Source of the DNA: a bacterium
Lineage (GTDB): Bacteria > Zixibacteria > MSB-5A5 > GN15 > FEB-12
Reading direction: 5' to 3'
DNA length: 64,000 nucleotides
NCBI GenBank assembly: GCA_016708025.1
Contig: JADJGQ010000001.1
Coordinates: 515,153-579,152 of the forward strand
Within the stretch, counting starts at the first letter, position 1; the number at the start of each line of letters is the position of its first letter. Position numbers and translations under genes: made by a program. Positions 1-64,000 of the stretch are shown here, piece by piece. The notes beneath the pieces are model-generated. The model was not told where the DNA came from. It ran no database searches and worked only from the letters and a program-made list of their open reading frames with translations.

Positions 1-1
1 C

Positions 2-889
2 AGCCTGACTCGAATTGTAACTGATTTCGCTCATATCGCAAATACTTCGGGACTTTATCTTTATGCAGGCGCGGCATTGCTGCTAATCGGATTCGGGTTT
101 AAGGTTTCCGCGGTGCCATTCCATAGTTGGGTACCCGATGTCTATCAGGGGTCGCCGACGCCGGTCACGGCCTTTTTCTCTGTAGCTCCGAAAGCAGCCG
201 GGTTTGCCGCTTTGCTTCGGATATTCAGCTACGGATTTGCCGATATGGCGGTTCTTCAGGAGATATTCTGGGTGCTGGCTATCCTGACGATGACGGTCGG
301 TAATATCCTGGCGCTCAGGCAGGACAATGTCAAGCGGATGCTGGCCTACTCATCGATCTCGCACGCTGGCTATATTCTGGTAGCATTGACGGTTGGGGGA
401 GCGGTATCGGTATCGGCCGCGATCTTCTACCTGGTCGCATATAGCATGTTCAATTTGGGCGGGTTCGCAGTGGTGACGCTCCTGGAGAGCCGTTCCGGGA
501 TGAAGGCGGATTTCTCCGAATTGGCCGGACTGTCGCGCTCAAACCCGTATCTGGCGGCAACATTGGCTCTGTTCATGTTTGCGCTGAGCGGTTTTCCGCC
601 GACGGTGGGATTCCTCGGCAAATTCTATATTTTCTCCGCGGCTGTGGAGAAAGGGTTCATTACACTGACGGTGATCGGTGTGATGAATTCATTCGTGTCG
701 GTTTACTACTATCTGCGCGTGATCAAGGTTTCCTATTTCGATACGTTTGATGAACGACCGATCCCGGTAACGGTCAATTTCGCCATTCTGCTTGTCCTGG
801 TGGTCACGGCCATAGGCACGCTGGGCCTTGGATTCTTCCCGGACACGATCATTAATATGACCCGGCAGGCGATCTTCGCGTCAATGTAA
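2..889 (+). CDS. nuoN: NADH-quinone oxidoreductase subunit N, C-terminal portion (5' end outside the window)
   Basis: Frame is open from nt 2 to the stop at 887-889. The translation ...LLLIGFGFKVSAVPFHSWVPDVYQGSPTPVTAFFSVAPKAAGFAALLRIF... matches the conserved NuoN/ND2 antiporter-like core. Hydrophobic multi-TM profile throughout. Confidence 0.85.
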   Translation, partial: SLTRIVTDFAHIANTSGLYLYAGAALLLIGFGFKVSAVPFHSWVPDVYQGSPTPVTAFFSVAPKAAGFAALLRIFSYGFADMAVLQEIFWVLAILTMTVGNILALRQDNVKRMLAYSSISHAGYILVALTVGGAVSVSAAIFYLVAYSMFNLGGFAVVTLLESRSGMKADFSELAGLSRSNPYLAATLALFMFALSGFPPTVGFLGKFYIFSAAVEKGFITLTVIGVMNSFVSVYYYLRVIKVSYFDTFDERPIPVTVNFAILLVLVVTAIGTLGLGFFPDTIINMTRQAIFASM

Positions 890-1065
890 GCGGATTGGCG
901 GGCCATTTGGGCTAGTCTCTCGCTCACCTTTAGAATCATTGACTTTAAACCTCCATATTTAGTATGTTGCTACGAGTTCGGCTGCTGCCGGACTGGGGAA
1001 ACGGTCTCGATACGTAGCAGACATGCTGTCTGAAATCACAAGTCCCGGAAATAGTAACTCGGAGG

Positions 1066-3792
1066 TTGGTCTTGCGGTCACAGTTCCCAACGGTTTGTGC
1101 CTGTCTGGCATTGGTCATTCTCTTTTCAGGTGCAGCGATCGCGCAGTCCGCACCGAAACTCAATGTCGAACATTATGAATTGCCGAACGGGCTGGATGTG
1201 ATCCTCTGTGAGGATCACACTATTCCGGCGGTGGCAGTCAATATCTGGTACCATGTCGGTTCGAAGAATGAAAGGAATGGGCGGACCGGGTTTGCTCATC
1301 TGTTTGAGCACATGATGTTTCAGGGGAGCGAGCACTACAATTTCGATGTGTTCAACTTTGTCGAGCAGATGGGCGGAGAGTGCAACGGCAGCACCAATGT
1401 GGACCGAACGAATTATTTCGAAGTCGTCCCGAAAAACTACCTCGAGCAGGTACTGGCACTCGATGCCGACCGAATGGGGAATCTTTTGCCAACAATGGAC
1501 CAGGCGAAACTGGATAACCAGCGCGATGTGGTCAAGAATGAGCGCCGCCAGAGATATGAGAACGAGCCGTACGCCATCAGTTGGGAACTAGTACCACACC
1601 TTCTGTATCCTTCAGACCATGGTTACTCCTGGCCGACAATCGGGAGTATGGAAGACCTATCGGCGGCCTCGCTGGACGATGTCAAAGAGTTTTTCGTGAA
1701 GTTTTACTCGCCGAACAACGCGTCTCTATGTATTACCGGGGACTTCGATCCGGCGCAGGCAAAAGGATGGGTGGAGAAGTATTTCGGCCCGATTGCGCCG
1801 GGGCGACCGATCGAACGAGTGGCCGAGTATGTGCCGTCGCTTGACGGCGTGAAACGGGCGGTAGCGGAAGATCGCGTCAGATATCCCCGCCTTTACATGA
1901 CCTGGCCGACCCCCGGATTCTACAAACCTGGAGATGCCGATCTGGATATTCTGGCAACCATCCTGACTTATGGGTCGAACTCACGCTTGTACAAATCGCT
2001 AGTACATGAAAAGCAGATAGCCCAGAGCATTGTTGCCGCGCAGTATTCGAGCGAAATAGGCAGCCGGTTTGAGATCAATGCGATCGTACGTGAGGGGCAC
2101 ACGCTGGAAGAAGTGGAAGGGGCCATCGATGCCGAATTGCAGAAGGTCCTTTCAGACGGGGTGACCGCATCCGAGGTCGCGGCAGCACAGAACATTTATG
2201 AAATGGATTTCTTCCTGCGGCTCGAAAATATCCGTGACAAAGCAGACATTATAAACAGCTACAATGTTTTTCTCGGAGATCCGAACAATTTGGAGTGGGA
2301 TCTTGGTCGCTATCGCAATGTAACTCCTGCATCAGTCATTGATGCCGCAAAGAAATATCTGCACCTAGACAAGAGGTTGATTCTGTCAGTTGTTCCTCAA
2401 AAGAATCTGGCAGCAAAGGGAGAGATCGACCGCGCGGTGAAGCCGACAGCCGGCAGCGATCCGAAATTTGTGCCTCCAGTGCCGGAGATGGATAAGCTGG
2501 AGAACGGACTGGAGATCTATGTGATCAGCCGACCGGACCTTCCTCTGGTGCAGGTCAATTTGCTTGTCAAGAGCGGATGGGCAGCAGAACCGGCCGAAAA
2601 GCCGGGACTGGGCAGTCTGACGGTAGGCCTTCTCAAGAACGGAACGACTAGCCGGACTTTGATGCAGATATCCGAGGAGATGAAGCAGTTTGGAGCAATC
2701 CTAACGACGAGCAGTAGTTTCGACTATTCAAAGGTCGACCTCAGTGTCCTGAAGCGGAACCTGGACAAGGCACTACCAGTGATGGCGGATGTAGTGCTTA
2801 ACCCCTTGTTCGCGCAAGATGAACTGGATCGGCAGCGATCGCTACGTATCGAAAGGTCGAAACAGGAGAATGATCACCCAGTCGATGCCGCCTTTAAGAC
2901 TCTCTACCAACTGCTGTATGGCGATCATCATCCGTATGGTCAGTCATATACCGGGACAGGAACAGTGAATTTTCTGGAGGGAATGACCCGAGAGAATGTA
3001 ATCGCGTTCTATCAGTCGACCTTTAAACCGAATAATGCGGCGCTTCTCTTTGTCGGAGACATTACGATGTCGGAAGCAAAGGAGAAGGCGAAACGGTACT
3101 TTGGGAGCTGGCAGCAGGGGACTTCGGTGTCGACTGTCATTCCCGAGCCGTCGCTGCCTGACGAAACAATAATCTATCTGATAGATATGCCGGGTGCGGT
3201 ACAGAGCATTGTGGTGGCTGGCCACCCCGGAATGTCGCGGTTGTCGCCTGACTATGCGGCCGCTCAAGTTATTAATACGGCCCTTGGCGACCATTTCTCC
3301 AGCCGTCTGAATATGAACCTTCGGGAAGACAAGGGGTATACCTACGGCGCTTACACATTCTTCACCAGTCGAAGAGGAACCGGTGCGTTTGTTGCCTATT
3401 CGGCGGTACAAACCCAATCGACCAAGGAATCAGTGGCAGAAATGGTAAGAGAATTCCGGGATATTGTCGGCAGTCGCCCGGTAAGCGATGTTGAGATGCA
3501 AACCAATAGAGAGTTTTTGATCCGAAGTTTGCCTCAAGAATTTCAGTCTGTTGCAGCTATTGCGTCCCATCTGGACACGCTTGTCCAGAACGGTCTGCCA
3601 ATCGACTACTGGAACAAATATATGGACCAGTTGGCTTCGGTCGATGTCCCGATGGTCAATGCTAAGGCGAAAGAATATCTTCACCCGGATAACCTGATCA
3701 TCGTGATTTCGGGTGATCGGGCAAAGATCGAGGAGGGACTGCGCGGACTGGGGATTGGGGAAGTCGTCATTGTGCCTAAAGCACTGCACTGA
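1066..3792 (+). CDS. Secreted M16 (pitrilysin/insulinase) family zinc peptidase, double-length form with two M16 halves
   Basis: Signal-like N-terminus (CACLALVILFSGAAIAQS). Inverted zinc motif HxxEH in GFAHLFEHMMFQGS, with a downstream glutamate-rich NERRQRYENEP segment. A second M16-like half starts at about aa 480. GGAGG abuts TTG 1066, so TTG 1072 is an alternative start. Confidence 0.85.
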   Translation: MVLRSQFPTVCACLALVILFSGAAIAQSAPKLNVEHYELPNGLDVILCEDHTIPAVAVNIWYHVGSKNERNGRTGFAHLFEHMMFQGSEHYNFDVFNFVEQMGGECNGSTNVDRTNYFEVVPKNYLEQVLALDADRMGNLLPTMDQAKLDNQRDVVKNERRQRYENEPYAISWELVPHLLYPSDHGYSWPTIGSMEDLSAASLDDVKEFFVKFYSPNNASLCITGDFDPAQAKGWVEKYFGPIAPGRPIERVAEYVPSLDGVKRAVAEDRVRYPRLYMTWPTPGFYKPGDADLDILATILTYGSNSRLYKSLVHEKQIAQSIVAAQYSSEIGSRFEINAIVREGHTLEEVEGAIDAELQKVLSDGVTASEVAAAQNIYEMDFFLRLENIRDKADIINSYNVFLGDPNNLEWDLGRYRNVTPASVIDAAKKYLHLDKRLILSVVPQKNLAAKGEIDRAVKPTAGSDPKFVPPVPEMDKLENGLEIYVISRPDLPLVQVNLLVKSGWAAEPAEKPGLGSLTVGLLKNGTTSRTLMQISEEMKQFGAILTTSSSFDYSKVDLSVLKRNLDKALPVMADVVLNPLFAQDELDRQRSLRIERSKQENDHPVDAAFKTLYQLLYGDHHPYGQSYTGTGTVNFLEGMTRENVIAFYQSTFKPNNAALLFVGDITMSEAKEKAKRYFGSWQQGTSVSTVIPEPSLPDETIIYLIDMPGAVQSIVVAGHPGMSRLSPDYAAAQVINTALGDHFSSRLNMNLREDKGYTYGAYTFFTSRRGTGAFVAYSAVQTQSTKESVAEMVREFRDIVGSRPVSDVEMQTNREFLIRSLPQEFQSVAAIASHLDTLVQNGLPIDYWNKYMDQLASVDVPMVNAKAKEYLHPDNLIIVISGDRAKIEEGLRGLGIGEVVIVPKALH

Positions 3793-3811
3793 CCAGAAAC
3801 GAATGAGATTG

Positions 3812-3850
3812 AAAAAGGCGAGTGGTTACCCACTCGCCTTTGTTATTTGC
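3812..3850. terminator. Bidirectional rho-independent terminator between the convergent M16 peptidase and purF genes
   Basis: Perfect 11-bp stem AAGGCGAGTGG (3815-3825) / CCACTCGCCTT (3830-3840) with loop TTAC. An A-run lies upstream and a T-rich tract downstream. Confidence 0.6.
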
Positions 3851-3864
3851 ACAGAATTGCGCTC

Positions 3865-5277
3865 TTACACTTTGACCTTTTGCAGTTCCAAACGGTGCTT
3901 GCCGTTGATCTCCGGGACTTTCATTGGGTACTGACTGGAGAAGCAGCCGTGGCAGAAGCCTGCTTTGGGGAGTGACGGCATCGCCAGCATGCCATCCAGT
4001 GACAAGTAACGAAGCGAATCGACTCCGAGGTACTTTTCAATCTCTTCAAGCGACTTATTGGCCGCGATCAGTTCCGCACGAGTCGGCATGTCGATCCCAA
4101 AAAAGCAGGGGGAGATGATAGGCGGGGAAGAGACCCGGAAATGTACTTCCTTGGCACCGGCATCACGAATCATCTGAACCATCTTTTTGGAGGTCGTGCC
4201 GCGAACGATAGAGTCATCGACAACAATGACCCGTTTCCCATTGAGTACACCGCGAACCGGGTTGAATTTGACGCGGACATCGAGATCGCGAATGTGTTGC
4301 TCCGGATCGATAAAGGTGCGCCCCACGTAATGGTTGCGAATCAATCCGATCTCAAACGGGATACCGGATTCTTCGGCATAGCCGAGGGTCGCGGTGTTGG
4401 CCGAATCGGGGATACCGATAACGATATCTGCTTCGACCGGGTGTTCGCGAGCCAGTTGGCGACCAAGGCGACGGCGGATCTTATCGACATTCTCGCCGAA
4501 GACTTTTGAATCGGGACGCGAGAAGTAGATGTATTCAAAAATGCAGTGGGCCGGTTTGGCTGCCTTCATAGGGTAATGCGATTTCATGCCGTCGCGGGTG
4601 ATCTCCAGCACTTCGCCAGGCTCGATGTCCCGGATATATTCGCCACCGATGATGTCAAACGCGCAGGTTTCGGAGGCGACCACCATTGCACCGTTGAACT
4701 TGCCAAGCGCCAACGGGCGGAAGCCGTGCGGGTCACGTGCGGCAATGAGCGAATTTTCGGTCATGAAGAGAAGCGAGAAGGCCCCCTTGATGATCGACAA
4801 CGCGTCGCAGATGCGAGCGAGCGTATTTGCCTTCTTCGACGTGGCCGTAAGATGAAGGATGATCTCAGTGTCCGAGGTGGTCTGGAAAATCGAGCCCTTG
4901 GCATCGAGCTTAGAGCGAAGCTCCAGCGAATTGGTCAGGTTGCCATTGTGGGCGACCGCGAGATACTTGTTCCTGTTAGTGATCAGGAAAGGCTGAATAT
5001 TGATGAGTGAGGACGCACCGGTCGTGCTGTAACGGACATGGCCGAGCGCAATATCCCCGGTCAGTTTCTTGAGATTGGCTTTTTCGGCGAAGACTTCGGC
5101 GACCTGCCCCATACCTTTGTGCAGGTGTACCTTGCCGCTATCGACCGTAATGATTCCGGCGGATTCCTGGCCGCGATGTTGAAGGGCATAGAGTCCGAGG
5201 TAGGCGAGTTCGGCCGCATCGGCATTGCCGACGATTCCGAAGATACCGCATTGGTCGTGAATTACATCTTCCAGCAT
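3865..5277 (-). CDS. purF: Amidophosphoribosyltransferase
   Basis: N-terminal CGIFGIVG nucleophile region of a class II glutamine amidotransferase. YALQHRGQESAGI and the PRPP-binding loop VIVVDDSIVRGTTS are present, plus C-terminal cysteines typical of the Fe-S type enzyme. Confidence 0.95.
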   Translation of the reverse strand: MLEDVIHDQCGIFGIVGNADAAELAYLGLYALQHRGQESAGIITVDSGKVHLHKGMGQVAEVFAEKANLKKLTGDIALGHVRYSTTGASSLINIQPFLITNRNKYLAVAHNGNLTNSLELRSKLDAKGSIFQTTSDTEIILHLTATSKKANTLARICDALSIIKGAFSLLFMTENSLIAARDPHGFRPLALGKFNGAMVVASETCAFDIIGGEYIRDIEPGEVLEITRDGMKSHYPMKAAKPAHCIFEYIYFSRPDSKVFGENVDKIRRRLGRQLAREHPVEADIVIGIPDSANTATLGYAEESGIPFEIGLIRNHYVGRTFIDPEQHIRDLDVRVKFNPVRGVLNGKRVIVVDDSIVRGTTSKKMVQMIRDAGAKEVHFRVSSPPIISPCFFGIDMPTRAELIAANKSLEEIEKYLGVDSLRYLSLDGMLAMPSLPKAGFCHGCFSSQYPMKVPEINGKHRLELQKVKV

Positions 5278-5535
5278 ATCGACAGAAGTCCTCCGTCCGA
5301 AAAAAGGAAACCGCTAAGCTATTGCCGGTCAGTTCAAATGTCAACCGAATTCGCCGGCTTACCCAGCCAGGGCGGGAATATGTGAAAAACGCTGCAGGAA
5401 CGACTTTGTGCCCACCCGGGTGTGCATTTCCTGAACAGCGAAAAGACTGGATAAGTCACTGCAAATACGATATGTTTCGCCTGTACTTCAGATTTACTGC
5501 GTAATAGAGATTTCGGGAGAAATCGAGCATTCCGT

Positions 5536-6336
5536 TTGCTCAACAGGGTGTTGGGCAGATACCAAACTATGGAAGACCGCGCACAACACAGATTCGACAT
5601 CCTCAGGCAACTGGCTATTGCCGGTTACCGGGGGGAAGATTTCCGTCCGACCGCCGAAATGGCGCTTCGTCAGGCGGCCGATCTGGTTGGGCTTCAGGCG
5701 GCGGCGCTTTATCTCTGGAACGACTCCCGGGCGATCACTCTGGCGGTTTCTCATGCCGATTCTATCCAGGCACAGGAGACACTGACCTCCCTCGAAGAGA
5801 GCTTATTTGCCGGCCTCCGTAAGGACCGTCAGCTTCTGGCGGCCTACATGAGTTTTGGAGGGAATCCACCGTTTCAGACATTTACGCTTCCGATCCGGTT
5901 TGGGGAATCGATGTTGGGAGCGGTGATCGGGATACAAGAGGGGGACCATCGGCTGGTCTCTGAGGATATGTTTCTTGAGGCGGTTTGTGCGGCATTGTCG
6001 CTATACGTGGTGGCAGGTCAGGCCGGACTGGCGAAAGCCGCGACAAATGACCTGATCGCCAAAGAGCGGTTAGGAGCAGTGCTCCAGACCGCGGTGACAG
6101 TCAATCATGAGATCAACAACCCGCTCACCGCTATTCTGGGCAATATCCAACTGTTGCTGATGAAGCGGAAAGATCTGGATGAAGAGCTGGTCAGCAAACT
6201 AAAGACGGTTGAAGAAGCCGCACTTAAGATCAAGGATGTAACCCAGCGACTCCTCCGCATCACCTCGGCACGTTCTGTAGACTATGCCGAGGGGACCTCG
6301 ATGCTTGATATCTCCGACGATCCCGATTCCAAATAG
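5536..6336 (+). CDS. GAF domain protein with a histidine-kinase DHp (HisKA-like) helix but no catalytic ATPase domain
   Basis: The N-terminal ~160 aa are GAF-like (AALYLWNDSRAITLAV ... LGAVIGIQEG). The H-box VNHEINNPLTAILGNIQLL is followed by about 60 aa and a stop. No N/G1/G2 boxes are present. Start is uncertain (TTG 5536 or ATG 5569). Confidence 0.6.
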   Translation: MLNRVLGRYQTMEDRAQHRFDILRQLAIAGYRGEDFRPTAEMALRQAADLVGLQAAALYLWNDSRAITLAVSHADSIQAQETLTSLEESLFAGLRKDRQLLAAYMSFGGNPPFQTFTLPIRFGESMLGAVIGIQEGDHRLVSEDMFLEAVCAALSLYVVAGQAGLAKAATNDLIAKERLGAVLQTAVTVNHEINNPLTAILGNIQLLLMKRKDLDEELVSKLKTVEEAALKIKDVTQRLLRITSARSVDYAEGTSMLDISDDPDSK

Positions 6337-6337
6337 C

Positions 6338-7078
6338 CTAATTCTTCAGTATCCAGTCCACCAGCGCCTGCATCGCGGCCGGATTATCGTTGATGATATC
6401 GGTGCCGTGGGCATCACCATCAAAGATCATCAGGGTGCAGTGATCCGGATTTAATGACGCCATCTCCCGAACAGATTTGTACGAGTATTCGTCGCTGGAA
6501 GAGGCGACCAGCAGGATCTTTCCTTTGAATGCCATGATCGCATCAGCCGGTTCCAGGCCACGGTAGTTGAGTCCGGGGGAGAGGAGGATCATGCGCTGAA
6601 TTTCGGGCATTTCCTCAGTCAGCAGAGCCGCGGTGTTGGCGCCAATGGATGCGCCGATGAGGATGAGGTTGGAGGTACCTTTCAGGGCGTCTGCAATGTC
6701 AGCTGGATACTTGGCGAATTCGGTCTCCGTCATAGATTCCCAGCTCAGTGTAGCTTCTCCACGCTTGACCGAGCATCCATGGCCGCGCATGTCGAAGATC
6801 CGCCAGGTAGGGAGACTGAAATTTACCGAGTCTGTTCGTTTGCTCAACTCGGTTAGGCTGTCTTTCAGCGGGAAAAAACTATCACGCGTATGCCCCATCA
6901 TCGGCAGGCAGACAAACGTACTGGCGGCTTTTCCGGAACGACCGAAGGTGGTGGAGCAGATGACGAGCGAATCTCGGGCGACCGATTTCATCTCAGTCTG
7001 TGTGACCTTCATCACGGGCGTCTGGGAAAAGCCAACACTGCATGCGATTATGAGAATGATCGCCAAGTACGCTTTCAT
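6338..7078 (-). CDS. Secreted alpha/beta-fold hydrolase
   Basis: Signal peptide MKAYLAIILIIACSVGFSQ. Nucleophile elbow GASIG in LILIGASIGANTAA, with late Asp/His (SSSDEY, DGDAHGTD) consistent with a Ser-Asp-His triad. Confidence 0.65.
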   Translation of the reverse strand: MKAYLAIILIIACSVGFSQTPVMKVTQTEMKSVARDSLVICSTTFGRSGKAASTFVCLPMMGHTRDSFFPLKDSLTELSKRTDSVNFSLPTWRIFDMRGHGCSVKRGEATLSWESMTETEFAKYPADIADALKGTSNLILIGASIGANTAALLTEEMPEIQRMILLSPGLNYRGLEPADAIMAFKGKILLVASSSDEYSYKSVREMASLNPDHCTLMIFDGDAHGTDIINDNPAAMQALVDWILKN

Positions 7079-7160
7079 GTTTCCACCTCAGTCCTTTGTG
7101 GTCACCAAAGAGAAAGCGGCGATCACCAGATCACCGCTTGATTTCAGAACAGATACTCGC

Positions 7161-7757
7161 TTAGAGGTAGGTCTCGGAGACCTCTTTCAGTTTTGCTGAC
7201 AATTCGGTCGCATGAATCTTGTAGTTCTCCATGTCCTTCTTGTCACAACAGTCTTTCATCAGGGCAGCGAGCTTGTACACCCGGGCCAATTCTTTGACCA
7301 TGGCTTCCTGCTGTCCCTTCACTTCTGCTGGAATAGTAGATTCGTTCAATGCCGTGACCTTGGTCACCAGCGTTTCGGTCGAGCCGATGATCCCATCCAT
7401 GTTCTTGTTTGGGATATGCTGTTCGACGATGATCCCGGCGGTCATGATGGCACCCTCCAGTTCAGGGTAGGAGAAGGGAGAGAGCATATGGGCGGTATTT
7501 TCAAATTCTTCGTGAACTGACGGCATGAGCACGTAGCAGGAATCCTTGAGGCCAGCTTTGGCTGCTCCGGCGAAGTCCTTGACCAATTGGGCGAATTTCT
7601 CGCGATGGTTCAGAAAGGCTGCCTTGCGAGCAACGCTCTTCATAGTCGGTTGGATATCGGCGATTCCTTTGAAGAGCGAGTCAAATTTCGGACCGGCGGC
7701 AACCAGTGCATCGAGATCCTTGGCCGGGTAGGCGGAATGCCAGGTAGGAGCCATCAC
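7161..7757 (-). CDS. Hypothetical protein (helical); the N-terminus appears displaced by a frameshift
   Basis: Long ORF with no recognisable motif. The same frame is open upstream only as far as a stop codon, with no good start. A signal-peptide mini-ORF sits at 7780-7890 in another frame (see findings). Confidence 0.45.
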   Translation of the reverse strand: MMAPTWHSAYPAKDLDALVAAGPKFDSLFKGIADIQPTMKSVARKAAFLNHREKFAQLVKDFAGAAKAGLKDSCYVLMPSVHEEFENTAHMLSPFSYPELEGAIMTAGIIVEQHIPNKNMDGIIGSTETLVTKVTALNESTIPAEVKGQQEAMVKELARVYKLAALMKDCCDKKDMENYKIHATELSAKLKEVSETYL

Positions 7758-7915
7758 CTCGTGAAACGCACCAAACGCCTCAAATCCTTGTTTGGCGGCC
7801 TGATCGGATGGGCAGACATGGGCCAGGTTCTTCGGCCAAGGCCAGAGTTGTGAGCATCAGGAGAAGAACGAGTGAGGAGAAAAGTCGCATTGTGTGTGCT
7901 CCTGGTACGATATGG

Positions 7916-9063
7916 TTAAATAACATTTGTTTCATGAGTTACGTCGGCTCCGGTGAACCGAGTCGGGCTCAATGGCGAGATATCGATGGTCGGCTTTTCG
8001 CCGCACAGGATCTCGGCCGTCACCAGACCGGCCGCCGGGGCGTGCATGAACCCGTGCCCGGAGAACCCGGTGACATGGAACATACCGCCAACCTCGGCAT
8101 CGTGGCCGATGATCGCCTGGTGATCCGGAGTAGTCTCATAGAGACCGGCCCACTGATTAGCGATCTCCGCGGTTTCGAGTTGCGGGATCCGATCGAGTGC
8201 TTTTTCGATGATCGTGTCGACATAGTCTGGGTCAGTGGAGACATCAAATCCCGGCTTTACTGATTTGTCTGCCCAGCCAAGAAGCAGGCCCTTCGATTCC
8301 TTGTGGAAATAGAGCCCGGACTTGACATCGACGACCATCGGGAAGAACGGTTGTACAAAATCAAGTTCGCCGGTGGTGACGCACATCCGTTTGTACGGTT
8401 CGACTTTGACATCAGCTCCTGCAAGCTTTCCGATCTCGCCGGCCCATGCGCCTGCACAGTTGATAACCCAGGGAGTCTGAATTTCGCCTTTGGACGTGCG
8501 AACGGAAGTCAGCTTGTCGCCCGATTTACCAAAACCGGTTACATCGCATTCCAGTTCAACGTCGACCCCCATCTTCCGGATTGCCGACTCATAGCCGCGC
8601 AGAAATTCAGACGGGTCACCAAGACCATCATCATGGCAGAACGTGCCAAGTTGGATATCATCGAGCCGGACATGAGGAGCGTATTGCACTATCTCGCTGG
8701 GCTTGAGCAACTGGACATTGAGGCCGAGGGAACGTTGTAGTTCATAATGCTTGGTATAGGTTTTGACATCAGCATCATCCGACAAGAGGAAGAGGTAGCC
8801 GACCTGGTCAAAGAGAGCTTGGAACCGGTCTCTTCCTTGAAATTGGCAAACATCTTCTCGGAGAGCATCGACATTTCTATATTGGTCTTTGTTGAGAACT
8901 GGGCGCGAATTCCTCCGGCCGCTTTGGTGGTTGAACCAGCGCCAGTGAATGGCTCCTTTTCGACCAAGACGACCTGACCGAATTTCTTCCTGGCAAGATA
9001 GAATGCAACGGCGACTCCGATGATCCCTCCGCCTATTACAACCGCATCTGCTTTAGTCCGCAT
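7916..9063 (-). pseudogene. FAD-dependent oxidoreductase (DAO / sarcosine-oxidase-beta-like family) interrupted by one frameshift
   Basis: ORF 8689-9063 carries the dinucleotide fold DAVVIGGGIIGVAVAFYLA. ORF 7916-8785 continues the DAO family (CAGAWAGEIG, TGFSGHGFMHAPAAG). The frames switch near 8810-8830, where ...FKEETGS abuts ALFDQVGYLFLLSDD in the other frame. Confidence 0.75.
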
Positions 9064-9380
9064 GTCACTACCTCAAACAACAATCGTCGTACGTGAAGAT
9101 TTTCACTAAGGTAGGAAATAGGCGACTATTGTCAAGGGGATTCACCGAGCTTTCGGTGAAGGGGAAAACACAGCTCTCGGAGTTACGGCGTCATGTTGGT
9201 TGTCAGGTTGTCGTTCCAACTTATAGAAAGACAACGAGGTAGTGGGGGTCTGCGAAATACCAAAAGAAGAGAACATGGTAGATTGCAGTCGCTGATAGCC
9301 GAAATGTTGACTTATCTGGCTGGCTATAAGTGTCGAGGTCGACCGTTGCCCATTTTCCAACAATTCTCTACCTTGGCGAC

Positions 9381-11696
9381 ATGTCGACCTACCCCCGACT
9401 GCGAACCGATCTGGTCGCCGTTCCATCGGAAGTGGACGGCAGTACCGTCTATACGGTCAGAGACCCGATCACGGGGCGTTACTTCCGACTTCGCGAGCCG
9501 GAGTACTGGCTGATTCAACAACTTGATGGGGAAACCTCACCCTCGACGATTTCCACCCGCTTTCAAGAGAAGTTCCAGATGAATATTGGCGCCGAGGCGG
9601 TTGAGCAGTTCGTCAAAGCACTCGAGCAGCTCTATTTTCTGGATGACGGTCGCAGTGAAGTTGAGGTCGCCAAGGCGGCACGAGAATCGAAGCGCAAGCA
9701 ATCGCTGGCGGCACGTTTGCTGTTTATCAAAGTGAAGGGGTATGATCCTTCCCAATTCATTGAGCGGTTGTTTCAGTATTATCGGCCTTTCCATCGACCA
9801 CTCTGGTTCTTGCTGCAGTTTGCTGTGATCATGCTGGGCATGTACCTGTTGCGCGCACACTTTTCCAATTTCGCGCTCCGTCTCCCCGAGCTATTTAATA
9901 TTGGCTCGATCGTTACCATCGTGGCCGCCCTGTTTCTGATGATCACGTTGCATGAGTTCGCCCATGCGCTGGTCTGTCGGTATCATGGCGGCAAAGTGCG
10001 GGAGATGGGCCTTTTGCTGATGTACTTTCAGCCCTGTTTTTATTGTGACGTGTCCGATGCCTGGCTTTTCAAAGAGAAGTCGCAGCGACTGGCGGTCACC
10101 TGGGCAGGCCCGTACTTTCAGTTCTTTTTTCTCGCGGTAGCAGTGATCGTCTGGCGAGTGACGGTCCCCGGAACGGGGATCAGCGAGTTTGCCCGGATCT
10201 GTGCGATCGTTTCCTGGGTCAATTTCCTGTTCAATTTTAATCCGCTGATCAAGCTGGATGGGTACTATCTCCTTTCAGACTGGCTCGAGATTCCCAACCT
10301 TCGCCAGCGGTCCTTTGGCTATTTAGGGAATGTGCTGAAACGTCATCTGCTCGGCTGGCCGATAGAGCGTGTGACCGTCACACCGCGACAGCGGAAAATC
10401 TTTCTCATTTACGCGCTGTTGGCGTTTGTTTATTCGGCCGGTCTGATTGTCTACGTCATTTGGCTGGTGGGCGAATTCCTGATCGCAAAATGGGGTGGTA
10501 CCGGATTCCTGTTGTTGGTGGCAGTGCTGGCAGTTATCTTCAAACAGCCGGCGGCCGAGGCCGCCAGAGGGACACGGCAACATCTCATCTATATGAAACG
10601 ACTACTGCACCAACCGATTCGACTGACCATCTACAGCCTACTTCTACTGGCGGTAATATTCGTGGGTGGGTTCGTCAACTTCCCACACCGGGTAGTGGGA
10701 GATGTGGTGGTCCAGCCAATGTCCGAATTCAGCCTTTCCACAAGCAGCGATGGTCTGCTGGAGACATTTCTCCGGCATGGCGGTGCCAATCCAGAGAAAA
10801 AGACCTCGATTCTGAAACTGATCACCCAGGATGTCGGCGCGTTTCCGGTCACCCCCAGAGTGAAAGAGGGGCAGACGGTCAAGATCGGTGACACGCTGGC
10901 GGTCATTGCCTCCAATACGGTGGATAAGGACCTCCAGGGTGCCCGTAGTGACCTGCAGAGGCTCCAGGACCAGTTGACGGTCCTTCGCACACAGCCGAAG
11001 CGGGAGGAGATCGCTGCCGCCCAGGCGGACGTTCGGGCGGCTCAGGCGACCTATGATCAGTCGCTCCGAGATCTCAACCGGATCAAAGAGCTGGCAGAGC
11101 GTGACTTGGTGGCGGCCAACCAGCTTGAGTCAGTCAGATCATCTGCAGATGTCGCCAAGGCCTCGCTGGAGAATAAGAAGTCATATCTGGCGTTGCTCAA
11201 GTCACCGCCGCGCCCGCAGGATGAGGCGATCATCCAGCGGGATATTGAGAAGCAAATGAGCCGGATCGCATTTTTCGAGGCCCAATTGGGAGCCCAGGTG
11301 ATCCTGAGCCCGATTGATGGCTTGGTATCAGTCACTCGCCATTCAGATGCTCTTCTGACGGTTGCTGATAACAATGTGGTCGAGCTTTTGGTGCCGGTGT
11401 CCGATTTCGATCTCAACCTCGTCCAAACGGGTCAACCAGTGCGGGTCAAGGTGCGGTCCTTTCCGGACAGGCTCTTTTACGGGACGGTCGTGCGAGTGCC
11501 CAAGATCTCCAACGAGGAGGGAGTGGCTATGCAATTCCCGGTCGCGGTGGCGGTTTTTAACGCGGCGGGGAGCCTGAATCCCGGCATGACCGGCTATGCG
11601 AAGATCGAAGTGGGGGAACGTACTCTACTGGAACGTGCGATTCGGAAGGCAATGTCGGTCGTGCGTGTGGAATTCTGGTCCTGGTGGCTTTGGTAA
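9381..11696 (+). CDS. Tripartite fusion: PqqD-like (RRE-type) N-domain + M50/site-2-protease-like membrane metalloprotease + HlyD-type periplasmic adaptor
   Basis: The N-terminus DGSTVYTVRDPITGRYFRLREPEYWLIQQLDGETSPSTI..VEQFVKALEQLYFL is PqqD-like. HEFAHALVCRYHGG (nt 9951 onward) and FNFNPLIKLDGYY are the two M50 signatures, set in a polytopic region. The C-terminal ~330 aa have the MFP architecture: a lipoyl-like turn (VKEGQTVKIGDTLAVI), a long coiled coil and a beta-barrel (ILSPIDGLV, VRVKVRSFP). ATG 9381 is preferred over GTG 9330. Confidence 0.8.
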   Translation: MSTYPRLRTDLVAVPSEVDGSTVYTVRDPITGRYFRLREPEYWLIQQLDGETSPSTISTRFQEKFQMNIGAEAVEQFVKALEQLYFLDDGRSEVEVAKAARESKRKQSLAARLLFIKVKGYDPSQFIERLFQYYRPFHRPLWFLLQFAVIMLGMYLLRAHFSNFALRLPELFNIGSIVTIVAALFLMITLHEFAHALVCRYHGGKVREMGLLLMYFQPCFYCDVSDAWLFKEKSQRLAVTWAGPYFQFFFLAVAVIVWRVTVPGTGISEFARICAIVSWVNFLFNFNPLIKLDGYYLLSDWLEIPNLRQRSFGYLGNVLKRHLLGWPIERVTVTPRQRKIFLIYALLAFVYSAGLIVYVIWLVGEFLIAKWGGTGFLLLVAVLAVIFKQPAAEAARGTRQHLIYMKRLLHQPIRLTIYSLLLLAVIFVGGFVNFPHRVVGDVVVQPMSEFSLSTSSDGLLETFLRHGGANPEKKTSILKLITQDVGAFPVTPRVKEGQTVKIGDTLAVIASNTVDKDLQGARSDLQRLQDQLTVLRTQPKREEIAAAQADVRAAQATYDQSLRDLNRIKELAERDLVAANQLESVRSSADVAKASLENKKSYLALLKSPPRPQDEAIIQRDIEKQMSRIAFFEAQLGAQVILSPIDGLVSVTRHSDALLTVADNNVVELLVPVSDFDLNLVQTGQPVRVKVRSFPDRLFYGTVVRVPKISNEEGVAMQFPVAVAVFNAAGSLNPGMTGYAKIEVGERTLLERAIRKAMSVVRVEFWSWWLW

Positions 11697-11889
11697 GCGC
11701 TTTCGGACTGAACTAAGTCGGGGTGTTTCTCGTCCGTGTGATAATCGGAGTTTTTAGGGCGACGATTGGCGTGCGAAACGACTGTGTGTGAAGGGATTAT
11801 CTTTCCCGGATGCGGAAAAGATTTCCAACCGGCTGACAGGTTTTGACAGTGGGGACGGGCAATGTGGAGTGTATCACACTCTATTCCCC

Positions 11890-11917
11890 TTGACGGAATG
11901 CGGCATTCGATTATATT
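11890..11917 (+). promoter_or_regulatory. Sigma70-like promoter candidate for the small peptide gene
   Basis: TTGACG (11890-11895), a 16-nt spacer, then TATATT (11912-11917). It lies about 100 nt upstream of the ATG at 12014. Confidence 0.4.
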
Positions 11918-12013
11918 AAATTCAAAGGCAACTAAAAAAACAGCTGATTTGCACGCATGAAAAACCTCCAACTAGTGGAGGGCTCTTAATAACATGTTAA
12001 AGGAGGTGATTCA

Positions 12014-12091
12014 ATGGTGAATTACAAACTGAACGTTGAAGTCCTCGAGACTCGTATCGCTCCGGCTGGCATCAGCCTCGGCGGCCAGTAA
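12014..12091 (+). CDS. Small peptide, 25 aa (MVNYKLNVEVLETRIAPAGISLGGQ), candidate exported/processed peptide
   Basis: ATG is preceded by AAGGAGGTGA with 5-nt spacing, the strongest SD in the window. It has its own promoter-like element and a terminator hairpin 30 nt after the stop. It lies directly downstream of the PqqD/M50/HlyD fusion gene. It is below the ORF-track length cut-off. Confidence 0.5.
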   Translation: MVNYKLNVEVLETRIAPAGISLGGQ

Positions 12092-12117
12092 TCGTATTGG
12101 TTCGTGAGCATTCGAGC

Positions 12118-15084
12118 TTACCGAAGGGCAGGGTGACCTGCCCTTTGCTTTTGTCCCAAAACTTGTCCCAGCCGCCGAATTTCTGATACCAAGAATCTCA
12201 CCATTCGTTTTTCCTGAAACAACGACCGATCCCGGTCGCATGTAGTACCATCGGCAATCCCCTTTACGATCTGAAGGGCTTGCCGGTAATTCGCATATGC
12301 CTGTTCAATATTCCCATTGCTGGATTCGATCATCCCAAGTAGCGTGATAGCATGGGTATGTTCCGGCATCAGGCCGAATGTGCGGGATTCGTCACGGTTT
12401 TGGATCGCCAAGTTTCGAGCTTTAGCCAAATCACCGCGCTGGAGCATTAGTTCTATAAGGACGTTGATCAGTCGCGGCCGCTCGATGTAGTGGGGGATCT
12501 GTTCGCTCAATTCGGCGAGTCGAGGGAGTAGCTGTTGTGCGTCGTCCAACTGTCCGGCTTCGAGTAGCGCTTCAGCGCGATTGTAAAGGGCGACAAGTAG
12601 ATCAGTCGATTTGCCACATTCTTTTGCCAACGCAGTAGTTTGCTCGTATCTCTGAGGGTCTGGATCGATCCTGCTGCGCAACATCTCCGCGGCGAGTTGC
12701 AGCGGCTTGACATTCTGTGCAATGGCGACACTGAGAGCCGCATGTGTCAGCTCCAGCGCTTGCTCGCGATCATTAAGCATCAAACGATACATCGCTTTGG
12801 TCAACGGGATCTGAACGTTCCACTGCAGGTCCTCGACATGCTGCATAAGAGACTCGATCTTCTCCAGGCACTCCACGAATTCCCTGGGCTTGCCCAGGCG
12901 CATTTGCACCTGGGAAAGCGAGTGCTGGAAAGCGATCTGATGCGGCCGATGGTTCAGTTCGACCGCGAGAGCGAGACCCTGATTCAGAAACTTAAGGGCG
13001 TCGCGCAAATGTCCAGCCTCGAGCAGAACCATAGTTAGGTTCTCAAGATTGTAGAGAATCTCCTTTTGGCTGCCTATTCGCTGATTGATCTCCAGCGATT
13101 CCTGCAATTGCTCGATGCCGCGGTCGTACATGCCACGAAGGTAACTGAGATAGCCGAGATTGTTGAGAGTACGAGCGATCTCGCCGGCATCGCCAAGTTC
13201 CTTCTTGAGTTCGAGAGATTTCTCCAGGAGAAATGTGCCACGTGTAAGGTTGCCGACCAGACAGTAGACTGAGCCCATGTTTGAAAGGGTTGAAGCAACC
13301 TCGGTCGGGGCATTCAGGCGACGCTGTATACGCAAGGCGGAGCGATAGTAGCGAAGGGTGTTCCCCAGGTCTCCGGCGTAGAAGTAGGCGTTACCGATGT
13401 TGTTATAGGTCCTGGAGAGTTCAAACTCCTCGCCCATCTGCTGGTAGATTGTCACTGCCTGGTTGAGGGCGTCGAGGCCGGATTTGGAATCCTGTTTCAT
13501 TTTGTAGAGGTCACCAAGATCGCGATATGTCTCGGCTAGAAGCTTGTCAGGGGAGAGATCGCGATAGAGTGCGACCAGACTCTGATAGGTCGCCAGAGCA
13601 TCGTCAACTTCGCCGGTCTCTTTCTGGATGTCTCCGCGGAGCATCAGCAATTCCCTTACCTGTGCGATTTTGCCGGTAAGGGCGGCAAAGTCCAAAACCG
13701 AGTTGAGGCAGAAGATCGCTTCTTTGGCCCGATGTTCTCCGCGTAAGAGTGAAGCGGCCTGATAGGCACAACGGTCCGCGGATTCAAGGTCTCCTGCCCG
13801 CAAGTAAAGTTGCGTGGCAGAAGCGTGGCGATTTTCGCGCTCAGCCAATGGAGCGGCCCGCAAGGCAAACCTCTTGATGGTTGACGGGCGCAGCAGGGGG
13901 AGAAGCAAGCTGGTGAGCGCATTGGTAGAGTCCGTGTTGGTTGCGGCATCACACACAGCGGTTCGCTTTTCTCGCAGACTTCTCCGGCTGAATTGTTCGA
14001 GTTCAAGTCTCCTGAGGCGGTTAGGCCAATAGACATTTCCGGAAAGTGCCGGACCATTTTCGGTGATCGAGACAATCCCCTTGCGGAAATTCGACTCGAG
14101 AGTCAGTCTCAGGCGAGACGGTGACTTTGCCGTGATCATCTCAAGTTGCCTGGTCTGTTTCGTCGAAAGACCGGGGAGAGAATTCATCATCACCTGATAT
14201 TCTGATGCCGCTTCAAGCAGGTATTTCGGCCGCAATAGCTTCTCAAATGGATAAGTGGCGCCTGCTGCACGCAGCGAGCGGCAGACCGCTAATGCCGTCT
14301 GTGGACGCTGATCGGCTGATTTGCTGAGGAGCGAAGTGACCAGATCGGCCAGCGGTTTCGAGACTGACGGCGCCAATTGATCGAGAGGGAGTGGTTCTTC
14401 CTCGCGGACGCGCGCATTGATCAGCATCGGGTCGGTCTCGGACCCAATGAACGGGTGCTTGCCGGTCAACATCTGGTAGGCGATAACACCGAGCGCAAAC
14501 AGGTCGGAGAGATGACTCGCCCGACTGTCGATGATCGTTTCTGGCGCCATGTAGCCGACTGTCCCGAGGCCAACCCTGACGGTGTCAGGTTCATATTCAT
14601 AACGACCAAGAGAGAAATCCGAGAGCTTGGCAAAAAACAGCTTGTCGGATTTGCATCGGTCAAGTTCGACGGGAAGGAAGATATTCTGCGGTTTCAGGTC
14701 GCCATGGATAATCTTGAGCTGACGCAGATACTCGAGGTCGGCTGCGACTGCGGAAAGCAGATTGAGGGCTAGGGCGAGGTCGGTTATCCGTCCGAGTTGA
14801 TCGAGGGTTTTGCCTTCGCAGATCTCGAGTAACAAGTAGTCGGTGGAATCGTCAGGTCCGTTCAGGATACGAACGAGGCCGGGAAACCGTCGTGTGCCGA
14901 TAAGGGAAAGCTCGCGCGAGGCGAGCAGGTGGAAGTCGATCCCGGGCTCAGGGACCGGGAGCGGGCGTTTCAGGGCGGCTTCGCGTCCGGACGTGCCGAC
15001 GCGAACGCGGAAGACTTCGGCAGTCCCCCCACGGCCGAGCCGCTCCATCAAGTGGAAGCGTGACTCGTCACCGGACTGCTTCAT
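12118..15084 (-). CDS. Ser/Thr protein kinase with a long C-terminal TPR/helical-repeat region
   Basis: Hanks kinase motifs are present: GRGGTAEVF, AALK, IIHGDLKPQNIF, LSDFSLG and GTVGYMAPE. About 650 aa of TPR-like repeats follow (NIGNAYFYAGDL, SNMGSVYCLVGNL, NNLGYLSYLRGMY). Confidence 0.85.
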   Translation of the reverse strand: MKQSGDESRFHLMERLGRGGTAEVFRVRVGTSGREAALKRPLPVPEPGIDFHLLASRELSLIGTRRFPGLVRILNGPDDSTDYLLLEICEGKTLDQLGRITDLALALNLLSAVAADLEYLRQLKIIHGDLKPQNIFLPVELDRCKSDKLFFAKLSDFSLGRYEYEPDTVRVGLGTVGYMAPETIIDSRASHLSDLFALGVIAYQMLTGKHPFIGSETDPMLINARVREEEPLPLDQLAPSVSKPLADLVTSLLSKSADQRPQTALAVCRSLRAAGATYPFEKLLRPKYLLEAASEYQVMMNSLPGLSTKQTRQLEMITAKSPSRLRLTLESNFRKGIVSITENGPALSGNVYWPNRLRRLELEQFSRRSLREKRTAVCDAATNTDSTNALTSLLLPLLRPSTIKRFALRAAPLAERENRHASATQLYLRAGDLESADRCAYQAASLLRGEHRAKEAIFCLNSVLDFAALTGKIAQVRELLMLRGDIQKETGEVDDALATYQSLVALYRDLSPDKLLAETYRDLGDLYKMKQDSKSGLDALNQAVTIYQQMGEEFELSRTYNNIGNAYFYAGDLGNTLRYYRSALRIQRRLNAPTEVASTLSNMGSVYCLVGNLTRGTFLLEKSLELKKELGDAGEIARTLNNLGYLSYLRGMYDRGIEQLQESLEINQRIGSQKEILYNLENLTMVLLEAGHLRDALKFLNQGLALAVELNHRPHQIAFQHSLSQVQMRLGKPREFVECLEKIESLMQHVEDLQWNVQIPLTKAMYRLMLNDREQALELTHAALSVAIAQNVKPLQLAAEMLRSRIDPDPQRYEQTTALAKECGKSTDLLVALYNRAEALLEAGQLDDAQQLLPRLAELSEQIPHYIERPRLINVLIELMLQRGDLAKARNLAIQNRDESRTFGLMPEHTHAITLLGMIESSNGNIEQAYANYRQALQIVKGIADGTTCDRDRSLFQEKRMVRFLVSEIRRLGQVLGQKQRAGHPALR
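12124..12154. terminator. Rho-independent terminator shared by the peptide gene (+) and the convergent kinase gene (-)
   Basis: Perfect 9-bp stem AAGGGCAGG (12124-12132) / CCTGCCCTT (12137-12145) with loop GTGA, followed by TTTGCTTTTGT. It overlaps the last codons of the minus-strand kinase ORF. Confidence 0.55.
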
Positions 15085-15090
15085 TGCCCC

Positions 15091-16923
15091 TTATTTGGCT
15101 TTCCTGGGCTGGACTCGCGGAAGGACCAGCTTGAAGATCGTTCCTTCGCCTTCTTTCGAACTGACGAGCAATTCGCCGCCATGTTGTTCGACGATCTTGC
15201 GGCAGTTGTAGAGGCCGAGTCCATGACCATGCTTTTTGGTCGTGAAATGCAGGTTGAACAGCTTGCCGAGCGTTTCTTCGGTCATCCCGACGCCGTTGTC
15301 GGAGATCTCGATAGAGAGGCGCTCCTGCACGCGGTCATAGCCGGCGCAGATGCTGATCTGACGCTTGAATTCCTTGCCGTCCGACTGATTGCGCACAGCA
15401 TGTTCTTCAATGGCATCCGCGGCGTTGTTTAGCAGGTTCATTAGTACCTGCTGTACCTGACCGACATCGATCTCCACCGACGGGATCTCGGTGGCGAGAT
15501 CGAGCGTGAAGTGGATGAGTTTGAAGCGCGGTTGCACGCGGAGCGAGAAGAGCAGGTCGTCCACCAGGTGGCGGATATCGTAACTGATATATTCCGGCTC
15601 CGGCTTGGAGAAGTCCATCAGGCTGTCGACAAATCGCTTGATCTTAAAAATGTTCTCGGTGATCGACTTGGAGTTGAACTTCACCTTGTCGAACTTCTCG
15701 CGATCGATATTGAGCGAAAGCAGTTCGGCGTTGTTCGAGATGATGGAGAGGTAGTTGTTCAACTCGTGGGCGACCGAGGCGGCCATTTCGCCGCGCGCGA
15801 CCAGCTTCTCAGAGAGAATCACATATTTCTCCATCAGGACTTTCTCGGTGACATCTTCGATCGCCATGTTGATACCATCGGTACCATCTGGCAGCTCGGA
15901 GACCGGCGAGATCTTGATGGAAAGGACTTTCTCCATGTAGCCGGTATTGTGGAAATAGCGCGGGTCGGCGTATTCCTGCTTGGCGGCCAGGGAATCGGTG
16001 ATCATCTTCTTCCAGCGAAGTTGCTCACCCTCGGGGAGACGGTCGACAAAGACCGTCGGGAGGCTGCCTTCGCCTACTACCACCACGCTGTCGCGATTGA
16101 GGTCGAAGATCTCAAGGGCAACCGGGTTGATGGTGGCAATACATCCTTTGGCGTTCAGTACCACGATTCCGGTCGGTGTATTTTTGACCACGGATTCGTG
16201 GTATCTTTTCATCGTGTAAAGGGAGTGGTACATCGCGGCGTTGTGCAACGCGTTGGAGACCAACTGGCCATAGAATTCAAAGAGATAGAGGTCCGACTTG
16301 AGAAACATGCCGGCCTGATTGGTATTATCCACGTAGATGACGCCGATCACCTTGCCCTTGACGGTCAAGGGAACGCACATGATCGAGCGGAGGTGCAACT
16401 CAACGACCGACTGCTGCTGAGCATAGCGGTCATCCTGCAAAGCGTCGGAAGTATAGACCGACTTACCGGTCCGGGCGACCTGGTTGGTGATCGAGGAGGA
16501 GATACGGAAGTCTTCCTCCATCATCTGTTCGCGGCAGAGATTGTAAGCGGACTTGACCTGGAGTTCGCCCTTGTCGTCGAGCAACATGATCAATCCGCGC
16601 TCGGCATGCATCAACTCGATCGCCTGCTGCATAACCATCTGCAGGACGTCATCAAGGTTGAGGGATGCATTGATGGCGAGCGAGACCTGGAGCAGCGCCT
16701 TGAGGTCGGTCATGCGAACGGAGGCGCCATCCGCATCCTGTTCCGCGGAAAGCCGAGGATTATTCTCGGCGACCCGATCCAGCGTTTGTTCCAGTTCATC
16801 GAACAGGTCGACAACAACTTTGCCACTGTCACTCTGGGCAGGAGTCGTCATAGTCATCGTGTTCGAAACCTTGGACGTGACGTACTTGTACGTCTTTTCG
16901 TCTTCATTCTGTTTCATAGTCAT
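15091..16923 (-). CDS. Sensor histidine kinase (GAF-PAS-HisKA-HATPase)
   Basis: GAF region (LIMLLDDKGELQV ... VIGVIYVDNT) and a PAS-like segment. H-box AASVAHELNNYLSIISNNAELL, N-box LLNNAADA, G1 DNGVGM and G2 GHGLGLYNCRKIV. It ends 6 nt before the kinase gene start. ATG 16923 follows AGGAG; GTG 16950 is an alternative. Confidence 0.85.
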   Translation of the reverse strand: MTMKQNEDEKTYKYVTSKVSNTMTMTTPAQSDSGKVVVDLFDELEQTLDRVAENNPRLSAEQDADGASVRMTDLKALLQVSLAINASLNLDDVLQMVMQQAIELMHAERGLIMLLDDKGELQVKSAYNLCREQMMEEDFRISSSITNQVARTGKSVYTSDALQDDRYAQQQSVVELHLRSIMCVPLTVKGKVIGVIYVDNTNQAGMFLKSDLYLFEFYGQLVSNALHNAAMYHSLYTMKRYHESVVKNTPTGIVVLNAKGCIATINPVALEIFDLNRDSVVVVGEGSLPTVFVDRLPEGEQLRWKKMITDSLAAKQEYADPRYFHNTGYMEKVLSIKISPVSELPDGTDGINMAIEDVTEKVLMEKYVILSEKLVARGEMAASVAHELNNYLSIISNNAELLSLNIDREKFDKVKFNSKSITENIFKIKRFVDSLMDFSKPEPEYISYDIRHLVDDLLFSLRVQPRFKLIHFTLDLATEIPSVEIDVGQVQQVLMNLLNNAADAIEEHAVRNQSDGKEFKRQISICAGYDRVQERLSIEISDNGVGMTEETLGKLFNLHFTTKKHGHGLGLYNCRKIVEQHGGELLVSSKEGEGTIFKLVLPRVQPRKAK

Positions 16924-17184
16924 AGCGTTGCAGGCTCCTGTAACTCTCACTTAATATCGGACAAAACCGGAGACTGCTTAATGGGTGGACAGTGACAAAT
17001 TCTGTCCTAAACTATCGTTTCACTTGAACTTTGAGCTATTACGGCCCAGCAGTTTGAATCAGGCTGTACCGGAAAAGCACTTACGCAATCGGAGGATTGT
17101 TGAGGGACGAAACAGAGGGAATACGTCGGGTCGTCGACTTTCAGTTAACTGGCTGTTTTGTATGCGATTAGGGTCGGCCTGCGA

Positions 17185-18927
17185 CTAAAAAACGTGTTCA
17201 AGACGGACGAAAATACGGGGGTTTCTGTCGGTAACACTATCCAGCCGACGGGCGACCGAAACCCGAACATCATCGCCAAAGTAGAGGGCGCCGCCGATCG
17301 AGTGGCGCACCTCAATATTTTCGTCATTTGGTCCATGATAGCCGATTTGTCCCATATCCCAAAGTACGCTCACGGCGACATCGGTGCGGGGGAAGGTGTA
17401 CCTTAGCTCCGAATTGATCATCCAGAACCTGCTCCCCATCAACTCTTTATGGCGGTAACCGTGGAGCGTACCTAGTCCGCCGAGGTAGAAGGTCCGATGG
17501 ATCGGGATATCGCCCTCGCTCCCACCGATCATCCCCCGAAGCAGGAGAATGCTATAATGAGAGATCATTTGGTAACGTCGAAGGGAGGCGACAAACCGCG
17601 AGAAGTCGTAGTCCGAGGAGAAATCAGGAGATGATATCTCTCCGGAGAGAGTAAATGCCCAAGCCGAGGCGGAGAACGGATCGTTGTTTCGATTGTCGAA
17701 TCCTAGCGAACCATAAACTGACGCGATCTTCCCGGTATCGATCGCCGCCGCTCCCTCTGTAAGGAGTTCGGTGGGAACGGTGGTGAAGTTCTCGGAGAAG
17801 CGTTTGTCACCGCCGAAAACGGACCAGAGGTTTCGATTGGCAGGGAGCCAGTTGGTTTCTCCGGAACGGAACCCAAGTGTTACCATCGTGTTTTTGATCG
17901 GCCGAGCCTTGGCATAGATAGAGCCACCGATCTCTTCATAGTAGTCTTTGAAGTCTTCAGTGACGGTCAGCGCATAGACGGTGTTTTCGCGATCGGAGAG
18001 GAGCCAGTCATCATCGGAGAGAAGATCGCGGTGTCCTTCAAGACCGATCGTAATGCCGTGTTTCTTTTCGATGGTCTGCTCGATCCCTCCTTTTACGCGC
18101 CAACTTGACGAGGCAAAGGCATAGCCCGCAGAGGCCCAGATCGAGGGGAGCATGGAGTCTGTGTCCTGGAAGCGGGCCGAGAGATTCGGATTGGCACCAT
18201 CGACCCGATTAAAGACGAAGAACGGCTGGTAACTGAATTCGGTTAACCCACGGTTTAGGCGATGGCGGCGAAAGACCTTTTCTTCGGTGCCATTATAGGT
18301 ATTGCCGTAGACTGAGGCTTTTCGTTCGACCGAAATACCACCACCAATGGTGGCGACATCGCCGCGAATCACCGCGGCCTGACCGATCGTGACTGTTCCA
18401 AACAGCGATACGACATCTTTGTTCACTTCGCCATCGACCCTGATATCACCAGTGACGGAGAAGACCATACCGCGAACAAATTCACCGCCGGCAATAGTGA
18501 TCACTTCGGCGGCGGAGAAGCGATTTCCCCTCCGCTTCTGAGCGACTGGGTCTGTGGAGGAGGCGGATGTCATGAACTGAATGATCACCGCTTCGGACGA
18601 GTCGATGATCTGGAGGTCCGTAATGCGATCGTAGGAGAGAATTGAGTCGCCAATATGTACACCGCTATTATCGAACAGGGGTTTCCCCTTGATGGCCACA
18701 TTCCCTGAGGTCACGGTAAGGTCGCGGCGGTCAAACTTCTGGCTTTGGGCGGACTCAGGAAGACGCACAGCGATATGGTCTTTGGTATAAAGGACTGAGA
18801 AGTACGGCTGACGATGGGGAGTGACGCTGACCTCCTTATATTCCTTGGCCTCGGCCGCCACTGAAGCAGTAGCAAGGAGAAGGGTCGAGAGCAGAATGTA
18901 CAGGCCAGTCAGAAGCGGTCGCCGCAT
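17185..18927 (-). CDS. Outer-membrane protein: N-terminal beta-helix-like repeat region + C-terminal Omp85/surface-antigen-type barrel
   Basis: GGAGGA sits 4 nt before ATG 18927. Signal peptide MRRPLLTGLYILLSTLLLATASVAAEA. Bactofilin-like repeat segment VTGDIRVDGEVNKDVVSLFGTVTIGQAAVIRGDVATIGGGISV. The C-terminus has alternating beta-strand patterns, YLGGLGTLHGYR, and a terminal ...VRLEHVF. Confidence 0.65.
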   Translation of the reverse strand: MRRPLLTGLYILLSTLLLATASVAAEAKEYKEVSVTPHRQPYFSVLYTKDHIAVRLPESAQSQKFDRRDLTVTSGNVAIKGKPLFDNSGVHIGDSILSYDRITDLQIIDSSEAVIIQFMTSASSTDPVAQKRRGNRFSAAEVITIAGGEFVRGMVFSVTGDIRVDGEVNKDVVSLFGTVTIGQAAVIRGDVATIGGGISVERKASVYGNTYNGTEEKVFRRHRLNRGLTEFSYQPFFVFNRVDGANPNLSARFQDTDSMLPSIWASAGYAFASSSWRVKGGIEQTIEKKHGITIGLEGHRDLLSDDDWLLSDRENTVYALTVTEDFKDYYEEIGGSIYAKARPIKNTMVTLGFRSGETNWLPANRNLWSVFGGDKRFSENFTTVPTELLTEGAAAIDTGKIASVYGSLGFDNRNNDPFSASAWAFTLSGEISSPDFSSDYDFSRFVASLRRYQMISHYSILLLRGMIGGSEGDIPIHRTFYLGGLGTLHGYRHKELMGSRFWMINSELRYTFPRTDVAVSVLWDMGQIGYHGPNDENIEVRHSIGGALYFGDDVRVSVARRLDSVTDRNPRIFVRLEHVF

Positions 18928-19063
18928 GTATCCTCCGGGTTTGCCAGACATTGAATGATGTCGGTAAGGGCAAGTCAAGCTTAAGTTATTCGCGGTAATA
19001 TCGTGAACCTGGGACATACCTGTTGTACACATGCCGAGGAGGCGGCGACCGATAGTGTCTTGT

Positions 19064-19630
19064 CTATCGGCGGAATCTGGCCTGATAGTCGGCCAGTGCC
19101 CGGATATGGGATTCGAAGGCTATTTCAGAGGGGAGCGCGGAAAATGGGAAAAAGCGGACATCGAGTGCATCGTCATTGGCCTGCATGGTTCCGCCAAGAA
19201 TGTCTGCCAGATAGAGGATCAAAACGGCATTGGAGCGGGGGTCATCGGTACCGGTATAGATCTCGAAGAGCGAAGTGAGTTTGATCGTCAGTCCGGTCTC
19301 TTCGCCAACTTCGCGGACAGCGGTAGCGCTGGGGTGTTCGTTCCATTCCATAAACCCGGCGGGGAGGCACCACCAACCAATGCGGGGTGGATGGGCGCGC
19401 TTGACCAGAAGAACCTGGTCATTCTGCACTATCACAGCGCCGGCGGCCGGAACCGGATTCTGATAGAACACGTAGCCGCACAGATCATCAGGACAATAGA
19501 GACGGACACGCCCTTCTTTGTCACCCTTTTCTAGAGTCTTTCCGCAGAGGGGGCAGAAGCGAAAGCCACAGAACTGGTTTTTGCGGGCAAAGAGCTTTTC
19601 GGGGTCAAACTGATCGTGCTTACTGGACAT
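19064..19630 (-). CDS. NUDIX hydrolase with an N-terminal zinc ribbon (NudC-like)
   Basis: CPLCG...CPDDLCG zinc ribbon. Nudix box GFMEWNEHPSATAVREVGEETGL. ATG 19630 overlaps the stop of the upstream PP2C gene. Confidence 0.75.
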   Translation of the reverse strand: MSSKHDQFDPEKLFARKNQFCGFRFCPLCGKTLEKGDKEGRVRLYCPDDLCGYVFYQNPVPAAGAVIVQNDQVLLVKRAHPPRIGWWCLPAGFMEWNEHPSATAVREVGEETGLTIKLTSLFEIYTGTDDPRSNAVLILYLADILGGTMQANDDALDVRFFPFSALPSEIAFESHIRALADYQARFRR

Positions 19631-21887
19631 TGGCAATAGCACCATTGGCGCGCATTTTGAGTGCGATGATCGTGGTGTCATCCTGCGGTGGCGAGGATGG
19701 GTCAAACGCGCGAACATCAGACATCAGCATTTCGACCAGTTTTGACGGTTCATGATGTCGATTGTCGCGGACGAAATTGCGGATCCGTTCTTCACCGTAT
19801 TCCACACCGTCAGCGTCCATAGCCTCAGAAAGTCCGTCGGTGAAGAAGAACAACAGGTCGCCTTCCTTCAGCGGTACCGATGCTGAGGTGAACTCCAGGA
19901 ATGGAAAAGCGCCGACAATCGGGCCGCCGGTCTGGAGCAATTCCATGCCGCCATCCTTGCGAACGAGAATGGGATAGTTATGCCCGGCATTAGCGTAAGT
20001 GAAAGTTCCACAGGTGGTGTCAAGTTCGCCGTAAAAGAGAGTAACATACTTCTCGGATGACGTCGAAAGAGCTACCTGTTTGTTGACGTTCTTGAGCATC
20101 ATCGGGATCGGGTTGCCGTTGTTGATCTCACTGCGGATCATCGCCTGGATCTGCGCAATCATCAGGGCGGCAGGCATCCCTTTACCGGAGGCATCGGCAA
20201 TGACCATACCCCAGCGAGTGTCCCCTTTTATCGGGATAAAGTCGTAGAAGTCCCCTCCGACCGTCCGCGAAGGGATAGACTGGGCATGGATGATGGAGCA
20301 CTCCAATTGCGGCGGACTGGCTGGCAGCAGGTCGAGCTGAATCTGCCGCGCCATGGTGACTTCTTCCTGCAAACGCATCCGTTCCAGCGATTCGACATAC
20401 AGGCGGGCGTTGGTCAGTGCAGATACCATTTGGTTGGAGAGCACACCCAATAAGTTGAAGTCTTCTGAGGAGTAGCGATAGCCCGCCGCCTTGTTGGTCA
20501 GAGCCAGGAAGCCGAGCAGGTGCTTTGCGTCCTTCATCGGCAAGATCAGTTTGACCTTCCGCTCTTTGAGGAAGTCCGCCAATTGTGAGTCGGTCTCATA
20601 CTGCGAAAGTGAGCCGAAGTGGGTTGGTGCGTCAAGCAGGTTGATACCGCGGAGCATCAGGTCTTCTCGCTGTATAACCACTCGATTGGCGTTGTCCTCG
20701 CTCGGCAGAATCGCGTATTCGCCGATCGAGTCGTCATACAGAATGAAGTAGACATTTTCCACCAGCAGCGCGGTCTTGAGCGTTTCATCGATCGTCTGGC
20801 GCAGTTGCCTCGGGTCGAACATCGAGATCACCTGGCGGGAGAAACGCTCGATGACATTTCGGTAGTCCGAACGAGTGCGCATGAACATCGAACGAATGAC
20901 ATTATCCACCCAGCTTGCGATCGGCTGAAAGAGGAGCAGGATCAAAGCGAGAAAAACATAGCTGATGACCTGTGCCCTATCACCAAAGAGGGGGACCAGC
21001 ATCGTCTGCGATTTAACTCCGATAACGATATACCCACCGACTAGCAGTGCCGAGGCAAGCGTGTAAATGAACGATTGCCGGAAGATGAGTTGAACATCGA
21101 GGAACTGGTATCGAATAATGGCAAAGGCGAGGACACCCGCGGCCAGCACCAATCCGATCACCAGGATGGCCGAGTTGAACTGGGCTGGGACATAGCGATC
21201 GAAAAAGAGGTGGGAGAGAGTGGCGGCAAGGAAAAATCCCAGGCCGAGTCGCAAAGACCAGAGGACTATGCGCGTCTGGCTGACCAGGCGCGGTTCCTTG
21301 AGGAAACGGTGCCCGGTTTCCATGAAGTAGATCGCGGCAACCACATACAGCAGGTTGATGGAGTCGAAGATCACCTGCTCGTATGAGCGTATGACGTTCA
21401 CCATCTGCAGAACGGAGGTGAACAGGTAACTGAATGGTGACAGGACGATGGTGGTGAAGCCTTCGCGAGTCGGATCAAGCTTGACCATCTCCATCAACTT
21501 ATTGATGTCACCAAAGAAAAGCATGATGATGAGATGCATCGCCTGGGGGACGAAAATCAGCGTGCGGAGTCGGGTGCTGCGGAACTCCCGCATCCGATCG
21601 ACCGGAAATAGCCAGGCAAAGATCAGCAGGGTCGGGAAAAACATCTCCCAGAGAGTGTGGACCTGATAGAGGGCTCGCCGGTTGAAGTCCGGGTCGGCAT
21701 CGGGGCCAGTTGTGATGATGGAGCCAAGGGCGAGGAAGACGGGTCCCAGTCCGGCAAAAAAGAGCATCGCTCCGGTCGCCCGATTTATCCGGTTGACAAA
21801 GTTGTCCCGGGTAATGGTGATCGCCAGAAAGATGAGGAATCCACCAGCCGCAAAGTTGGCCAGGGTTATGAGCGTTTCACTACTCAT
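19620..21887 (-). CDS. Membrane-bound SpoIIE/PP2C-family phosphatase (polytopic N-domain + GAF + PP2C)
   Basis: About 8 predicted TM helices in the first 330 aa. A GAF-like segment follows (HLLGFLALTNKAAGYRYS). PP2C motifs GGDFYDF, VIADASGKGMPAALM, YANAGHNYP and FFFTDGLSEA are present. Confidence 0.85.
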   Translation of the reverse strand: MSSETLITLANFAAGGFLIFLAITITRDNFVNRINRATGAMLFFAGLGPVFLALGSIITTGPDADPDFNRRALYQVHTLWEMFFPTLLIFAWLFPVDRMREFRSTRLRTLIFVPQAMHLIIMLFFGDINKLMEMVKLDPTREGFTTIVLSPFSYLFTSVLQMVNVIRSYEQVIFDSINLLYVVAAIYFMETGHRFLKEPRLVSQTRIVLWSLRLGLGFFLAATLSHLFFDRYVPAQFNSAILVIGLVLAAGVLAFAIIRYQFLDVQLIFRQSFIYTLASALLVGGYIVIGVKSQTMLVPLFGDRAQVISYVFLALILLLFQPIASWVDNVIRSMFMRTRSDYRNVIERFSRQVISMFDPRQLRQTIDETLKTALLVENVYFILYDDSIGEYAILPSEDNANRVVIQREDLMLRGINLLDAPTHFGSLSQYETDSQLADFLKERKVKLILPMKDAKHLLGFLALTNKAAGYRYSSEDFNLLGVLSNQMVSALTNARLYVESLERMRLQEEVTMARQIQLDLLPASPPQLECSIIHAQSIPSRTVGGDFYDFIPIKGDTRWGMVIADASGKGMPAALMIAQIQAMIRSEINNGNPIPMMLKNVNKQVALSTSSEKYVTLFYGELDTTCGTFTYANAGHNYPILVRKDGGMELLQTGGPIVGAFPFLEFTSASVPLKEGDLLFFFTDGLSEAMDADGVEYGEERIRNFVRDNRHHEPSKLVEMLMSDVRAFDPSSPPQDDTTIIALKMRANGAIANVQ

Positions 21888-21912
21888 CGTTGCCGTACGG
21901 AATCAGTTCTGC

Positions 21913-22332
21913 CTATATGGCCTTCGTTATCACAATGGTGGTGCCGGTTTTTTCGGCGGAGATCTCCACCTTATCCATGAGTGCCCGGACAATGAAGATG
22001 CCGCGCCCTACCTCTTTGAGCAGGTTGTCATCTTCGATCGGGTTTTCGATGACTTCAGGGTTGAATCCGTCCCCCTGATCGGCCACCGAGATCCGGACGC
22101 TGGAGTTTTCGCGCGAAATTCTGACTGTGACCTGCTTGTCGGGAGCGGATCGATTGCCATGTAACATGGCATTGTTGACCAGCTCCGAGACCGAGATGGC
22201 AATATCGGCGATCACCGATTCCGGTGCGCCATAGCCGCGGAGCGTCCCTTCGATGAACAGGTCAACATCAGCGAGGTGCTCGGTGTTGGACGGTACGATG
22301 ATGGTGTCGCCTGTGATGATTGGTTTTTGCAT
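21913..22332 (-). CDS. Anti-sigma-factor-type serine kinase (RsbW/SpoIIAB-like HATPase)
   Basis: N-box ELVNNAMLHGN, G1 DQGDGF and G2 GRGIFIVRALMD in a 139-aa protein. It sits next to the STAS and PP2C genes. Confidence 0.8.
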   Translation of the reverse strand: MQKPIITGDTIIVPSNTEHLADVDLFIEGTLRGYGAPESVIADIAISVSELVNNAMLHGNRSAPDKQVTVRISRENSSVRISVADQGDGFNPEVIENPIEDDNLLKEVGRGIFIVRALMDKVEISAEKTGTTIVITKAI

Positions 22333-22416
22333 GCTCTGCCGACTCCAAAAAAACAGGCAGACATCTGCACGCCTACCTGTCTCGTATGATGAATGGTTAC
22401 TTTTTCCTGCGGTTGA

Positions 22417-22755
22417 TCACTTAAACGTCTTGATCGCTTCGTCGACGGTGTCGTAGGCTTCAAAGACCGACACCAGCTTGGTGATGGTCAGAAGCGATTG
22501 GATCTTGTCGGTCACGTTGGCAAGCTTGAGCATGCCATCGTTGTTGCGAAGCGTGGTATACCCGGAGATGAGGATACCCAGACCGGTGGAGTTCATCCAG
22601 TCGACCTGGGAGAGATCAACGACGACTCGTTTCATATCCTGTTTGATGTACTCGTAGAGCTTATCATGGAGCAGGCTGGCGTCCGGCCCCCCCATGATCT
22701 TCCCTTTAGGTTCGAGAACGACAACGCCGTCCTGGACACGGTCGGTCAATTTCAT
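22417..22755 (-). CDS. STAS-domain anti-sigma-factor antagonist (RsbV/SpoIIAA-like)
   Basis: 112 aa. The conserved phosphorylatable-serine region is DLSQVDWMNSTGLGILI, and the whole length follows the typical STAS layout. Confidence 0.85.
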   Translation of the reverse strand: MKLTDRVQDGVVVLEPKGKIMGGPDASLLHDKLYEYIKQDMKRVVVDLSQVDWMNSTGLGILISGYTTLRNNDGMLKLANVTDKIQSLLTITKLVSVFEAYDTVDEAIKTFK

Positions 22756-22947
22756 GGTAACAGTCTCCGATGCTGAATCATCATCATTTACGATCTGCCG
22801 GGGGAGGAGTTGCCGCCCATCGGCGTCCGAACTCGCCTGTGCGAGCTAAGTCTTTAATTAGCTTGTCATTGTGGGGGAAGTCAAGGGGAAAGATGGACCG
22901 AGTTAAGATGAAGCTGATAATGGAGGTATGGCAATCGGCAAAGGACG

Positions 22948-24968
<2,021 letters not shown>

Positions 24969-25016
24969 TCAACATCGGGGCTTGTCAATCACAAGAGTGA
25001 GTGCGATAGGGACAGG

Positions 25017-25547
25017 TCAGCCAGTGGGTTTCCCTTTGGCGGCCAGTTCGTTGCGGAATGCGGCGATCTCCTGACCGGCGAGGTCATCAACAATGTCTGT
25101 GATAGTGATTGAACGAAGGCAATCTTCAGCGGTTGTCTGGATGATCACTGAGTTGGAGAGGCGGAAAGCACGCGCGACCGGGGACGATTCAAAAGTGATG
25201 GTGAGTGACGAGCGATCGGAGGTAGTGGAAAGGAATGGGTCTGGTATTTGACGGCGGAAATCGAGGCAGTGGATATCGGCGAAACCGATGCTGGTGGGGA
25301 GATCAAGGTTGTCGATGACATGCCATGTATGGCGCGCAGCATTGATCTCGAGGAAAAGGAGACGGCCGGCGATATCAAAATCGAGCCGGCAGTTCGGAGC
25401 TTCAAGATAGGAGAAAAAGTGCCCCTTCTCGGTGACGGTTTCGAGCTGGAGATAGAGTGAGTCTTCCTCTAGTTGATAAAAGCCCCGGCCTTGCAGAAAT
25501 AGATCGGTCGGGGCTGAGATACGGAGTCGGATGCCGGGGTCGGCCAT
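25017..25547 (-). CDS. Hypothetical protein
   Basis: 176-aa ORF packed tightly between the ybgF paralogue and ligA on the same strand. No recognisable motif. Confidence 0.45.
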   Translation of the reverse strand: MADPGIRLRISAPTDLFLQGRGFYQLEEDSLYLQLETVTEKGHFFSYLEAPNCRLDFDIAGRLLFLEINAARHTWHVIDNLDLPTSIGFADIHCLDFRRQIPDPFLSTTSDRSSLTITFESSPVARAFRLSNSVIIQTTAEDCLRSITITDIVDDLAGQEIAAFRNELAAKGKPTG

Positions 25548-25548
25548 G

Positions 25549-26273
25549 TTACTTGAGCTCCTTCAGGCGCTCTTTTGACTGCTTCGCCTCGAGGGTGGCC
25601 GGGAATTTATCAATGACCTCCTGAAAACGCTTTTTTGCCTCCGACTTCTTGTCCATCTCCTGGAAGCACCGTCCAATCTTGTAGATTGCGCGGGAAGTGA
25701 AGTCTGATTTGGGATACGCACTCAGGAATGTCTCGAATTGGGGGACGGCCTCGGAGAATTTCGATTGTGAAAAGAGTCCCTCGCCAATCCAATACTGGGC
25801 ATCGCCAATCGAAACATGAGTGGAGCAGGAGGTGATGTAAGCCCTGAGAGCAAGTATGGCATCGTCATACTTCCGTTCTCTCAACAGGCGACGGCAGACT
25901 CGAATGACTGGGTACAGGCATGATCTGCAGCGGCAACATCGGCGGCTTGATTCTGGGTCCGCTGTGTCCGAAGGCGATTGATCTCGGTCAGAAGCGTGTT
26001 GTAGTTTTCCAAAAGGTACGATAACTGCACTTGCAGTTCATCGTTCAGGTTATTGATGCTGGAGACTATCTGCTGGTCGGATTGGATGTTCAATTGAGCC
26101 AGTGAATCGAGATGCCTCAGAGCGATGTTCGCAGAGTCGTTCTGAGCCTTCAGTATGGCGATATCTGCGCGGATATCGGAGACATCGCGCTTGGTGGCGA
26201 CACATCCGGCAAGGGAGATAAGCAAAACCGCCATCACGAGGACGGCGGTCACCATGTTTTGCCGAGCTTGCAT
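25549..26273 (-). pseudogene. Second YbgF/CpoB-like paralogue (lipoprotein-type signal + coiled coil + TPR), interrupted by a frameshift
   Basis: ORF 25881-26273 (signal ...LLISLAGC, coiled coil) and ORF 25549-25884 (TPR: AQYWIGEGLF, AIYKIGRCF) together align along the full length of the neighbouring 26303-27064 product. The frames switch at ...CTQSFESAVA / LLRERKYDDAI near 25880-25895. Confidence 0.65.
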
Positions 26274-26302
26274 GAAAAGCTCCTTTCACACAGGGAGATT
26301 GG

Positions 26303-27064
26303 TTACTTGATCTCCTTGATACGATCCTTTGACTGCTCGGCCTCAAGCGTATTCGGGAACTGGTCGACGATCTGTTGGAAGATCTTCTTGGCATCGGCCT
26401 TCTGTCCCAATTCCTGCTTGGAGCGAGCTAATTTGTACATTGCCCGGCCGGCGTTAACCGATTTGGGATAATTTTTTAGCATACCCTCAAACTCGGTAAT
26501 TGCGTCCTGATACCGTTCGAGCGAGTATTGACACTCACCGATCCAGTAGTGTGCGTTGGCCACCGACTGATGGCGAGGACACTTGGTCAGGTAGTCGCGG
26601 AACCCGCTGATAGCCTTTTCATACTCACCCTTGCGAACGAGAATGAAAGCATCATCGTACGACTGGTCGCAGGCGGCCGAATTCGGTTCGGTTGTTGCGC
26701 CAGGTGAACTGGACGGTTGCTCCTGGACTACCGGTTTCTGACGGAGACGGGAGATCTCACGCATCAAGTCGTTGTAGTTCTGGAGCAAGGAGGCGAGCTG
26801 CTCGCGCAGGTCATCCACCGAGGTCGAAACCTCGTTGCGCAACCGCGTGTCAGCTTCGGTGCTCTGGGCGATAAGCGAATCCATGCGTGCCACAGAGCGC
26901 TGGGTCGATGCGGTCTGCTGTTCGATCCGTTCCAGGCGAACATCGAGATCTTCGATATCACGCTTGGTGACGCAGCCAGAGCCGATCAGCCCGATGAAGA
27001 GAACCGCCATCACAAGGATGGCGGCTCCAATTCGACTGGTATTGGTCATACCGGGTAATTCCAT
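26303..27064 (-). CDS. ybgF: Tol-Pal system protein YbgF/CpoB-like (coiled coil + TPR)
   Basis: Lipoprotein-type signal AAILVMAVLFIGLIGSGC, an N-terminal coiled coil, and C-terminal TPRs (AHYWIGECQY, AMYKLARS). It lies immediately downstream of pal. The ATG 27064 start leaves a 4-nt gap after the pal stop. Confidence 0.75.
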   Translation of the reverse strand: MELPGMTNTSRIGAAILVMAVLFIGLIGSGCVTKRDIEDLDVRLERIEQQTASTQRSVARMDSLIAQSTEADTRLRNEVSTSVDDLREQLASLLQNYNDLMREISRLRQKPVVQEQPSSSPGATTEPNSAACDQSYDDAFILVRKGEYEKAISGFRDYLTKCPRHQSVANAHYWIGECQYSLERYQDAITEFEGMLKNYPKSVNAGRAMYKLARSKQELGQKADAKKIFQQIVDQFPNTLEAEQSKDRIKEIK

Positions 27065-27068
27065 GTAG

Positions 27069-27578
27069 TTACTTCGAAATGATCTTAAATTCGCAGCGAC
27101 GGTTCTGCGACCAGGCGGATTCATCCGAACCCGACACTGCCGGTCGTTCTTCACCATAGCTGATCACCGAGACACGATTGGCCGCGATGCCGAGACCATT
27201 CAAATACTCCATGCAGGCGCGGGCGCGTTTTTCGCCAAGCGACAAGTTGTATTCGACAGTGCCGCGTTCATCGCAATGACCTTCGATGCGGACGATGACA
27301 TCCGGGAACTGCTTCAGCAGACCGGCGTTGGCATCGAGAGCAGACTTGCCGTCAGAGCGAAGGTTGTACTTGTCGAAATCGAAGTAGACGGTCTGGAATT
27401 GTGATTCCGAGATCATCGGCTTGTCGTCGACAACGGGCGGCTTGATGTCTTCCTTAGGCTGTTCGGTCGGCGGCTGAACCGGCGGAGTTTCTGTGTTCGT
27501 CGGCTTGGGTTTTGGGGGACAGCCGAAGAGCATAAAAGCGGCCGCGAGAATCATGAGGACAAGAGAGATGCGCTTCAT
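27069..27578 (-). CDS. pal: Peptidoglycan-associated lipoprotein Pal (OmpA-family)
   Basis: Lipobox LMILAAAFMLFGC, a Pro-rich linker, and the OmpA_C peptidoglycan-binding motifs TVYFDFDKYNLR, IEGHCDERGTVEYNLSLGEKRA and NRRCEF. Confidence 0.9.
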   Translation of the reverse strand: MKRISLVLMILAAAFMLFGCPPKPKPTNTETPPVQPPTEQPKEDIKPPVVDDKPMISESQFQTVYFDFDKYNLRSDGKSALDANAGLLKQFPDVIVRIEGHCDERGTVEYNLSLGEKRARACMEYLNGLGIAANRVSVISYGEERPAVSGSDESAWSQNRRCEFKIISK

Positions 27579-27790
27579 ATTTCTATTTCCCTCCGAGGTG
27601 GAAAGTTAATGTTTCAGTCCAAAATCGTAGTGTCTATGAAAGTAACCGGGACAGATTGGGCGGTCAATAAAAAAACGGGAAAATAATGACTATTATTTCG
27701 TTGCACTGATTGCACTTGCGCATTTTTTGCGCCCGGCTGACCTGCGAGTCCTGCCCGGACTACACTTCTTCGAAAGCTTATACTCCAAAA

Positions 27791-29125
27791 CTAGCGCATT
27801 GGTCCCCAAGTGGGGTTTGTACAGTCGCCCGTGCGGGTCAGACGTCGCTGATTGCGACCGCTGATATCCGCCGTAAAGAGATCTCCGGTCCCGAGACGGG
27901 TGGACGAGAAGATGATATGCTTCCCATCCGGAGAGAAGTGGGGGTTCTCATTGGTGCCGAGGTCGGTCAGAATGCGATAGCCCTCGCCGGAAGTATCTAT
28001 TGAGGCGAGGTCAAATCGCCCACGGGGAGTACGACTTACGAAAGTCACTCGGTTCCCCTTGGCGGACCAGATCGGCGAATCATTGTAGTCCCCCTCCGGG
28101 GTCAACCGACGAACATTCGCCCCAAAGATGTCCATCATATAGACCTGCGGCGAGCCGGAACGATCCGAAGTGAAGGCGATCATCTTGCCATCGGGTGACC
28201 AGGTTGGGGAAGTGTCAATTGAGCGGTGATTGGTCAGCCGTCGCACGACATTTCCCTGACGGTCCAGCAGGTAGATCTCCGAGTTACCGTCTTTGGAGAG
28301 AACGCAGGCAATCAAGCTCCCATCGGGCGAGATGGCGGGGGCGGCGACGATGCCGGGAAACCCGGCAACTTTGGTCGGTTTGCCACCATCGACAGACGTG
28401 CGATAAAGGTGTGGTTCACCCCCTAAGTAGCTGGTGAAATAGACCTCGGAGCCATCGGGAGAGAAAGTCGGCGACAGGTTGATCGTACCGGTCTTGGTTA
28501 TCTGGCGTTCGTTGGCCCCATCGTAATCGGCAACAAATATCTCTTTGGCTTTCCCTATTTTTCGAATGTAGGCGATTTGTGTCAGAAAAGGACCCTGATC
28601 GCCGGTAAGCGTGCGGACGATCTCGTTTGAAGCGAGGTGTGCGACCGTTCGCCAGGCGAAGCGGTCGTTTTCGATAGTCCCTTTGGAGATCTCCTGTTCC
28701 GGAGAAGTGTCATACAGGCGCCAGATGAGGCGGAATTTGGATCCCAAGAATTCGGCTTCGAGTCGCACCAGATAATCCGCTCCGAGGCGTGCCCATCCGA
28801 GCATATCGAGCTCAGTGATCTCGTAGGTGCGAAGGTAAAAGCTGTCGATCATCACGATATCAAGTTCGCCATAGAAGTCGATATCTCGCTGTATCACGCC
28901 AGTCGCATATTGCATGATGGTTGAATCGGCGGCGGAGATATAGGTGGTGCCGACATATTTCATCTCCTCAACACCGACTTGTCGGGGCTTGACGTTGCTT
29001 GTGGAGATTGTGTCAAAGCGGCGCTGATTGAAATCTTCTTGGGCAAACACTCCGCTAGACAGGATTACGAGTAACGAAGCAACAAGAAATGTAATTAAAC
29101 GAACTGACATATTACCTCGGTTCAT
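27791..29125 (-). CDS. tolB: Tol-Pal system beta-propeller protein TolB
   Basis: Signal peptide and an N-terminal TolB domain. Repeated propeller blades follow: PTFSPDGSEVYFTS, PAISPDGSLIACV, PTWSPDGKMIAFTSDRSGSPQVYMM and PHFSPDGKHIIFSS. Confidence 0.9.
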   Translation of the reverse strand: MNRGNMSVRLITFLVASLLVILSSGVFAQEDFNQRRFDTISTSNVKPRQVGVEEMKYVGTTYISAADSTIMQYATGVIQRDIDFYGELDIVMIDSFYLRTYEITELDMLGWARLGADYLVRLEAEFLGSKFRLIWRLYDTSPEQEISKGTIENDRFAWRTVAHLASNEIVRTLTGDQGPFLTQIAYIRKIGKAKEIFVADYDGANERQITKTGTINLSPTFSPDGSEVYFTSYLGGEPHLYRTSVDGGKPTKVAGFPGIVAAPAISPDGSLIACVLSKDGNSEIYLLDRQGNVVRRLTNHRSIDTSPTWSPDGKMIAFTSDRSGSPQVYMMDIFGANVRRLTPEGDYNDSPIWSAKGNRVTFVSRTPRGRFDLASIDTSGEGYRILTDLGTNENPHFSPDGKHIIFSSTRLGTGDLFTADISGRNQRRLTRTGDCTNPTWGPMR

Positions 29126-29795
29126 ACTTGAAGGGGACAGTAAAGCCGACTATCTCATCGGCGAATTCGCGGGGGAGTGGTGGAAACGGATTGGATCGTT
29201 CGACCGCGTTCACACAGGCCTCATCAAAGAGATCAGAGCCGGACGATTGTTCGACACTGACTTCCATCACTCGACCGGAGCGGAGGACCTGGAAGGAGAG
29301 GAGACAAACCAACGTCCCCTCAGCATCGACGGGGTTACGCCAGTTGGATGCGATCTTGTTGAAGGCTTGGTCAAACCAATAGGGATAATCGAAATTGCTG
29401 TTGTCGACCGTCGCTCCGGCAAAGGGGGAGCCGGCGGAAGTAGCGTCTGTCTCGATCTCTTTTTCCTGATAATCTTTGGCGAGGGCGGCGGCTTCTTCTT
29501 CGGGGCGGACACCGCGCTTTTTCGGCTTTGGTTTTTCAGTCTTCTTCTTCGCGGTTTTGGTCGGTATTGCCTTGGAATTAGCGGCGGGTTTGGCGACTGG
29601 CTGTGGTTGCGTTATTGCCTGACTGGGAGCGGTAGCGGCCGGTTTTTGCGCAGGCATTCCCAGGGTAGTGGATCGGACGGAGATCTTGATGACATCATCC
29701 GGGTCGATCTTCCCCTGTCCAAATGGCATAGAGATGACCGTGGCGGCGATCACCAATACGTGGAGAAGGACTGAGAGGATGATGTCGCGCTTCAC
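29112..29795 (-). CDS. TonB/TolA-like energy-transducing protein
   Basis: N-terminal anchor ILSVLLHVLVIAATV and a Pro/Lys/Ala-rich linker. The C-terminal TonB-type domain includes YPYWFDQAFNKIASNW...GRVMEVSVEQSSGSDLFDEACVNAVERSNPFPPLP. It occupies the tolA position in the cluster. Confidence 0.7.
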   Translation of the reverse strand: MKRDIILSVLLHVLVIAATVISMPFGQGKIDPDDVIKISVRSTTLGMPAQKPAATAPSQAITQPQPVAKPAANSKAIPTKTAKKKTEKPKPKKRGVRPEEEAAALAKDYQEKEIETDATSAGSPFAGATVDNSNFDYPYWFDQAFNKIASNWRNPVDAEGTLVCLLSFQVLRSGRVMEVSVEQSSGSDLFDEACVNAVERSNPFPPLPREFADEIVGFTVPFKYEPR

Positions 29796-29797
29796 GA

Positions 29798-30232
29798 TTA
29801 CCTCTTGGTGGTCGCTTTGCGCTGGCGTTCGGACTGACCGGTCACCAGACCGATATCTTCGACTCCGGCAGCTTTCACCCGACCGATCACGTCAATAGCG
29901 AATCCGTAGGCGACAGATGAATCACCGCGAATGAAAACGGACTTGGTACCTTTGGCAGCCATCTCTTTCTTGAGTGCTTCTTCGAAGCTTTCGAGTTTCG
30001 ACCAGACGTCATTGATATAAATGCCGCCTTTGCGATCAATGGAGATGACCACGCCATCGGCATCCTGATCCACCGGTGCGGCATTGGTCTTGGGGAGATT
30101 AACATCGATCCCCGACTGAAGTAACGGGGCGGAGATCATGAAGATGATCAACAACACCAGGACAACATCAACCAGATTGGCGATATTGATGTCTGCCATT
30201 TGGTGGTATCCACGCTTGGGGGGGCGACGCAT
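29798..30232 (-). CDS. tolR: Biopolymer transport protein ExbD/TolR
   Basis: INIANLVDVVLVLLIIFMISAP TM helix with the conserved Asp. The start overlaps the tolQ stop. Confidence 0.85.
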   Translation of the reverse strand: MRRPPKRGYHQMADINIANLVDVVLVLLIIFMISAPLLQSGIDVNLPKTNAAPVDQDADGVVISIDRKGGIYINDVWSKLESFEEALKKEMAAKGTKSVFIRGDSSVAYGFAIDVIGRVKAAGVEDIGLVTGQSERQRKATTKR

Positions 30233-30945
30233 CAGAGCGCTTCCTTCTTGGCACGGGCGAGGAATTCGAGAATGAATCCGGAAGCGGCGTCATGCAGGAA
30301 CTTGGTTTTGCTGTTGGCCCAGTTGAATCCGATTACCGCCGGAATAGCGGCGCCGAGTCCGACGATGGTGGCAAGGAGCGCTTCGGCAATGCCGGGAGCG
30401 ACAACCGCGAGTGAGGCGGAGCCTCGCTCACCGATAGACCAGAAAGAATCCATGATCCCAACGACGGTTCCCAACAGACCCAGGAATGGCGCCGAGCTTG
30501 ATGTAGTGGCGAGGTAAACGACCAGACGTTCGAGTTTACCCATTTCCTCGGTCATGGTTTTTTCCATGGTCATTTCGAGGATGTCGAATTCTTTGTCGGT
30601 CAGGTTTTTCGCCTGGTGATTGGGGTTCCCCGAACCGCTCAGGGCGATCAGGGATGCGAGTTCATCGGTGCCGGCGCGGTAGATACCGGCCAGGGGAGAG
30701 CGGTGATGATTTTTGGCGGCGGCCATCACCTCGTCCAAACGTCGCGCATGCCGGAAGAATTGAAGGAATTTCTCGGTATCGCGGTCGACCGACTTGAATT
30801 GTCGCCACTTGTGAAAAATGACTATCCAGGAGATGATAGACATGGTCAGGAGGATGGCCAGAATGACTAAACCAAAGGTGGATGAGTCCTGGACGATCTT
30901 CCAGACGGAGCCTTGCAGGATGATTGGGCCAAGAGTGTGAATCAT
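30232..30945 (-). CDS. tolQ: MotA/TolQ/ExbB proton-channel protein
   Basis: Three TM helices. The C-terminal signature is LATTSSSAPFLGLLGTVVGIMDSF....GIAEALLATIVGLGAAIPAVIGFN. Confidence 0.85.
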   Translation of the reverse strand: MIHTLGPIILQGSVWKIVQDSSTFGLVILAILLTMSIISWIVIFHKWRQFKSVDRDTEKFLQFFRHARRLDEVMAAAKNHHRSPLAGIYRAGTDELASLIALSGSGNPNHQAKNLTDKEFDILEMTMEKTMTEEMGKLERLVVYLATTSSSAPFLGLLGTVVGIMDSFWSIGERGSASLAVVAPGIAEALLATIVGLGAAIPAVIGFNWANSKTKFLHDAASGFILEFLARAKKEAL

Positions 30946-31155
30946 AGCGATTTATACACAATTCTGCGGTAAAAGTTTGCATTTTAGTGGCTTAGCGCTA
31001 GCGCCGCCCTGTTCGCGGAGCAAGCTACGCCCCATTATATGAGAGGTCAACTAAAACCAAGCAAATGCCCGATCTGCTCCTGATTGTTTACACTTGACCG
31101 GGGACAAACTTCCCGGCTTTTTCACTGCCGGACTTACTTGTACCGAGGAGAGCAG

Positions 31156-31380
31156 ATGAAACGGATCAGCCTGGCCGCCCTGTTATTGATGCTTGCGCTG
31201 GGAGCGGGATGCGGAACCAAAGAGGATAAAGAAGTGGATACCCCTGCGGGACATCCCGATGAACTGCGGGATTCGACACGTCTTGACCCAGCAGTTGACA
31301 GCACCAAACCTGTTGATAGCACTAATGCGACGGGTGGGGAAGCTGCGCGACCAAAGAAGAAATACCGCTTCAGCAGTTGA
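31156..31380 (+). CDS. Small lipoprotein, hypothetical
   Basis: GAGGAGAG precedes ATG 31156. Lipobox LLLMLALGAGC is followed by a low-complexity polar sequence. A terminator follows the gene. Confidence 0.55.
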   Translation: MKRISLAALLLMLALGAGCGTKEDKEVDTPAGHPDELRDSTRLDPAVDSTKPVDSTNATGGEAARPKKKYRFSS

Positions 31381-31401
31381 TATATGGACTGCCTCTAAAT
31401 G

Positions 31402-31437
31402 AAAAAGGGATCTCGTGTGAGATCCCTTTGTGATATT
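31402..31437. terminator. Bidirectional rho-independent terminator
   Basis: Perfect 11-bp stem AAAGGGATCTC (31404-31414) / GAGATCCCTTT (31419-31429) with loop GTGT. It lies between convergent genes. Confidence 0.6.
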
Positions 31438-31448
31438 CGCAGAAGCGA

Positions 31449-32585
31449 TCACCCCTCGATCATTTCGACATTGGCGCGCGGAACAATGGCCCGTTTGCCG
31501 TCATCGAATTCAACCTCAAGAATACGTGCCTTTGACTCTGATTCCAGAATCTGGAGCGGAGCGGGGAGATCGGTTACTTTGCCGAGTTGGCCGAAATACG
31601 GGTGGCGAATAACACGTATCGGCGAACCGATCTTGAGTCCTTCGACCGGAATTTCGCTTTTCGCCTGCTTTGGGTCGATCTGAGATGCCGCCGGGATCAC
31701 TACTTCGGGGCGAATCACGCCGGCGCGGATCTGAGTTGCGCCGTTGATGCAGGCCATCTGCCCCTCGTGGCGCTTGAGAAGCTCAAACGTCTTCAGAGCC
31801 ATGTTAATCTGACCAAACCCCTCGGTCACGACCAAAGTTGTGATAGTATCTTCGGAGCCGGTGATAGCGACGCCAATGTCGTAGCCGAGGAAGTCGCGAA
31901 GATCCTTGTCATCAAAGCCCCCGACAACAATGCCGCGAACGCCGATCTGGATCGCTTTGCGTAAGGCGGCGGCCGTCACCAGAGAGCCACCGACAATGAT
32001 GTGACCTTTGTGGGCTTCGTTAATCAGATTGTCGGAAAGGACAGTTTTGTTGTCAGCAGTGACCACTTTGAGCGGACCATGGGTTTCGCCGCCGATGCCA
32101 AAGATTCCCTGCACAAACCCGGCGATGCAAGTGACCACGACACCTTCACGGGGAAGAACCTCGGTCACTTCACCCATAACATACGCTTTCACCTCGACAG
32201 GTGTGGGCAAACCCCTCTGCAGAACCTGGCCGGTGATGTGCGAGACGGACTCGATAGTGCCCTCGATGGTAGCTTCACACTTGTTTCCACCCAGAAACTT
32301 GAGACCAAAAAGCGGCTTCGACTGAGCGACCGGTTCACCAGCCTTGATCTGGTCACCGGGCTTTTTCAGCATGACGGTTTCCAGGTCTTCTGGCGGGATC
32401 CCCATCTTGTTGGCGACGTTAAGCGGCACAACCGCACCGGGAAGCAGGGTCCTGGCCACCACCGTATCCGGGGTGACTTTGTCTCCGAGTTTGACCAGCA
32501 CATCTCCCTTGAGCGGAAGGATGCGGTGCTTACGGATGACCAGTTGGTCGGTTACTTTGAGTCCGGGTGTATACGCGTGGCCCAT
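31449..32585 (-). CDS. Conserved hypothetical protein, last gene of the GlmL-like operon
   Basis: 378-aa ORF (MGHAYTPGLKV...) with barrel-like N-terminal and C-terminal segments and a central GHIIVGGSLVTAAALRKAIQIGVRGIVVGG region. No catalytic motif recognised. Confidence 0.55.
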   Translation of the reverse strand: MGHAYTPGLKVTDQLVIRKHRILPLKGDVLVKLGDKVTPDTVVARTLLPGAVVPLNVANKMGIPPEDLETVMLKKPGDQIKAGEPVAQSKPLFGLKFLGGNKCEATIEGTIESVSHITGQVLQRGLPTPVEVKAYVMGEVTEVLPREGVVVTCIAGFVQGIFGIGGETHGPLKVVTADNKTVLSDNLINEAHKGHIIVGGSLVTAAALRKAIQIGVRGIVVGGFDDKDLRDFLGYDIGVAITGSEDTITTLVVTEGFGQINMALKTFELLKRHEGQMACINGATQIRAGVIRPEVVIPAASQIDPKQAKSEIPVEGLKIGSPIRVIRHPYFGQLGKVTDLPAPLQILESESKARILEVEFDDGKRAIVPRANVEMIEG

Positions 32586-32600
32586 TGGGGTCCTTTCATC

Positions 32601-33368
32601 TCACGATTGCCGTTGTCTTTTTTTGCGTCGGGCGGCCAGGGCAATGATCAATATGACGACTACCGCGCCAGAGGTAGGCGCCCAAATAGCGGTCTTACTG
32701 CCCTTAGACTCCGTTGCTTTACTGATCTTGTCTGGGTCAGCGATCTTACTGGTCTCACGCGGAATGACCGACTGCACGTTTTCCGTCGTAAATGACGCCA
32801 CTACTGAACTGAGGACCGGCAGGTTGAGGGAGAAAGCGGAGTCGGTTGCGTAGTAGAAGTAGTTCGCAATCCCGCCCTCATAGAAATGCATGACGAGCAA
32901 GGTAGCTTTCCCGCCGGATGCCGAGTCGGCTTCTTCGGACAGCACAGCGGCAGTCTTAGAACTCGGGTCCCATGCGATCTTGCCGTACGAGAGATTGTTC
33001 AGCAGAGTGGCGGAAGGTTTGATCTCGCGGGGTTTCTCGAAAGTATCTTCGAACCCGACGATGATCGAGTCGATCTGCTTGTCGGTCAGCCCCGGAAGAG
33101 TGTCGACTGTCAGGATGAAGTAGCTGTCGTGATACCACGGTTCAGAGGCAGTAGGCGCGAAAACAGCTTCGTAATCAAGCGTGCGCCGACGAGCTCCTGC
33201 CTGGCGAAGGTACGCATCGACAGTCAGGTAATCTATCTGTTTCCACTCGGCCGGATACGAGATGTAGAACTTGCCGCGAAAACTGACGAAATTTTCGGCC
33301 AGCAGGGAACCAGACAGAAGCAGGATCGAGAGACTGAGTAGGACTCTTCGAATCATTGATTCTCCCAC
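32601..33368 (-). CDS. Hypothetical exported protein with a C-terminal membrane anchor
   Basis: Signal peptide VLLSLSILLLSGSLLA and a C-terminal TM GAVVVILIIALAA followed by RRKKRQRQS. It is located between the GlmL-like gene and the 378-aa ORF. Confidence 0.5.
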   Translation of the reverse strand: MGESMIRRVLLSLSILLLSGSLLAENFVSFRGKFYISYPAEWKQIDYLTVDAYLRQAGARRRTLDYEAVFAPTASEPWYHDSYFILTVDTLPGLTDKQIDSIIVGFEDTFEKPREIKPSATLLNNLSYGKIAWDPSSKTAAVLSEEADSASGGKATLLVMHFYEGGIANYFYYATDSAFSLNLPVLSSVVASFTTENVQSVIPRETSKIADPDKISKATESKGSKTAIWAPTSGAVVVILIIALAARRKKRQRQS

Positions 33369-33375
33369 TTTCCCG

Positions 33376-35229
33376 TTACTTCCCCGGGATCTCGGGGTAA
33401 ATGTTAAGGTCGGTCATCCAGGTACGGAGATATTTAACGCGTTCATCCTCGGTCAATGACGAGAGGTCGAACGGCCGACCGCGGCCATCGAGAATGATCC
33501 CGACCACACCGCCGTGCAGTTCGCGTTCGACTTTGGCGCCTTTGCCTGCGCCGAGGTCGTAGTTGCGTTCCGGTTCGAAGGTTGCTTTGACAACTTTCGG
33601 GAGGCCGTTTTCCTGTATGCCGAGCGGGATCAGTTTCATTTCGAGATGGTTGAGCGTGCCGGAGACAGTGCCTTCGGGAAGCTCGATACTATATTTCATC
33701 ACCGGGCCGGGTTTCTTGACTGTGCCGACGGGGGCAACACAGGTGCCGAGGTGAATGAGGCAGTCTTTTTCGAATACTTCAGTCGCGGCTTTCGGCTGGA
33801 CTTCAGTCAAGACACCAAGCTGCGGCATCATGAAGATCGAGTCGACCGCGAGGCGGGTGACACCTTCGGGAAGGAAGGAGTCGATCATCATGAGGGCCGA
33901 CTGCGAACGGCGCGGGGCATGCGAAAGTACACCGCCGGAGCCGATGAGCATATTCAGCGACATCATATTGACGATTGTCGCACCGGAGGCTGACTGCTCA
34001 AATGCGTCGGCGATCGTCCGCTGCTGCTGGACGCCTTTGAGGACGGTCGCGAAATTCTTGTGTTGGACGAACGCCAATCGGAGCGCTTCGCGCGCGATCG
34101 CCTGTTCGAAGATCAGTTCCTCGAGCGACTGCGGGATAGTGGTCGGGCGGATCATCTTGTTTTTGACGCGATTGCGCAGGTCGCGTTCATCCATCTTAAA
34201 CGGCACCCAGCGCATCACCATCGGCAAGGTAGCCTCGGCAAAGACGTTGGAGATGGAATAGGACATACCGAGGTTAGCCGAGACGGTTCGGTTGAAGACC
34301 GGAGTTTTTGAGTCCGGGCGGAATACGGAGAAAACGTCCGTGGTCGCGCCGCCGATATCAACGCCGACCGCCTCTATATTGTAAATGTCAGCAATGGTCT
34401 GAATAATGAGTCCGACAGCGCCGGGGGTTGGCATGATCGGGGCATCAGCCCAGGACATCAGCTTCTTGTATCCCGGGGCCTGCGCCATCACGTGCTCCAT
34501 GAATAACTCATGAATCTCTTCGCGGGCCGGGCCGAGGTTCTCTCGTTCAAGAACCGGGCGGAGATTGTCGACTACGCGAAGATCTACTTTGTCGGAGAGC
34601 GCTTCTTTGACTGCTTCGCGTGCGTCTTTGTTGCCTGCGTAGATGATCGGCAATTTGTAGCCAGTACCGAGGCGAGGGCGCGGGTCGGCTGCGGAGACCA
34701 ATTCGGCGATCTCTACCACGTGTGTGGTTGTGCCGCCGTCAATACCACCGGAGAGCAGGATCATATCAGGGCGAAGGTGTCGAATACGTTCGATCTGTTG
34801 GTGGGGGAGGCGCCTGTCGTTGGAAGCGATCACATCCATCACAATTGCCCCGGCGCCAAGGGCGGCACGTTCCGCGGATTCCGCGGTCATTGAACGAACC
34901 ACGCCAGCCACCATCATCTGCAAGCCGCCGCCGGCCGAGGAAGTCGAGATGTAGACGTCGGTTCCCACATTTCCCTTAGCGGGTGAGATGAATCGTCCCT
35001 GTTCATCGAGGATTTTGCGGCCGGACAGTTCTTCGAGTTCGTTCACGGCGTTGAGGACACCCATGGTGACGTCCTCGAATGGGGCTTCGACCGTAGTGGG
35101 TGCTTCGCCTCGGCTCAAAAGGCGATACTCGCCATTCACGAATTCGATAAGAATGGCTTTGGTGGTGGTGGAGCCGCAGTCGGTCGCGACAATGACTTTG
35201 ATATCTTCAGGTTTTGCGAACTTAGCCAT
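33376..35229 (-). CDS. GlmL/MutL-like ASKHA-fold ATPase (glutamate-mutase-L family)
   Basis: The N-terminal phosphate-1 motif VIVATDCGSTTTKAILIEF, plus later LLSGGIDGG and VGVDIGGATTDVFS motifs, are typical of the glutamate mutase accessory (GlmL) / hydantoinase-like family. ATG 35229 is preferred. Confidence 0.75.
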   Translation of the reverse strand: MAKFAKPEDIKVIVATDCGSTTTKAILIEFVNGEYRLLSRGEAPTTVEAPFEDVTMGVLNAVNELEELSGRKILDEQGRFISPAKGNVGTDVYISTSSAGGGLQMMVAGVVRSMTAESAERAALGAGAIVMDVIASNDRRLPHQQIERIRHLRPDMILLSGGIDGGTTTHVVEIAELVSAADPRPRLGTGYKLPIIYAGNKDAREAVKEALSDKVDLRVVDNLRPVLERENLGPAREEIHELFMEHVMAQAPGYKKLMSWADAPIMPTPGAVGLIIQTIADIYNIEAVGVDIGGATTDVFSVFRPDSKTPVFNRTVSANLGMSYSISNVFAEATLPMVMRWVPFKMDERDLRNRVKNKMIRPTTIPQSLEELIFEQAIAREALRLAFVQHKNFATVLKGVQQQRTIADAFEQSASGATIVNMMSLNMLIGSGGVLSHAPRRSQSALMMIDSFLPEGVTRLAVDSIFMMPQLGVLTEVQPKAATEVFEKDCLIHLGTCVAPVGTVKKPGPVMKYSIELPEGTVSGTLNHLEMKLIPLGIQENGLPKVVKATFEPERNYDLGAGKGAKVERELHGGVVGIILDGRGRPFDLSSLTEDERVKYLRTWMTDLNIYPEIPGK

Positions 35230-35463
35230 GAAATGGTCCGTCACCCTTTCGTAATTCCCTGCTATATGCTTAGGCTGCAATGCGATATCTGGCCCGTGTG
35301 GCAGTGCAGGCGGTGCTTTAGGCGGCCATTATAATACGAAGCACCCATGATGTAAAGCGATTTTCCCTTTCCGCCAATGGCTTAGAGGGGAGGCCCGAGG
35401 ATTTTGCATTCACACAGCGGGAGTGAATCATGTGAGCACCGACAGGGTCATGTGACTGATGTA

Positions 35464-35495
35464 ACATATTGCCAGTAAACCACTAGGCAATATGT
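35464..35495. promoter_or_regulatory. Operator-like perfect inverted repeat upstream of the 12-gene operon
   Basis: ACATATTGCC (35464-35473), 12 nt, then GGCAATATGT (35486-35495). It is preceded by the direct repeat TCATGTGA at 35428-35435 and 35448-35455. Confidence 0.35.
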
Positions 35496-35511
35496 GAAAT
35501 CGATTTTCTCC

Positions 35512-35540
35512 TTGACTTGGAGCTCCGTGAAAAATAGATT
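35512..35540 (+). promoter_or_regulatory. Sigma70-like promoter candidate for the 12-gene operon
   Basis: TTGACT (35512-35517), a 17-nt spacer, then TAGATT (35535-35540). This would give a 5' leader of about 155 nt before the first ORF. Confidence 0.35.
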
Positions 35541-35702
35541 CAGACCCAAGCCGCCGGTTGCGGCTCTTTCCGACATCGTTCGCCCAAGTACTGGTTTCTA
35601 CCGGGAATTGACTTGATACGAAGCGGCTTACGAACGTCCTAGACAGCAGAGGATCGATACACACGGCGTAGGACCGATTACACAGAGCTTGGGACTAGAC
35701 CA

Positions 35703-36983
35703 TTGACTTTGCCGAAGACTCATTTCGACCACCTGTCTTATATTGTGGTCGTTTTTGTTGCCGCATTTTGCTTAAACCAGACTATCGTGAGTCCGGTTTT
35801 TGCCCAGTCTGCTGCGGTGACGGATACAGCCCAGATCATCGCTGAAATAGCCGCTCCTCCGTCAGAATTCATCCCCCCTGCACCACAGAACGTCATAGTC
35901 TCAGACAATCCCAATGACGATGGTCATGCGATTTTGATCAGGTGGGATTCGGTGGCGACCGACCAGGCTGGGTTGGTTGACCGGTACGAGATCTGGCGTG
36001 CGGCGGCAAGTAACGGCACAGCCGGCGAGTTCACGAATTTAGGCGATGTCGCCATGGGGACATACGTTTTCCGTGATGGTCAGGCCAACGAGGGTCAGTC
36101 CTACTATTACAAAGTGTATGCGGTCAATGATTCGGCCGCGAATGGTTCACCCGTCTGGGCATTGACGGCGGAATCCGAGATCGCCGGACCGGGAACGCCA
36201 GTCGCTCAGTGGTTTGACATGCAACGGATTAACGTGTTTGTCGGCGTGTTGCTGCTCTGCGCATTTATCATATTCTACATTATGCAGGCCCGTTCGGGGA
36301 AAACGCTGTTCATCCGCAAGATCGCCGGACTTGAGGCGGTTGATGAAGCCGTGGGCCGTGCGACTGAGATGGGGAGGAAGATCTACTTCATTCCCGGATC
36401 GCAGGATATGGATCAAGTTCAGACAATTGCCGGTATCACTATACTTGGTCGCGTCGCTGAAATGGCGGCGCAATACGAGACGAAATTGGATGTGCCGGTT
36501 TCGCGTTCACTGGTGATGGTGACCGCGCGCGAAGTGGTCAAAGAGGCGTATGCCAAAGCCGGACGGCCCGACTCGTTTCAGGAAGATCAGGTCCATTACC
36601 TGACTGACGATCAGTTTGGCTATGCCGCGGCGATCGACGGCATGGTGGTGCGTGAGAAGCCGGCCACTATCTTTATGATGGGGCTGTTTTATGCCGAGTC
36701 GCTGATCTTAGCGGAGACGGGGAATTCGGTCGGGGCGATCCAGATCGCCGGAACGGGTGAGCCATCCCAATTGCCGTTCTTTGTAGCCGCCTGCGATTAC
36801 ACTTTGATCGGTGAAGAACTGTTTGCGGCCTCGGCCTACTTGTCGCGAGAGCCGCGACAACTGGGGTCGTTAAAGGGGCAGGATGTCGGAAAGGGGCTGA
36901 TCCTGGTGGCGATCATCATAGGGATACTGCTCGAGACCTTTGAAATCTGGGATTTCTCCAGTCTATTCACGGTGATACAATAG
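35703..36983 (+). CDS. Module 1 subunit A: uncharacterised membrane protein (signal/anchor + Fn3-like ectodomain + conserved TM-flanked domain)
   Basis: Hydrophobic N-terminus IVVVFVAAFCLNQTIVSPVFAQS. Fn3-like pattern (PQNVIVSD..GHAILIRW..YEIWR..YYYKVYAV). TM helix VFVGVLLLCAFIIFYI. Conserved blocks LFIRKIAGLEAVDEAVGRATEMG, AESLILAETGNSVGAIQIAGT and PFFVAACDYTLIGEELFAASAYL are shared with A2 and A3. Start codon uncertain (TTG). Confidence 0.8.
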   Translation: MTLPKTHFDHLSYIVVVFVAAFCLNQTIVSPVFAQSAAVTDTAQIIAEIAAPPSEFIPPAPQNVIVSDNPNDDGHAILIRWDSVATDQAGLVDRYEIWRAAASNGTAGEFTNLGDVAMGTYVFRDGQANEGQSYYYKVYAVNDSAANGSPVWALTAESEIAGPGTPVAQWFDMQRINVFVGVLLLCAFIIFYIMQARSGKTLFIRKIAGLEAVDEAVGRATEMGRKIYFIPGSQDMDQVQTIAGITILGRVAEMAAQYETKLDVPVSRSLVMVTAREVVKEAYAKAGRPDSFQEDQVHYLTDDQFGYAAAIDGMVVREKPATIFMMGLFYAESLILAETGNSVGAIQIAGTGEPSQLPFFVAACDYTLIGEELFAASAYLSREPRQLGSLKGQDVGKGLILVAIIIGILLETFEIWDFSSLFTVIQ

Positions 36984-36985
36984 TT

Positions 36986-37633
36986 ATGCGCAGAGAGATC
37001 CCCCTCCTCATTACAGGTATCGCCGGAGTTGTTTTCGTCATTCAGTATTTCATTCCTCACTTTCCATTCAATCGTCTCAGCAACTGGTTCTCGGACTGGT
37101 TTTCGATCGTATCCGCCTGCGCTATCTGGCTTGGCGCGCTAAACCTGATCAAGATCTCGGTGGAGAAGATCGCATACAAGCGGCACGACTGGGGATATTC
37201 GATCATTGTAGTCGGCTGTTTCCTGCTCATGCTATTTTTTGGATTCATCCATTGGCAGGACTCGCGTGAACCGGGTCTGCCGTTCATCTGGATGTATGAT
37301 TACGTCTACACACCGCTGTCGGCGACGATGTTTGCTATCCTGGCATTTTTTGTCGGTTCGGCATCCTATCGTGCATTTAGGGCGCGCAATCTGGAGGCGA
37401 CCTTGCTGTTGTTGGCGGCCTTTTTTGTGATGCTTGGGCGCGTACCTGTGGGGGACGTATTGACCGGGTTCCTTCCCGAGCAATTCCAACTCTCGCAGGT
37501 GGCGGCCTGGATCATGAATTTCCCGAACTCCGCGGGTCAGCGCGCCATCATCATAGGGATCGCACTGGGGATCGTTTCGGCATCGTTGCGCATCATCCTT
37601 GGGATCGAGCGGTCTCATTTGGGAGGGGAGTAG
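36986..37633 (+). CDS. Module 1 subunit B: uncharacterised polytopic membrane protein
   Basis: ATG lies 2 nt after the A1 stop. About 5-6 TM helices. Motifs MRREIPLL, SASYRAFRARN, AGQRAIIIGIALG and LRIILGIERSHLG are shared with B2 and B3. Confidence 0.8.
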   Translation: MRREIPLLITGIAGVVFVIQYFIPHFPFNRLSNWFSDWFSIVSACAIWLGALNLIKISVEKIAYKRHDWGYSIIVVGCFLLMLFFGFIHWQDSREPGLPFIWMYDYVYTPLSATMFAILAFFVGSASYRAFRARNLEATLLLLAAFFVMLGRVPVGDVLTGFLPEQFQLSQVAAWIMNFPNSAGQRAIIIGIALGIVSASLRIILGIERSHLGGE

Positions 37634-37636
37634 CAG

Positions 37637-38638
37637 ATGAGCCGGCGGATTATTGAGATTCTGGTGATGGCATCGATCCTGGCAGTTACGCTGATGATCT
37701 ATATTGGCCGACGTAACGACTGGTTTGGGATCATTGAACTATCGACCGGAGCCTCAATTGTCGTAATACTGCTGTTGACGGCTGGACTTGGTTGGGTGAT
37801 GGTAAGAACGATCCAGGGACATCCGGCCGAACGAAGAATGGTCTTCCTGTTTATCGGCATCGCGATCACGGTTCCGTTCTTTATGTCACTTACGCAGAAG
37901 ATGTCGGTTTCGCCTGAGACCACGGAGCTAATGAACGGGCTTGAAGCGCTCCCTCCGGGTTCGCGAGTGCTGGTGACGTTCGACTACGATCCGGCATCGG
38001 CGCCGGAACTTCAGCCGATGGCGGAGTCATTCTTCCGTTACGCATTCGATCATCGGTTCAAGGTGATCATCATGGGGCTCTGGCCGCAGGGACCGACTCA
38101 GGCAAATCAGGCATTGGCAGTCGTGCTGGCGGATGAGAAATACAAGGCGATGAATCTTCAGTATGGGATCGACTATGTGAATCTCGGATTTCAGTCAGGG
38201 AACGAATTCGTTATTCAGCGGATCGGGTCCGATTTTCAGTCGATGTTCCGCGTGGATTTCAGCGGCACGCCATATGATCAGATCCCGTTAGTTAAAAATA
38301 TCAAGAATTTCTCCAATATCGATTATTCGTTCAATCTGTCGGCGGGGTATCCGGGGACTCGCGAGTGGGTCCTGATCGCGGTCGACCGGTACGGCCTAAA
38401 GATGGGGGCGGGGAATACAGCGGTGCAGACGACCGGAATGTACCCATATGTACGCTCGGGGCAGTTGATCGGGATTCTGGGCGGGATGAACGGGGCGGCT
38501 GAATTCGAAGAAGCCACGGGGTATCTGGGGAAAGGGACGCGCTTCATGCTGTCTCAGTCCTTTGCTCATATGATCATCATCGTTTTCATCCTGATAGGGA
38601 ATGTGGCGTACTTCATGCACGAGCGGAAGCGGAAGTAA
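37637..38638 (+). CDS. Module 1 subunit C: uncharacterised protein with TM helices at both ends and a ~250-aa soluble middle domain
   Basis: GGAGGGGAG SD. Extra N-terminal TM helices compared with C2 and C3. Blocks VLVTFDYDPASAPELQPMA, QLIGILGGMNGAAEFE and the C-terminal TM AHMIIIVFILIGNVAYF followed by a basic tail are shared with C2 and C3. Confidence 0.8.
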   Translation: MSRRIIEILVMASILAVTLMIYIGRRNDWFGIIELSTGASIVVILLLTAGLGWVMVRTIQGHPAERRMVFLFIGIAITVPFFMSLTQKMSVSPETTELMNGLEALPPGSRVLVTFDYDPASAPELQPMAESFFRYAFDHRFKVIIMGLWPQGPTQANQALAVVLADEKYKAMNLQYGIDYVNLGFQSGNEFVIQRIGSDFQSMFRVDFSGTPYDQIPLVKNIKNFSNIDYSFNLSAGYPGTREWVLIAVDRYGLKMGAGNTAVQTTGMYPYVRSGQLIGILGGMNGAAEFEEATGYLGKGTRFMLSQSFAHMIIIVFILIGNVAYFMHERKRK

Positions 38639-38639
38639 T

Positions 38640-39314
38640 ATGCAGACTGTGGCACCAACCTTCATCGAACATCTGGCGCTCTGGGTGGCCGCGTTCCTTA
38701 CGCTCGGGATCATCTCGTTTCTTTATCGTGACAATCTTTGGTACAAAGTATGTGAGTCTATCTTTGTCGGCATCTCGGCCGGCTACTGGTTTGTCATGCT
38801 GTTCTGGGATAACCTGTATGGCAAGTTCTGGCTGGGTGTTTTCCCGAATCCTGGGACGGAGCGAGCAGATGACTGGTATATGCTGTACGTTGGCGTCATT
38901 CTTGGGATCATGATGCTACTGCGACTGGTGCCGAAGATCGGCTGGTTATCGCGGTGGCCGCTGGCGTTCATTGTCGGCGCGACTGCAGGGCTGAACCTGA
39001 TCATCTATTTTGCGTCGAACGTCATGGTGCAGGTCGAGGATACGGTGCGACCGTTGTTTGGGATGGGGATGTCTGCCTCATTATATGACATTGTGGGAAA
39101 TATAGTCGTCGCGGTCGGGACTTTCACCTGCCTTATCTATTTTTTCTTTTCAAAAGAGCATAAAGGGGCTTTCGGAGCGACGGCCAAAGTTGGTATATTC
39201 TTTTTGATGGTGACCTTCGGGGCATCGTTCGGCTATACGGTGATGAGCCGTATGTCGCTGCTGATCGGAAGAATTGATTTCCTGCTGACCGACTGGTTGA
39301 GAATCATAGGATAG
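38640..39314 (+). CDS. Module 1 subunit D: uncharacterised polytopic membrane protein
   Basis: ATG lies 1 nt after the C1 stop. About 6 TM helices. Blocks ISFLYRDNLWYKVCESIFVG, YFFFSKEHKGAFG and FGASFGYTVMSRMSLLIGRIDFL are shared with D2 and D3. Confidence 0.8.
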   Translation: MQTVAPTFIEHLALWVAAFLTLGIISFLYRDNLWYKVCESIFVGISAGYWFVMLFWDNLYGKFWLGVFPNPGTERADDWYMLYVGVILGIMMLLRLVPKIGWLSRWPLAFIVGATAGLNLIIYFASNVMVQVEDTVRPLFGMGMSASLYDIVGNIVVAVGTFTCLIYFFFSKEHKGAFGATAKVGIFFLMVTFGASFGYTVMSRMSLLIGRIDFLLTDWLRIIG

Positions 39315-39316
39315 GG

Positions 39317-40564
39317 TTGGAACGAATGAAGATAACCGGCTGGAAGACCACTGTCATAGGAGCGCTGTTGCTGGCGCTGGCGTGGTCGTATGAGCTTTCT
39401 GCTCAGCCGCCGGTCCCCGACAGTGTACAGCTAGCCGATAGTGTGGCAATTCCCCCGCCTGCCCCAGCGACCTCTCTGGTTGCCTCCGATCATAAGTATG
39501 ACGATGCATCAGCGATCGAACTGAGCTGGGTACCCTCGATTGATGACCAGCTCATGGAGGGTCGGGTTACTGGGTACAAGCTGTACCGAACATCGTCAGG
39601 TGGTCAACCGAGGATGATCGCGGAGCTTCCCGCCGGATCGAATTTCTTCCAGGATGAGTCAGTCGATGGTGACTCCAGCTATAATTACTATATCGAAGCA
39701 ATTTCTGCGGGATCAGTCTCCCGATCGATCGTGACGGCCTCAATCTCTCCCGAGGCTGAATGGTTCAATTTCAATCGAAAATATCTATTCTTGATAGCCC
39801 TACTTGTTTCGGTGTCGGTTATCTATTTCATCGAAACGGCACGGCGGGGGAAAGCGCTGTTTATCCGGAAGATCGCCGGCCTCGAGGCAGTGGATGACGC
39901 TATCGGGCGTGCAACCGAGATGGGACGGCCGATCCTGTTCATTCCCGGGATCCAGGATATGGACAATCCACAGACAATCGCGGGGTTGACAATTCTCGGC
40001 CATGTTTCCCGTACGATAGCAGAGTACGACACCAAGATCACCATGCCGGTATCTCGATCGCTGGTCATGACCGCTGCGCGCGAGACGATCAAAACCTCAT
40101 ATATGACGGCCGGACGTCCGGATGCTTATAATGATGACATGGTCAACTACATCACGGACGAGCAGTTTGGTTATGTTGCAGCAGTTGATGGGATCATGGT
40201 ACGTCAGAAACCTGCAGCCTGCTTTTATCTGGGGGCGTTTTTCGCAGAGTCATTGATCATGGCGGAGACGGGGAATTCTATCGGCGCAATTCAGATCGCC
40301 GGTACGGCGATGCCAGCCCAGTTGCCGTTTTTTGTGGCGGCCTGCGATTTCACCTTGATCGGTGAAGAGCTGTTTGCAGCATCCGCGTACCTGTCCAATG
40401 AACCTAAGCAGTTGGGTTCATTGAAAGGGCAGGATGTCGGCAAAGGGGTGGCGATGGCGGTGATTCTGATCGGAGCGGTCGCGGCGACTGCCTCGGTTGC
40501 CTGGAACAGCGAATTGGCGACCTCAGTTTTTAACTTCTTAACCTCAGTCTTCCAGACGAATTAG
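39317..40564 (+). CDS. Module 2 subunit A (paralogue of 35703-36983)
   Basis: Signal VIGALLLALAWSYELSAQ. Fn3-like segment (AIELSW..YKLYR..YNYYIEAI). TM helix, then LFIRKIAGLEAVDDAIGRATEMGRPILFIPG ... PFFVAACDFTLIGEELFAASAYL. Start is TTG 39317 or ATG 39326. Confidence 0.8.
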   Translation: MERMKITGWKTTVIGALLLALAWSYELSAQPPVPDSVQLADSVAIPPPAPATSLVASDHKYDDASAIELSWVPSIDDQLMEGRVTGYKLYRTSSGGQPRMIAELPAGSNFFQDESVDGDSSYNYYIEAISAGSVSRSIVTASISPEAEWFNFNRKYLFLIALLVSVSVIYFIETARRGKALFIRKIAGLEAVDDAIGRATEMGRPILFIPGIQDMDNPQTIAGLTILGHVSRTIAEYDTKITMPVSRSLVMTAARETIKTSYMTAGRPDAYNDDMVNYITDEQFGYVAAVDGIMVRQKPAACFYLGAFFAESLIMAETGNSIGAIQIAGTAMPAQLPFFVAACDFTLIGEELFAASAYLSNEPKQLGSLKGQDVGKGVAMAVILIGAVAATASVAWNSELATSVFNFLTSVFQTN

Positions 40565-40571
40565 GCAGTCC

Positions 40572-41249
40572 ATGAAACGACAGATCCCGCTGCTTATAAC
40601 GTTTATTGTCGGTGCACTGCTGATCGTGTCGGTATTCGTACCTCCGCTTGAAGGGATGCAGGAAAACTCGACCCTATTTTTTGACATTATTGCGGTCTTT
40701 GCCTTTTTCCTGGGCGGTGGTAACCTGATCCGGATACATATGACGAAAGTTGCCCGCAAAAAAGGTGACTGGCAATATTCGATCGTCACGCTCTTCGGAT
40801 TCCTGTTGATGCTTTCAAGCGGTCTGTTCAAGATCGGGAATCCGGGTGATATCGCCGCACAGGTGGACGCCGCCGGCTCCTGGTTCCAGACGATCTTCTT
40901 CTATCTGATGTCTCCGCTCAATTCAACGATGTACGCTTTGCTGGCGTTTTTTGTGGCCTCAGCATCGTACCGTGCATTCAGAGCCAAAAATCGCGAAGCA
41001 ACGATTCTGCTGGTTTCAGCTTTTATCATCCTTCTGGGGCAAACGCCATTCGGCACGATGTTGACCAGTTGGATGCCGGAGAAGTTTTCGGTCCTCGAGA
41101 TCCCGAATATGGCCGTCTGGGTGATGAGTTCGCCCAACCTGGCGGGACAGCGAGCGATCCTGATCGGGATTGGTCTTGGTGTGGTCGGTATGGCGCTCCG
41201 CATTATTCTTGGGATCGAACGAACCTATCTTGGGGAGGATAAGGGATGA
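40572..41249 (+). CDS. Module 2 subunit B
   Basis: MKRQIPLLITF..., SASYRAFRAKN, AGQRAILIGIGLG and LRIILGIERTYLG. Polytopic. Confidence 0.8.
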   Translation: MKRQIPLLITFIVGALLIVSVFVPPLEGMQENSTLFFDIIAVFAFFLGGGNLIRIHMTKVARKKGDWQYSIVTLFGFLLMLSSGLFKIGNPGDIAAQVDAAGSWFQTIFFYLMSPLNSTMYALLAFFVASASYRAFRAKNREATILLVSAFIILLGQTPFGTMLTSWMPEKFSVLEIPNMAVWVMSSPNLAGQRAILIGIGLGVVGMALRIILGIERTYLGEDKG

Positions 41250-42190
41250 TGGCACCAATACTCCCTCTGTCGCTCTTCCAGCCAGGCGTGATCATCTCGC
41301 TGGCGGTTATCGGTCTTGGTCTTGCATACCTGCTCCGACGGACATTGCTCGGGAAAGAGGTCGACCGCAAAGTCATCTTCGCTTTCATCTTTGTCGCAGT
41401 GGCGACACCGATCCTGTTCCCGATCACGTTTGAGGTCAAGGCGACCCCCATTGCGAAAGCTCTGTTTGACAAGATCGAGAGCCTGCCGGAAGGGACCAAG
41501 ATCATGATCTCATATGATTTTGATCCCGCCATGGCCCCCGAAGTCTTGCCGGCGGCAAACGCGGTGGTGCGGCACTGCATGCAGAAGAATCTTCGAGTGA
41601 CGTTCATCGCGATCTGGGCGACCGGTCAGTCCCTGTTGAATCAGACCCTGCAACAAGTAGTGCGAGTGGAATTCCCCGAAAAACGGGAGGGAATCGACTG
41701 GTGTAATATTGGCTACAAGGCCGGGAACGAAGGAGTCATGAACGTGATCGTGACCAATCTTCGCAAGATGTTCCCGACCGATGTCAACAGTCGTCCGCTC
41801 GACAGCCTCGATATCCTTAATGGCATTCTGAGTTGCCGTGATTTCAAGTTGATAGTCTCATTCGGCGGTGGACAGCCAGGACCGAAAGAGTGGATTCTCT
41901 ATGTCGGAGACCCGGGGAATGTGCCGATCGGTGCGGGAACCGCGGCGGTCTCCGCGCCGCAGTTATATGCCTATTATCCAAAGCAGTTGATCGGACTGTT
42001 GGGCGGAGTCAAAGGGGCTGCCGAATACGAATTTGAACTGCTCACCAAGTACCCTCGCTTCAAAGAAGTTGATGCACCAGGCATCAGGATGATGGGGCCG
42101 CAGACATTGGCGCATGTGGTGATCATTGCGTTTATCGTGCTCGGAAATATCGCGTTCATGCGCGGGCGGCGGAAAGAGGGGGACAAGTGA
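41246..42190 (+). CDS. Module 2 subunit C
   Basis: The start overlaps the B2 stop (ATGATG). Blocks IMISYDFDPAMAPEVLPAA, QLIGLLGGVKGAAEYE and the C-terminal TM AHVVIIAFIVLGNIAF plus a basic tail are present. Confidence 0.8.
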   Translation: MMAPILPLSLFQPGVIISLAVIGLGLAYLLRRTLLGKEVDRKVIFAFIFVAVATPILFPITFEVKATPIAKALFDKIESLPEGTKIMISYDFDPAMAPEVLPAANAVVRHCMQKNLRVTFIAIWATGQSLLNQTLQQVVRVEFPEKREGIDWCNIGYKAGNEGVMNVIVTNLRKMFPTDVNSRPLDSLDILNGILSCRDFKLIVSFGGGQPGPKEWILYVGDPGNVPIGAGTAAVSAPQLYAYYPKQLIGLLGGVKGAAEYEFELLTKYPRFKEVDAPGIRMMGPQTLAHVVIIAFIVLGNIAFMRGRRKEGDK

Positions 42191-43023
42191 GCAGATTGGC
42201 CTTGATCGTGACCGCCTGCATTCTCGTGCTGTTTGCGGTAAGTTGGATAGTCAAAGGGATGCAGGCCAGTGATGCCGAGGTAGACAACTATATCCTTCGC
42301 GGATTCCTTGTCACCTGTTCGGCATTCCTGACTCTGGCGATCTTGTCGTTCCTCTATAAAGACAATCCGTTTTACAAATTCGCTGAACATCTGTATGTGG
42401 GGATATCGGCAGGGTACTGGATGTCGCAGGGGTTCTGGTCGACTATCGTCGGCAACCTGATCCCGCGACTGTCCGAGTCACTCTCCGGATTTTTCAAGCA
42501 GCCCTACAATGCAGGGGAGTGGGTCGGCGGATTCTTCTATACGAACTGGATGTATTTCATTCCGGTGATCTTCGGCATCTTATTGCTGATGCGGCTCTCA
42601 TCCAAATATGGGTACATCTCGCGCTGGGCGCTAGCGTTCATTATCGGGACGACTGCTGGATTGCAGTTCATTCGATATCTGCGCTCGGATTTCATAGAGC
42701 AGATATCGTCCACGTTTGTCCCGTTGCTGGTAGACTGGCAGGGGATAGGGCATTTCTTCTCGAACTTCTCACTGTCCGCGACGGGTCAATTTGTGATGAT
42801 GGTCAGTAATTGGATCATCTTCCTTGGCGTGCTCTGCGGATTGGTTTATTTCTTTTTCTCAAAAGAGCACACAGGGCTCTTTGGGAAAGCGTCACGCTTC
42901 GGCATCTGGATACTGATGGTGACGTTTGGCGCTTCATTTGGCTATACGGTGATGGGACGTGTCTCACTATTAGTGGGTCGGATCACGTTCCTGTTCCGAG
43001 ATTGGTTGGGAATTACAAGCTAA
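42187..43023 (+). CDS. Module 2 subunit D
   Basis: The GTG start overlaps the C2 stop. Blocks LSFLYKDNPFYKFAEHLYVG, YFFFSKEHTGLFG and FGASFGYTVMGRVSLLVGRITFL are present. Confidence 0.8.
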   Translation: MSRLALIVTACILVLFAVSWIVKGMQASDAEVDNYILRGFLVTCSAFLTLAILSFLYKDNPFYKFAEHLYVGISAGYWMSQGFWSTIVGNLIPRLSESLSGFFKQPYNAGEWVGGFFYTNWMYFIPVIFGILLLMRLSSKYGYISRWALAFIIGTTAGLQFIRYLRSDFIEQISSTFVPLLVDWQGIGHFFSNFSLSATGQFVMMVSNWIIFLGVLCGLVYFFFSKEHTGLFGKASRFGIWILMVTFGASFGYTVMGRVSLLVGRITFLFRDWLGITS

Positions 43024-43052
43024 TGATATTGCAACCGGGAAACGGAGGAAGA

Positions 43053-44324
43053 ATGACCTTCACACTCCGACTTGCTTTGCTTTTTCTGCTTCTGACGTGC
43101 GCCGTCGCGGCGCAAACAGACGCACCGGTGGACACTGCGACGATGGCGGATACAGCCGCTATGGCTTCGCCAGTGCCGACCTTCCCCCCACCTGCTCCAG
43201 TAACTGGGCTAACGGCAGCCGACTCGCCGGATGATCATGGTCACTCGATCATGTTGTCCTGGCAGCCATCGGCTGATGATGGTCAGGGTTCTGGTTCGGT
43301 GGTGATGTATGTGATCTATTCCAGTCTCTCACTGGATGGACCGTTCGACAGCGTGGGAAATGCGGTTTCCGGAGCCAGGTCATTTGTCCATTCAAGTGCA
43401 AAGGACAAAGAAGCGCCTGGATTCATTGCCGATCATGTCGACCGCTATTATCGCGTCGAAGCGGTTACTGCGGATCCGACTGTTCGGACAACGTCGACGA
43501 CTTTTGGCCCAGTGCAATCGAGCGGCCAATGGTACAACAGTGGACGTACACCGGTGTTGTTCGCGGTGCTGATCTTTGGTGCATTGGCGCTTTATTTCCT
43601 GAATCAGGCAAAACGCGGTACGGACCTGTATGTTCGCCCACTGGGCGGCATTGAGGCGGTCGATGAAGCGATCGGACGTGCCACTGAAATGGGGAAACCG
43701 ATCCTGTATGTGCTTGGATTGGGAACGGCGTCAGACATTTCGACGATCGCGTCATTTACGATTCTCGGTCGTGTGGCCAAACGCGTTGCCGAATACCAGA
43801 CCCACCTGATCGTGCCGTGTTATGACCCGATCGTGATGGCGGTGGCACAGGAGACGGTCAAGGCGGCCTACATGGATGCTGGCCGACCGGACGATTACAA
43901 AGAAGACATGGTCTACTTCCTGACCAATTCGCAGTTTGGCTATGTTGGTGCGGTCAATGGGATCATGCTCCGGCAGCTCCCCGCCACTAACGTTTATATG
44001 GGCAAGTTCTACGCGGAGTCGCTGCTTCTGGCAGAGACCGGCGCGCTGGCTGGTTCGATTCAGATCGCTGGAACGGATGAGGTAGCGCAGATTCCGTTCT
44101 TTGTAGTGGCGTGCGATTACACGCTGATCGGCGAGGAGCTGTATGCGGCCTCGGCCTATCTCGGTCGTGAACCGCTTTTGCTTGGTTCGCTGAAAGCGCA
44201 GGACTACGCCAAAGCCGCTGTCATTATATTGGCCCTCGTCGGTGCAATCCTGTTGAATTTCTCCGATGGGTCAACGGGAAGCTGGCTAACGGGATTCAAG
44301 GACCTCTTTAAGGTGGCCAACTGA
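43053..44324 (+). CDS. Module 3 subunit A (most divergent paralogue)
   Basis: GGAGGAAGA precedes ATG 43053. Signal MTFTLRLALLFLLLTCAVAAQ. Fn3-like segment (HSIMLSW..YVIYS..YYRVEAV). Then LYVRPLGGIEAVDEAIGRATEMGKPILYV ... PFFVVACDYTLIGEELYAASAYL. The track ORF start at 42810 overlaps D2 and is rejected. Confidence 0.8.
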   Translation: MTFTLRLALLFLLLTCAVAAQTDAPVDTATMADTAAMASPVPTFPPPAPVTGLTAADSPDDHGHSIMLSWQPSADDGQGSGSVVMYVIYSSLSLDGPFDSVGNAVSGARSFVHSSAKDKEAPGFIADHVDRYYRVEAVTADPTVRTTSTTFGPVQSSGQWYNSGRTPVLFAVLIFGALALYFLNQAKRGTDLYVRPLGGIEAVDEAIGRATEMGKPILYVLGLGTASDISTIASFTILGRVAKRVAEYQTHLIVPCYDPIVMAVAQETVKAAYMDAGRPDDYKEDMVYFLTNSQFGYVGAVNGIMLRQLPATNVYMGKFYAESLLLAETGALAGSIQIAGTDEVAQIPFFVVACDYTLIGEELYAASAYLGREPLLLGSLKAQDYAKAAVIILALVGAILLNFSDGSTGSWLTGFKDLFKVAN

Positions 44325-44340
44325 AGAGGAGACGGATGAG

Positions 44341-45000
44341 ATGAAACGACAAATACCCTTATTGTTAGTGCTGGTATTCGGCCTCTTCATGGTCTTTCAA
44401 TACTTTGTTCCCCATGAATCGTCTGAATTCCTCTACGAATACTTGCTCGACTGGATCACCATCATTGGTATTTTTGCCCTGGTGCTGGGGATCTGGTCTT
44501 TGTTCAAAGTGAACATGGAAAAGATCACGCAAAAGAAACCAGACCGCGGATTCTCGATAGTCCTGCTGGTCAGCTTGTTTGCGACCATGTTTTTCGGATT
44601 TTTCGCCAAGGTTGACGGGTCATGGGGACTGCACTTCAGTACCGCTGAAGGACTGCAGAGCTACATGTACCGTCACGCGTACGAGTACATCATTCGACCT
44701 ATCCAATCGACGATCTTCTCGCTGCTGGCCTTCTTTATTGCGTCAGCGGCGTACCGGGCCTTCCGCGCTCGCAACGTTCTGGCAAGCCTGCTGCTGGTCG
44801 CCGCATTGATAGTGATGCTTCGCTTTAATCCATACCTCGGGTTCTTCGGTGACTATATCAGCGACGCGGCCAACTGGCTGCTGAATGTGCCAAACCTTGC
44901 CGCAAAACGAGCGATCGTTATCGGAATCGGGCTTGGCATGGTGGCGACGGCGCTGAAGGTAATTCTGGGGATTGAACGAAGCTACATGGGGAAGGGATAA
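44341..45000 (+). CDS. Module 3 subunit B
   Basis: MKRQIPLLLVL..., SAAYRAFRARN, AAKRAIVIGIGLG and LKVILGIERSYMG. Polytopic. Confidence 0.8.
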   Translation: MKRQIPLLLVLVFGLFMVFQYFVPHESSEFLYEYLLDWITIIGIFALVLGIWSLFKVNMEKITQKKPDRGFSIVLLVSLFATMFFGFFAKVDGSWGLHFSTAEGLQSYMYRHAYEYIIRPIQSTIFSLLAFFIASAAYRAFRARNVLASLLLVAALIVMLRFNPYLGFFGDYISDAANWLLNVPNLAAKRAIVIGIGLGMVATALKVILGIERSYMGKG

Positions 45001-45012
45001 GGAGGTCGAACG

Positions 45013-45888
45013 ATGAATATATTCGAAAAAATGATGTCGATCGACCGCCGCTGGGTTTTTCTGCTGCTGGCTGTGGTAGTGATCGGAACATATGCGGTCT
45101 CATTCGAGATCCCGATCCGGGTGAACAGTGAAGTGCGAAACATTTACGAGTTCATTGACAAACTTCAACCCGGTGAGATCGTGTATTTGGGGGTCGATTA
45201 CGACCCTTCAAATCAGGCAGAATTGCATCCGATGGCCTATGCGGTCATGGAGCATTGTTTCCGCAAGAAACTCAAGATCATCTTCTGCACCCTTTCGCAG
45301 TATGGTCCGGGGATGGTTGATGGCGCGATCAAGGATATCACCGATTCCATGCGAGTCGAGAAGACCTACCATGGCGTCACATATCCGGGTCGAGAACTGG
45401 TGAACGGCGAAGACTATGTCTTCCTTGGTTACAAGGCGTATTTCGCGCTGCAGATCCTGGCGATGGGCCAGAATTTCAGACTTCCATTCCCAGTGGACTA
45501 TTACGGCAGACCGCTGGATGAGCGTCCGATGATGAAGGGGGTCATGAATTACAAACAGGTTGCGTGTGTGGTCGCACTTTCCGGCGGCAATATCACGGAG
45601 GCCTGGATCTCATACGGGCAGGGGAGATTCAATTTCCCGCTCGCTTTGGGGACGACCGGCGTTATGGCAGCGGATTACTATCCCTACCTCAACTCCGGAC
45701 AGGTGTTTGGTTTGATGGGAGGACTGCTGGGCGCCGCGCAGTATGAGAAGCTGTCGGATAACCCTGGTCCGGCGATCGACGGGATGCGGGTGCAGGTGTT
45801 CGCTCACATCGTGATCATCGTGTTCATCATCATTGGCAATATCGGCTACTTCACTGAGCGCCGACGCAGAGCGAAGGAAGGCAGGTAA
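45013..45888 (+). CDS. Module 3 subunit C
   Basis: AAGGAGG SD. N-terminal TM WVFLLLAVVVIGTYAV. Blocks VYLGVDYDPSNQAELHPMA, QVFGLMGGLLGAAQYE and the C-terminal TM AHIVIIVFIIIGNIGYF plus a basic tail are present. Confidence 0.8.
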   Translation: MNIFEKMMSIDRRWVFLLLAVVVIGTYAVSFEIPIRVNSEVRNIYEFIDKLQPGEIVYLGVDYDPSNQAELHPMAYAVMEHCFRKKLKIIFCTLSQYGPGMVDGAIKDITDSMRVEKTYHGVTYPGRELVNGEDYVFLGYKAYFALQILAMGQNFRLPFPVDYYGRPLDERPMMKGVMNYKQVACVVALSGGNITEAWISYGQGRFNFPLALGTTGVMAADYYPYLNSGQVFGLMGGLLGAAQYEKLSDNPGPAIDGMRVQVFAHIVIIVFIIIGNIGYFTERRRRAKEGR

Positions 45889-45889
45889 T

Positions 45890-46660
45890 ATGGATTTCGA
45901 AACATTCCTTTGGACCACCTTTGCGGCGTTTGTCACGCTGGCTATTTTCAGCTTCCTGTATAAGGACAATCCGTTCTATAAGTTTGCCGAGCATTTGATG
46001 GTCGGGACAGCAACGGGGTACTTTTCGGTGCTGCTCTGGCACAATAACCTCTATCCGAATTTGTTCCAGAAGCTGGCAGATGGAGTGTGGTGGTATCTGG
46101 TACCTGGTTTTCTGGGGCTGTTGATGTGGACTCGATTCTCAAAGAAGTACTCCTGGGTGTCGCGTTGGCCAATGGCGCTGTACATTGGTATCTCCGCTGG
46201 GCTGGCGATCCCGCTCGAAATGTCCAACCGCGTGATCAAGCAGATGCATGCAATGATGAGCGATGTCTCCTGGGGCAGTTTTTTCGGCAGCGGGATATTC
46301 GACTCTCAGTCCGGGCTGTCAGATCTGATAATCCTGATCGGTGCTTTGGCCGCGTTAGCGTATTTCTTCTTCTCTAAAGCACACACTGGTGCCTTCGGGG
46401 GATTTGCGAAATTCGGCATCTGGGTTCTGATGATCGGATTTGGAGCGTCGTTCGGGTATACCGTGATGGCGCGTATTTCACTGTTCATCGATCGCGTGCA
46501 GTTCCTGCAGAAGACCTGGATCTACAACGCCTTTGACAGCAGTGCCGCAGGTTACCACAGCGGTTATCAGGTTGCCTTCTTCGTCGTGGTATTGGCGATC
46601 TTAGCCTACATCGCGAGGGAGATTTGGGTACATTTGAGAAAACCTGAAAACATTAGTTGA
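45890..46660 (+). CDS. Module 3 subunit D
   Basis: ATG lies 1 nt after the C3 stop. Blocks FSFLYKDNPFYKFAEHLMVG, YFFFSKAHTGAFG and FGASFGYTVMARISLFIDRVQFL are present. Confidence 0.8.
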   Translation: MDFETFLWTTFAAFVTLAIFSFLYKDNPFYKFAEHLMVGTATGYFSVLLWHNNLYPNLFQKLADGVWWYLVPGFLGLLMWTRFSKKYSWVSRWPMALYIGISAGLAIPLEMSNRVIKQMHAMMSDVSWGSFFGSGIFDSQSGLSDLIILIGALAALAYFFFSKAHTGAFGGFAKFGIWVLMIGFGASFGYTVMARISLFIDRVQFLQKTWIYNAFDSSAAGYHSGYQVAFFVVVLAILAYIAREIWVHLRKPENIS

Positions 46661-46683
46661 CAGATGTATTGAACTATCTTAGC

Positions 46684-46723
46684 AAGCCCATTGGCGAACT
46701 ACGCCGATGGGCTTGTTTGTTTG
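46684..46723 (+). terminator. Rho-independent terminator ending the 12-gene operon
   Basis: 11-bp stem AAGCCCATTGG (46684-46694) / CCGATGGGCTT (46704-46714) with one G-U pair, followed by GTTTGTTTG. It starts 24 nt after the D3 stop. Confidence 0.65.
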
Positions 46724-47105
46724 GGGGCAGAATATTGTACTTCCTCGCTCTATTTTTGGCGGGTGGTCAACGTACTTCAGATAGTGACGTTCAACGGGAT
46801 CGCAGCGGCGGCAGGATCGTACAATGAAGAGGTTTAGTTGTTGCAGGACAAGAGCCTGCTATGTAGTGGCGTCACACACGTATCAGCTTGCAGGACATGG
46901 TGTTACGCGAGTACAGTTTTTGATGGACAGCATAAGTCGAGATTTGGGTTGAAGTTATAGGAGGAAAAAATCAAGAAAACGCAAGAATTCGCTTGACATA
47001 CAGGCAAATTTTTCCGTAGCTTTTCCTGTGAGAGGAACCAGGGTAGTTGCGCATTTCTAAGTGAAAGGGTAGCAACAGTAACACACAGGGAAAGTGAGGT
47101 GGGGA

Positions 47106-47456
47106 ATGGCTCGGACTGAACGCACCGTTCAAGCCAACACCAACACCGAGTCTGGCAGCGTGCAGGGGTCGGCCATGGAAACAGACAGGCCGAAACTCTC
47201 TTCCGCTGAGGCGCGCCGTGAATATCAACGGCGTTATTATCAAATGCACAAGGAAAAGGCGAAAGAGTATCAGCGCCAGTACAACTTGACGCACAAGAAG
47301 AAACTTCGGGGAGGGCGGGGGAAATCAAATTTCTCTGCGCCGCGCGAGGTGGTCCGTTCGACCTTTAATACAGCGGACATCATGCATTCCCCGGTGGAGA
47401 AGACTGTGCGGATGCTCGAAAAGATCATTCGGGGAGAGCGGTTATTTACGATGTAG
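47106..47456 (+). CDS. Hypothetical small basic protein (116 aa)
   Basis: GTGAGGTGG SD lies 5 nt before ATG 47106. The sequence is Arg/Lys/Tyr-rich (EARREYQRRYYQMHKEKAKEYQRQYN). The gene is isolated between two terminators, and no family was recognised. Confidence 0.45.
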   Translation: MARTERTVQANTNTESGSVQGSAMETDRPKLSSAEARREYQRRYYQMHKEKAKEYQRQYNLTHKKKLRGGRGKSNFSAPREVVRSTFNTADIMHSPVEKTVRMLEKIIRGERLFTM

Positions 47457-47479
47457 GCGCTTACGGTATTCAGGATTTG

Positions 47480-47520
47480 AGGCGGTCAGCATGACCAGAC
47501 GCGTGCAGACCGCCTTTTCT
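47480..47520 (+). terminator. Possible terminator after the small basic protein gene
   Basis: Stem AGGCGGTC (47480-47487) / GACCGCCT (47508-47515) with a large loop, followed by TTTTCT. Confidence 0.4.
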
Positions 47521-47591
47521 ATTGCCCCGGAGTGAGTTTTTACCTAGATTCTCCAGCACTATTTTCGGGTAACTTATTTAAGGAGCGCGTA

Positions 47592-50378
47592 ATGGCGGTT
47601 AAGAAGGCTACTACACCGAAGAAAACGACCGGGCAGAAAGCAGCACCTAAAGCTGCACCGTCCAAGGCTAAGGGCGCCCCGATCAAAACCTATGCTGACG
47701 AGAAACATTATTACTTCTTTGGCAGCGGTCGCGCCGACGGCAATGCCACGATGAAGGATCTGTTAGGTGGTAAGGGCGCCAACCTGGCAGAGATGGCCAG
47801 TATCGGCATTCCTGTTCCACCTGGGTTTACCATCACCACCTCAGTCTGCAAGATCTATTACGAAAACGGCATGGAGATCCCTAAGCCGATCGACAAAGAG
47901 ATGGAAAAGCAGATCGGCTTGATCGAACAGGCGAGCGGGATGAAGTTCGGTGATCCGAGCAATCCTCTGCTGGTGTCGGTTCGGTCCGGCGCGAAGTTCT
48001 CAATGCCGGGAATGATGGATACGATCCTGAATCTCGGGTTGAATGAAGAGACGATCGAAGGATTGTCGAAGAAAACGAACAATCCGCGATTTGCCCTGGA
48101 CAACTACCGGCGCTTCATCTCGATGTTCGGCAATGTTGTGCTGGGGATCGACAAAGAATTGTTCGAAGAAGTCATCACTGAGAAAAAACATGAGCGGCGG
48201 GTCAAACAGGACAGCTCGCTTCAGGTCAATGACCTGAAAGATATCATCAAACGCTACAAGCAGATCGTCAAGCGGAAAACGGGTGAAGGATTTCCGGACG
48301 ATGCCTGGCAGCAACTTCGCATGGCGAGGGATGCCGTATTCCGTTCCTGGAATAATCCGCGAGCGATCACCTATCGCCGCCTGAACAATATCCCGGCCGA
48401 TCTCGGCACGGCGGTGAATATCCAGGCGATGGTCTTTGGAAATATGGGGAACAACTCCGGCACCGGAGTCGGGTTCACCCGCAATCCTTCGACTGGAACG
48501 AAAGAGTTCTACGGCGAATTCCTGATTAATGCGCAGGGCGAGGATGTGGTGGCCGGGATCCGGACTCCACAGCCGATCACTGAGCTGCATTCGGAACTCC
48601 CGGAGGTCTTCAAGCAGCTCAAGGATATCACCACGCGACTGGAGAAGCACTACCGCGACATTCAGGATTTCGAGTTTACCATCCAGGAAGGGAAGCTGTA
48701 CATGTTGCAGACCCGTAATGGTAAACGGACTGTGCAAGCGGCGGTGAAGATCGCTGTCGACATGGTGAAAGAAAAGCTGATTACCAAGGAAGAGGCGCTG
48801 ATGCGGATCGAGCCAGCGCAGATCGACCACCTGCTGCATCCGATGATCGATCCAAAGGCGAAATTCGACGTGGTCGCCAAAGGATTGGCGGCATCTCCGG
48901 GCGCGGCTTCCGGGCATGTCTACTTCACCGCCGAGGATGCGGTGAAGCACTCCAACAAAGGGACCACTATTCTCGTTCGCGAAGAGACCAACCCTGATGA
49001 TATCGAAGGGATGAACGTTGCTGCTGGTATCTTGACGGCTCGCGGCGGCATGACCTCGCATGCGGCAGTTGTGGCACGCGGCATGGGGAAATGTTGTGTC
49101 ACCGGAGCAGAAGCAGTTCGTGTTAACCTGCAGAAAAAGCAATTTTCTGTCGGTAAGCTGACGATCAAAGAGGGTGAGGTTATCACTCTGAACGGTTCGA
49201 CCGGCGAGATCATCTTGGGTGAAGTACCGACTATCGAGCCGGAGCTGTCAGGCGAATTCTCCGAGTTGATGAAATGGGCGGATGAATTCCGTCGCATGAA
49301 AGTCCGCGCCAATGCGGATATCCCTCGTGACGCCGCTCAAGCGATCAAGTTTGGCGCAGAAGGGATCGGCCTTTGCCGCACCGAACATATGTTTTTTGCC
49401 GAGGACCGTATTCCGATCGTACAGCAGATGATCCTTGCGGATACGCCGGAAGCGCGTCAGGCCGCTCTCGACAAGCTGCTGCCGTTCCAGAAAAAGGACT
49501 TCAAGGGGTTGCTGGATACGATGAAGGGGCTGCCGGTCACGATCCGGACGCTTGATCCGCCGCTCCATGAGTTCCTGCCTAAGAAGGAAGAGGTAGAAGC
49601 GAGATTGAAAGCGCTTGACCCGAAAAGCGATGATTATGAAGAGGATCTTATCGAGTTGCAGAAAACGCTCAAGCGGATCGATGAACTTCACGAATTGAAT
49701 CCGATGTTGGGACATCGCGGCTGCCGTCTTGGGATCACCTATCCGGAGATCACTGAGATGCAGGTGCGCGCGATCATGGAAGCGGCCTGCGAACTGCACC
49801 GCAACAAGGTCGAGGTGCATCCGGAGATCATGATTCCGCTGGTGGGACATATCAATGAGTTCCGCAACCAGAAGGAACTGGTGGTGCGGGTGGCCAATGA
49901 GGTCATGGCTCGCTATAAAGTCAAAGGGCTGACCTACTCGGTCGGGACAATGATCGAGATTCCGCGTGCGGCCGTGACCGCAGATGAGATCGCCGTCGAA
50001 GCGGAGTTCTTTAGTTTCGGCACCAATGATCTGACGCAGATGACGATGGGATTTTCGCGGGATGACTCGGGGAAATTCCTGAAGTATTACACCGAACATG
50101 GTGTCCTGACCAAGGACCCGTTTGTGTCTATCGATCAGGCGGGAGTCGGGCAATTGGTGAAGATGGGGAAGGAAAAGGGTCGCGAGGCTCGCGCCGATCT
50201 CAAGGTTGGCGTTTGTGGAGAGCATGGTGGCGATCCGGACTCCATCGAGTTCTTCAATTCCATTGGACTTGATTATGTCTCCTGTTCGCCGTATCGCGTG
50301 CCGATCGCCCGAATGGCGGCGGCGCAGGCGGCAATTCGTCAATCCGGCAAAGGGAAGACCGGGTCAAGTACCAAGTAA
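47592..50378 (+). CDS. ppdK: Pyruvate, phosphate dikinase with a Lys/Ala/Pro-rich N-terminal extension
   Basis: AAGGAG lies 6 nt before ATG 47592. NATMKDLLGGKGANLAEM is the PPDK N-terminal signature. The phospho-histidine loop is GILTARGGMTSHAAVVARGMGK. The PEP/pyruvate domain has GIGLCRTEHMFF, GTNDLTQ and VGVCGEHGGDP. Confidence 0.95.
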   Translation: MAVKKATTPKKTTGQKAAPKAAPSKAKGAPIKTYADEKHYYFFGSGRADGNATMKDLLGGKGANLAEMASIGIPVPPGFTITTSVCKIYYENGMEIPKPIDKEMEKQIGLIEQASGMKFGDPSNPLLVSVRSGAKFSMPGMMDTILNLGLNEETIEGLSKKTNNPRFALDNYRRFISMFGNVVLGIDKELFEEVITEKKHERRVKQDSSLQVNDLKDIIKRYKQIVKRKTGEGFPDDAWQQLRMARDAVFRSWNNPRAITYRRLNNIPADLGTAVNIQAMVFGNMGNNSGTGVGFTRNPSTGTKEFYGEFLINAQGEDVVAGIRTPQPITELHSELPEVFKQLKDITTRLEKHYRDIQDFEFTIQEGKLYMLQTRNGKRTVQAAVKIAVDMVKEKLITKEEALMRIEPAQIDHLLHPMIDPKAKFDVVAKGLAASPGAASGHVYFTAEDAVKHSNKGTTILVREETNPDDIEGMNVAAGILTARGGMTSHAAVVARGMGKCCVTGAEAVRVNLQKKQFSVGKLTIKEGEVITLNGSTGEIILGEVPTIEPELSGEFSELMKWADEFRRMKVRANADIPRDAAQAIKFGAEGIGLCRTEHMFFAEDRIPIVQQMILADTPEARQAALDKLLPFQKKDFKGLLDTMKGLPVTIRTLDPPLHEFLPKKEEVEARLKALDPKSDDYEEDLIELQKTLKRIDELHELNPMLGHRGCRLGITYPEITEMQVRAIMEAACELHRNKVEVHPEIMIPLVGHINEFRNQKELVVRVANEVMARYKVKGLTYSVGTMIEIPRAAVTADEIAVEAEFFSFGTNDLTQMTMGFSRDDSGKFLKYYTEHGVLTKDPFVSIDQAGVGQLVKMGKEKGREARADLKVGVCGEHGGDPDSIEFFNSIGLDYVSCSPYRVPIARMAAAQAAIRQSGKGKTGSSTK

Positions 50379-50422
50379 TGAGCTGAGACAATCCGTTTCA
50401 GCCAGGTTGATAGCAGAAATGC

Positions 50423-50454
50423 AAGGCGAGCCGATGTCGGCTCGCCTTTTTCTT
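50423..50454 (+). terminator. Rho-independent terminator of ppdK
   Basis: Perfect 11-bp stem AAGGCGAGCCG (50423-50433) / CGGCTCGCCTT (50438-50448) with loop ATGT, followed by a T-run. Confidence 0.7.
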
Positions 50455-50582
50455 GTGTAAGATACACCAAAGGCAGGCTAAGTCGGCCAAACCCAATTTT
50501 TTGCTCTTTACAGGCAAAAAGCATCCAAATTTCTCCATTTTCAGCCCCAGTCTCATGTAGCCAGATTTGGACTTGCCGATAC

Positions 50583-53264
50583 ATGAGGTATGCAAAGTTA
50601 CGGAATCCGGGTGCCATCCCTTTGCTTCGAGGGATTCTGGCGGAACGGTGCAGGGGAAGAGTGAAGACGATCAAGGGAAAGCTCCTGTTATTGCAGGGAG
50701 TATTGGTTACCGTCTTTGTCGTCGTAGTGGTTCTGATGCACCTGCAGGAGACCTCGCCGGTCAGTTTACTTCAATCAGACAGTATTCTGCGATCCTCCAA
50801 TCTGGTCAAACGAGTCATGGCCCAACACAGCTATGCCCAGAATGCGTTCGTTTATGATTACTCGTATTGGGATGAAATGGTCGAAGCGGTTCGCGATCGG
50901 GATACAGTTTGGTGCAGAAATTATCTGCCTCAGGGGATGAAGACATTTACGACTGATGTCGCCTGGCTCTGCGACTCGTCGTTTCGGGTTATCTACTCAC
51001 ATGATCTGCGTAATCAGTCGGCAGCCACATCGCCCTTACCGGTACCAATTGAAGAAAAACAGCGATTGTTTGCGTCGCATCAGTTTCCTCACTTTTTCGC
51101 ATTCGCGAATGACCAATTGTACGAAATCTCAATTGGCGGCGTGCAACCGATCGGCGACAGCCTGCGAACCAGTCCGCCGCAAGGATATTTTGTGGTCGGC
51201 CATGCCTGGAACGAGCAGTTGCTGATGGACTACTCGATCGATGCTGAGTCGGAGCTAACCGTCGCTGCAATGGGAGCGGTCGAAGGCGAGTGGGAATCCG
51301 ATCCTTCACACGGGATAATCCGATTTGTCGACACCCTGCGAGACTGGCAGGGGCATCCGATCGCATTGCTGCGCGCCGAGTCATTTTCCCGTTCAATGAT
51401 GGAGATGACCAATGCCGGCTCGACACGTTTGATCGTTCTCGTTTGTCTGGCGGCAGTGTTATTTGGAGTCTGGTGGTTGGGACTCCGGCGACTGATCTTA
51501 ATTCCGCTCAGGCAGATCGCAGATGCGCTGCAGAGCGAATCGACCGACCCGATCGCGAAGTTGCGAGATGGACGGGATGAATTCGGAGTCGTGGCACGGT
51601 TGGTCAAATGGTTCTTCGACCAACGCGAAGAGCTCAAAAAGTCTATCAGCGACCACCTGGTCACTGAGGGGACATTACACTCTTCACTCGATCACCTCAA
51701 GTCGATCAGCCAGGAACTTAACCTGGTACTGTCCAACGCCACCGATTTCATCTACCGTCAGGATATTTATGGGAAGCTAACATACTTATCTCCGTCCGTG
51801 ACCGAGATCACCGGATACTCACAGGATGAATTCAAGAAGCACTACGCACTGCTGCTTACCGATCACGAGATGAACCAGGACGTGATCAGAAACACGGAAC
51901 TGGCGCTGTCCACCGGTAAACCGGTCCCGCCGTATCGCGCAGAGATCTTTCACAAAGACCGCCACAAACTGGTAATCGAGATCAGCGAGCGACCATATTT
52001 CGAAGACGGCAAGGTGGTCGGTTTGATCGGCGTGGCGCGTGACATTTCAAGTGTGGTGGCTCATGAAGCGGAGAAGGACCGACTGATGCTCCAGGTACAA
52101 CGAGCAGAGCGGATGGAGACGCTTGCGATGTTGGCTGGTGGGGTGGCGCACGATCTGAATAATACGCTTGCTCCGCTGGTTGCATATCCGGATCTGATTC
52201 TCAGTTCGCTCGAGGAGAACTCCGAAATTCGCGGCGAGGTGATCGAAATGCAGACGGCCGCCAAGCAGGCGGCTGGAATTGTCCAGGACCTGCTGTCCAT
52301 GGCGCGCCGCGGGCGATACCAGATGTCTCCTCTGGGGCTGAACGGAATGATCGAAAAGTATCTGCAGTCTGCCAGCTTTCGGGAGCAGATCCAGTTGCAT
52401 CCTCAAGTCAAAGTGAAAGTCGAACTTGATCCACACGCAGTAAATGTCAAGGGCTCCTCGCATCACCTCTACACGGTGCTGATGAATCTCGTCGTCAATG
52501 CCTTCGACGCTATGGACACTTGCGGCACACTGACGATCACAACGGACGCAAGCGGTTCGATCCCTCCGCAAACTCTGATGCCATCGCCGCAACGGACGTT
52601 GGTCAGGATGAGCATCTCGGATAGTGGAAGCGGGATACCTAACGATGTGCTGAACCGCATTTTTGAACCATACTTCTCAACCAAACAGGTCGGAAGAAGC
52701 GGAAGCGGACTAGGGTTGGCTGTCGTCCACGGTATAGTGACGGACCATGGTGGCGTGATCGAGGTCCAGTCTACGCCAGGGCAGGGGACCAGATTTAATG
52801 TCTTCCTGCCGGTCACTGATCAGGTGGAGAGAGAGTCAAGAAGTCATGCCTGGACCGACCGTGGGACTGAGTCTGTGCTCGTATTCGATGATATGGCCGA
52901 CCAACGCAGGGTGGCTGCTGCTTTGCTCAAGAGTCTGGGGTATCTGGTCGCAGAAGCCGGCTCAATGCAACAAGCGCTGGAAATGGTCGGAACTAATCGG
53001 TTTGACGTGCTGGTTCTCGACATGCTCTTGGATGATTCTTATGATGGTCTGGATGCGCATTGCGAGATCAAGAGAGTACAGCCACACATAGTTACGGTTG
53101 TGGTCAGCGGGTTTGTCCCCACGCAGCGAGTGCAAGCGATCATCGACAGTGGAAATGCCGTTTTCCTGCCCAAACCATTCACGGGTCCCGCCCTGGGCAG
53201 TGCCATCAGAGGCTTGATGGCGGAAGTACGTATATCGGACCCTGCCTTTTCCGCCGTGCGCTGA
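50583..53264 (+). CDS. Hybrid sensor histidine kinase (periplasmic CHASE4-like sensor, PAS, HisKA, HATPase, receiver)
   Basis: TM helix, then a periplasmic region with YDYSYWDEMVEAV, then a second TM helix. PAS (FIYRQDIYGKLTYLSPSVTEITGY). H-box AGGVAHDLNNTLAPL, N-box LVVNAFDAM, G1 DSGSGIP and G2 GSGLGLAVVHGIV. The C-terminal receiver has VLVFDD...DVLVLDM. Confidence 0.85.
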   Translation: MRYAKLRNPGAIPLLRGILAERCRGRVKTIKGKLLLLQGVLVTVFVVVVVLMHLQETSPVSLLQSDSILRSSNLVKRVMAQHSYAQNAFVYDYSYWDEMVEAVRDRDTVWCRNYLPQGMKTFTTDVAWLCDSSFRVIYSHDLRNQSAATSPLPVPIEEKQRLFASHQFPHFFAFANDQLYEISIGGVQPIGDSLRTSPPQGYFVVGHAWNEQLLMDYSIDAESELTVAAMGAVEGEWESDPSHGIIRFVDTLRDWQGHPIALLRAESFSRSMMEMTNAGSTRLIVLVCLAAVLFGVWWLGLRRLILIPLRQIADALQSESTDPIAKLRDGRDEFGVVARLVKWFFDQREELKKSISDHLVTEGTLHSSLDHLKSISQELNLVLSNATDFIYRQDIYGKLTYLSPSVTEITGYSQDEFKKHYALLLTDHEMNQDVIRNTELALSTGKPVPPYRAEIFHKDRHKLVIEISERPYFEDGKVVGLIGVARDISSVVAHEAEKDRLMLQVQRAERMETLAMLAGGVAHDLNNTLAPLVAYPDLILSSLEENSEIRGEVIEMQTAAKQAAGIVQDLLSMARRGRYQMSPLGLNGMIEKYLQSASFREQIQLHPQVKVKVELDPHAVNVKGSSHHLYTVLMNLVVNAFDAMDTCGTLTITTDASGSIPPQTLMPSPQRTLVRMSISDSGSGIPNDVLNRIFEPYFSTKQVGRSGSGLGLAVVHGIVTDHGGVIEVQSTPGQGTRFNVFLPVTDQVERESRSHAWTDRGTESVLVFDDMADQRRVAAALLKSLGYLVAEAGSMQQALEMVGTNRFDVLVLDMLLDDSYDGLDAHCEIKRVQPHIVTVVVSGFVPTQRVQAIIDSGNAVFLPKPFTGPALGSAIRGLMAEVRISDPAFSAVR

Positions 53265-53441
53265 ACGTACACCTTTCGAACAATCAATGATCACGGGAAT
53301 GTATTGGTCCAAGTTTCGCTTGACTTTGGGCGGAAAAATAGTTCTTTTTTTCACATGAATAAACAGGGAAAAACAACTGTCCGGACCTCCCAAGGGTCAA
53401 AACAATCTCGCGGAGGCTCGACGCTTTCGGAGTATTTACCT

Positions 53442-55580
53442 ATGAGACAATCGCTTATGCGTCACGAACTTGATTCCATCTTTCGACCAAGCTCGGTTGC
53501 CGTGATTGGGGCTTCCACCCAAAAGGGAACGATTGGTCGCGAAACTTTGCATAATATCCTTTCTGCGGAGTTCAATGGAAAAGTCTTTCCGGTCAACCCA
53601 AAGGCTGGAGTAATTCACTCAATTAAGTCCTATTCGACCGTGCTGGATGTACCCGATGCTTTGGATCTGGCCATTGTGATTGTTCCAAAACCGGGAGTCA
53701 AGGATGTGGTGCGTCAGTGCGGCGAGAAGGGAGTAAAGGGATTAGTTGTTATTTCGGCTGGATTTTCTGAGACCGGTCCGGAAGGACGGGTCGCCGAGAT
53801 GGAACTGGTCGATATCTGCCACGAATACGGAATGCGGATGATTGGGCCAAATTGCTTTGGAGTGGTGAATACCGATCCGGAGATCAATCTGAATGCGACC
53901 TTCGGCAAGACCTTCCCTAAGATAGGCAACGTTGGGCATATCACCCAGTCAGGGGCGATGGGTGAAGCGATCATGAGCCAGGCAAAAGAACTGGGGATCG
54001 GTTTTTCGATGATCGCGTCGATCGGCAATAAGGCGGACATCTCAGTGAATGACATCCTGCTGTATATGAAAGATGATCCGCGGACAGATGTCATATTGCT
54101 CTACGTGGAGAATTTTGGTAATCCGCGCCACTTTACACAGATAGCACGCGAGATCTCGCGCATCAAACCGATCGTCGCGGTGAAGTCCGGGCGGACGAAA
54201 TTGGGAGCCAAGGCGGCCTCGTCGCACACCGGTGCACTGGCGGATGTAGATGTGGGCGTGGATGCATTGTTCGAGCAGACCGGCGTAATGCGTGTCGATA
54301 CGGTAGAAGAGTTGTTTGATGTTGCGGTGGCGCTGTCATCTCAGCCGATTCCGCGAGGGAATCGGGTGGTGGTGGTAACGAACGCCGGCGGGCCGGGGAT
54401 CCTGGCGACTGACGCACTGGTCAACAACGGCCTGGATATGCCCCAATTCTCAACGTCGACGATCAAAGAGTTGAAGAAGTTCAGTGCGGCGAATGCATCG
54501 TATGCAAATCCGATGGATATGGTAGCCGGCGCGCGAGGAAGAGAATTCCGTCTGACCTTAGAAGCGGTAGCCAAAGACGAGCGGTACGATACTATCGTGC
54601 CGATCTTTGTCCCGCCGGTCACGATCGACCAGATGGATGTAGCGGTCAATATCCATGCGGCGCTCGAGAAATCCAAGCGAACCGTGTTAAGTTGTTTTTT
54701 TGGAGCAGGTGAAGGTTCGCTGGCGATGCAGTACCTAAAGGAACACGGTATTCCGGTTTATATTTTCCCAGAGGCGATCGCCAAAACGCTTGGGACAATA
54801 GCTGGCTATCGCAAATGGCTTGACAAGCCGGTCGGCAAGGTCAAGTCATTCAAGGTTGACAGGGAGAAAGTCCAGAAGATCCTGGACAAGTCCCTCAAGG
54901 GCGAGGATGGAGCGATAGTTGGCGAGCAAGCAATCGAAATGCTTCACGCTTACGGAATACCTGCTGCGGGATACCGATTCGCCGGAAGTGCCAAAGAGGC
55001 TGCCGATGTCGCCGGGGAGATCGGGTATCCGGTCGTCATGAAAGTCAACACTCCGGCAATTCTGCACAAAACCGAATTGGGAGCAGTGATCGTTGATCTT
55101 CGGTCCGACAAAGAAGTGCGAAACGCCTTCCAGGAGTTACAACGTCGAGTCGGAAAACTGAAGAAAGGGGAGAAGTTCACTGTCGCGATGCAGAAGATGC
55201 TGCAAGGAGGCGTGGAAGTCGTGATCGGCATGACAACGGTACCGTCTTTCGGTCCGTTGATGATGTTTGGTCTTGGTGGCATTTATGTCGAAGTGATGAA
55301 GGATGTCGCATTCCGGGTCCATCCGTTGACCGATGAGAACGCAAAGGAGATGATCCAGTCACTCAAGTCCTACCCGTTGCTGACCGGATTCCGCGGGGCA
55401 GAGCCGGTTGATATTGGCCTGATCGAGGAAACATTGCTTCGGCTGTCCCAACTGGTCAAGGATTTTGACGTCATTTCCGAAATTGACATCAACCCATTCA
55501 TCTGCTCGTCCGAGCGCAATAGCTGTAAGGCGGTGGATGCACGGTTCATCATTAAGCAGGCTCCCCTTCGACACAAATAG
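53442..55580 (+). CDS. Acetate--CoA ligase (ADP-forming) / NDP-forming acyl-CoA synthetase, fused alpha-beta form
   Basis: LDSIFRPSSVAVIGAS CoA-binding start. The phospho-His loop region is GHITQSGAMG, and ASSHTGALA is present. The C-terminal ATP-grasp has AKEAADVAGEIGYPVVMKV. Alternative upstream starts are 53304 and 53355. Confidence 0.85.
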   Translation: MRQSLMRHELDSIFRPSSVAVIGASTQKGTIGRETLHNILSAEFNGKVFPVNPKAGVIHSIKSYSTVLDVPDALDLAIVIVPKPGVKDVVRQCGEKGVKGLVVISAGFSETGPEGRVAEMELVDICHEYGMRMIGPNCFGVVNTDPEINLNATFGKTFPKIGNVGHITQSGAMGEAIMSQAKELGIGFSMIASIGNKADISVNDILLYMKDDPRTDVILLYVENFGNPRHFTQIAREISRIKPIVAVKSGRTKLGAKAASSHTGALADVDVGVDALFEQTGVMRVDTVEELFDVAVALSSQPIPRGNRVVVVTNAGGPGILATDALVNNGLDMPQFSTSTIKELKKFSAANASYANPMDMVAGARGREFRLTLEAVAKDERYDTIVPIFVPPVTIDQMDVAVNIHAALEKSKRTVLSCFFGAGEGSLAMQYLKEHGIPVYIFPEAIAKTLGTIAGYRKWLDKPVGKVKSFKVDREKVQKILDKSLKGEDGAIVGEQAIEMLHAYGIPAAGYRFAGSAKEAADVAGEIGYPVVMKVNTPAILHKTELGAVIVDLRSDKEVRNAFQELQRRVGKLKKGEKFTVAMQKMLQGGVEVVIGMTTVPSFGPLMMFGLGGIYVEVMKDVAFRVHPLTDENAKEMIQSLKSYPLLTGFRGAEPVDIGLIEETLLRLSQLVKDFDVISEIDINPFICSSERNSCKAVDARFIIKQAPLRHK

Positions 55581-55611
55581 CTTGAGCCGATAGACGCCTG
55601 AGTATATCTTT

Positions 55612-55647
55612 CAGAGCCGGTCCAGCAGACCGGCTCTGACTGTTTCT
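55612..55647 (+). terminator. Rho-independent terminator after the acyl-CoA synthetase gene
   Basis: Perfect 11-bp stem CAGAGCCGGTC (55612-55622) / GACCGGCTCTG (55628-55638) with loop CAGCA, followed by ACTGTTTCT. Confidence 0.6.
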
Positions 55648-55657
55648 GGAGGTTTCG

Positions 55658-56272
55658 GTGAGATACGAAATTCGGTCGATTGGGATCTGGGGACTGATCA
55701 AGGTTGGATTCTTTCTCAACCTTTTGATCGGTTTTCTCTTTGGAATCTTTTCGTCGCTTATCTTCATACCCATCGCCCGGGCAATCCTGGCCATGTCCGG
55801 AGCCGGCGACATGGGAGCCGACGAAGGCTCGTCTGTCGGCATGTTATTACTCCTACCGATCCTGCTGGCAATCCTCGGGGCTTTTTTCAATACGCTGTTC
55901 ATGGTGCTGATCGCGGCCTGCTACAACCTGGTAGCGCGAGTTGTCGGCGGTTTGGAGTTTGAATTCAATGCGATGCCGTCGGATTCATTCCTGAAAGTGT
56001 CACCGGTGACCTCCGCTGGTCCGGTTGTCGATCAGGTATCCGGGATCGCGCCGGTCAGCATGGTGGCAGTGCCACCCCCGCCACCATTCCGACCAGAACC
56101 GGTTGTTCCGACCGAAGAACCGATCGAGGTGATCCAGTCGCAAGAGTTTGTTCTGCCGGATGAGTTGCCGGTGAAGATCAGTCAGGCCGATCAGGTTGCA
56201 CCAGATACCTCGCCGGTCATCGAACCGCATACCGAACCTGACGAGGATGGCCCTCGCCGGGATAATCCGTAG
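55658..56272 (+). CDS. Hypothetical membrane protein with a Pro-rich acidic C-terminal tail (DUF3566-like layout)
   Basis: GGAGG lies 5 nt before GTG 55658. MRYEIRSIGIWGLIKVGFFLNLLIGFLFG and two further TM helices are followed by a soluble PPPPPFRPEPVVPTEEP tail. Confidence 0.5.
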   Translation: MRYEIRSIGIWGLIKVGFFLNLLIGFLFGIFSSLIFIPIARAILAMSGAGDMGADEGSSVGMLLLLPILLAILGAFFNTLFMVLIAACYNLVARVVGGLEFEFNAMPSDSFLKVSPVTSAGPVVDQVSGIAPVSMVAVPPPPPFRPEPVVPTEEPIEVIQSQEFVLPDELPVKISQADQVAPDTSPVIEPHTEPDEDGPRRDNP

Positions 56273-56476
56273 CCTGTACTGCTGAGATGTCCGCGAATTC
56301 AGTCGTTACCCGCTCAGCTCTTTCAACTACCTGTTTTTCCGAAAGCAGGGCGGAAAATTGTGCGTCGATGGCCCAGTGACCATTTTGTACGAACCGACTC
56401 ACATGCACAAGGCAAAACATGGGGAAGTTTCGCGATTCAACACACGACTTTATTCCCGGAGTAAACCAGGCATACA

Positions 56477-57196
56477 ATGACGCAAGCATTTGGTGACTGT
56501 GATCTGGCGGCTTTCCAGAGTGAGGGGATACTTCCGGAAGCGATGTTCGATTATCTCTGCTCTTTGGGTGGGGCACATGCTAACGATCAGGAGCCATTCA
56601 CCAGGCAGGGATTGATAGATAAGTTTGATGAAGCGAGACACGATCCTGCCTTCGCGGTGATGGATGAAGAGAAACTGCTTTCACTCAACAGGGCGCATAT
56701 TCTGCAAAAGTCTGATCATGACCTGGCAGTGTTGGTAGCGCCGTTGCTGGTAGATTCCGGACTAACGTCCAAGTACTGGCTGGAAACGAGGTGGGAGTAT
56801 CTTCGGGCTGTGATGCGGTTATTGCGCGGGGAGGTAAGCCGATTGACTGATTTTGTAGAGATGGGGGGCTACTTCTTCTTTTTTGCCTGCAAGTATGACC
56901 AGAAAGCGGAAGCGGAGCTCTTCACTCCCGAGGCGGCTGGTCTTTTGGCAGCCGTGGCAGAGCGACTAGCTGTACTACCCCAATTCACGGATGAATCGGT
57001 CGAACAGACTGTTGTCGTCCTGGCAGGAGAGCGGGGGGTGCAGATGGCGGAGATGGCCGAATTGACCCGGCTGGCTGTTTCGGGGAGCCTCAAAGGTCCG
57101 GGGTTCTCCAGTTTACTGGTTACGCTGTCGCAACCCATTGTGGTTGAACGGGTGAAAAAAGCTGTTGACTATATACGGACTAAGCACAAACTTTAG
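56477..57196 (+). CDS. Glutamyl-tRNA synthetase C-terminal (anticodon-binding) domain only; remnant or stand-alone paralogue
   Basis: FQSEGILPEAMFDYLCSLGG aligns to the GluRS segment YRDDGYLPEALLNYLxxLGW, and the remainder follows the helical anticodon-binding domain. No HIGH or KMSKS region is present. An in-frame stop lies 12 nt upstream of the ATG. Confidence 0.6.
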   Translation: MTQAFGDCDLAAFQSEGILPEAMFDYLCSLGGAHANDQEPFTRQGLIDKFDEARHDPAFAVMDEEKLLSLNRAHILQKSDHDLAVLVAPLLVDSGLTSKYWLETRWEYLRAVMRLLRGEVSRLTDFVEMGGYFFFFACKYDQKAEAELFTPEAAGLLAAVAERLAVLPQFTDESVEQTVVVLAGERGVQMAEMAELTRLAVSGSLKGPGFSSLLVTLSQPIVVERVKKAVDYIRTKHKL

Positions 57197-57225
57197 CCGA
57201 GTTAACGATTTAGCACCGGGAAGTT

Positions 57226-57723
57226 ATGACGACAAAAAGCCACATCGCAGAGATTCTCAAAAAAGCCATCAAAGGCGAAGAAGACGGCTACTATTTCTAT
57301 AACCTGTTGGCCGAGAAGGCGAAGAACGCCGATGCCCGTCGCAAGCTCGAAGGGCTGCGCGATGACGAAATACGCCACAAAGAGACACTCGTCGAGATCT
57401 TTGCCAAGTATGTTGGTGGTGAAATTGGACCACTTCCCGACAAAGGAATAAATGCCCTGGCAGAGGTGTTCCGCAAAGGGCATGTTCTTGAGCGCCACTC
57501 CGAGATGGAGTTCATTTCCCTGGCGATCGAGGCGGAACTTGCAGCCACCAAGTATTATCGGGAAGAGCGGGATCTGGTGGATGATCCGGCTTTCCGAAAG
57601 ATATTCGATGATCTGGCAGAAGAAGAGCACCATCATTTTGAGTTACTCCAGGCGGAGAAAGATGCGTTGGCCGGCAACTACAGTTGGTTTGGCTACGACG
57701 ACGGCGCTCCGCTCGAAGACTGA
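57226..57723 (+). CDS. Ferritin-like diiron protein (rubrerythrin four-helix-bundle domain only)
   Basis: Two E...ExxH pairs (EEDGYYFY...RDDEIRH and IEAELAA...AEEEHHH), typical of the rubrerythrin/erythrin diiron site. No rubredoxin-like C-terminus. Confidence 0.75.
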   Translation: MTTKSHIAEILKKAIKGEEDGYYFYNLLAEKAKNADARRKLEGLRDDEIRHKETLVEIFAKYVGGEIGPLPDKGINALAEVFRKGHVLERHSEMEFISLAIEAELAATKYYREERDLVDDPAFRKIFDDLAEEEHHHFELLQAEKDALAGNYSWFGYDDGAPLED

Positions 57724-57765
57724 TCGATAAACGTGACAACTGACGATAGCAGGAGTTGAGCAACG

Positions 57766-57960
57766 ATGCAGTGGGTGTGCGATATCTGCGGTTACGTACA
57801 CGATGAGGAAGAACCACCGGAAGGCTGCCCGGTCTGCGGTGCGCCGAAAAGTAAGTTCTCCGAATGGTCCGAAGAAGACGAGTTGATGGGCGACGGAGAA
57901 GACTTCCTCGAAGAGGATGACGACGATATCATGGGGAACAACGACGACGACCGATACTGA
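57766..57960 (+). CDS. Rubredoxin-like Fe(Cys)4 mini-protein with an acidic tail
   Basis: AGGAG lies 9 nt upstream. [10 protein letters not shown]...[11 protein letters not shown] gives two CxxCG knuckles. About 30 mostly Asp/Glu residues follow. Confidence 0.75.
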
Positions 57961-58002
57961 CGGTCGACCGGCCCAGGAGCGAAAACGACGAAGCAATCGG
58001 AC

Positions 58003-58476
58003 GTGGCAACAGACAAACTGAAGGTTGGAGATCTCGCGCCTGACTTCACTCTGCCGACTCACAATGAGGGAGAGTTAAATCTCGCATGGTATCGTGGCCG
58101 GAAGAATGTGGTGCTTGCTTTTTATCCGGGCGATTGGACTCCGGTCTGCGCGGCCCAGATCCCATCGTATCAGATCATTCAGGACGAGTTCGAAAGGTAC
58201 AACACGCAGCTTTTGGCGATATCGGTCGATTCGATCCCCTCACACATCGCCTGGGCAAAAGAGCACGGCGGATTCTCGTTTCCGCTGATGTCTGACTACT
58301 TCCCGCATGGGAGAGTAGCTGAGCTTTATGGCGTCCTGAGCCGTCGCGGGTACGCGGAACGGTCAATTTTCCTTATCGACAAACAGGGGATCATACGATT
58401 CATCGAGCAGGTCCCGCCTGCCGAGATCCCGGACAATAACGAGCTCTTCAAAGCGATTGCCGGTCTTGAACGATAA
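58003..58476 (+). CDS. Peroxiredoxin (AhpC/TSA-Bcp type)
   Basis: [17 protein letters not shown] carries the peroxidatic Cys motif. [12 protein letters not shown] is also present. GTG start. Confidence 0.85.
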
Positions 58477-58590
58477 GCGGTCATTCCTTTCGGCCGCCAG
58501 AGCGACACTTCCGCCGGTCCGTTCGGGAAGCGGCATTTCCCGCCTAACTTTCGGGCACTCAACAGCCTGTTACGCGTTACAGAGTTTCGT

Positions 58591-59676
58591 ATGACGAATT
58601 TCAGTACAGATCCCTGCGACCGTCCTGATCTCCATGACATCACTTTCATCGGGGCGGGCCCGGTTGCGCTCTACGGCATGTACTACGCCGGACTTCGGAT
58701 GACCAAGTTCAAGGCGATCGATATGCTTGAAGAGATCGGTGGAGGGCTTATGGCGCTCTATCCCGAGAAGTATATTTTTGATGTTGCCGGTTTCCCCAAA
58801 GTGATGGCGAAGGATCTCAACAGGCAACTAAAAGAGCAGGCATTCCAATACCCGCACACGCTCTGTCTGGGAGAGAAAGTAATCGGACTGGAGCGGGATG
58901 CTCACGGGATCATTCATTTGATCACCGATAAGGGAGAGCACTTCTCCCGCTCGGTCGTGATCTGTGCCGGATTGGGGGCGTATGTACCGAAGAAGCTGGA
59001 TATCCCCGATGTCGAGCGACTCGAAGGATCGGGTATCTACTATTTCGTGCGACGAATCAACGACTTTAGAGACAAGAATGTATTGATCGTCGGGGGCGGC
59101 GACTCGGCTTTTGATTATTCCATGATGCTTGAGCCGGTGGCTCGATCGATCACGCATATCCATCGAAATGATTTTTTTGCCGCGCACGAGGATTCAGTCC
59201 GCAAGGTTATGAATTCAACTGTCCGCATGAAATTCCCTTTCTGGGAAGTGCAGAAGATAGAGGGCGAAGACTGGGTCCGGCGAGTGACTCTGGTGCAATC
59301 GCGCACGGGCGAGGAAGAGGTTCTGGATATTGACGCGATCGTGTTTAATATCGGCTTCCTGACCAACCTTGGGCCGATCGAGGACTGGGGACTCGAACTG
59401 GAGCACAATGCCATCAAGGTTGACAGCCGGATGCGTACCAATATTGAGGGAATATTCGCGGCCGGCGATATCGTTACCTACGAGGGGAAGTTGAAGCTGA
59501 TCTCGACCGGGTGCGGCGAAGTGGCAATTGCGGTCAATAACGCCAAAAACTATATCGATCCGAAGGCGAAAGTCAGTCCGGGTCACTCGACCGACAAGCA
59601 TGAACTTGCCCAGAAGAAGTGGGCACGGTTGCAGTCTCAGGAACGGGCCAAAGAGCAAGCGGAGAAGAACGAGTAG
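58591..59676 (+). CDS. Thioredoxin-reductase-like ferredoxin/flavodoxin--NADP+ reductase (YumC-type)
   Basis: ITFIGAGPVALYGMYYAG FAD fold, VLIVGGGDSAFDY NADPH fold and FAAGDIVTY. The charged C-terminal extension is HELAQKKWARLQSQERAKEQAEKNE. Confidence 0.8.
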   Translation: MTNFSTDPCDRPDLHDITFIGAGPVALYGMYYAGLRMTKFKAIDMLEEIGGGLMALYPEKYIFDVAGFPKVMAKDLNRQLKEQAFQYPHTLCLGEKVIGLERDAHGIIHLITDKGEHFSRSVVICAGLGAYVPKKLDIPDVERLEGSGIYYFVRRINDFRDKNVLIVGGGDSAFDYSMMLEPVARSITHIHRNDFFAAHEDSVRKVMNSTVRMKFPFWEVQKIEGEDWVRRVTLVQSRTGEEEVLDIDAIVFNIGFLTNLGPIEDWGLELEHNAIKVDSRMRTNIEGIFAAGDIVTYEGKLKLISTGCGEVAIAVNNAKNYIDPKAKVSPGHSTDKHELAQKKWARLQSQERAKEQAEKNE

Positions 59677-59677
59677 T

Positions 59678-60758
59678 CATGTTTTTCGCATTGCCAAAAG
59701 AATATCGCGAAGCAACGGCCGACGACCTGCGCGGACGGATCAGAGAGGCGCGTGTGCGCCTGGGCAAAAAGCTCGTGATCCTGGTACATCATTACCAGCG
59801 GCTCGAGGTGGTCGAGTTCGCCGATCATATCGGCGATAGCTACGGTCTTTCCAAGATAGCCGCGCGCCAGCAGGATGCAGACACGATCGTTTTCTGTGGC
59901 GTGCACTTCATGGCAGAGTCCGCTGATATCCTGACCGGCGACAATCAGAATGTTTACCTGCCAAACCCACTCGCTGGATGCCCGATGGCTGATATGGCTG
60001 AGATGGCGGATGTGCTGGCGGCGTGGGAATACTTGAAGCCGTTTGGCGGTGAACAAAAGATCATGCCGATTTCCTATATGAATACCGCGGCTGGGCTGAA
60101 AGCCTTTACCGGTCGTAATGGCGGGCTGATCTGTACTTCGTCGAACGCCAAAGCGGCCCTTCAGTACGCCCTTGATAAGAGGGAGAAGGTGTTCTTTTTC
60201 CCCGATGAACATCTCGGCCACAACACCGGTGTGGCCTATGGCTTGAAACCCGAAGAGATGGTGATCTGGGATTTCTCGCGTGACGATGGTGGCTTGGCGG
60301 CCGAGCAGATTGAAAGGGCCAAGATCATTCTCTGGAAAGGGCACTGCCATGTCCACACCAATTTCAAACCAGAGCATGTTTACGACATACGGACCCGCTA
60401 TCCTGAAGCGAAGGTGATTGTGCACCCTGAGTGCCCGAATGAGGTGGTGCGACTGGCCGATGCTTCGGGATCGACGAGCTTCATCGTCGATTTCTGTGAG
60501 AAAGCGCCAAGTGGGTCTGTCATTGCGATCGGGACGGAGATCAATCTGGTTAATCGGATGGCGCATACCTATCCTGACAAAAAGATCTTTGAGCTTTCAG
60601 GGAATACTTGCCCGGTCTGTGCCAATATGTACCGGACGACCCTGAATGACCTGGCATATACGCTCGAGCACTATTCTGATATTAAGCCGATAACTGTCCC
60701 TGAGCCGACCAAGGGCGAGGCCAGGCTGGCACTGGAAAAAATGCTTGAAATTAGCTGA
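59678..60758 (+). CDS. nadA: Quinolinate synthase
   Basis: LVILVHHYQRLEVVEFADHIGDS, VFCGVHFMAESA, AGCPMA, ICTSSNA, GHCHVH and VIVHPECP match the NadA repeat architecture and its Fe-S cysteines. ATG 59678 lies 1 nt after the upstream stop. Confidence 0.9.
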
Positions 60759-60781
60759 CATGGCCGTATTTTGCCACCCAG

Positions 60782-60806
60782 AGCGACCAAACTGGTCGCT
60801 GTTTTC
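60782..60806 (+). terminator. Possible terminator after nadA
   Basis: 7-bp stem AGCGACC / GGTCGCT with loop AAACT, followed by GTTTT. Confidence 0.4.
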
Positions 60807-60854
60807 ACATGCTACGGTTCGAATTTTAGTTTAACGCGATAGAGGAAACGCTAT

Positions 60855-62210
60855 ATGGCACAAGATGTTCTGGTCCCACAGATGGGAGAGTCGGTTCTCG
60901 AAGGGACCATCCTGCAGTGGAAAGTCAAGATCGGCGACCGGGTGGAAATCAACCAGCCGCTCGTGGAATTGATGACTGACAAGGTCAATGTTGAGATTCC
61001 TGCCGAAACGGCCGGCATCCTGACCGCGCAGTTTGTGAAGGAAGGGGATGTAGTCCCGGTCGGCTCCAGAATTGCCACTATTGATGATGGTAAAGGCGCC
61101 GCGGTCTCCACAGGACGTCCTGCCCAGGCTGATACACCAGTGCCGGCAGCCTCTGTCGCTATGGCCGCTGCTCCGGTTGCGGCTCCTCCTGTCAAAGCTA
61201 CTGGCGAGGTTGGCAAAGGGATGATGTCCCCCAAAGTTCGGATGCTTATCCGTGAATACGGCGTTGACCCGTTGACGATCATTCCGACGGGGAAAGAGGG
61301 GCGTGTGACGGTCGAAGATGTCATGCGTGCCGTCGAGCAGCGCTCCGGTTCACAGGGATTTACCGCCGCTCCGATACCGTCGCCGGTTCAACCGGTTCAG
61401 GCAGTGAGCTATGCCGCGCCGACTGCCGCCGCCGCATCCGCTCCGGCCGCATCGAAAGAGCCGAAAGTCAAAGTGCAGATCCCGGTCTTTGCTCCGCTTC
61501 CCGAAGCGCAGCGGACCACCCGTACACCACTGATCGGCGCGCGCAAGTTGATAGCCGAGCATATGGTGAAGTCGAAGCAGACATCTCCCCATGTGACGAC
61601 CTTTGAAGATATCGACATGACCGAACTGGTCAAATTCCGCAATGCGATCAAGAAGGATTTTCGCGAGACCTACGGCGCTAATATCACGTTCATGCCGTTT
61701 ATCGTGAAGGCCTGCTGTATCGGATTGAAGGAGTTCCCGACGATCAATGCGTCGCTCACCGAAAAAGAGATCATCGTCAAGAACTACTTCAATATCGGGA
61801 TCGCAGTCGCTCGTGACGAGGGGTTGATCGTACCGGTCATCAAGGATGCCGACAAGAAGTCAATCGTTGAGATCGCCGTCGAGATAAACTCTCTGGGTGA
61901 AAAGGCACGGACCAACCGTCTGAAACCGGATGATGTTGCCGATGGCACCTTCTCAGTCACCAATGCCGGAATGTTCGGAGCGACGGCTTCGACACCGATC
62001 ATTGCCCAGCCGCAGGTCGCGATCCTGGGGATCCATATGATCAGCAAGCGTCCATGGGTGGTGAACGATCAGATCGTGATCCGCGACATTTCGTCCTTCG
62101 GCATGTCGTTCGATCACCGATTGATCGATGGCCACACCGCGGTGCAGTTCCTGCATCGAGTCCATGGATTCCTGGCTGATCCGACCTCATTGCTGGTACA
62201 TTTGCGTTGA
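60855..62210 (+). CDS. 2-oxoacid dehydrogenase E2 component (dihydrolipoamide acyltransferase)
   Basis: Lipoyl domain with LVELMTDKVNVEIPA. Ala/Pro linker. Peripheral-subunit-binding domain (SPKVRMLIREYGVDP). The catalytic domain ends with MSFDHRLIDGHTAVQFL. Confidence 0.9.
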   Translation: MAQDVLVPQMGESVLEGTILQWKVKIGDRVEINQPLVELMTDKVNVEIPAETAGILTAQFVKEGDVVPVGSRIATIDDGKGAAVSTGRPAQADTPVPAASVAMAAAPVAAPPVKATGEVGKGMMSPKVRMLIREYGVDPLTIIPTGKEGRVTVEDVMRAVEQRSGSQGFTAAPIPSPVQPVQAVSYAAPTAAAASAPAASKEPKVKVQIPVFAPLPEAQRTTRTPLIGARKLIAEHMVKSKQTSPHVTTFEDIDMTELVKFRNAIKKDFRETYGANITFMPFIVKACCIGLKEFPTINASLTEKEIIVKNYFNIGIAVARDEGLIVPVIKDADKKSIVEIAVEINSLGEKARTNRLKPDDVADGTFSVTNAGMFGATASTPIIAQPQVAILGIHMISKRPWVVNDQIVIRDISSFGMSFDHRLIDGHTAVQFLHRVHGFLADPTSLLVHLR

Positions 62211-62914
62211 TGGTCACAGTCGCACAGGATAAAATGCTCGGCTGGGTATTACAGGCCGGGACGATCGACTATGAACGTGCGCTGGAATGGCAGCATGGAT
62301 TGGTGAAAATGCGCCAGCAAGGGCTGGCGCGCGACACCCTGATGCTGCTTGAGCATCCTCCGGTCATAACGGTCGGGCGAGATGGTCACGATGCGAATTT
62401 CAAGGATTCCAATATTACGCCCTATTTCATCGAACGTGGCGGCGATGTCACTTTCCACGGTCCGGGACAACTCGTGGTTTATTTCGTTTTCAACCTGACC
62501 CGGCGGGGGAGAGACCTGCATAAGTTCATGGATGATGTCCAGGAGGGGATCATTCGGGCGTTGGCGGAATACGGGATCAAGGCCGAACGCGGAGTAGAGA
62601 ATACCGGTGTTTGGGTCGGCAAAAAGAAAATAGCATCAATCGGGATCGCGGTCAAACACTGGATCACGTACCATGGGGCCGCGATCAATCTCAATACCAA
62701 GCTGACAGAATTCAACAAGATCAATCCGTGTGGGCTGAATGCCAAAGTGATGACATCGGCCAAGCGGCTTCTCAAGAAGCCGGTGGAGATGGAGCAGTTT
62801 CGTCGTGTCCTGCTGGACAAGTACGGCGAAGTGTTCGGCACCGATTTCTCTCCCATCGATCTGGAATCGTTGGCCGAGGAACTGGAAAGCCAATCCGGCG
62901 GATACGAGATCTAG
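62210..62914 (+). CDS. lipB: Lipoyl(octanoyl) transferase
   Basis: LLEHPPVITVGR, RGGDVTFHGPGQLVVY, KKIASIGIAV and NPCGL motifs are present. The start overlaps the E2 stop. Confidence 0.9.
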   Translation: MVTVAQDKMLGWVLQAGTIDYERALEWQHGLVKMRQQGLARDTLMLLEHPPVITVGRDGHDANFKDSNITPYFIERGGDVTFHGPGQLVVYFVFNLTRRGRDLHKFMDDVQEGIIRALAEYGIKAERGVENTGVWVGKKKIASIGIAVKHWITYHGAAINLNTKLTEFNKINPCGLNAKVMTSAKRLLKKPVEMEQFRRVLLDKYGEVFGTDFSPIDLESLAEELESQSGGYEI

Positions 62915-62953
62915 GCTGCTCAGGTTGAGCGGCTCCTGACCAGGAGGGATTCC

Positions 62954-63700
62954 ATGGAACTCAAAGGAAAAGTTGCGTTTGTTACCGGGGGGACACGCGG
63001 TATCGGACTTGCGGTGGCCGAACGTCTGGCCAAACGGGGTGCCGATGTCATCATTAGTTACTTCCGCAGTCGTCAATCGGCCAATGAAGCAGTCGAAAAG
63101 ATCAAAGCGTATGGTGTAGAGTGTTATGCGCACCGCGCCAATATGGGGAATCATGATCAGATCCCGGCGATCTTCGACGGCATCAAGTCAAAGTTTGGTA
63201 AGCTCGATATTCTGATCTCCAACGCCGCCCTGGGCTTGTATACTTCCATGCTTGAGATCGACGACAAGGCATGGGACCTTTCCATGCATACCAATGCCCG
63301 CGCATTTCTCAACTGCGTGCAGTTGGCGTCGCCGATTATGCCGAATCACAGCCGGATAGTCACGCTATCATCGCTCGGATCCATTCGCTATATCCCAGGG
63401 TACGCTGCGATCGGCGTCTCTAAAGCCGCGATTGAAAATATGGTGAAGTATATGGCGATAGAATTGGCGGCTCGCCATATCACCGTCAACTGTGTCTCGG
63501 GCGGGTTCATTGATACCAGCGCTCTGAAGGTGTTTCCGAACTACGAACAGATGAAGCGCGAGGTCTCTGACCGGACGCCGTTCAAACGGATCGGAACTCC
63601 CGAGGAAGTGGCGGATGTGGTGGTCTTTATGGCCAGCCCACAGGCCTCATGGATAACCGGTCAGACGGTGATAGTCGATGGCGGCTATTCGCTGATGTAG
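62954..63700 (+). CDS. fabL: SDR-family enoyl-[acyl-carrier-protein] reductase, FabL-like
   Basis: AFVTGGTRGIG cofactor motif. SSLGSIRYIPGYAAIGVSKAA catalytic Tyr/Lys region. VSGGFIDTSALKVFPN and GQTVIVDGGYSLM closely follow the B. subtilis FabL pattern. Confidence 0.75.
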   Translation: MELKGKVAFVTGGTRGIGLAVAERLAKRGADVIISYFRSRQSANEAVEKIKAYGVECYAHRANMGNHDQIPAIFDGIKSKFGKLDILISNAALGLYTSMLEIDDKAWDLSMHTNARAFLNCVQLASPIMPNHSRIVTLSSLGSIRYIPGYAAIGVSKAAIENMVKYMAIELAARHITVNCVSGGFIDTSALKVFPNYEQMKREVSDRTPFKRIGTPEEVADVVVFMASPQASWITGQTVIVDGGYSLM

Positions 63701-63718
63701 AGCCTGGTCAAACCCAAT

Positions 63719-64000
63719 ATGAGTCCATTGCTTCTCGATCTGATCTTCGTCGTTTGCGCAATCGCTGCGATCTATGCCGGATACAAGCGCGGGTTTCTGG
63801 GTCAGGTGGTCTGGTTGGTTTCATCGTTTATTGGATTCGGTCTTGCCGCTCGATTTTCGGCTGATCTTGCGGAATTGTTCGGGTACGGGATAGTCAGCAA
63901 GCCGATCACGATTGCAGTCTCGTTTCTACTCATCTTTGTTCTCGCGATCTGGCTGGCACGCATGATCGGAAAATGGGTTACCGGGATGATCAAAGAGTCT
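63719..64000 (+). CDS. cvpA: CvpA-family membrane protein, N-terminal part (runs off the window)
   Basis: ATG 63719 opens a frame that stays open to the window end. MSPLLLDLIFVVCAIAAIYAGYKRGFLGQVVWLVSSFIGFGLA has the CvpA layout. It is absent from the ORF track because no stop is reached. Confidence 0.55.
   Translation, partial: MSPLLLDLIFVVCAIAAIYAGYKRGFLGQVVWLVSSFIGFGLAARFSADLAELFGYGIVSKPITIAVSFLLIFVLAIWLARMIGKWVTGMIKES

Follow-up and report, generated by a model that had tools for sequence, protein, structure and literature searches.

What is gained by joining peptide recognition, intramembrane proteolysis and an export adaptor in one bacterial polypeptide, and which peptide would such a protein handle? 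Both questions are raised by a gene in the window, the 64,000-nucleotide stretch of DNA analyzed here. The gene and the parts of its product are:

9381..11696, + strand: RRE-M50-HlyD fusion gene (P0001), 771 aa, an intact open reading frame
9393..9644, + strand: RRE/PqqD-like peptide-docking domain, predicted cytoplasmic, residues about 5-88 (AlphaFold, Foldseek, NCBIfam)
9798..10610, + strand: site-2 (M50) intramembrane metalloprotease core, six transmembrane (TM) helices, residues 140-410 (Pfam, Foldseek, hydropathy, model)
9951..9965, + strand: HEFAH zinc-binding/catalytic motif, residues 191-195 (H191, E192, H195; translation checked)
10233..10262, + strand: NFNPLIKLDG, an NxxPxxxLDG motif, residues 285-294, with D293 as third zinc ligand (translation checked)
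10614..10676, + strand: seventh TM helix (hydropathy peak at residues 415-433; model helix 412-430)
10677..11624, + strand: HlyD/MFP-type adaptor, predicted periplasmic, its long alpha-helical hairpin framed by lipoyl-like and beta-barrel domains, residues 433-748 (Pfam, NCBIfam, PDB profile, Foldseek)
11625..11693, + strand: C-terminal helix with a conserved aromatic tail, EFWSWW, at its end (model helix 749-770)

The ATG at 9381 is a likelier start codon than the GTG at 9330, because fusion homologues of 769-771 aa begin at the same methionine. HMM searches, two AlphaFold models (pLDDT 83 and 85) and Foldseek confirm that the RRE/PqqD-like domain, the site-2 protease and the adaptor reside on one polypeptide, as an earlier note made from the sequence had claimed. 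In the AlphaFold model the RRE part consists of three strands (residues 12-38) followed by three helices (39-83), the winged-helix arrangement of leader-binding RREs, and Foldseek matches it to the leader-bound lasso-peptide RRE proteins TbiB1 (5v1v, 5v1u) and to 6jx3_B with probability 1.00 and a target TM of 0.64-0.68. Fold and structural matches thus agree with the PqqD/RRE-like reading of the N-terminal ~90 residues, though the Pfam PqqD model (PF05402) scores 14.8 bits on the fusion, below its cut-off of 23.4; a precomputed PF05402 match is present in the homologue P0077, and the NCBIfam model daptide_HExxH aligns to residues 25-388 with 227 bits. In a mutual information comparison of leader positions and fusion columns over 90 pairs, in which shared ancestry dominates, the RRE showed no enrichment: residues 1-90 supplied 0-3 of the top 20 columns, the background being 83 of 693.

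The protease core scores 35 bits with Pfam Peptidase_M50 (PF02163; cut-off 27.2), carries both HExxH and NxxPxxxLDG within TM helices as site-2 proteases do, and has SpoIVFB (8vjl) as its closest solved fold, with a Foldseek probability of 1.00. The two M50 signatures read earlier as HEFAH and NPLIKLDG are indeed present. In two alignments (A2 and A3; 70 and 40 sequences) H191, E192, H195, P288, L292 and D293, among them the zinc ligands, show no variation, and N285 is either fixed or conserved to at least 90%. Seven TM helices starting from a cytoplasmic N-terminus leave the C-terminus outside, and the RRE is predicted to lie in the cytoplasm with the adaptor in the periplasm.

The membrane-fusion module described beforehand (lipoyl-like turn, coiled coil and barrel) is recovered by sequence and structure searches alike. 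Pfam HlyD_D23 (30.6 bits, cut-off 30) and HlyD_3 (27.1 bits, cut-off 22.2) both exceed their thresholds, NCBIfam matches include the HlyD, RND_mfp and EmrA families, a PDB profile search returns MacA, a HlyD-family MFP (8dck, 7sgr) and EmrA, and Foldseek finds MacA/EmrA/MexA at E values of 4e-15 to 1e-9. In the model the hairpin helices span residues 512-637 (nt 10914-11291), with beta domains on both sides. The model of the NHLP bacteriocin secretion adaptor, TIGR03794, gives 25.6 bits, far below its cut-off of 156.2. In the tail that follows, V763, W766 and S767 do not vary, and W768 and W769 show hardly any variation; VEFWSWW was used as the family-wide search pattern for the fusion.

The fusion is present once in the source genome, and 135 of the 151 Zixibacteria genomes sampled have a full-length homologue. 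The wider family comprises 2508 cluster representatives (50%-identity library, E<=1e-30) under generic labels such as 'HlyD family adaptor', 'site-2 protease family protein' and 'putative peptide zinc metalloprotease'. Literature searches on the RRE/PqqD-M50-HlyD fusion, its leader motifs and quorum sensing in Zixibacteria returned no paper describing the module.

The candidate substrate is encoded just downstream, where a short peptide gene had been noticed. The gene is real, is preceded by a ribosome-binding site (AAGGAGGTGA), begins 317 nt past the fusion stop codon and is conserved across the phylum. It and its surroundings comprise:

11814..11826, no strand assigned: conserved inverted repeat GGAAAAGATTTCC, candidate regulator-binding site upstream of the peptide promoter
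11890..11917, + strand: predicted promoter of the peptide gene, TTGACG, 16 nt, TATATT (consensus scan)
11965..11981, + strand: 5'-UTR stem-loop CCTCC...GGAGG, 5' of the ribosome-binding site (RNA fold)
12014..12091, + strand: 25-codon precursor peptide gene (leader 12014-12064, core 12065-12088, stop 12089-12091)
12122..12147, no strand assigned: GC-rich hairpin resembling a terminator, in the gap where the peptide and kinase genes converge

The leader of 17 aa ends in Ala-Pro and precedes a predicted core, AGISLGGQ, of 701.37 Da. Its consensus is Y.L..E.LE.[RK][IVL]AP, followed by a short, Gly-rich core, with L6, E9, L11, E12, A16 and P17 invariant in 33 relatives, and the core itself is near-constant (xGxSxGGQ) in many families of Zixibacteria. 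The source genome holds one copy of the gene; one genus of the family under study holds 4-7 tandem copies with variant cores. An NCBIfam search with the peptide yielded no family match. In records labelled Acidobacteria and Gemmatimonadales the same leader stands on 2-4 tandem peptides adjoining the fusion, the cores being long and very different; the leader therefore appears to travel with the protease and not with the cargo. Upstream of the gene, an alignment of 10 relatives shows the half-sites of the inverted repeat staying in register in most sequences and no variation in the CTTGAC and TAT..T columns of the predicted promoter; the 5'-UTR stem, judged by eye in alignment A4, is seemingly kept despite changes on both arms. 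An Rfam search over positions 9000-12300 found no family.

The association of peptide and fusion is very strong. Among the 151 Zixibacteria genomes, 130 carry both, 16 carry neither, five carry only the fusion and none only the peptide, so that the peptide is absent from all 16 genomes that lack the fusion. Four of the five fusion-only cases are G064, G139, G069 and G115: the gene is cut at a contig end in G064 and is a fragment in G139, the match lies in two pieces in G069, and a contig ends near the gene in G115. Joint loss of fusion and peptide has occurred in about 10 separate genera. The survey of orthologous neighborhoods that the earlier note had called for, naming a lack of association with small peptides as grounds for rejection, showed the two genes adjoining in most loci (27 of 29 at the family level, 17 of 40 distant ones and 58 of 80 from species representatives), and where they are unlinked the peptide is still found in the genome.

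On its other side, the peptide gene faces two kinase genes:

12118..15084, - strand: 988-aa cytoplasmic Ser/Thr kinase, with an extended TPR region (Pfam Pkinase and TPR)
15091..16950, - strand: cytoplasmic GAF-PAS histidine kinase, start codon uncertain (Pfam GAF, HisKA, HATPase_c)

The histidine kinase gene lies upstream of the Ser/Thr kinase gene on the same strand, both are convergent to the peptide gene, and hydropathy reveals no TM segment in either product. The Ser/Thr kinase adjoins the peptide in all 20 loci in which the peptide is unlinked from the fusion, as well as in the linked loci with enough flank, which identifies the kinase operon as a constant neighbor of the peptide, an observation new here. 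The histidine kinase (cluster c2) stands beside the Ser/Thr kinase in most loci and, at loci without a Ser/Thr kinase gene, still converges on the peptide array; in one record labelled Acidobacteria the kinase position is occupied by a GAF-HD protein. Where loss could be traced, in families f1 and f4, the Ser/Thr kinase was not found in genomes without fusion and peptide. We do not favor a lanthipeptide-type role in which this kinase acts on the core: it has no lyase domain, its similarity to LanL (41 bits) is that of kinases in general, and some cores (those of L043 and L074) contain neither Ser nor Thr.

The fusion, the peptide and the kinases probably form a peptide-processing and signaling module. 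Taking domain architecture, catalytic motifs, predicted topology, conservation, co-occurrence and gene order together, we infer how the peptide is bound, where it is cut, that it is exported and that it signals. The account we favor, with some reservation, is that the fusion is a one-polypeptide device for the maturation and export of a leader peptide, that the 25-aa peptide is its substrate and that the kinases belong to the same regulatory module. The cytoplasmic RRE would dock the conserved leader via Y4, L6, E9, L11 and E12 and offer the Ala16-Pro17 junction to the site-2 active site (H191, E192, H195, D293), which would cut after Pro17, in the same register in which the daptide peptidase cuts after ELExMEAP. 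The freed octapeptide AGISLGGQ could then exit through the membrane domain into the tunnel of the oligomerized HlyD-like domain, which may dock on a TolC-like outer-membrane protein encoded elsewhere in the genome. Together with the two convergent kinases, the peptide would make up a regulatory module in which the TPR Ser/Thr kinase is the best candidate for the protein that reads it or modifies it.

Several considerations count against the export step. Site-2 proteases usually free their products on the cytoplasmic side, and a phylum-wide core encoded by a nearly universal single-copy gene is unusual for secreted secondary metabolites. Since both kinases are cytoplasmic, an exported peptide would need to be re-imported to reach them. 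In addition, characterized adaptors all need an energized inner-membrane partner (reviewed in PMC8277102); with none adjacent to the fusion or to the relatives examined, export by the fusion alone would have neither precedent nor an energy source.

This requirement gives some weight to a division of labor in which the fusion only docks and cuts while a separate ABC, MFS or RND pump transports the product, the adaptor linking the pump to TolC in the way that CvaA links the peptidase-ABC transporter CvaB. The genome could supply the parts, with five other HlyD-like loci and at least seven TolC-like genes. The neighborhoods suggest otherwise. Within about 6 kb of the fusion there is no gene for an ABC or RND protein, which bears out the absence of such a partner stated beforehand, and no conserved pump was seen beside fusion or peptide in about 140 loci inspected. 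The recurrent neighbors are a CLC channel, TPR proteins, MutL-like, Omp85 and UbiA-family proteins and a subtilase, with no ABC, MFS or RND protein among them, and the gene arrangement that characterizes the adaptor family, with an inner-membrane pump gene and an outer-membrane factor gene alongside, is found neither here nor in the relatives' loci. Known adaptors, moreover, are anchored by a single helix and not by a six-helix protease able to fill the position of the pump. We regard a separate pump as possible, if somewhat unlikely.

The same lack of a pump or ATPase partner nearby would also suit a switch of regulated proteolysis, in which the peptide acts inside the cell, for instance on the kinase's TPR region by binding there, and is either degraded or activated by the fusion, while the adaptor serves as an envelope sensor or scaffold in the manner of the RseP PDZ domains. 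The peptide's constant neighbors are cytoplasmic signaling proteins, including the GAF-HD protein of the Acidobacteria-labelled record; near-universal, single-copy occurrence resembles that of a housekeeping regulator; and site-2 proteases are classic signaling proteases, SpoIVFB being the closest solved fold here. Such a switch sits badly with the C-terminal part, an entire adaptor with lipoyl, hairpin and barrel domains whose nearest counterparts, MacA, EmrA and HlyD, form tunnels leading to TolC; we know of no use of this fold as a sensor. The nearest characterized relative, DapP/MpaP, matures a secreted peptide, and the relatives outside the phylum encode several tandem peptides whose long, variable cores resemble cargo. 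We consider an internal switch unlikely.

The locus had originally been framed in terms of RiPP and bacteriocin systems, which would make it an exporter of an antimicrobial peptide. The leader-core layout, the RRE, the leader peptidase and the HlyD-type adaptor all accord with that framing, as do the variant cores of the one genus with 4-7 tandem genes. It fits poorly with the rest. No conserved modifying enzyme or immunity gene occurs at the fusion and peptide loci, in keeping with the earlier remark that no modifying enzyme is visible nearby. One candidate, a DAO-family FAD oxidoreductase gene divergently upstream of the fusion, is frameshifted here and adjacent in only two families of the phylum, and is therefore read as inherited gene order. 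A core of 8 aa, Gly/Ser-rich and nearly the same across many families, is the opposite of what diversifying antimicrobials show, and the gene is near-universal and single copy; an antimicrobial product is accordingly improbable. The idea that two or three genes were wrongly joined by assembly or annotation has no point in its favor and is refuted by the same unbroken 767-780-aa frame in 135 genomes of independent assemblies, closed chromosomes among them.

One-polypeptide maturation and export thus remains our preferred reading. A bolder version of it, which we entertain with considerable doubt, is a phylum-wide, self-contained peptide signaling circuit of a new type: an ATPase-free fusion, oligomerized as a protease ring under an adaptor tunnel, would dock, cut and carry an unmodified octapeptide across both membranes, the TPR Ser/Thr kinase and GAF histidine kinase would read or modify it, and the pairing of leader and fusion would constitute a general leader-dependent secretion route for other peptides in other phyla. 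Leader removal is known to be coupled to export by peptidase-ABC transporters with a separate adaptor and by Sec with signal peptidase. If the preferred reading holds, the fusion would represent a third way of achieving this across a double membrane, with a site-2 protease replacing the pump. It would also offer a first handle on cell-cell or envelope signaling in Zixibacteria, a phylum for which metagenome-assembled genomes are almost the sole source of knowledge. Fusion, peptide and kinases are kept together in nearly every sampled genome and lost together (kinase loss being traced in f1 and f4), and the short conserved leader could become a portable secretion or processing tag.

Among known systems, Eep and the RRNPP signaling systems of Firmicutes resemble the module as they are generally described: an M50 protease yields signaling peptides of 5-8 aa that are read by cytoplasmic TPR proteins. 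Those peptides come from signal peptides or from precursors exported by Sec or ABC transporters, and the proteins that receive them are transcription factors or phosphatases instead of Ser/Thr kinases. In the colicin V (CvaAB-TolC) and NHLP systems a leader is recognized and cut and the core passed through an adaptor-TolC tunnel across two membranes, as proposed here; in them the peptidase is a C39 cysteine enzyme carried by an ATP-driven transporter, and the adaptor is a separate protein, whereas the present protein combines a zinc site-2 protease, an RRE and a fused adaptor with no ATPase. MacA, EmrA and HlyD share the fold of residues 433-748 and the single TM anchor ahead of the periplasmic part. 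Their cytoplasmic N-terminus is a short tail, in contrast to the whole RRE-protease found here, and the fusion differs further in having no apparent membrane-proximal domain, no adjacent partner pump and an extra C-terminal helix with an invariant aromatic tail. EpeP, or YydH (NF058609), which matures the B. subtilis epipeptide, is likewise an M50 protease acting on a small peptide, and has been proposed both to cut and to export it (PMC10885120). The match of the fusion to its family is weak (42.4 bits, cut-off 225), EpeP has neither RRE nor adaptor, and the radical-SAM epimerase and ABC transporter of its system are not present here.

The closest parallel is the daptide leader peptidase DapP/MpaP (NF041824), an RRE fused to a site-2 protease that cuts after a leader ending in ELExMEAP (Ren et al., bioRxiv 10.1101/2023.03.08.531785). 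Both proteins have an N-terminal RRE fused to an intramembrane site-2 protease, with homology over fusion residues 25-388, and both are paired with a short peptide, here the proposed substrate, whose leader ends in ...LE..xAP, the daptide being cut after the Pro. Only L(-7), E(-6), A(-2) and P(-1) of the two leaders are in register, and the core here, 8 aa, Gly-rich and ending in Gln, is unlike the hydrophobic helix with an invariant terminal Thr of daptides, which places the peptide outside the daptide precursors. The fusion scores 227 bits, below the NF041824 cut-off of 300, the DapB/C/D/M modification genes are absent from its neighborhood, and daptide hosts are Actinomycetota or Bacillota, whereas the present host belongs to a diderm phylum. 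The earlier statement that recognition, cleavage and adaptor functions are separate proteins in characterized systems thus holds in part: the daptide peptidase already unites recognition with cleavage, so that RRE-M50 fusion is known. Only the added 340-aa HlyD-type adaptor goes beyond characterized systems and is the new element.

An open frame on the plus strand runs from 9330 or 9381 to 11696; because homologues of 769-771 aa begin at the Met encoded at 9381, the gene was placed at 9381-11696, giving a 771-aa protein (P0001). The earlier note had read this protein as a fusion of a PqqD-like domain, an M50 protease and a HlyD-type adaptor, and each of the three assignments held. Pfam Peptidase_M50 matches residues 180-258 above its cut-off (35 bits vs 27.2), and both HEFAH (residues 191-195) and NFNPLIKLDG (residues 285-294, the NxxPxxxLDG signature) are present; in alignments of 70 and 40 relatives, H191, E192, H195, P288, L292 and D293 are invariant, with N285 either invariant or conserved to 90% or more. 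HlyD_D23 and HlyD_3 both match residues 651-736 above cut-off, along with a weak lipoyl-like match at residues 493-509. The Pfam PqqD match to residues 28-84 is sub-threshold (14.8 bits vs 23.4), and it is through an RRE fold and homology to DapP that the PqqD-like domain is upheld. The NCBIfam result is more telling than that of Pfam: NF041824 (daptide biosynthesis intramembrane metalloprotease) aligns to residues 25-388 with 227 bits (cut-off 300), and HlyD, EmrA and RND-adaptor models cover residues 493-750.

AlphaFold models of the full-length protein (mean pLDDT 83) and of residues 1-410 alone (pLDDT 85, pTM 0.77) agree in their picture. The modelled N-terminus consists of three strands (12-38) and three helices (39-83) followed by two juxtamembrane helices; the membrane part has six TM helices carrying both motifs and a seventh at 412-430; and in the C-terminal part beta domains flank four long helices (512-637) ahead of a final helix (749-770). 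Foldseek matched the N-terminal model with probability 1.00 to SpoIVFB (8vjl) and to the leader-bound lasso-peptide RRE proteins TbiB1 (5v1v, 5v1u) and 6jx3_B, the RRE matches having target TM 0.64-0.68 and rmsd 3.5-4.5 Å; CteB was a weaker match. The C-terminal part resembles MacA, EmrA and MexA (Foldseek vs PDB, E 4e-15 to 1e-9), and a profile search found MacA, a HlyD-family protein (8dck, 7sgr) and EmrA. P0001 belongs to both the M50 and the HlyD/MFP superfamilies by their defining features, and the models give it an RRE fold. Hydropathy also yields seven TM segments, which together with a cytoplasmic RRE place the adaptor in the periplasm.

The C-terminal helix (encoded at 11625-11693, plus strand) finishes with a nearly invariant aromatic tail, EFWSWW. 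We know of no characterised periplasmic adaptor with such a tail; its role may be to tether the adaptor back to the membrane or to touch the protease.

A word-indexed search returned more than 1400 matches to the fusion, the best 120 of which are all full length, 47-99% identical and mostly from Zixibacteria MAGs. Those that carry a name are labelled 'putative peptide zinc metalloprotease protein', 'HlyD family efflux transporter periplasmic adaptor subunit', 'site-2 protease family protein' and 'PqqD family peptide modification chaperone'. When 1.84 billion cluster representatives were searched exhaustively, 17,703 matched at E<=0.001 and, at the stricter threshold of E<=1e-30, 2508. Since the top 150 are mostly 680-950 aa long and align from residue 2-5 on, the three-part architecture constitutes a large family. 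Species-representative genomes hold at least 563 loci with a relative, most under Zixibacteria/GN15 record titles, and a full-length orthologue, almost always single copy and down to 31% identity, occurs in 135 of 151 sampled genomes of the phylum. Two genomes of one family also encode a 423-aa paralogue (G148:C3:97478-98518; G100:C27:5338-6258) that matches residues 3-368 only, an RRE and M50 protease lacking the adaptor, as in the daptide peptidase.

In the host genome (3.8 Mb, 6 contigs, 99.6% complete) the fusion occurs once, alongside five other HlyD-like loci and further M50 proteases. The locus is arranged as follows:

7916-8785 and 8689-9063, minus strand: DAO-family FAD oxidoreductase upstream of the fusion, in two overlapping frames
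9381-11696, plus strand: fusion gene
11814-11826: conserved inverted repeat GGAAAAGATTTCC (GGAAA-N3-TTTCC), ~65 nt upstream of the -35 box
11890-11917: the peptide gene's own promoter (TTGACG, 16 nt, TATATT)
11965-11981: 5'-UTR stem-loop CCTCC/GGAGG, just before the ribosome-binding site
12014-12091, plus strand: peptide gene with a strong ribosome-binding site
12118-15084, minus strand: 988-aa Ser/Thr kinase with TPR repeats
15091-16950, minus strand: GAF-PAS histidine kinase, followed by an Omp85 protein on the same strand

Other neighbours within ~6 kb of the fusion are an M16 peptidase, an amidotransferase, a GAF/HisKA protein, an alpha/beta hydrolase and a hypothetical protein. The DAO gene is a single 382-aa frame at the same position in two relatives (L001, L002), and its split here reflects either a frameshift or an error of sequencing. 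A CLC chloride channel with CBS domains is encoded immediately 5' of the fusion, on the same strand, in several further families of the phylum (L057, L058, L059, L060, L074).

The short downstream gene pointed out in the earlier note is present once in the genome and encodes a 17-aa leader ending in Ala-Pro, followed by AGISLGGQ. Both the -35 and -10 columns of its promoter are invariant in ten relatives. The inverted repeat may be an operator, and the stem-loop, whose pairing, judged by eye, is apparently kept by compensatory changes on both arms, may be a translational control element. A terminator-like hairpin is common to the peptide gene and the converging kinase gene. Alignment of 33 peptides shows L6, E9, L11, E12, A16 and P17 to be invariant and Y4 almost invariant; the core, of 5-17 aa, is usually xGxSxGGQ, at times with a Trp/Gly-rich tail.

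The survey of orthologous fusions proposed in that note bears out the association: the peptide gene adjoins the fusion in 27/29 family-level, 17/40 more distant and 58/80 species-representative loci. A profile search found the peptide in 130 of the 151 genomes. All 16 fusion-less genomes also lack the peptide, no genome (0/151) has the peptide without the fusion, and these double losses are spread over about ten separate genera; because related genomes are not independent, the counts are given without a statistical test. The fusion occurs without the peptide in 5/151 genomes, among them one with the gene cut at a contig end (G064), one with a gene fragment (G139), one with a match in two pieces (G069) and one with a contig end just downstream (G115). 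One genus inside the family (L020, L021, L104, L105, L109) has 2-7 tandem peptide genes (L104 5461-7170; L105 5484-6590; L109 5473-6520) with the same leader and the variant cores SRYGAE, SRWGAD and SKYGVD. Outside the phylum, 2-4 tandem peptides lie upstream of the fusion at loci labelled Acidobacteria (L172 1578-2830) and Gemmatimonadales (L175 137-540; L176 906-1290), again with the leader L.IEELE.RIAP; their Gly/Ser/Asn/Pro-rich cores of 30-40 aa suggest that the same machine here serves another class of cargo. The same leader with differing cores indicates that the leader is tied to the protease and the cargo varies.

In our view the fusion quite probably binds and cleaves this peptide. 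In the proposed mechanism the RRE would dock the leader, the site-2 protease would cut after Pro17, a position suggested by alignment with the daptide leader at Ala-Pro, and the fused adaptor would conduct the core through the periplasm to a channel of TolC type. On balance we lean towards export of the cleavage product by the adaptor part. The adaptor fusion fits a diderm host, since the characterised RRE-protease enzymes are from monoderm Actinomycetota and Bacillota. As the earlier note had observed, there is no ABC or RND partner nearby: ABC, MFS and RND pumps and outer-membrane factors are absent within ~6 kb of the fusion, and at least seven TolC-like genes occur in the genome, none in the window. 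A weak point is that energy source and pump are both missing; moreover, site-2 proteases usually free their products on the cytoplasmic side. Two of the three main rivals are a regulated-proteolysis switch working on a cytoplasmic peptide and a device that only cuts, with transport by a pump encoded elsewhere. Cutting and export by an M50 protease has a precedent in EpeP, which has been proposed to do both with its peptide (review PMC10885120).

The kinases follow the peptide. By flanking-ORF clustering, the convergent TPR Ser/Thr kinase lies downstream exactly in those loci where the peptide adjoins the fusion. Where the peptide is not beside the fusion (20 loci examined; 21-22 kb off in one family, on other contigs elsewhere), the convergent kinase directly follows the peptide gene in 20/20, with the GAF histidine kinase in most. 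In the former family (L078-L080, L086) the peptide keeps its place, flanked by the DAO gene on one side and the kinase operon on the other, suggesting that the fusion gene left an ancestral DAO / fusion / peptide / kinase arrangement. In the two families whose orthology is traceable at E<=1e-40, the kinase was not found in the nine genomes without fusion and peptide, nor in the genus with multi-copy variant peptides; there its gene is missing at the locus, and it is the GAF-PAS histidine kinase that adjoins the peptide array convergently (L105, L109). A GAF-HD protein takes the kinase's place at the Acidobacteria-labelled locus. Tentatively, the TPR kinase could handle the cleavage product as a signal. 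TM segments are absent from both kinases, neither of which matches a specific named family, and the cytoplasmic location of both is another weak point. The third rival, an antimicrobial peptide system, fits worst, as the core is conserved across the phylum and neither modification nor immunity genes are kept.

Our literature search found no paper describing the fusion, the leader motif or the kinase link. P0001 falls short of the score cut-offs of the daptide, epipeptide and NHLP families and lacks their cluster features, which places it outside all three. Among characterised proteins the closest is the daptide peptidase DapP/MpaP, in which an RRE is likewise fused to a site-2 protease. The leader that it cleaves off has the conserved motif ELExMEAP, ending at -1; aligned on Ala-Pro, the two leaders share L(-7), E(-6), A(-2) and P(-1). 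In its working, P0001 would come closest to DapP with an adaptor added. As a system it is similar to the peptidase-ABC transporter/HlyD/TolC route, with a site-2 protease here replacing the pump.
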